Positions 1 through 15,221 of a DNA stretch of 15,221 bases are shown piece after piece (the stretch's first letter is position 1; each line of letters starts with the position of its first letter). Source of the DNA: Candidatus Firestoneibacteriota bacterium (GTDB taxonomy: Bacteria > Oederibacteriota > D2-FULL-39-29 > JBBTED01). The notes beneath the pieces are model-generated. The model saw only the letters and a list, made by a program, of their open reading frames with translations, was not told the DNA's origin and did no database searches. Made by a program: the position numbers and the translations under genes. The stretch spans positions 1 through 15,221 of the forward strand of contig JBBTED010000149.1 of NCBI GenBank assembly GCA_038042445.1. Reading direction: 5' to 3'.

Positions 1-16
1 ATCTCATTATGTTTTT

Positions 17-43
17 AGATCCTGAAACAAGTTCAGGATGACA
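17..43. repeat. Right half of a REP-like palindromic element (TGTCAT...ATGACA type), truncated by the window edge
   Basis: AGATCCTGAAACAAGTTCAGGATGACA forms a hairpin (TCCTGAA/TTCAGGA). It closely matches the right arm of the element at 15164-15221 (AGATGCCGAAACAAGTTCGGCATGACA). Confidence 0.8.
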
Positions 44-58
44 AAAACAACGTTTTAA

Positions 59-1903
59 TCATTCTACTAATATTGCGTTAAATTTACACATCTCAAAACA
101 TGTGCCGCATTTTGTGCATTTAGATTGGTCTATTAAATGCGATTGTTTCTTTTCTCCAGTTATAGCATTAACAGAACAATTCTTTGCGCATAACGTACAT
201 CCTGTGCATTTTTCAGAAACTACTGAATATTTTATAAGTTCTTTGCATACTTTTGCAGGACATTTTTTATGTTTAATATGTGTTTTATATTCATCTCTAA
301 AATATCTAATAGATGTTAATACAGGGTTGGGTGCACTTTTACCAAGCTGGCACAAAGATGTTTCTTTTATATTTTTCCCAAGTTCTTCAAGTAAATCAAT
401 ATCATTTTCTTTGGCTTTGCCATTTGAAATATCATTTAGAATATTTAGCATATGTTTTATTCCTTCGCGACAGGGTGTGCATTTTCCACAAGATTCTTCC
501 TGGGCAAATGCCAGGAAATATTTTGCAATATTGACCATACAAGTGTCTTCATCCATTACTATCATTCCACCAGAACCCATCATTGAGCCAGCTTCTGTAA
601 GTCTTTCATAATCTACAGGCAGATCCAAAAGAGAGGTGGGGATACATCCACCTGATGGACCGCCTGTTTGAACTGCTTTGAATTTTTTTTCATTAGGAAT
701 ACCACCACCTATTTCAAAAATCAATTCTTTTAAAGTTATGCCCATTGGAACTTCAACTAAACCTGTATTGTTTATTTTTCCTACAAGAGAAAATATCATT
801 GTTCCTTTGCTTTTTTCTGTTCCTATTTTGCTATACCATTCAGAGCCATTATTAATTATCAAAGGGATATTTGCCCATGTTTTTACATTATTTAAAACTG
901 TTGGTTTGTCCCATAATCCTTTTTCTGTTGCATGGATATATTTTGCACGTGGCTCTCCTACTTTTCCTTCTATAGATGCCATAAGTGCGCTTGATTCCCC
1001 ACATACAAATGCACCGCCGCCACGCATTATTTTTATATCAAAATTAAAATCACTGCCCAAAATATTTTTGCCTAAAAATCCGTATTCTCTCATTTGGGAT
1101 ATAGCAATTTGAACCTGTTTTACTGCTAAAGGATATTCGTTGCGAACATAAATATATCCTTCCTGTGAGCCAATAGCATAGGCGCCTATTAACATTCCTT
1201 CCAGAATGCTATGTGGATTTCCTTCAAGTAAACTTCTATCCATAAATGCACCAGGATCTCCTTCATCAGCATTGCAAATAACATATTTTATATCGCTTTT
1301 TGCTTTTTTGGCTGATTCCCATTTTCTTCCAGTAAAAAATCCTGCACCTCCACGGCCACGCAATCCTGATTTTTTTATTTCATCAATTATTTCATCTGGT
1401 GTTATTTGAGATAATGCTTTTACCAATGCACTGTAACCACCGATTCTAATATAATCTTTAATGCTTGTAGGGTCAATTTTTCTATTGTTTGCCATAAGTG
1501 GGCGCGTTTGTTTTTTGTAAAATGGAACATCTTGTTCATAAACAACTTTTTGCCCTGTTTTTGTATCTGTGTAAAGCAGTCTATCAATAACATTATTTTT
1601 TATTAGGGTTTCATCAATTATTTCTTTTACATCTTCAGCTGTTACTTTTTGATAAAAAATTCCAGAAGGTTCAAGTACAAGTAAAGGACCTTTTTCACAA
1701 AATCCCTGACAACCAGTTTTTCTAATAGCAATATTTAAATTACGAAGTTCGATTTCTTGTTCGAAAGCTTTTGCTACTTTATCGCTTCCAGCTGCTGTGC
1801 ACCCAGTACAACATATTACTACACATAGTTTTGATGCATCATAGTTGGATATTATAGTTTTTCTCAAATTTTCAAGTTCAGATATTGAGTTAATTTTTTT
1901 CAT
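59..1903 (-). CDS. nuoF: NuoF/HydB-like FMN/NAD-binding Fe-S flavoprotein (HydB/BfuB-type diaphorase subunit)
   Basis: 614 aa. Motifs: SGLRGRGGAGF, CNADEGDPGAFMDR, GAFVCGE, GGPSGG, and the N3 cluster motif ESCGKCTPCREG...C. N-terminal thioredoxin-like [2Fe-2S] domain (CCTGC...TGCQGFC) and C-terminal 2x[4Fe-4S] domain (CTGCTLCAKNC, CTKCGTCFEMC). Confidence 0.92.
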   Translation of the reverse strand: MKKINSISELENLRKTIISNYDASKLCVVICCTGCTAAGSDKVAKAFEQEIELRNLNIAIRKTGCQGFCEKGPLLVLEPSGIFYQKVTAEDVKEIIDETLIKNNVIDRLLYTDTKTGQKVVYEQDVPFYKKQTRPLMANNRKIDPTSIKDYIRIGGYSALVKALSQITPDEIIDEIKKSGLRGRGGAGFFTGRKWESAKKAKSDIKYVICNADEGDPGAFMDRSLLEGNPHSILEGMLIGAYAIGSQEGYIYVRNEYPLAVKQVQIAISQMREYGFLGKNILGSDFNFDIKIMRGGGAFVCGESSALMASIEGKVGEPRAKYIHATEKGLWDKPTVLNNVKTWANIPLIINNGSEWYSKIGTEKSKGTMIFSLVGKINNTGLVEVPMGITLKELIFEIGGGIPNEKKFKAVQTGGPSGGCIPTSLLDLPVDYERLTEAGSMMGSGGMIVMDEDTCMVNIAKYFLAFAQEESCGKCTPCREGIKHMLNILNDISNGKAKENDIDLLEELGKNIKETSLCQLGKSAPNPVLTSIRYFRDEYKTHIKHKKCPAKVCKELIKYSVVSEKCTGCTLCAKNCSVNAITGEKKQSHLIDQSKCTKCGTCFEMCKFNAILVE

Positions 1904-2351
1904 CGGATTTTTTGTATTCTTTGATTATTTTATCAGCTTTGCTTGTAGTCATTTTAGCAAAATATTGATCATCTGTTGTTACAAGTGGAGCAAGTGCACA
2001 GGCACCAAGACAATTTACAGTTTCTAAAGTCACATTTAAATCATCAGTTGTTTCACCCGATTTTATATTTAACTCATCTTCAAATTTATCAAGTATCTTT
2101 TGGGAGCCACGAACATGGCACGCAGTTCCAATGCATACACATATATGATGTTTACCACGAGGCTTTAAACTAAATGCTTTATAGAAAGTTGCTACACTGA
2201 AAATTTGGCTTAAAGGTATATCTAATTTAACAGATATTTCTTTTAAAATATCCGCAGGTAAATAATTGTATTTAGCACTAACATCCTGCAGTATAGGAAT
2301 TAAAAAACTTTTATCTTTATTGTATTTTTCTAAAATTTCATCAATTGACAT
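1890..2351 (-). CDS. nuoE: NuoE/HydC-like [2Fe-2S] subunit
   Basis: 153 aa. Motifs VATFY, VCIGTACHVRG and NCLGACALAP give the four [2Fe-2S] Cys. Overlaps both neighbouring genes. Confidence 0.92.
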   Translation of the reverse strand: MSIDEILEKYNKDKSFLIPILQDVSAKYNYLPADILKEISVKLDIPLSQIFSVATFYKAFSLKPRGKHHICVCIGTACHVRGSQKILDKFEDELNIKSGETTDDLNVTLETVNCLGACALAPLVTTDDQYFAKMTTSKADKIIKEYKKSDEKN

Positions 2352-2853
2352 AATCTACAAGGAATTTATTTGCAGCAGTTTTTCTAATATCAGCTGATTC
2401 TTCTGCTGGGGTTTTAAATTTTAATGCTTTAGTTGGACAAATTTCAACACATGCAGGTAACTTTCCTGTTTTTACTCTTTCAAAACATAAGTCACATTTA
2501 GTTATGGCTTTTTCTTCCCTGTTCATTTTTATAACACCAAATGGACAAGCAATTATACAATATTTGCATCCAATACATTTTTCGGTATGAATTAATACAG
2601 GTGTATCAGAAGATGGACGTTCAAGAGCTTTTGAAGGGCATACTTTGACACAAGGTGCATCTTCGCACTGCCTGCATTGCATTGGAATAGGCAAGCCAGA
2701 AGCATTTTCTATAATAATTCTTGTTTGGGAAAGCTTTTCTTCAAATATTGCAGTTTCTAAATTTTTTGTTTCTGAATGTTCTACAGCACAAGCAAGTTCA
2801 CAACTTTTACAACCTGTGCATTTTTTTACATCTACCCATATATGTTTAATCAT
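2341..2853 (-). CDS. cooF: CooF-like 4x[4Fe-4S] electron-transfer subunit
   Basis: 170 aa with 16 Cys in the DmsB/CooF pattern (CTGCKSCELAC, CRQCEDAPCVKVC, CIGCKYCIIAC, CDLC...CVEIC). Directly downstream of cooS, with a GGAG RBS in the 13-bp gap. Confidence 0.88.
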   Translation of the reverse strand: MIKHIWVDVKKCTGCKSCELACAVEHSETKNLETAIFEEKLSQTRIIIENASGLPIPMQCRQCEDAPCVKVCPSKALERPSSDTPVLIHTEKCIGCKYCIIACPFGVIKMNREEKAITKCDLCFERVKTGKLPACVEICPTKALKFKTPAEESADIRKTAANKFLVDYVN

Positions 2854-2866
2854 AGATATCTCCGAT

Positions 2867-4786
2867 TTATTTTTTTGGTGGATACATCATTGGGTTAAGT
2901 TTAAGCGCAGCGCGTTTTTTGTCTAAATGTTCTATTATTATATGAGCAGCTTTTATTGGATCTTCTTCAAATGCCCATTTGCCGCCTGTAATACTTTCAA
3001 CATCTTCAGTTACAAATTTTGTAACATTTTTACTGCCTAATGTGAAAAATGGTGAGCCAAATACAACTAGAAGCCCTGATGCAACTGCATACCATCCAAT
3101 AGCTATTGCTTTTTCAGACATCCATTCTAATGCTACGCCAGCAACAGGAAGTTCATCCAAACTATTGCCTATGCCGCCTTCTTCAACCATTTTACAACAT
3201 TCTATTAAGATACGGCTGTTGTCTACACAGGAACCTGTATGCAATATTGGAGGAATACCTACTGCTTCACATACTTCTCTTAATCCGTCTCCTACAAATT
3301 TTTCATAAATAGCTTCTGGTTTTAATAATCCTTCTTTTGCACAGTCTATTGCTACGCATCCTGTTTCTACAAATAACACGTCATACTTAAGCAATTCTTT
3401 TATCATTTCAATATGTGATGTTCCACTTTTGAATTTTGGATTGTCGCATCCAACTGCTCCTACAACACCACGTAGTCTTCCTGATATTATAGCATCATTT
3501 AGAGGTCTGTAAGATCCTCTGAAACTACCGCCTAAATGATAATTAATATTTTCTGTTGTAAATCCGGCTATAAAATCTACTTTTTCGTTTGGTATTTTTA
3601 CTTTTTCTTGCTTTCTGTTTATGAAATTTTCAACGCCTATTTTTACTATTTTTTTTGCAATATCTAACCCTTCTTTTTCATCAAATTCAATATATTCAGT
3701 GCCTGGAAAATTTGCTCTTGCACTTGTAGATACTATTTTTGTATGAAAATGCGATGCAACTTGTGGAAGCGAAGGCATGATACACTGTAAATCAACTATC
3801 ATTAATTCAACAGCTCCAGTTGTAAGTGCAACTTCTTGTTGTAAAAAATTTCCTGCAACAGGAATTCCACGTCTCATAAGTATTTCATTTGCAGTGCAGC
3901 AGATTCCTGCAACATTTATTCCTTTTGCGCCTTTTTCTTTTGCAAGGGCAAGTAATTCTGGTGTTTGCGCTGCGTCTACTATTAATTCGGATAAAAGTGG
4001 GACATGTCCATGGACTAATATATTTACCTCATCAGTTTTAAGTACACCCAAATTAACTTGTGCTTTTCTTGGTTGAGGAGAGCCAAATAATATATCGCAT
4101 AATTCAGTTGAAAACATAGAGCCGCCCCAGCCATCACTTAGAGCTGTTCTCATTCCACCAAAGAAAATATGTTTGTAATCTGTGTCAACGCCTATATTTG
4201 TTCGTGCCATCATTTCAACAATTTCTCTATCTATACCTCTGGGTGTTAAATTATATTTGTCCCAGATTTCCTGTTGTTTTTTAGGGGCACGTTTTAAAAA
4301 TGTCAATTTGCCATTTTGCTGGCCATATTCTGCTAACATTTTTTCAGCAAGTTCTTTTGCTATATCGTTATCATTTTTATTATCAGTTTTTATATTAAAT
4401 TCAGTTGCAATAGTTCGAAGTTTAACAGGATCCTTTATTGAGTATCCTTTTGTTTCACCACGTGCGGTTAGAAGCAATGTATTTGTAATTTCTCTGCCGT
4501 GGTCATTATGACATGCTGAACCTGCTGCTATATGTCTGGCAATGTTTCTCGCACTTATAGTGTCTGCATCAGCACCGCATACACCATATTGTGCGCCTTC
4601 TTTAAATGGGTCTATTCTGCATGGACCCATATTACAATTTTTGCAACACAAACCAAGTGTTCCAAATCCACAATGTGGTTCTTGTAGTTTATATCGGTCC
4701 CATACAGTAGTAATGTTTTCACATTCTGCAATATCCCGCATTTGTAAAGTTGCTTTATCCCCGAATTTTTCTCCAGCTTTTCCCAT
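2867..4786 (-). CDS. cooS: Anaerobic Ni-containing carbon monoxide dehydrogenase catalytic subunit
   Basis: 639 aa. D/B cluster motif CGFGTLGLCCKNCNMGPC...GVCG; catalytic His pair in ACHNDHGRE. All C-cluster ligand motifs present (HGH, GICCT, LQC, VGCDN, TGC, GSCVD), plus the EWMSEKA lysine. Confidence 0.96.
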   Translation of the reverse strand: MGKAGEKFGDKATLQMRDIAECENITTVWDRYKLQEPHCGFGTLGLCCKNCNMGPCRIDPFKEGAQYGVCGADADTISARNIARHIAAGSACHNDHGREITNTLLLTARGETKGYSIKDPVKLRTIATEFNIKTDNKNDNDIAKELAEKMLAEYGQQNGKLTFLKRAPKKQQEIWDKYNLTPRGIDREIVEMMARTNIGVDTDYKHIFFGGMRTALSDGWGGSMFSTELCDILFGSPQPRKAQVNLGVLKTDEVNILVHGHVPLLSELIVDAAQTPELLALAKEKGAKGINVAGICCTANEILMRRGIPVAGNFLQQEVALTTGAVELMIVDLQCIMPSLPQVASHFHTKIVSTSARANFPGTEYIEFDEKEGLDIAKKIVKIGVENFINRKQEKVKIPNEKVDFIAGFTTENINYHLGGSFRGSYRPLNDAIISGRLRGVVGAVGCDNPKFKSGTSHIEMIKELLKYDVLFVETGCVAIDCAKEGLLKPEAIYEKFVGDGLREVCEAVGIPPILHTGSCVDNSRILIECCKMVEEGGIGNSLDELPVAGVALEWMSEKAIAIGWYAVASGLLVVFGSPFFTLGSKNVTKFVTEDVESITGGKWAFEEDPIKAAHIIIEHLDKKRAALKLNPMMYPPKK

Positions 4787-4790
4787 TTTA

Positions 4791-4797
4791 TCCCCCT
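4791..4797 (-). promoter_or_regulatory. Shine-Dalgarno site of cooS
   Basis: AGGGGGA on the minus strand, 4 nt upstream of the ATG at 4786. Confidence 0.6.
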
Positions 4798-4812
4798 AAA
4801 TTAAATGCTATT

Positions 4813-4835
4813 GACAGACAAGACGTCTGTCCTAC
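4813..4835 (-). repeat. Single GTAG-type REP hairpin
   Basis: The minus strand reads GTAG-GACAGAC-GTCTT-GTCTGTC: a GTAG tetranucleotide followed by a perfect 7-bp stem. Confidence 0.65.
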
Positions 4836-4877
4836 TTTAGACGTATTGTTACAAAATCTTTGAATTTATTGATAATT

Positions 4878-4928
4878 GTAGGGGCAGGTTTACCTGCCCA
4901 TTTATTGGGCGAGTAAACTCGCCCCTAC
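4878..4928. repeat. GTAG-type REP doublet (REPIN); may also act as a terminator or stabilising hairpin downstream of the tRNA
   Basis: GTAG-GGGCAGG-TTTA-CCTGCCC at 4878-4899 and an inverted copy GTAG-GGGCGAG-TTTA-CTCGCCC at 4928-4907. Confidence 0.85.
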
Positions 4929-4940
4929 GATATTTATTAT

Positions 4941-5016
4941 TGGTGAGTCGTACAGGGATCGAACCTGTGACACCCTGATTAAGAGTCAGGTGCTCTACCA
5001 ACTGAGCTAACGACCC
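4941..5016 (-). tRNA. tRNA-Lys (anticodon CTT)
   Basis: Reverse complement: GGGTCGTTAGCTCAGTTGGTAGAGCACCTGACTCTTAATCAGGGTGTCACAGGTTCGATCCCTGTACGACTCACCA. 76 nt with D arm, anticodon stem CCTGA/TCAGG around CTT, GTTCGA T loop and encoded CCA. Confidence 0.97.
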
Positions 5017-5564
5017 ACTTTATTTAACAATTGCTTAATTTTTTCTATAATTTTATCTGTTTCAGTAAGTCTGCCTTTTCCTATAGTGCCACAAGCAAGT
5101 TTTCCTGTGTCAGGTCCTACAAAAAAATATCCTGATTTTTCAAGTTTTTTTATGTTGCTTTGCACAATTGGATTTTCATACATATTCACATTCATTGCAG
5201 GTGCGAATAGCACAGGTGATTTGCAGGACATTATTACTGTTGATAGTAAATCATCTGCTATTCCATTTGCAATTTTGCCTATTATATTTGCACTTGCAGG
5301 AACTACAACAATTAAATCAGATTTATCTGCAAGTGAAATATGTTCTATTTTCCAATCGACTTTTTCTTCAAACATATTAACATAAACTTTGTTTTGTGAC
5401 AATGTTTGAAATGTCAAAGGTGTTACAAATTTAGCTGCATTTTCTGTCATTACAACATTTACATTTGCATTTTCAGATTTTAAACTGCTTACCAGATAAA
5501 CAGCTTTATATGCAGCAATTGAGCCAGTAATACCCACTAATATATTTTTGTCTTTTAAATCCAT
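5007..5564 (-). CDS. coaC: Phosphopantothenoylcysteine decarboxylase (HFCD flavoprotein), CoaC domain only
   Basis: 185 aa. Motifs GITGSIAAYK, EHISLA, PASANIIGKIANGIADDL, PAMNVNM and GKLACG..GKGRL. The protein ends where the CoaB domain begins in fused CoaBC. Confidence 0.88.
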   Translation of the reverse strand: MDLKDKNILVGITGSIAAYKAVYLVSSLKSENANVNVVMTENAAKFVTPLTFQTLSQNKVYVNMFEEKVDWKIEHISLADKSDLIVVVPASANIIGKIANGIADDLLSTVIMSCKSPVLFAPAMNVNMYENPIVQSNIKKLEKSGYFFVGPDTGKLACGTIGKGRLTETDKIIEKIKQLLNKVGR

Positions 5565-5567
5565 TTA

Positions 5568-6746
5568 TTATCTTTTTTTATATAAAGGCGATATTGCTCT
5601 TAATCGCGTGATTACTTTTTTTAAAATGTCAGCCACTTTGTTTATGTTATCTTCAGTTGTTTGTCTGCCTAATGTTAGGCGTAATGAACTGCGTGCATCT
5701 TCAGGCGCAACTCCAATAGAAGTTAAGACATGTGATGCTTCTAATGAACCGGAGCTACATGCAGAACCTGTTGAAGCAGCGATTCCTTCCATATCAAGAT
5801 TTAATACCATAGATTCGCCTTCTATATGTTTTATAGTAACATTTATATGTCCTGGAAGCTTTGCAGTTGGATGTCCATTTAATTTTGTTTGTTCAATTTC
5901 AGTTAGAATTCTATTGGTTAATTTATCCCTAAGACAAGTTAGATTTTCTCGTTTTTGTACGAGTTCACTAATTGCTATTTCTACTGCTTTTCCAAATCCT
6001 ACAATATATGGAACATTTTCTGTGCCTGCACGTCTTCGTCTTTCTTGTTCTCCGCCGTGTAAGAATGATACCATTTTTGTGCCTTTGCGGATATATATTG
6101 CGCCAATTCCTTTAGGCCCATATAATTTATGTGCAGAAAAGGATAACATATCAACATTTAATTCGTCAACATTTACTGGAATACTGCCTAATGTTTGCAC
6201 AGCATCACTGTGAAAAGTGATATTATGTTTACGTGCGATTTTTCCAATTTCAGCAATTGGTTCTATAGTGCCGATTTCATTATTAGCGTGCATAATTGAT
6301 ATTAAAATAGTTTTATCAGTAATTGCTTTTTGGACATCTTCAGGATTGACTGTACCATATTCATCAACAGGCAGATATGTAATTGTGAAACCGTTTTTCT
6401 CAAGGAAATGGCATGTTTCCAGGACAGCATGATGTTCTATCTTTGATGTAATGATATGTCCACCTTTGTTTTTGTCAAAATATGCAACTCCTTTTATGGC
6501 AAAATTGTCTGCTTCTGTTCCGCCACTTGTAAAAACTATTTCTTCAGGTTTAGCAAAAATAGCATTCGCAAGTTTTTCCCTTGCTTCTTCCATTGCGGAT
6601 TTTGCTTCTCTGCCGAATGAATGCACTGTAGAAGGGTTACCAAAATTTTCAGTAAAAAATGGTAGCATTGCTTGGACTACATCTGGGTGAACAGGTGTAG
6701 TTGCCGCACAATCCATATAAATTCTTTTTTTAGTAATGTTATTCAT
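5568..6746 (-). CDS. iscS: Cysteine desulfurase (IscS/NifS, group I)
   Basis: 392 aa. Motifs IYMDCAATT, FGNPST, FTSGGTEADN, IEHHAV, PLP lysine in SAHKLYGPKGIG, and catalytic Cys in STGSACSS. Confidence 0.94.
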   Translation of the reverse strand: MNNITKKRIYMDCAATTPVHPDVVQAMLPFFTENFGNPSTVHSFGREAKSAMEEAREKLANAIFAKPEEIVFTSGGTEADNFAIKGVAYFDKNKGGHIITSKIEHHAVLETCHFLEKNGFTITYLPVDEYGTVNPEDVQKAITDKTILISIMHANNEIGTIEPIAEIGKIARKHNITFHSDAVQTLGSIPVNVDELNVDMLSFSAHKLYGPKGIGAIYIRKGTKMVSFLHGGEQERRRRAGTENVPYIVGFGKAVEIAISELVQKRENLTCLRDKLTNRILTEIEQTKLNGHPTAKLPGHINVTIKHIEGESMVLNLDMEGIAASTGSACSSGSLEASHVLTSIGVAPEDARSSLRLTLGRQTTEDNINKVADILKKVITRLRAISPLYKKR

Positions 6747-6778
6747 AATTTTTTGTCTATAGTCTGATTTATATTTAT

Positions 6779-6807
6779 AGTATAATAGTTCATTCTATTT
6801 ACGTCAA
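6779..6807 (-). promoter_or_regulatory. Sigma70-type promoter for iscS-coaC-tRNA
   Basis: Minus strand TTGACG (6807-6802), 17-nt spacer, TATACT (6784-6779), about 30 nt upstream of the iscS start. Confidence 0.7.
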
Positions 6808-6837
6808 TAATTTTTTATATGAATGATAAGAAAAATC

Positions 6838-6866
6838 TTGCCAAAATAAGTTTTAATATGTAAAAT
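6838..6866 (+). promoter_or_regulatory. Sigma70-type promoter for the plus-strand block
   Basis: TTGCCA (6838-6843), 17-nt spacer, TAAAAT (6861-6866), ending 11 nt before the ATG at 6878. Confidence 0.55.
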
Positions 6867-6877
6867 AATAATCAGAA

Positions 6878-7585
6878 ATGAAAATTCATACAACTACAAC
6901 AATTTTAGTTATTTTATCATTAGTGATTATAACAGGCTGTTCTAAAAATAAAGATATAACACAAGTTTTAGGAACGCAAGTTTCTACGCCAGGCATTATT
7001 TCTGGTGAAATCACAGACAAAGATTCCAAGCCAATTTTTGGTGTAACTATTTGGACAGAACCATTTACATCTGGAGTTTCAAGTAAAACAACAGGTAAAT
7101 TCAAAATATCAGATGTTTCACCGGGAATCTATACAATTAAAACATATAAAGCAGAATATGCGGACAAAAGTGAATCCGTTACAGTTACTTCAGGTGCAGA
7201 ATCAACTGTGAATATAAAACTTTCACCACCTAAAGATACTACAGCTCCGAGTGCAATAACTACATTGATAGCTTCATCGCCTACTACAACTTCTGCAACT
7301 CTTAGTTGGACAGCTACAGGAGATGATGGGCTTGTTGGAACTGCTGGGCAATATGATATTAGATATTCTACTGCTACTATAACAGAGTCTAACTGGAGTT
7401 TGGCAACTCAGGTTACAGGTGAACCAACACCTGCAGTTTCCGGAACTTCTCAATCTTTGACTATTACAGGGCTTACATCTTCTATGACATATTATTTTGC
7501 AATGAAAGCAGCAGATGAAGTTCCTAATTGGTCTGTATTATCTAACGTAGTCACTAAAGTTAAAACTTTTTCGCCAGTACAATAG
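6878..7585 (+). CDS. Lipoprotein with a carboxypeptidase-regulatory-like beta-sandwich and a fibronectin type III domain
   Basis: Hydrophobic signal with lipobox IITGC. ISGEITD...GKFKISDVSPGIYTI domain, then FN3-like DTTAPSAIT...LSWTATGDDG...YDIRYS...ITGL...YYFA. Confidence 0.75.
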   Translation: MKIHTTTTILVILSLVIITGCSKNKDITQVLGTQVSTPGIISGEITDKDSKPIFGVTIWTEPFTSGVSSKTTGKFKISDVSPGIYTIKTYKAEYADKSESVTVTSGAESTVNIKLSPPKDTTAPSAITTLIASSPTTTSATLSWTATGDDGLVGTAGQYDIRYSTATITESNWSLATQVTGEPTPAVSGTSQSLTITGLTSSMTYYFAMKAADEVPNWSVLSNVVTKVKTFSPVQ

Positions 7586-7591
7586 TATGAG

Positions 7592-7684
7592 TGTCATAAT
7601 TGTAGCCGCAGGCTTTAGCCTGCGAGAGAACGCAAGCTAAAGCTTGCGGCTACATAAAAAAGCACAAAAAATAGAATTATGACA
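7592..7684. repeat. GTAG-type REP doublet (7601-7654) enclosed by a 10-bp inverted repeat; possible degenerate MITE
   Basis: TGTAGCCGCAGGC-TTTA-GCCTGCG and an inverted copy TGTAGCCGCAAGC-TTTA-GCTTGCG. Flanked by TGTCATAATT (7592-7601) and AATTATGACA (7675-7684). Confidence 0.8.
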
Positions 7685-7728
7685 TAGTCTAAATGAATGG
7701 TATGCAGTGAATAGTTAAAAAATTATAT

Positions 7729-8310
7729 ATGAGAAAAATAAATACTGTAGTGTTAATGCTTGTATTGCTTGTTGCCATATCTACTATTAGTTATGCAGAA
7801 AGCTTAACTCCATTTCAAAATTCTTGTGCTGTTTGTGGAATACTTGGATATTCGCTTCCATTATCACCATCTGGAGCGAATAGTTATAGCGAGAGTTATT
7901 TACCTGGTTATTTATTCGGCGGCGGTATAAAATATTCACTCAGCAATAATTTTTCACTTGCTTTGTTTTACGAAAATACATCTACACCACATAGAACTCA
8001 ATCTTCTGCTTATGTATCATTTAACCCTATTTATTTAGAAACAGAAATTTCTGTTGCAAACACAAATACAGAAAGATTTTTTATTATAGCAGGTGCAGGA
8101 TATTCTAAAAATAAAGTTGAGGGTTCTACTTCGCCTCAGGAATGGAATGGTGTTAACTTTATCGGAGGCGGGGGTTTTGAATATATGCTTAATAAAAAAT
8201 TTAGTTTAGAGTTTAATATAAAAGGTTTTGGATTTTTACCAGCTAACAAAGGGGATGATATCTTAGGTTTTTCGTCATTTACCTGTGTTATAAATTATTA
8301 TCTGATATGA
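7729..8310 (+). CDS. Small outer-membrane beta-barrel protein (OmpA-transmembrane/OmpW-like)
   Basis: 193 aa. Sec signal ending SYA-E, amphipathic Gly/aromatic strands (FGGGIKY, IAGAGYS, IGGGGFEY), aromatic C-terminal strand. Confidence 0.65.
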   Translation: MRKINTVVLMLVLLVAISTISYAESLTPFQNSCAVCGILGYSLPLSPSGANSYSESYLPGYLFGGGIKYSLSNNFSLALFYENTSTPHRTQSSAYVSFNPIYLETEISVANTNTERFFIIAGAGYSKNKVEGSTSPQEWNGVNFIGGGGFEYMLNKKFSLEFNIKGFGFLPANKGDDILGFSSFTCVINYYLI

Positions 8311-9857
8311 AAAAAATATTTTTGAAGTCTGGATTTATTTTAATCATTATATTTTTACAAAACATAGTGTTGTGTAATATTGCGTTGTGTGCAGAAGAAA
8401 GTGAAGAAAAATTAGTAAGTCCTACAGAATATAATTTCAAAACGTATTTTCACTCCAGAATTTCTTATAACATGATATCTAATACTACAGATTTATCCAG
8501 TGATAGTGATGATAATGCAGGATATTTATCCTATTTGTATGATATAGGTTTTTATCTTAAATATGCAGGTTCAACGGAATTTTTTTTGAAAATGGTACGT
8601 GCTACACGTTCAAATTATGATGCTCCTGTAAGTGGTAGTAAAATAGTAGTATGGCCTGGTTCTGAATTTGATAAATATACAAGCACTGAATCAATTTTGC
8701 CAAGAATTACAGAATACTGGCTTGATGTTCCTATTTTGGAATCTTCAATGAACACCAGATTTAAGGCAGGATTGTTTTCTAATATTCTTGGAAATGGATT
8801 TGTTGGCGGTAAATATGAAAACTATGGATTTTCGTTCTATAATACTTCTGGAAAAATTAAATATAACTTTCATACAGAAATAGCAGATTATAACAATAAA
8901 ATACTTTTAGGCCCTCATATTGAACAGGAGAAATTTTTTACATATAATGATACAAATGCGTATTTGGTATCTGCTGATTTTAGAATCAATATGGGCCATT
9001 TTAATTTTGAGCCGTATGTGAGTCTGCTTCGCGATACTACACAAAATAGTTCAAGAGAGAGTCTTATTGCTACTCCTACAGATGAAGATATACTTGGCAC
9101 AGCAGGTATGATGGGACTAATAAATTTTGATGAATTAACAGTAGATTTTGAATATGCAAAAAACTTTGGTAAAGCAATAAGTGCAAGCAAAAGTTATCCT
9201 GATGTTGCCCATAAAGGGTATCTTGTTTATGGCAATGTTTCTTATTCAATTTATGATATGTTAATACCAAAAGTAGGAATAATTATGGCTAGTGGAAACA
9301 AGATAACAGATGCTGATTTGGATGCTTTAAAATTAACTGGTGATACAAATAATGCGTTTTCTGTTTTTTCTCCATCAAATACAAATTTATTTGATACACA
9401 GTATCCAAAGAAAAGCGGTCCATTTATTGCTACAGGAAGCGGACATGCTATAAATTATGGAATTCCAAGACCGGGAACTTTTTCAAATGCAAATTTGCTT
9501 GAGAATTTAGACGCTAAATATATTGGGCTTTCAGCTGTGCCAATAAGTTATTTATATTTTTCTCTTGATTACTGGTTCTTGAAATCTATGGAAACTTATC
9601 CCGGAACAAATAGTTTGTCTAATGGAAGCAAAACAGAGTTTTCAAATAATTTGGGCTCAGAATTAGATTTATTTGGAAGTATACAAATTAGAAGCAATAT
9701 ATCATTTAATATTATATATGCATATTGGACACCCGGGGATTATTATAAAGAGCTCAGGAATCAATATTCCGGAACAGGGTTTACTCCTTTAGTTAGAGCT
9801 GATGGAATAGCAGATGGTATATCACAATTTGAAATAGGAGTAGAGTTTTTATTTTAA
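8307..9857 (+). CDS. Large outer-membrane beta-barrel protein, possibly alginate-export (AlgE)-like
   Basis: 516 aa. Signal peptide, many aromatic beta-strands, LGSELDL and YAYWTPGDYY segments resembling the AlgE-family C-terminus, and a C-terminal beta-signal EIGVEFLF. ATGA overlap with the upstream gene. Confidence 0.6.
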   Translation: MKKIFLKSGFILIIIFLQNIVLCNIALCAEESEEKLVSPTEYNFKTYFHSRISYNMISNTTDLSSDSDDNAGYLSYLYDIGFYLKYAGSTEFFLKMVRATRSNYDAPVSGSKIVVWPGSEFDKYTSTESILPRITEYWLDVPILESSMNTRFKAGLFSNILGNGFVGGKYENYGFSFYNTSGKIKYNFHTEIADYNNKILLGPHIEQEKFFTYNDTNAYLVSADFRINMGHFNFEPYVSLLRDTTQNSSRESLIATPTDEDILGTAGMMGLINFDELTVDFEYAKNFGKAISASKSYPDVAHKGYLVYGNVSYSIYDMLIPKVGIIMASGNKITDADLDALKLTGDTNNAFSVFSPSNTNLFDTQYPKKSGPFIATGSGHAINYGIPRPGTFSNANLLENLDAKYIGLSAVPISYLYFSLDYWFLKSMETYPGTNSLSNGSKTEFSNNLGSELDLFGSIQIRSNISFNIIYAYWTPGDYYKELRNQYSGTGFTPLVRADGIADGISQFEIGVEFLF

Positions 9858-9861
9858 ACAA

Positions 9862-10950
9862 ATGGATAAATTATTAACACATAAGAGATGTAGGCATATT
9901 GGATGTTATTCTATAATAATATTATTGTCTTATGTTTTGCTTTCAGGCTGTGCATCACGATTTGGAAATTTTAGAGGAGATAAAAAATTTGTACAAAATA
10001 AATATCAACTTGCTATAGCAGAATATAAAAGTGTGCTTAAAAAAGACCCGGACAATAAACAAGCACTTTCAATGCTTGCATGGAGTTATTTTAAAATGGG
10101 CGAGTATGAAGATGCTTTAGATGCTTTTGTAATATATCAGCAGTTATATCCAAAAGAAACAGAAGCATTAAATGGGTTAGGATGGAGTTATTTTAAAACA
10201 GGCAAATATGAGAAAGCAAAGCAGGATTTTAATAAGTCAATTAAAATAAATAAAAAGCAATCAGATCCGTATAATGGTCTTGGCTGGGTTTATCTTTCAG
10301 ATAAAGAAGAAATAGCCGCATTTAATAAATTTCAGGAAGCTTTAAAATATGATATAGAGAGCCCTGAAGCACACAGAGGTCTGGGCTACTATTATTTTTT
10401 CAAAGAGAATTATGATAATTCAATTATTGAGATGCGAAGGGTATTAAGAATTCAACCTGATTGGTTGGACTGTTTGGTTTTGATAGGGAAAAATTATCTT
10501 GCAAAAAAAGAATATGATGAAGCTGCAAAATGGTTTGAATGTTATTTAAAAGAAAAACCTGATGATTTAGATATAGTACTTCAGTTTTCTCAAATGGAAT
10601 TCTACAAGAAAGATTATGCAAGTGTTGTAAAATATTTATCATACCTGAAAATTAAAAAAATAGATAACCAAAAGGAATGGAGTTCTTATAGTTCTGCTTT
10701 ATCAATGCTTGGTTGGAGTTATTTCTACCAAGAGAATTATAAGGAATCTTTAAATGTATTTGGTTTATTAAAAAATTTACATAGTGAAAGTGATTATTAT
10801 GCTGATGTCCATGATGCTTTAGGATGGAATTACTTAAAACTGAAAAATTTAGATGAAGCATTTGCAGAATTTCAGATTGCATTGAAATTAGCACCAGAGT
10901 ATGCAAGTTCATTAGTGGGACTGGATGAACTCAAAAAGCTCAAAGAATAA
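9862..10950 (+). CDS. TPR-repeat lipoprotein
   Basis: 362 aa. Lipobox LLSGC and repeated ~34-aa TPR units (ALSMLAWSYF, ALNGLGWSYF, PYNGLGWVY, AHRGLGYYY, VHDALGWNY). Confidence 0.85.
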   Translation: MDKLLTHKRCRHIGCYSIIILLSYVLLSGCASRFGNFRGDKKFVQNKYQLAIAEYKSVLKKDPDNKQALSMLAWSYFKMGEYEDALDAFVIYQQLYPKETEALNGLGWSYFKTGKYEKAKQDFNKSIKINKKQSDPYNGLGWVYLSDKEEIAAFNKFQEALKYDIESPEAHRGLGYYYFFKENYDNSIIEMRRVLRIQPDWLDCLVLIGKNYLAKKEYDEAAKWFECYLKEKPDDLDIVLQFSQMEFYKKDYASVVKYLSYLKIKKIDNQKEWSSYSSALSMLGWSYFYQENYKESLNVFGLLKNLHSESDYYADVHDALGWNYLKLKNLDEAFAEFQIALKLAPEYASSLVGLDELKKLKE

Positions 10951-10957
10951 ACAAGAA

Positions 10958-11042
10958 GTCATTGCGATTCCTGTATCAAATAGTGTAGGGTGTGGCAATC
11001 TCAGTACGAAAATCGGGATTGCTTCACTTCGTTCGCAATGAC
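10958..11042. repeat. Palindromic REP/MITE-like intergenic element (GTCATTGCGA...TCGCAATGAC type)
   Basis: Perfect 10-bp terminal inverted repeat (10958-10967 and 11033-11042) and an internal stem GCAATCTC/GGGATTGC. Confidence 0.8.
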
Positions 11043-11065
11043 GACAAAATTTTGGAGGTGGTTTT

Positions 11066-12112
11066 ATGGTAAAGCAGTTGTTGGGTTGTGTGTTAGTATT
11101 ATTGTTGTTTGTTGCAGTTTGTCCATCTTTTGCAGGTGTGCCTCAGGTGGATCAGGCATGGGGTTACTACTATGCTGCAGATTATGCCAATGCAATAGTA
11201 AAGTTTAAAGAGGCATTAGACAGCAAAAAAGTTTCAAGCAAGGAAGTTTGGGCTGTTCATTCAGGTCTTGCATGGTCATACTACTGGAAAGGAGAAACAG
11301 ATAAAGCAAAAGAAGAATTTAATTTTGTTTTAAAAGATGCTTCTGATAATGCAGATGCGTTAAAAGGTATGGGTTTTTGTAATTTTGCTAAAAAGGATTA
11401 TGATAATGCAATAAAATCTCTTAAAAAATCTCTTGAGAAAGCTCCCGGTGATTATTATGCACAGGCAAATTTAGCATGGAGTTTTTGCTATAAAAAGGAT
11501 TATGATAATGCAAAAAAAGAATTTGGAAAAACAATTGATATATCAGCTTATTATGCTGAGAGTGCAGAATTTTTAAAAATATTAGATGAAAGAAAAGATT
11601 TCAATAGTTTGTATCTACAAGCAGGATGGATTTACTATGTATGGAAAGATTATGATGGTGCATTTAGAATATTCAATACCGCTATCACAAAAAATAAAGA
11701 TGACTGGGAAGCTTTGATGGGTATTGGATACACATATTATCAATACAAATTATATGATAAATCCATAAGCAATTTAGAAGCATCTTTAAAACTTAATAAA
11801 GAGTCTAAAAAAATCAAAGAAACTATTTTTGTTCCTGGAATATATGGAGAATTTTTAATTGAAAGTGATGCGACATCAACACTTGCATGGTGTTATTATA
11901 ACAAAGGAAATTATGATGTAGCAATTGAACTTTTCAAAAAGACGATTGCAAAGCATTCAGATTGGGTTGATGCGCATGATGGTTTGGCATGGTGTTACTA
12001 TGTGAAAAAAGATTTAAAATCTGCAGAAGGAGAATTTAACAAAGCGCTTAAACTTAATAAAAACTATGGAAGTTCTTTGCAAGGTTTAGCTGCAGTGAAG
12101 TCAGGAAAATAA
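11066..12112 (+). CDS. Exported TPR-repeat protein
   Basis: 348 aa. GGAGGT RBS at 11054-11059, signal peptide ending SFA-G, TPR units (VHSGLAWSYY, AQANLAWSF, ALMGIGYTYY, AHDGLAWCYY). Confidence 0.87.
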   Translation: MVKQLLGCVLVLLLFVAVCPSFAGVPQVDQAWGYYYAADYANAIVKFKEALDSKKVSSKEVWAVHSGLAWSYYWKGETDKAKEEFNFVLKDASDNADALKGMGFCNFAKKDYDNAIKSLKKSLEKAPGDYYAQANLAWSFCYKKDYDNAKKEFGKTIDISAYYAESAEFLKILDERKDFNSLYLQAGWIYYVWKDYDGAFRIFNTAITKNKDDWEALMGIGYTYYQYKLYDKSISNLEASLKLNKESKKIKETIFVPGIYGEFLIESDATSTLAWCYYNKGNYDVAIELFKKTIAKHSDWVDAHDGLAWCYYVKKDLKSAEGEFNKALKLNKNYGSSLQGLAAVKSGK

Positions 12113-12360
12113 TGACTGTAAAAATCCCTGAGGAGTTAAATCCTACAAAAAAGGGGTTTTTATTTGATCCTTATACTGGCCATACTTATACGTTGAATGC
12201 TACTGCTGCTTTTGTATTTAAAAAATTGCAGGAGGGCAAAAATATATCAGATATTACTAAAGTATTGGCTGATGAGTATAAGCTTGACGAGAAAAAAGTC
12301 TTAGAGGATATAAAAGATTTTGTAATGAACATAAAAGATTTTAACCTAACAAAAAAATAA
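12112..12360 (+). CDS. Stand-alone PqqD-family protein / RiPP recognition element (RRE)
   Basis: 82 aa with the PqqD pattern: GFLFDPYTGHTYTLNATAAFVF strands followed by helices I...LADEY.LD...VLEDIKDFV. TAATG overlap with the upstream TPR gene. Confidence 0.85.
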   Translation: MTVKIPEELNPTKKGFLFDPYTGHTYTLNATAAFVFKKLQEGKNISDITKVLADEYKLDEKKVLEDIKDFVMNIKDFNLTKK

Positions 12361-12368
12361 TTTCTTGT

Positions 12369-12414
12369 ACTCTCCTTATATTACCCCTCTTTGCTAAAGA
12401 GGGGTAAGGGGAGT
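12369..12414. repeat. Strong intergenic hairpin (REP-like or RNA-stability element)
   Basis: Perfect 12-bp stem TTACCCCTCTTT-GCT-AAAGAGGGGTAA (12381-12407), extendable by ACTCTCC/GGGGAGT. No U tract, so not a typical intrinsic terminator. Confidence 0.65.
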
Positions 12415-12438
12415 TGTATAAATCTTCCTTTAATAAAA

Positions 12439-13506
12439 ATGATAAAATATACTGTAGGTGTAACCGGGTTAAATGCTACAGACAATCCTGCTCCTGGTGT
12501 TCCTGTTATAAGGAGTATAAAGGATAGCCCTCTTTGGAAAGGTAAAATAGTTGGATTGGCTTATGACGCATTAGATACAGGTATATACAATAATGATTTA
12601 TTAGATGAAGTTTATCTTATTCCTTATCCAAGCGAGGGCGAAGAAAATTTACTTGCAAGATTAAAATATATCAAAGGTAAAACTGGGATTAATGTTATAA
12701 TTCCAACACTTGATTCTGAACTATCCAATTTTGCGCGTCTTGAACCTGAATTAAAAAAAATAAATGTCCACTTGCTTATTCCTTCTGAAAAAAAACTTAA
12801 ACTAAGAGCAAAAACCACTTTATATGAATTTTGCAGGAAAAATGGGTTTGATGTGCCTTATACAACTATTGTGCAGGAACCTGCAGAAATCGCAAAAAAA
12901 ATGTCCGATTTTAAATTTCCTGTTGCAATTAAAGGGGTGTTTTACGAGTCTTATACTGCTTGGACAATTGATGAAGCTATAGTATATTTTTGTAAAATAA
13001 AAGAGCGATGGGGTCTACCAATAATACTTCAGGAATATATAAAGGGTGAAGAATACGATGTTGTTGCACTTTGTGACAAGAAAAGTAAAGTTAAGGGTGC
13101 TGTTGCAATGCGGAAATTAAGAATCACAGATAAAGGTAAAGCATGGGCTGGAATAACAATAATGGATGAAAAGTTGCTTGACTTATCCAAAAATATACTT
13201 GAGAAATTAAAATGGACAGGACCACTTGAAATGGAATTTGTAAAAGATTCTTTGTCAAACAAATATTATCTGTTAGAGATAAATCCAAGATTTCCATCCT
13301 GGGTATATTTGGCTACAAGAGCTGGACAGAATTTACCTTTGGCTACTTTACTTCTTGCTTTAGATAAAGATACACTGCCTTTTGAAAAAGTTAAACCAGG
13401 TCTTACTTTTGTAAGACATGCAATTGATATGGTTTGTCCTATAGAATATTTAGAAGAATTAACTACAAAAGGAGAATTACTCTATAATACAAACCATAAA
13501 AAATAA
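12439..13506 (+). CDS. ATP-grasp carboxylate-amine ligase (CarB/biotin-carboxylase-like fold)
   Basis: ATP-grasp motifs FPVAIKG, ILQEYIKGEEY, LEMEF and YLLEINPRF. ATG 12439 (355 aa) is preferred because the TTG at 12391 lies inside the hairpin. Confidence 0.85.
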   Translation: MIKYTVGVTGLNATDNPAPGVPVIRSIKDSPLWKGKIVGLAYDALDTGIYNNDLLDEVYLIPYPSEGEENLLARLKYIKGKTGINVIIPTLDSELSNFARLEPELKKINVHLLIPSEKKLKLRAKTTLYEFCRKNGFDVPYTTIVQEPAEIAKKMSDFKFPVAIKGVFYESYTAWTIDEAIVYFCKIKERWGLPIILQEYIKGEEYDVVALCDKKSKVKGAVAMRKLRITDKGKAWAGITIMDEKLLDLSKNILEKLKWTGPLEMEFVKDSLSNKYYLLEINPRFPSWVYLATRAGQNLPLATLLLALDKDTLPFEKVKPGLTFVRHAIDMVCPIEYLEELTTKGELLYNTNHKK

Positions 13507-13536
13507 GATGCAGGTTTTATGTAGGGCAAGGCTTTA

Positions 13537-13656
13537 GAGCTTGTGCCAAAACCCTATTTTGTCATCCTGAACGAAGTGAAGGATCTCGTTTTTAAAAGAC
13601 TTTAAAGCGAGATTCTTCGGCTGTTGCCTCAGAATGACACCTTTTGGCACAGGCTC
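13537..13656. mobile_element. 120-bp MITE-like element with 15-bp TIRs and a TTTA target-site duplication
   Basis: Left TIR GAGCTTGTGCCAAAA (13537-13551) and right TIR TTTTGGCACAGGCTC (13642-13656) match at 14/15 positions. TTTA occurs at both 13533-13536 and 13657-13660. Confidence 0.8.
13560..13639. repeat. REP-like palindromic element nested in the MITE
   Basis: Termini TGTCATCCTGA...TCAGAATGACA and an inner stem GAAGGATCTCG/CGAGATTCTTC. The termini are related to the elements at 17-43 and 15164-15221. Confidence 0.75.
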
Positions 13657-13730
13657 TTTAGCCTTGCAATTGCAGTTAGCTTGTAGTAGTTAATCTTGAA
13701 TTGCAAAGTGGAGGTGTAAACAAATTAAAT

Positions 13731-15113
13731 ATGCGTGAAAAAAATAGTGTTAAAAATGTTTTTCCAGCAAAATATGAGAAGCCAACTATTGTTCGACATT
13801 CCGTAGGTCTTATGAATAAATTCGGCAGAATTCCCAATTCTGTTTCTTTTGGAAAAATTGATGGGGTTTCTATTACTGAACTTATGAATAATTTTGGTTC
13901 TCCGCTTTATGTTGTTTCTGAAGGTGCTTTAAGAAGAAAATATAAAGAAATGTATAGAGCATTTAGCTTAAGGTATCCAAAAGTTGTAATATCTTATTCA
14001 TACAAGACAAATTATTTATCAGGTGTATGCGCAATTTTGCATACAGAAGGTGCGTATGCTGAAGTTGTATCAGGTTTTGAATATGATATAGCAATGAGTT
14101 TATCTGTGCCTGGCAATAAAATTATATTTAATGGTCCGTATAAAACAAAAGCAGAACTAAAAAGAGCTATTGAAGGGACAAGCAAAATAAATATAGATTC
14201 TTATGAAGAGATGCAACTTATTGAAGAAATTGCTGAAGAATTGGGTAAAAAAGTAAAAATAGGTGTTAGAATAAATATGGAATTAAATTATCCTCCATGG
14301 GATAGATTTGGGTTCAATTTAGAATCAGGGCAGGCGTTTGAAGCAGTAAAAAGAGTTATGGCATCATCTCATTTGGAAGTATGTGGGCTTCACATACATG
14401 CAGGCACATATATCAGTGATGTAAATACATACTCAAAACTTGCTGAAAAACTTGTTTCATTTTGTGCAAAATTACAGAGTGAGTTAAATGTAAAATTGGA
14501 ATATTTGGATATTGGTGGAGGATATGCGTCAAAAAACACTTTGCATAATCAATGGATGTCTGCAGAATGGACCTGCCCGAGTTTTGACCAGTATGCTGAG
14601 GCAATATGCCCTATAATTTTAAAAGGTCCATTTAAGCCACAAAATATGCCAACACTAATTCTTGAACCAGGACGTTCAATAGTTGATGAAGCAATGTTTC
14701 TGCTTACATCAGTTGTTTCTGTAAAGAGATTGTCTAATGGTAGCAAAGGAGTTGTTATTGATGCAGGAGTAAATTTAATTCCTACGGCATGGTGGTATAG
14801 ACATGATATTCTTCCAATAAAAGAATGGTCCGGGATTACAGAAGATGTTGCAATTTTGGGACCTCTATGTATGCAAATAGATGTAATACGGCAAAATGTA
14901 TCGTTGCCGCCACTTGTTCGAGGCGATATTCTGGTAATAAAAAATGTTGGTGCATACAATTTTTCACAATCAATGCAATTTATTCAGCGAAGACCGCCAG
15001 TTATTTTAATAAATGAAGGAAATGTTGAACAGTTAAAGCAAGCAGAAACAACAGAATATATAAAACAACTTGAAAAAGTTCCAGACAGATTACTAAAATC
15101 TCCATATAAGTAA
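13731..15113 (+). CDS. Group IV (fold III) PLP-dependent decarboxylase, DAP-decarboxylase-like with atypical substrate site and N-terminal extension
   Basis: Motifs GSPLYV, PLP lysine in YSYKTN, FNGPYKT, HIHAGT, LDIGGG, EPGRSIV, GPLC and VGAY. ATG 13731 is preceded by GGAGGTG (13710-13716, long spacing); TTG 13701 is an alternative start. Confidence 0.85.
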   Translation: MREKNSVKNVFPAKYEKPTIVRHSVGLMNKFGRIPNSVSFGKIDGVSITELMNNFGSPLYVVSEGALRRKYKEMYRAFSLRYPKVVISYSYKTNYLSGVCAILHTEGAYAEVVSGFEYDIAMSLSVPGNKIIFNGPYKTKAELKRAIEGTSKINIDSYEEMQLIEEIAEELGKKVKIGVRINMELNYPPWDRFGFNLESGQAFEAVKRVMASSHLEVCGLHIHAGTYISDVNTYSKLAEKLVSFCAKLQSELNVKLEYLDIGGGYASKNTLHNQWMSAEWTCPSFDQYAEAICPIILKGPFKPQNMPTLILEPGRSIVDEAMFLLTSVVSVKRLSNGSKGVVIDAGVNLIPTAWWYRHDILPIKEWSGITEDVAILGPLCMQIDVIRQNVSLPPLVRGDILVIKNVGAYNFSQSMQFIQRRPPVILINEGNVEQLKQAETTEYIKQLEKVPDRLLKSPYK

Positions 15114-15163
15114 TAGCATTATGAAACATTAATGTCAAAGAGTCGGCGTATGCGAAAATGAAA

Positions 15164-15221
15164 TGTCGCCCTGAACTTGTTTCAGGGTCTAATGAGATGC
15201 CGAAACAAGTTCGGCATGACA
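15164..15221. repeat. REP-like doublet at the window end
   Basis: TGTCGCCCTGAACTTGTTTCAGGGTCT-AATG-AGATGCCGAAACAAGTTCGGCATGACA: two inverted hairpins of the same family as 17-43. Confidence 0.82.

Follow-up and report, generated by a model that had tools for sequence, protein, structure and literature searches.

Can a stand-alone PqqD-family protein, an ATP-grasp ligase and a PLP-dependent decarboxylase, encoded side by side, serve a peptide-modifying pathway when no precursor peptide is in sight? The question is raised by contig C149 (JBBTED010000149.1) of a Candidatus Firestoneibacteriota genome, the whole of which, 15,221 nucleotides, is the stretch of DNA considered here (the window) and which terminates inside a repeat. 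Its relevant features are given in Table 1. An earlier note on this DNA described the three genes as consecutive and on the same strand, and so they are, all on the plus strand, but it took them for a module of three. The trio is in fact the front of a larger conserved gene cassette that includes the upstream genes for TPR and outer-membrane proteins and most likely continues on another contig, C8, with a gene for a urea-transporter-like (UT) channel protein fused to a peptidase (UT::M23). The note could match the trio to no characterised pathway. Neither could I: a literature search found no account of the cassette, and no protein of the trio attains a curated NCBIfam cut-off.

Table 1. Features of the window, in order of position, with the evidence for each.
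Feature	Positions	Strand	Evidence
Predicted lipoprotein, CarboxypepD_reg and fn3 domains	6878..7585	+	PF13620 E 2.5e-12, PF00041 E 3.3e-6
Small outer-membrane beta-barrel protein, 193 aa	7729..8310	+	PF13505 OMP_b-brl
Outer-membrane porin, 516 aa	8307..9857	+	AlgE-type "Alginate export" scoring family
TPR lipoprotein, 362 aa, predicted periplasmic	9862..10950	+	Pfam TPR families, lipobox
Spacer with multi-copy palindromic repeat	10951..11065	.	blastn, hairpin
TPR protein with signal peptide, 348 aa	11066..12112	+	TPR families
PqqD-family RRE, lasso-B1 type, 82 aa	12112..12360	+	PF05402 E 1.8e-12
Palindromic-repeat spacer	12361..12438	.	blastn, hairpin
ATP-grasp ligase, 355 aa from ATG 12439	12439..13506	+	PF15632 E 6.4e-11, PF02655
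Spacer filled by MITE/REP-like palindrome, about 140 bases	13507..13730	.	blastn, hairpin
Fold-III (group IV) PLP decarboxylase, FslC-like, 460 aa	13731..15113	+	PF02784, PF00278
Leader-like decarboxylase N-terminal tail YEKPTIVRHSVGLMNKFG, residues 15-32	13773..13826	+	Predicted PqqD docking site
Terminal repeat and contig end	15114..15221	.	blastn, 55-mer shared with contig C8

The arrangement of the trio is not a matter of chance. Of 599 pattern matches in contigs from one genome per species, 595 code for a protein related to the ligase, and the best 80 of these loci were kept for neighbourhood counts. The decarboxylase gene lies downstream of the ligase gene in all 80, each from another species, and a PqqD gene lies 5' of it in 76 of the 77 loci with enough room. 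The synteny of the three genes, which the earlier note wished to see checked, is kept across phyla. The PqqD HMM matches 76 of 81 loci, and in four of the five misses the ligase gene is at a contig edge. One close relative, L008, has no PqqD gene across 7.8 kb upstream of the ligase and keeps the decarboxylase tail discussed below. Where 1500 bases or more are available downstream, a UT::M23 gene is present in 63 of 65 loci, in 61 of them no more than 400 bases away; the exceptions are L047 and L050. The identical core order recurs in 47 further metagenome loci, wherever contigs permit. Some variant cassettes carry two ATP-grasp genes, and LytTR-type two-component genes flank the cassettes in Mucilaginibacter.

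The intergenic spaces were said to hold palindromic repeats, and they do: all form long hairpins and are present in multiple copies in the genome. The spacers beginning at 12361, 13507 and 15114 have 8, 59 and 51 genomic blastn matches, respectively (own place counted), and are therefore multi-copy REP/MITE-like repeats. Hairpin energies are -28.9 kcal/mol for the first and -89.7 kcal/mol for the second, whose copies are 96-97% identical. The spacer beginning at 10951 has 11 matches, own place included, and a hairpin of -33.6 kcal/mol. It is in such a repeat that the window ends. Depth climbs from about 8 to 250-1170 across its final 90 bases, public unitigs break at the join between C149 and contig C8, and the sole other occurrence of the last 55 bases of C149 is positions 1-55 of contig C8. 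The locus most likely carries on there, where positions 74-1681 encode a UT domain (PF03253, 184.6 bits) and a Peptidase_M23 domain (PF01551, 55.6 bits). The statement that the locus lacks a peptidase is thus correct within the window and fails beyond it; the peptidase is missing because the contig ends.

The UT domain aligns over its full length with dvUT (3k3f) and with both halves of human UT-A (8blo), and matches solved transporters (UT-B among the urea transporters compared) with E values from 2e-32 to 7.6e-42. It differs from urea transporters in having a fusion partner, an M23 peptidase or, in variant cassettes, a sirtuin, in lying in a biosynthetic operon rather than beside urease genes, and in the Thr of both LPxxTxPF signatures, which is replaced by Ser and mostly Ala (LPxLSxPF and LPV[LF]ALPF). 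The M23 motifs THK...DF, NWGNxxIxxH and PH[IL]H are kept in every readable sequence of a 13-row alignment, 12 in number, L030 being masked. In variant cassettes the M23 domain is replaced by an NAD-dependent SIR2 domain, either fused (five of five proteins tested) or encoded by a separate next gene (three of three cassettes). The swap for an NAD-dependent enzyme suggests a cytoplasmic location for the fused domain and points towards cleavage of an amide or N-acyl bond. The M23 domain is likewise predicted to be cytoplasmic from the topology of UT proteins, from charge counts (the UT domain is rich in K/R at both ends) and from the sirtuin swap.

The ligase is an ATP-grasp enzyme. Its open reading frame spans 12391-13506, but the TTG at 12391 falls within a repeat spacer, and translation probably starts at the ATG at 12439, which is also where related proteins begin. 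Both PF15632 and PF02655 exceed their Pfam cut-offs. Of 7999 candidates scored, 5082 are relatives at E <= 0.001, and the best 120 are 48-84% identical to it; E280, N282, R284 and K165 are invariant across 40 sequences. The best solved fold for the predicted model (pLDDT 92.8) is 2pn1, a structure without known function, and the remaining fold matches are to generic ATP-grasp enzymes.

The decarboxylase has the open reading frame 13701-15113, with ATG 13731 as its likely start. Both PF02784 and PF00278 exceed their cut-offs, and K92 in YKTN, the predicted PLP lysine, is invariant. Its nearest solved relative is FslC (7kh2, E 3e-64), the N-citrylornithine decarboxylase of Francisella rhizoferrin synthesis, with which it shares GPxCMQxD where LysA has CESxD. 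It scores 261 bits against the FslC model (cut-off 500) and 256.6 bits against that of LysA (cut-off 297.9). It resembles FslC, whose substrate is an amino acid already ligated, rather than LysA. In the FslA/FslC pair the amino acid is reportedly ligated through its side chain and then decarboxylated at the free alpha end. Unlike the cassette, rhizoferrin synthesis uses a ligase of the siderophore synthetase type (FslA), and FslC has no recorded leader-like tail, PqqD partner or channel-peptidase fusion.

That the decarboxylase is simply the organism's LysA, beside unrelated genes by happenstance, is scarcely credible. In its favor, no other LysA-like gene turned up in this 90% complete genome, and the LysA score lies not far below the cut-off. 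But the genome shows no dapA or dapF, the active-site motif is FslC-like, each of five other cassette genomes has a separate, higher-scoring lysA, and chance neighbours would not keep their order at 80 of 80 loci across phyla. A second reading would have the cassette edit peptidoglycan precursors or the envelope: a ligase like Ddl or pseudomurein ligases, a LysA-like enzyme directed at the free D-centre of the diaminopimelate in stem peptides, and the M23 domain would jointly alter those peptides. Peptidoglycan peptides are the usual target of M23 enzymes, and the ligase has weak matches to Ddl and archaeal pseudomurein ATP-grasp enzymes (E 1e-8 to 2.5e-6, far under cut-offs). Nonetheless I consider it very improbable, since the predicted location of the M23 domain is the cytoplasm, a sirtuin can take its place, the decarboxylase lacks the CES motif of LysA, and nearby Mur or Pbp genes are not conserved.

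Precedents are butirosin and closthioamide, in which, according to PMC7183216, an ATP-grasp enzyme followed by a fold-III PLP decarboxylase acts on a tethered amino acid (BtrI/BtrJ/BtrK and CtaE/CtaD/CtaF/CtaG), with CtaD/CtaF following the same ligate-then-decarboxylate logic and CtaG, a protease-fold enzyme, handling the product. The comparison with BtrJ/BtrK made in the earlier note is apt, as the cassette decarboxylase, here too paired with an ATP-grasp enzyme, counts BtrK (2j66, 7ru7) among its solved relatives (E about 1e-27). The cassette differs in having no phosphopantetheine carrier protein among the genes scanned: its small protein has instead a PqqD/RRE fold, and amide cleavage would fall to a zinc peptidase or sirtuin attached to a membrane channel.

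The identification of the 82-residue protein as PqqD/RRE is borne out by both score and predicted fold. It scores 47.8 bits against PF05402 (cut-off 23.4), and the best NCBIfam model is lasso_PqqD_Strm (E 4.4e-11, under cut-off). The best Foldseek matches of the predicted model (pLDDT 79.4) to solved folds, at TM 0.83-0.87, are the lasso B1 proteins TbiB1 (5v1u, TM 0.83; also 5v1v) and TfuB1 (6jx3, TM 0.86), and the family profile finds TbiB1 in the PDB at E 6e-13. These B1 structures, the best matches in sequence as in fold, were crystallised with their leaders.

The partner of such a protein may be found in the decarboxylase itself, whose N-terminal tail, YEKPTI...NKFG, looks like a lasso leader. 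The conserved leader motif of lasso precursors is YxxPxL (PMC10368454 and PMC6784204), and the tail has Y-x-x-P-x-I. Of 73 cassette decarboxylases, 71 have the pattern [YFW]xxPx[ILVM] within their first 60 residues, as against none of four readable housekeeping LysA paralogues. Across 44 sequences P18, K30 and G32 do not vary, and in the species set P, Y/F/W and K30 are each present in 66 of 66 tails. A simple mutual-information analysis of tail against PqqD, run without a control, gave a signal dominated by kinship. The leader-like tail, together with the nearness of the PqqD protein to lasso B1 receptors, suggests that PqqD probably docks the enzyme itself. In contrast to lasso systems, the motif here is borne by a 460-residue enzyme, and the cassette genes include no B2 protease, lasso cyclase or precursor gene.

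The competing possibility is a true RiPP pathway, in which PqqD would deliver a separate ribosomal precursor whose leader is of the YxxPxL type and whose gene lies elsewhere or varies too much to be detected. The ATP-grasp enzyme would modify this peptide, M23 would remove its leader, and channel and porin would export it. The lasso-B1 type of the RRE fits such a scheme, the combination of RRE, protease and ATP-dependent amide-forming enzyme mirrors lasso logic, and the two-component genes flanking the Mucilaginibacter cassettes may also be cited for it. I regard it as rather unlikely all the same. The earlier note saw no credible precursor ORF, and apart from PqqD no ORF of 18-110 aa is common to the 82 loci. 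The gene immediately upstream of PqqD, in the window a TPR gene whose stop overlaps the PqqD start (TAATG), differs between loci. Translated in six frames, the genome contains the full tail motif once, in the decarboxylase, and a looser search among the genome's small ORFs gave one match, about the number expected by chance (a rough estimate). A PLP decarboxylase of this fold requires an alpha-amino acid that is free, as the residues within a peptide backbone are not, and the urea-type pore is narrow, too narrow for a peptide. From these sequence comparisons, a hidden peptide is probably not what the absence of a precursor means, and PqqD more likely docks on the decarboxylase than delivers a RiPP substrate. 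The earlier proposal of a pathway that ligates and then decarboxylates an amino acid, organized by the RRE, is thus partly supported: ligation and decarboxylation may well hold, and a peptide or protein may be what is modified, but an RRE serving a RiPP substrate has become less likely, given the leader motif on the decarboxylase.

The tail might instead be a carrier. The ligase would build the intermediate on the lysine of NKFG, the decarboxylase would act on it there, and M23 or sirtuin would free it, as in butirosin or closthioamide save that the tether would be an amide. The constancy of K30 in the species set fits, as do the replacement of M23 by sirtuins, which deacylate lysines, and the action of CtaD/CtaF and BtrJ/BtrK on tethered amino acids (PMC7183216). 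However, Arg or Gln stands in place of the lysine in L098, L113, L114, L117 and L119, two of which (L113 and L114) have M23-type partners, and several sirtuin-type cassettes (L129, L140) have no tail lysine at all, making this scheme distinctly improbable.

What lies upstream of the trio concerns the envelope. In most loci the core has TPR proteins with signal peptides, and barrel proteins, encoded with it. By hhalign, the 348-aa TPR protein matches cassette-linked TPR family C4 (prob 98.8, 157 columns), and the 362-aa TPR protein, with its N-terminal lipobox, matches TPR families C4 (prob 98.4) and C11 (prob 97.3). The 193-aa barrel protein has a signal peptide and scores 29.2 bits against PF13505 (cut-off 28.7), and its gene overlaps that of the 516-aa porin by 4 bases. 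The porin has 64 relatives at E <= 1e-5; a relative is encoded 5' of TPR-PqqD in L108, L110 and L116 and after UT::SIR2 in L130. Three of three relatives tested exceed the cut-off of PF13372, the Alginate export family (28.8-36.8 vs 25.2 bits), whereas the window's own porin falls below it (12.3 bits). Barrel families C8 and C5 of other loci have no Pfam match. The predicted lipoprotein whose gene opens the same-strand run begins with a signal peptide resembling a lipobox; no relative of it was found beside the cassette in other loci, and its membership in the system is uncertain.

Periplasmic TPR proteins paired with an outer-membrane barrel are also characteristic of AlgK/AlgE-type exopolysaccharide export, and the cassette could be an exopolymer system in which an iterative ligase and decarboxylase make a polyamide, secreted through the TPR proteins and AlgE-like porin; the analogues would be the oligo-beta-alanine of CtaD/CtaF and synthase-dependent polysaccharide export. 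The frequent presence of TPR and barrel genes, the Alginate_exp scores of the porin family, the second ATP-grasp gene of some variants, and the iterative ATP-grasp/decarboxylase action known from closthioamide (PMC7183216) are in its favor. However, TPR HMM matches are unspecific, and the cassette, unlike synthase-dependent systems, has no conserved polymerase-like or glycosyltransferase gene. The sole inner-membrane component is a urea-type channel, with a pore far too narrow for a polymer. I consider this reading quite improbable.

I favor, tentatively and at somewhat less than an even chance, the view that PqqD, ligase, decarboxylase, UT::M23 and the TPR and barrel proteins form one envelope system that makes and exports a small amide-linked amine, built in the cytoplasm. 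PqqD would grip the YxxPxI tail of the decarboxylase as lasso B1 proteins grip leader peptides, holding the enzyme in a complex with the ligase, the channel protein, or both. The ligase would couple the side chain of an amino acid to a partner, so that the alpha-amino acid end stays free, and the decarboxylase would then remove the alpha-carboxylate, much as FslC, BtrK and CtaF act on amino acids that are ligated or tethered. The M23 domain, on the cytoplasmic face of the channel, would cut the amide bond and release the product, which may cross the inner membrane by the modified urea-type pore, narrow as pores of this type are, and the outer membrane by way of the TPR and porin proteins. The product of the cassette is likely to be a small amine- or amide-type compound, made and then exported, and the cassette itself, for which the literature search gave no description, is common to hundreds of bacterial species.

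The earlier note described three genes on one strand, for a stand-alone RRE (PqqD) protein, an ATP-grasp ligase, and a group IV decarboxylase, separated by spacers that hold only palindromic repeats, and both parts of the description hold. The Pfam scores of the open reading frames are given in the table, along with the other features considered here. The spacers of the trio are long hairpins with 8, 59, and 51 blastn matches in their own genome (their own place counted each time), and since they form hairpins and are repeated across the genome, they are taken to be insertions of multi-copy palindromic repeats. No trio protein exceeded the cut-off of a curated NCBIfam model, and the core proteins pass curated cut-offs only in broad Pfam domains. 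The genome amounts to 2.8 Mb in 181 contigs and is estimated to be 90% complete; the window is the entirety of one of those contigs, C149.

Features of contig C149 (the window) and of contig C8 of the same genome (domain scores in bits, "vs" giving the cut-off)
Contig	Positions	Strand	Feature	Basis or remark
C149	59-4786	-	CO dehydrogenase and adjoining genes
C149	2867-4786	-	anaerobic CO dehydrogenase catalytic subunit	TIGR01702, 635 bits
C149	5007-5564	-	stand-alone CoaC-type phosphopantothenoylcysteine decarboxylase	185 aa, N-terminal half of CoaBC
C149	5568-6746	-	NifS-type cysteine desulfurase	beside the CoaC-type gene
C149	8307-9857	+	516-aa outer-membrane protein	PF13372 12.3 bits vs 25.2, E 0.073
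C149	9862-10950	+	TPR protein	hhalign prob 96-99 to cassette-linked TPR families
C149	10951-11065		palindromic REP/MITE-like repeat
C149	10990-11208		spurious ORF	repeat translation
C149	11066-12112	+	TPR protein	hhalign prob 96-99 to cassette-linked TPR families
C149	12112-12360	+	PqqD protein	PF05402 47.8 bits vs 23.4, E 1.8e-12
C149	12361-12438		palindromic REP/MITE-like repeat
C149	12391-13506	+	ATP-grasp ORF	PF15632 42.6 bits vs 29.1; PF02655 30.4 bits vs 23.2; likely start, by comparison with relatives, ATG 12439
C149	13507-13730		palindromic REP/MITE-like repeat
C149	13701-15113	+	fold-III PLP decarboxylase ORF	PF02784 132 bits; PF00278 51 bits; likely start, by comparison with relatives, ATG 13731
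C149	15001-15219		spurious ORF	repeat translation
C149	15114-15221		palindromic REP/MITE-like repeat
C8	74-1681		urea transporter-M23 fusion protein, 535 aa	PF03253 184.6 bits, profile positions 2-290 of 292; PF01551 55.6 bits vs 28.7
C8	1906-3075		URO-D-like protein	3' of the fusion gene
C8	3680-5191		ORF with sulfatase-like N-terminus	3' of the fusion gene; by eye

The repeats belong to several families, with up to about 59 blastn matches. Elsewhere in the window, the CO dehydrogenase adjoins ferredoxin-like, NuoE/HoxE-like, and NuoF-like proteins (the last with extra 2Fe-2S and 4Fe-4S domains), and this block is likely an NAD(P)-linked CO-oxidising module. Scans of 6600-15221 for promoters and terminators gave results at the level of chance, with 47 promoters and 5 terminators where 42.4 and 4.2 would be expected. 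The window occurs in public sequencing runs labelled groundwater metagenome, and among 12 public runs no RNA run is listed as containing it. A metagenome scan for a near-identical longer contig found none, the best being 67% identical.

Relatives of the ligase were sought in contigs from one genome per species. A single ligase sequence as query recovered no relative, but an alignment of ligase relatives gave at least 599 pattern matches, 595 of them encoding a ligase relative, and the best 80 loci were kept. The cassette is common, being present in at least 595 one-per-species genome records as well as in many metagenome contigs, and the best 80 loci, judged by their record titles, span Bacteroidota, Ignavibacteriota, Myxococcota, Leptospiraceae, Planctomycetota, Marinimicrobia, and others. 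Directly 3' of the ligase is a decarboxylase gene in 80 of 80 (the best 80 of at least 595), and a PqqD HMM finds matches in 76 of 81 loci (the best 80 plus a class-level relative, G011), four of the five misses having the ligase at a contig edge. The synteny of the three genes, which the earlier note had proposed to check, is therefore present in other genomes.

The sole miss with room is locus L008, the closest species-level relative among the loci kept (ligase 60% identical), in which 7.8 kb 5' of the ligase contain no PqqD gene. Its decarboxylase keeps the N-terminal tail discussed below (YEKPTI...NKFG) despite the PqqD-free upstream region, and its PqqD gene may lie elsewhere in that genome. 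Other loci carry additional genes. The closest metagenome relatives (L101, L102, L104, L105) have a gene for an FG-GAP repeat protein between PqqD and the ligase, two of the four with a T9SS sorting tail. Upstream in Mucilaginibacter (L041, L063, L065, L078, L080, L084, L087) are a LytS-type histidine kinase, a LytTR regulator, and an orphan receiver, and the Ignavibacteriota loci (L011-L022) have in that place a gene for a protein of about 280 aa that ends in a T9SS sorting tail.

The earlier note saw no peptidase, a claim that does not survive beyond the window, because C149 ends at a repeat and stops short of the next gene. Most likely this is the gene on contig C8 whose product joins a urea-transporter (UT) domain to Peptidase_M23 in one chain (UT::M23). 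The last 55 bases of C149 occur elsewhere in the assembly only at C8:1-55, read in the same direction. In four runs, the Logan unitigs end inside the terminal repeat and neither support nor contradict the connection; as the junction lies in a repeat where the unitigs break, the join rests on the unique 55-mer and on synteny. Clustering of all neighbours revealed two further conserved genes, of which UT::M23 is the first: of the best 80 loci, 65 have at least 1500 bases after the decarboxylase, and a UT::M23 protein of about 700 aa lies downstream in 63 of these, within 400 bases in 61. The appearance of a stand-alone three-gene module comes from the contig breaking off within a repeat. In one metagenome locus an O-methyltransferase gene (L097:11413-12555) intervenes between the decarboxylase and UT::M23, and the genes 3' of UT::M23 on contig C8 are not the TPR genes seen downstream in other lineages.

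The ligase belongs to the ATP-grasp superfamily, as judged by domains over cut-off, fold matches with E-values from 1e-23 to 1e-15, and the retention of the Mg/ATP-binding E-x-N and the Lys/Arg residues (K165, E280, N282, and R284 are invariant in 40 sequences). The best match to its predicted structure (pLDDT 92.8) is 2pn1, a structural-genomics protein, the remaining matches being generic ATP-grasp enzymes. The decarboxylase has both domains of the fold-III (group IV) enzymes, with K92, the predicted PLP lysine, and E312, G314, and R315 of the EPGR stretch invariant. Its closest solved relative is FslC (7kh2, E 3e-64), the N-citrylornithine decarboxylase, ahead of archaeal and bacterial LysA, and BtrK is a more distant one. 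FslC and the window enzyme have GPxCMQxD in common (CMQID in the window, with GPLCMNID as the consensus of the cassette family), whereas LysA structures have CESSD or CETGD at that place. The enzyme scores below the cut-offs of both models, at 261.1 bits for FslC (NF041039, cut-off 500) and 257.2 for LysA (TIGR01048, cut-off 297.9).

The possibility that the enzyme is plain LysA, serving lysine synthesis, may be weighed by the other genes for that pathway. No second LysA-like gene, dapA, or dapF was found in the window's genome, which, being 90% complete, does not offer proof of their absence, and the organism may be without lysine synthesis by the diaminopimelate route. In five of five other cassette genomes, a separate gene outscores the cassette copy when set against the LysA model, with 268-395 bits (over cut-off in four) as compared to 212-225 for the cassette copies. 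On these grounds the cassette decarboxylase is not the housekeeping LysA.

FslC takes as its substrate an amino acid already ligated or tethered via its side chain. The same holds for BtrK and CtaF (PMC7183216), and on this basis the proposed order of events in the cassette is ligation followed by decarboxylation. The pairs BtrJ/BtrK and CtaD/CtaF are encoded with a phosphopantetheinyl carrier, and in this the cassette differs: no carrier family (as BtrI or CtaE) appears among the window's eight forward-strand proteins or the conserved neighbours.

The earlier note had made its proposal depend on the 82-aa protein scoring and folding as PqqD/RRE. It does both: besides its Pfam score, the predicted structure (pLDDT 79.4) is a winged helix of the RRE type, with strands at 16-19 and 24-27 and helices at 30-40, 45-55, and 60-76. 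The model superimposes on the lasso B1 proteins TbiB1 and TfuB1 (from leader complexes) with TM 0.83-0.87, as compared to 0.59-0.69 on PqqD proper. The best NCBIfam model is lasso_PqqD_Strm, and the protein stays under the cut-offs of the lasso_PqqD models (42.8 vs 70). A profile of the family finds just four matches in the PDB, all lasso or PqqD-family chaperones, headed by TbiB1 (E 6e-13). Judged by profile and predicted fold, the window's PqqD resembles the lasso B1 leader receptors more than it does PqqD proper.

If the protein is a leader receptor, where is the leader? A lasso peptide cluster can be rejected: the window ORFs and conserved neighbours scanned include no B2 leader protease, Asn-synthetase-like cyclase, or precursor gene, no small ORF is shared, and the lasso_PqqD models remain below cut-off. 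Two other candidates were rejected as well, PqqD as a LysW-like carrier (no conserved acidic C-terminus) and maturation of the graspetide/microviridin type (no matching model). A true RiPP route with an unlinked precursor is a less likely rival, which the likeness to lasso receptors would suit. The lack of a credible precursor ORF reported in the earlier note extends to the related loci, for among ORFs of 18-110 aa across 82 loci, none is shared except PqqD and antisense artefacts of PqqD, and the gene 5' of PqqD varies by lineage.

A leader-like sequence is found instead on the decarboxylase, which has a conserved N-terminal extension, or tail, ahead of its LysA-like fold. Residues 14-32 in the window are K-Y-E-K-P-T-I-V-R-H-S-V-G-L-M-N-K-F-G, and an alignment of 44 sequences shows no variation at P18, K30, or G32. 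Of 73 cassette decarboxylases, 71 have the motif [YFW]xxPx[ILVM] within their first 60 residues, the other two coming from GC-rich loci whose start was overrun by the ORF caller. None of the four readable housekeeping LysA paralogues of cassette-bearing genomes has it; a fifth paralogue, from Sorangium, was read in a wrong frame and left out. PMC10368454 and PMC6784204 describe YxxPxL as a conserved motif of lasso leader peptides, and the motif was met only in lasso-peptide papers in the literature searched. Given a lasso-leader-like motif on the tail, a PqqD resembling lasso B1, and no separate precursor ORF, the most economical reading is a putative docking of the RRE on the decarboxylase's own tail. 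A phmmer search of PDB chains with the 45-residue tail found no leader peptide, only one chance-level match (E 1.5). An analysis of mutual information between tail and PqqD columns was discarded, as the top pairs fell on variable, lineage-marking columns and had no shuffle control.

The tail might serve in another way, its lysine acting as a covalent carrier. The lysine is present in 66 of 66 species-set tails, but among the 47 metagenome loci it is replaced by Arg or Gln in five (L098, L113, L114, L117, L119), of which L113 and L114 have M23-type partners, and several distant variants (L129, L140) have tails with the YxxPx motif and no lysine whatever. The universal feature of the tail is the YxxPx[ILF] part, not the lysine, and I therefore rank the carrier below simple docking.

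The UT domain on contig C8 is full-length: its alignment with dvUT covers residues 10-310 of the latter, and it also matches each half of human UT-A. Urea transporters have the signature LPxxTxPF, with Thr in both halves, whereas the cassette UT has Ser and mostly Ala instead: LPVLSLAF stands in the first half in the window's genome, where relatives have LPxLSxPF, and LPVLALPF in the second, with Thr kept there in only 1 of 13 aligned sequences. The M23 domain is a predicted peptidase, keeping HxH (PHIH) and the central His (IDH). THK...DF, NWGNxxIxxH, and GNSGxSxxPH[IL]H are kept in 12 of 12 readable rows of a 13-row alignment (the remaining row, L030, is masked). The first of these is H-x8-D (THK...WDF), where HxxxD is expected.

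On which side of the membrane does the peptidase domain lie? That two UT domains occur in one chain with a soluble linker implies that both ends of a UT domain are on the same side, and in urea transporters these ends face the cytoplasm. Lys and Arg are abundant at the N-terminus and in the 40 residues that follow the last helix, in eight of eight UT proteins examined. In diverged cassettes, the C-terminal domain is SIR2 rather than M23 in five of five UT proteins of 616-643 aa, and in three of three loci tested, SIR2 is encoded by a gene of its own after a UT-only gene. Sirtuins need NAD, and since SIR2 replaces M23, the fused domain is predicted, as the most likely case, to face the cytoplasm. 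That a zinc peptidase and a lysine-deacylase fold replace each other suggests that the task they share is to cleave an amide or N-acyl bond. An unlikely rival reading has the cassette edit peptidoglycan; the M23 domain speaks for it, the exchange for SIR2 and the orientation predicted here against it. Two tandem ATP-grasp genes accompany SIR2 (fused to UT or as the next gene) in a variant seen at L108-L112, L115, L116, L121, L122, L124, L128-L130, and L140, where the decarboxylase tails are YEKPxV...GKHAG or lack lysine.

The second set of conserved neighbours consists of TPR proteins with signal peptides, with or without a C-terminal barrel-like domain, and of separate barrel proteins of about 275 aa. 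Where a locus has 5 kb of room downstream, TPR HMM matches occur there in 49 of 53 cases, a soft count because TPR matches are unspecific. In the window's genome the TPR and outer-membrane genes are found 5' of the trio on the same strand, the second TPR gene overlapping the PqqD start in TAATG. Three of three tested relatives of the 516-aa protein exceed the cut-off of PF13372 (AlgE-type "Alginate export"), with 28.8-36.8 bits. Taken as single sequences, the 193-aa and 516-aa outer-membrane proteins had no hhalign match to the barrel families C8 and C5 of other loci (C8 here naming a family, not the contig), with probabilities of about 1 or less. The order porin relative, TPR, PqqD, ligase(s), decarboxylase, UT protein is repeated in metagenome loci L108, L110, and L116. 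The porin relatives carry the names Candidatus Omnitrophota and Margulisiibacteriota, a hint at kinship.

From the families, motifs, and gene order observed, I infer a route of synthesis and export. The ligase and decarboxylase, held together in the cytoplasm via RRE and tail, would yield an amide-linked amine; the M23 domain would cut the amide at the inner mouth of the UT-type pore; and the product would pass the inner membrane through that pore and the outer membrane by way of the TPR/porin proteins. A polyamide exopolymer is a less likely rival product. In its full form, the proposal is of an enzyme that carries its own leader: a lasso-type RRE would read the YxxPxI tail of the decarboxylase and thereby bring together a ligase-decarboxylase metabolon where a repurposed urea channel opens to the cytoplasm; there a tethered M23 or, interchangeably, a sirtuin would unmask a small amine upon export. 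I offer it tentatively, as a possibility that is rather unlikely to prove right.

The earlier note could match the trio to no characterised pathway, and that still stands, considering the NCBIfam results and a search of freely available full text in which no paper joined two signature parts, e.g., "PqqD" and "urea transporter". I have therefore classed the cassette as undescribed, a system remote from the known kinds. Clear counterparts exist for its parts: FslC, BtrJ/K, CtaD/F, lasso B1 proteins, and urea channels.

If the reading of an enzyme bearing its own leader is true, hundreds of species in many phyla would share a new means of producing a reactive or toxic small molecule and letting it go. 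RiPP recognition elements would then be adaptors for whole enzymes as well, the urea-transporter fold would take on the export of a biosynthetic product as a further role, and a small amine or amide from many bacteria of soil, water, and sediment would become findable. There is also a caution for genome mining, as an RRE that has no precursor gene beside it does not necessarily point to a hidden RiPP.

Follow-up and report, generated by a model that had tools for sequence, protein, structure and literature searches.

The first ~33 residues of a decarboxylase encoded in the window (the whole 15,221-nt stretch of DNA that was analysed) appear to form a built-in leader through which the enzyme docks onto a stand-alone PqqD-type RRE, a reading to which we assign a probability of roughly 0.55. 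The tail is conserved, is predicted to be disordered and bears a motif of the kind read by PqqD proteins, so that the PqqD helper from the second gene upstream probably holds on to the enzyme itself. A full-text literature search retrieved no publication on this operon or on an RRE gripping a full-size enzyme.

The decarboxylase is encoded on the forward strand by a 460-aa frame (13731-15113) that opens at ATG 13731, and its N-terminus reads MREKNSVKNVFPAK-YEKPTI-VRHSVGLMNKFGR. The original prediction had noticed YEKPTI in an extension ahead of the catalytic domain, and in this frame the motif indeed occupies positions 13773-13790 (+; residues 15-20, including Tyr15, Pro18 and Ile20); it is of the [Y/W]xxPx[L/V/I/F/A] type recognised by RREs. 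It is followed by a second conserved segment, G26-L-M-N29-K30-F31-G32-R33 (13806-13829, +; NKFG at 13815-13826), in which Lys30 is nearly invariant and which may provide either another contact or an acceptor site. Both belong to an N-terminal tail (residues 1-40; 13731-13850, +) to which nothing in the LysA or FslC models corresponds. Pfam Orn_Arg_deC_N begins at residue 72, homology to FslC (7kh2) at residue 39 and to LysA structures at residue 43, and the NCBIfam FslC and lysA models match from residues 40-42, at profile positions 10-11; the FslC family model can hold no tail counterpart because only 10 positions precede its first matched one. AF2 gives block-mean pLDDT values of 46, 51, 41 and 57 across residues 1-40, against 87.9 for the whole decarboxylase model, and with a 43-row alignment no confident intrachain packing of residues 17-34 was found. 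Thus, the tail is predicted to be disordered in the AF2 monomer and yet is as conserved as the core, a combination that fits a partner-binding motif.

One YxxPx[IL] by itself is weak evidence, since 20 of 2379 non-overlapping ORFs of at least 100 aa in the source genome have such a motif in their first 45 residues. Judged from the aligned sequences, YEKPTI is nevertheless not a chance motif, and its conservation rules chance out. In all 80 homologous loci, which come from many phyla, [YWF]xxPx[ILVM] is present ahead of the catalytic domain, at 40-43 (mostly 41) residues from the GSP[LV][YWF] anchor in the loci where that anchor was found. Position 18 is Pro in 80/80, position 15 is Tyr in 74, Trp in four and Phe in two, and position 20 is Ile in 61, Leu in 12, Val in six and Met in one. 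This variation, Y/W/F-x-x-P-x-I/L/V/M, is close to the [Y/W]xxPx[L/V/I/F/A] pattern given in the available part of PMC13381572, outside which fall only the Phe at the first position (2/80) and the Met at the last (1/80). In the second segment, Gly26 is kept in 71, Asn29 in 69, Lys30 in 78, Phe or Tyr at position 31 in 75 and Gly32 in 68 of the 80 loci, so that the expectation that the motif and the downstream NKFG would be kept where a PqqD gene is adjacent is borne out. All four codons are used at Pro18 and synonymous changes occur also at the Y, G, N and K positions; therefore, selection acts on the protein. About 110 of the 120 best database homologues have the motif as well, and most of the remainder begin downstream of it.

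The same data settle the position of the start codon. The motif could have been a chance pattern in an untranslated, mis-called N-terminus if translation began at the Met of MNKFG (13812), as the original prediction had allowed for, and the ribosome-binding region offers some ground for doubt: the GGAGG at 13710-13714 lies 16 nt ahead of ATG 13731, which is a long spacing. This explanation is refuted, however, by conservation reaching upstream to Tyr15 in 80/80 loci together with the synonymous codon changes, and we retain only a vanishing probability for it. The tblastn matches begin at query residues 2-17 in all 80 loci, and the closest homologues have 14-15 residues ahead of the Tyr, the same as here. 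The only in-frame start codons 5′ of YEKPTI are ATG 13731 and TTG 13701, and the next one past the motif is that of MNKFG, from which a start would drop a segment conserved in the protein. By these comparisons, the start codon of the decarboxylase is upstream of YEKPTI.

A PqqD gene was found in 72 and an ATP-grasp gene in 77 of the 80 loci, on the same strand and directly upstream of the decarboxylase gene. Among the loci lacking a full PqqD, two have a PqqD fragment at a contig edge, five are cut too short to judge, and one (L002) has a full-scoring PqqD elsewhere in the same genome. The operon order is PqqD, ATP-grasp, decarboxylase and urea-transporter/M23, this peptidase-channel fusion being the conserved next gene in 72 loci, and at least 584 stretches with the operon were confirmed by tblastn in a one-genome-per-species collection. 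The loci labelled Chitinophaga, Ignavibacterium or Melioribacter derive from metagenome-assembled genomes. In a survey of 99 genomes from the phylum of the window, the tail occurs in three, always in frames of 457-477 aa, and RRE matches of at least 84 bits were obtained in the same three genomes and on the same contigs. None of 87 other surveyed genomes with a matching decarboxylase homologue (27-36% identity) gave a tail match, and the idea that the motif is limited to RRE-linked homologues is upheld in this survey. The co-occurrence does not amount to many independent tests, because tail, RRE and ATP-grasp are inherited together at the clade level.

In the window, the ATP-grasp ligase (12439-13506, +; PF15632, PF02655) likely starts at ATG 12439 within an ORF that opens at TTG 12391. 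Its AF2 model has a pLDDT of 92, and Foldseek ranked 2pn1 first, with biotin carboxylase, CPS, PurK and L-amino-acid ligases after it. These generic relatives are compatible with a ligase acting on proteins as well as with one acting on small molecules. Between this gene and that of the decarboxylase lies a palindromic repeat element with 26-nt arms (13526-13667) that has 52 matches in its own genome. In relatives, the two genes abut or overlap; the element is an insertion and not part of the system. Directly upstream of the PqqD gene, whose start the second one overlaps, are two TPR lipoprotein-like genes (9862-10950 and 11066-12112, +; TPR families), and TPR proteins occur in 54 of the 80 related loci. 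The contig ends in another palindromic repeat (15164-15221), the last 55 nt of which are identical to the first 55 nt of contig C8 of the same genome; at 74-1681, C8 carries the conserved urea-transporter/M23 fusion gene (PF03253, 3.1e-54; PF01551, 6.5e-15).

The proposed receptor of the tail is a stand-alone, lasso-B1-like RRE of 82 aa (12112-12360, +), which belongs to the PqqD/RRE family by its Pfam score (PF05402, 1.8e-12, 47.8 bits against a cut-off of 23.4) and by its similarity to solved RREs. The original prediction had pointed to lasso-peptide RREs as binders of YxxPxL, and the family profile is in fact closest to TbiB1 (5v1u/5v1v, 7.5e-13) among PDB chains, with TfuB1 (6jx3) at 3.2e-9. 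Its Asn29, Asp66 and Phe70 align with N33, D70 and F74 of LppB and are kept in 73/73, 67/73 and 71/73 family members, respectively. According to the accessible text of PMC13381572, LppB N33 fixes the Pro kink, D70 bonds the Tyr and F74 divides the pockets, and on that description the RRE here retains the Asn, Asp and Phe with which YxxP motifs are read. The lasso B1 model NF033530 scores 42.8 bits, under the NCBIfam cut-off of 70, and a Pfam search of the 14 window ORFs revealed no transglutaminase-like (B2) or Asn-synthase-like (C) gene. Without a B2 or C enzyme in the window, the locus does not qualify as a lasso system, and 'lasso-leader-like' describes the motif only.

A search for natural fusions tying the RRE to one partner produced four matches, all of them uninformative: a deletion-type chimera with an ATP-grasp, two ORFs that extend too far, and a protein with an added peptide that presumably derives from a sequencing adapter. 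Inspection of 72 RRE-tail pairs for covariation revealed nothing clean past clade effects. As a clade-level trend, tails with Lys17 go with G-x-T-Y/F RREs, with exceptions.

The enzyme itself (13731-15113, +) is a member of the Orn/DAP/Arg fold-type III PLP decarboxylases, with barrel and C-terminal sheet domains (PF02784, 2.9e-38, 132.1 bits against a cut-off of 23.4; PF00278, 1.7e-13, 51.1 bits against 23; AF2 pLDDT 87.9). Lys92 in YSYKTNY is invariant in 43/43 alignment rows and is, we assume from the family, the lysine of the PLP Schiff base. The nearest relatives are FslC and LysA, and the best PDB match is FslC 7kh2 (3e-64), but the protein stays under both curated NCBIfam cut-offs, with 257.3 bits against 297.9 for the LysA equivalog (TIGR01048) and 261.2 bits against 500 for FslC (NF041039).

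If the RRE binds the tail in the manner of lasso B1 proteins with their leaders, the tail would join the RRE sheet as an added beta-strand, Tyr15 and Ile20 filling two hydrophobic pockets split by Phe70 of the RRE, with the Tyr15 hydroxyl bonded to Asp66 and the Pro18 kink held by Asn29. The decarboxylase would be tethered to the RRE and, via the other face of the RRE, probably to the ATP-grasp ligase, whose amide product could be handed directly to it, and the complex would offer the second motif (G26, N29-K30-F31-G32) to a partner. The docking model leaves the strong conservation of this second motif unexplained. For a complex of the RRE with tail residues 1-45, the prediction scored 0.49, against 0.11 for the best of three controls, a verdict of weak support; at least 95% of contacts are common to the runs, and the pLDDT of the partner is 54 or higher. 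Of 157 solved complexes, 116 reach the mark used, as do two of 215 mismatched pairs, and those reaching it with scores of 0.60 or less comprise 18 of the 157 solved complexes and both passing mismatches, counts that hold only roughly because our analysis used its own alignments. Since solved B1-leader complexes exist, the 0.49 may also reflect likeness rather than binding. The suggestion that the enzyme tail is the RRE ligand thus stands on conservation, linkage, the residues kept in the RRE and the lack of a precursor gene, and found weak backing in the complex prediction.

That no separate ligand seems to be at hand, a premise of the original prediction, holds for the related loci. Among 1985 small ORFs (8-70 aa) around their core genes, 39 have the motif and none of these is conserved; of 753 small ORFs lying up to 1.5 kb from the core, none belongs to a family that recurs in more than three loci, apart from PqqD and the shadow ORFs antisense to it or in its other frames. 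When proteins of 23-74 aa were searched with a profile of the tail, 33 matched; these look like N-terminal fragments because all of them run into the start of the decarboxylase domain, most extending through ..HIDG.. and many to GSPL... The PqqA model (PF08042) matched none of three tails at E up to 10, and a genome-wide PqqA scan, likewise negative, is uninformative, the control genomes being equally without a match. The usual definition of a RiPP precursor, a short separate peptide whose core, behind a leader, undergoes modification and release, does not apply, as the motif lies at the N-terminal end of an enzyme of 460 aa. A short peptide gene elsewhere, or with another motif, may still provide the RRE ligand, and the 22-residue precursor of the fosfazinomycin cluster was missed by ORF finders, as stated in the part of PMC13622209 available.

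Two other explanations of the tail have to be weighed. It could be that the decarboxylase is a fused precursor that carries its own scaffold: the RRE would bind the YxxPxI leader and a 'core', N29-K30-F31-G32, would be offered to the ATP-grasp, which would couple the side chain of Lys30 to an amino acid bearing a carboxylate; that residue, once tethered, would be decarboxylated by the enzyme domain of the same chain or of the dimer partner, and the M23 peptidase on the urea-transporter-like channel would later free the product. We consider this possible but unlikely. The logic is that of BtrI/BtrJ/BtrK or LysW/LysX, but with the carrier fused to the enzyme. In its favor is that pure docking would not need a second motif, whereas one exists 9-12 residues past the first and is equally conserved (Lys30 in 78/80), and that this motif is altered in 5/5 loci with two ATP-grasp matches, against 15 of 71 single-ATP-grasp loci, which deviate mostly by one residue; the five are not five independent events, because the two-ATP-grasp loci come from about three lineages. 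Going by their database names, relatives of the decarboxylase use conjugated amino acids (N-citrylornithine for FslC, glutamyl-[BtrI carrier protein] for BtrK), the conserved next gene in 72 loci is a peptidase-channel fusion, and precursors of LPPs, in the available part of PMC13381572, reach 200 aa with an N-terminal YxxP leader. However, RiPP cores are normally C-terminal and cleaved off, and here a 420-aa enzyme follows the putative core; each tail would yield one product unless the peptidase regenerates Lys30, and the nearest folds of the ATP-grasp are small-molecule enzymes rather than protein ligases of the RimK/LysX type. The likeness to BtrI/J/K and LysW/X is a putative analogy. A complete cycle, in which the decarboxylase is both enzyme and scaffold, the RRE-bound tail takes Lys30 into the ATP-grasp, an amino acid is attached and then, while tethered, decarboxylated at the PLP site of the enzyme itself, and the M23 domain clips the amine product for export and regenerates the tail, is improbable.

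The tail might also serve the decarboxylase itself, as a lid, a dimer-swapped arm or an autoinhibitory pseudo-substrate, its likeness to an RRE ligand being accidental and the RRE having an unrecognised peptide or another role. A monomer model is blind to contacts across the obligate dimer, the complex prediction is weak only, motifs of this type arise by chance at the rate given above (20/2379), and short precursors have been overlooked before (in the excerpt of PMC13622209). On the other hand, all but the two Phe and one Met variants of 80 stay within the RRE motif as published in the accessible portion of PMC13381572, the RRE retains the three motif-reading residues, tail and RRE occur together in 3/3 genomes with 0/87 tail matches among other decarboxylase homologues, and no other conserved peptide gene was found in the 80 loci. 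The AF2 model, in which residues 17-34 do not pack confidently within the chain, also argues against this explanation, which we regard as doubtful.

RREs serve as class-independent markers in RiPP cluster mining, the ligand being assumed to be a small precursor peptide. Against this assumption, the likely ligand here is the N-terminus of a full-size enzyme. If docking by a built-in leader is correct, the RRE-leader interaction would have been reused to assemble an enzyme complex, or else the enzyme would be its own scaffold; it would account for some 'orphan' RREs without a precursor and would provide a handle (a 25-residue peptide and an 82-residue protein) on an uncharacterised and very widespread pathway. 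Should the scaffold explanation be true, this would be a ribosomal-scaffold small-molecule pathway in hundreds of species from many phyla, with the scaffold fused to an enzyme.

The nearest solved relatives of the RRE are the discrete lasso RREs with their leaders (TbiB1-TbiA, 5v1v/5v1u; TfuB1/FusB1-FusA, 6jx3; PbaB1-PbaA, 9x90). The tail motif falls almost wholly within their pattern, as far as given in the part of the source available, and the RRE has retained the Phe that divides the pockets and the Asp that binds the Tyr, but in lasso systems the motif is on a short precursor, whereas here it is on a 460-aa enzyme with no B2 or C in the window. LppB-LppA of the linear polyphosphorylated peptides (9x8z) resembles the tail in having an N-terminal YxxPxV leader on precursors of up to 200 aa (accessible part of PMC13381572). 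LppA is described there as being phosphorylated and cleaved, a substrate whose C-termini vary; in contrast, the C-terminal part here is a conserved enzyme, and a kinase or signal-peptidase-like gene is absent. FslC/FigC (N-citrylornithine decarboxylase, 7kh2) and BtrK (2j66, 7ru7) have the same fold-type III PLP fold as the decarboxylase. In both systems, a ligase works first and the decarboxylase then takes the conjugated amino acid as its substrate. Their ligase partners, an NIS synthetase for FslC and BtrJ for BtrK, differ from the ATP-grasp here, and neither system is known to use an RRE. In PqqD-PqqA, as is proposed here, the ligand of a PqqD-fold protein is a short N-terminal stretch with aromatic-x-x-Pro, and PqqA may resemble the tail. 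PDB PqqD chains, however, match the RRE profile at 0.013-0.11 only, and the radical-SAM enzyme PqqE is absent from the operon. Pearlins are products of a scaffold-peptide small-molecule pathway. In fosfazinomycin biosynthesis, as far as the available text of PMC13622209 goes, an RRE and a YxxP peptide, FzmZ, build a small molecule with the participation of an ATP-grasp; that scaffold is a free peptide of 21-22 residues with the chemistry at its C-terminus, whereas the candidate scaffold here is the N-terminus of an enzyme.

The decarboxylase that carries the tail is the third gene of a plus-strand trio preceded by a set of envelope-type genes. The latter, on the plus strand from 6878 onward, encode a CarboxypepD_reg/fn3 lipoprotein, an outer-membrane barrel, a 516-aa protein without family and two TPR proteins, and are followed by the genes for an 82-aa PqqD-type protein (12112-12360), an ATP-grasp ligase (12391/12439-13506) and the fold-type III PLP decarboxylase of 460 aa (13731-15113). 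The ATP-grasp and decarboxylase genes are separated by a palindromic element of about 140 nt (13526-13667; 26-nt arms, 88% complementary), which looks like a MITE/REP-type repeat because it has 52 matches across its own genome; in relatives the two genes lie end to end or overlap. A second palindromic repeat (15164-15221) lies at the contig end. Since the window's last 55 nt match, base for base, the 55 nt that open G000:C8, another contig of the same assembly, the gene directly after the decarboxylase encodes a fusion of a urea-transporter domain with an M23 peptidase (G000:C8:74-1681). The minus-strand cluster at 59-6746 (CO-dehydrogenase/prismane protein, ferredoxins, NuoF-like subunit, flavoprotein, class-V aminotransferase) indicates an anaerobe and has no relation to the tail finding.

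The original prediction held that YEKPTI (Tyr15, Pro18, Ile20), near the N-terminus of the decarboxylase, might be the ligand of the recognition domain (RRE) of the PqqD-type protein, and the sequence and position that it gave for the tail are correct when re-read from the DNA. Homology to characterised relatives (FslC, 7kh2, and LysA structures) starts only at residue 39-43, and the NCBIfam FslC and lysA models hold only about 10 positions ahead of the first matched point, so that residues 1-39 are an addition to the decarboxylase. Judging from the sequence, translation must start at ATG 13731 or TTG 13701, upstream of the motif; the methionine of MNKFG, previously considered as a possible true start, was rejected because its use would remove a segment conserved at the protein level. 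By itself, a YxxPx[IL] close to an N-terminus says little, as 20 of this genome's 2379 ORFs carry one; the weight lies with its conservation. Among the best 120 database homologues (52-90% identity), about 110 carry the motif and most of the others begin downstream of it. When one genome per species was scanned, at least 584 stretches were confirmed by tblastn, from which 80 loci were kept for counts; [YWF]xxPx[ILVM] is present in all 80, and the GSP[LV][YWF] anchor, where found, lies 40-43 residues downstream of it. Pro18 is invariant across these loci, with all four Pro codons in use. AlphaFold2, run with a 43-row alignment, predicted the decarboxylase confidently (pLDDT 87.9) and gave residues 1-40 values of 41-57, which fall below 50 in segments 1-9 and 17-34. 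Being so conserved yet disordered, the tail looks like a partner-binding motif.

On the same strand as the decarboxylase and directly upstream of it, 72 of the 80 loci have a PqqD gene (five others being too short for a verdict) and 77 an ATP-grasp gene; C-terminal PqqD fragments stand at the contig edge in two further loci. In 72 loci the next gene after the decarboxylase is the urea-transporter/M23 fusion, and 54 loci encode TPR proteins. One operon, in a Planctomycetota MAG (L002), lacks a neighbouring PqqD gene; a family member with a full score (88.9 bits) is on another contig (G001:C113:4978-5205), flanked by unrelated genes for pyruvate kinase and a PHP-domain protein. The system is sporadic in the phylum to which the window belongs: matches to the tail profile occur in 3 of 99 genomes, always within frames of 457-477 aa, and RRE matches of at least 84 bits occur in the same three genomes on the same contigs, a co-occurrence that represents three lineages and not many independent events. 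The 87 other genomes of the phylum in which a decarboxylase homologue matched (LysA-like, 27-36% identity) gave no tail match, which bears out the expectation that the motif and NKFG are conserved only alongside PqqD. A decarboxylase-core search of the window's genome returned the window gene only, and with this query no separate lysA was found in the 90%-complete assembly; two other genomes (G017 and G029) have a window-type decarboxylase plus a LysA-like paralogue.

A separate precursor peptide was not apparent. The motif occurs in 39 of 1985 small ORFs near related loci, none conserved; when 753 small ORFs around the core genes were clustered, the only conserved families were PqqD and its shadow frames; and all 33 matches of the tail profile to short database proteins run on into the decarboxylase domain.

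Among solved structures, the PqqD family profile is closest to lasso B1 proteins, namely TbiB1 (7.5e-13) and TfuB1 (3.2e-9), then PbaB1 and LppB. Discrete lasso RREs recognise [Y/W]xxPx[L/V/I/F/A], and in LppB the kink at Pro is fixed by N33, Tyr is hydrogen-bonded by D70, and F74 divides two hydrophobic pockets (PMC13381572); YxxP is likewise described as a common RRE-engagement motif (PMC12710340, PMC13622209). In a HMMER alignment these three residues correspond to Asn29, Asp66 and Phe70 of the window's PqqD protein, which are kept in 73, 67 and 71 of 73 family members, respectively. A predicted complex of the RRE with tail residues 1-45 scored 0.49, as against 0.11 for the best of three controls; at least 95% of contacts are shared between runs, and partner pLDDT is at least 54. 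Among solved complexes 116 of 157 attain the mark used, among mismatched pairs 2 of 215; at scores of 0.60 or less it is attained by only 18 of those 157 and by both passing mismatches. These counts hold only roughly since custom alignments were the input. Because B1-leader complexes are already solved, the score expresses likeness and not binding, and the model lends the pairing weak support.

Several loci depart from the common arrangement. Four (L009, L010, L012 and L014, from Omnitrophota, Scalindua and other MAGs) carry two ATP-grasp genes in tandem; in these loci PqqD is longer (119-127 aa) and the second tail motif takes another form, either NKYxGR with one residue inserted or GKHAG. 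Another, L060, has two ATP-grasp matches that are not tandem, a PqqD domain at the C-terminal end of a protein of 576 aa, and a tail that is degenerate past YQAPAL. In a Desulfobulbaceae MAG (L040:5987-6793) an N-terminal TetR_N DNA-binding domain is fused to the PqqD domain in a protein of 268 aa, and the tail begins WIAPTI. The window's genome has a second, different PqqD-like ORF (G000:C36:22028-22189; partial match, 34.8 bits with the A2 profile), about 500 nt upstream of which ends a 709-aa ORF starting MKVLLVQLP; the two may form a separate RiPP-type cluster, and similar weak PqqD matches occur in five related genomes. The database protein P0124 joins a PqqD-like N-terminus to unrelated sequence via the peptide VSYTHLDVYKRQ, present twice; we regard this peptide as an artefact of a sequencing adapter and P0124 as a chimera.

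We put at about three in four the probability that the tail is gripped by the RRE in the manner of a leader. Bound in this way, the tail would dock the decarboxylase to the RRE/ATP-grasp assembly, a purpose that we somewhat favour. The tail has a second block, made up of Gly26 and of Asn29-Lys30-Phe/Tyr31-Gly32 downstream of it; Lys30 is present in 78 of the 80 loci. The RRE might instead present this lysine to the ligase, the tail being a fused scaffold; we regard this as unlikely, and docking as the more probable of the two. The ATP-grasp fold search was non-discriminating. From the conservation of the second motif, plus its change in all five loci with two ATP-grasp matches (about three lineages), we lean towards a second contact. 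BtrI/J/K and LysW/X are possible analogies; the molecule names BtrK and FslC come from database matches. In full-text searches of a library made up largely of non-subscription journals, we found no publication on a PqqD/ATP-grasp/decarboxylase/urea-transporter/M23 operon or a leader-like enzyme tail. Recognition of leaders by RREs is already known; a leader that forms part of an enzyme of the pathway would be a new version of it.
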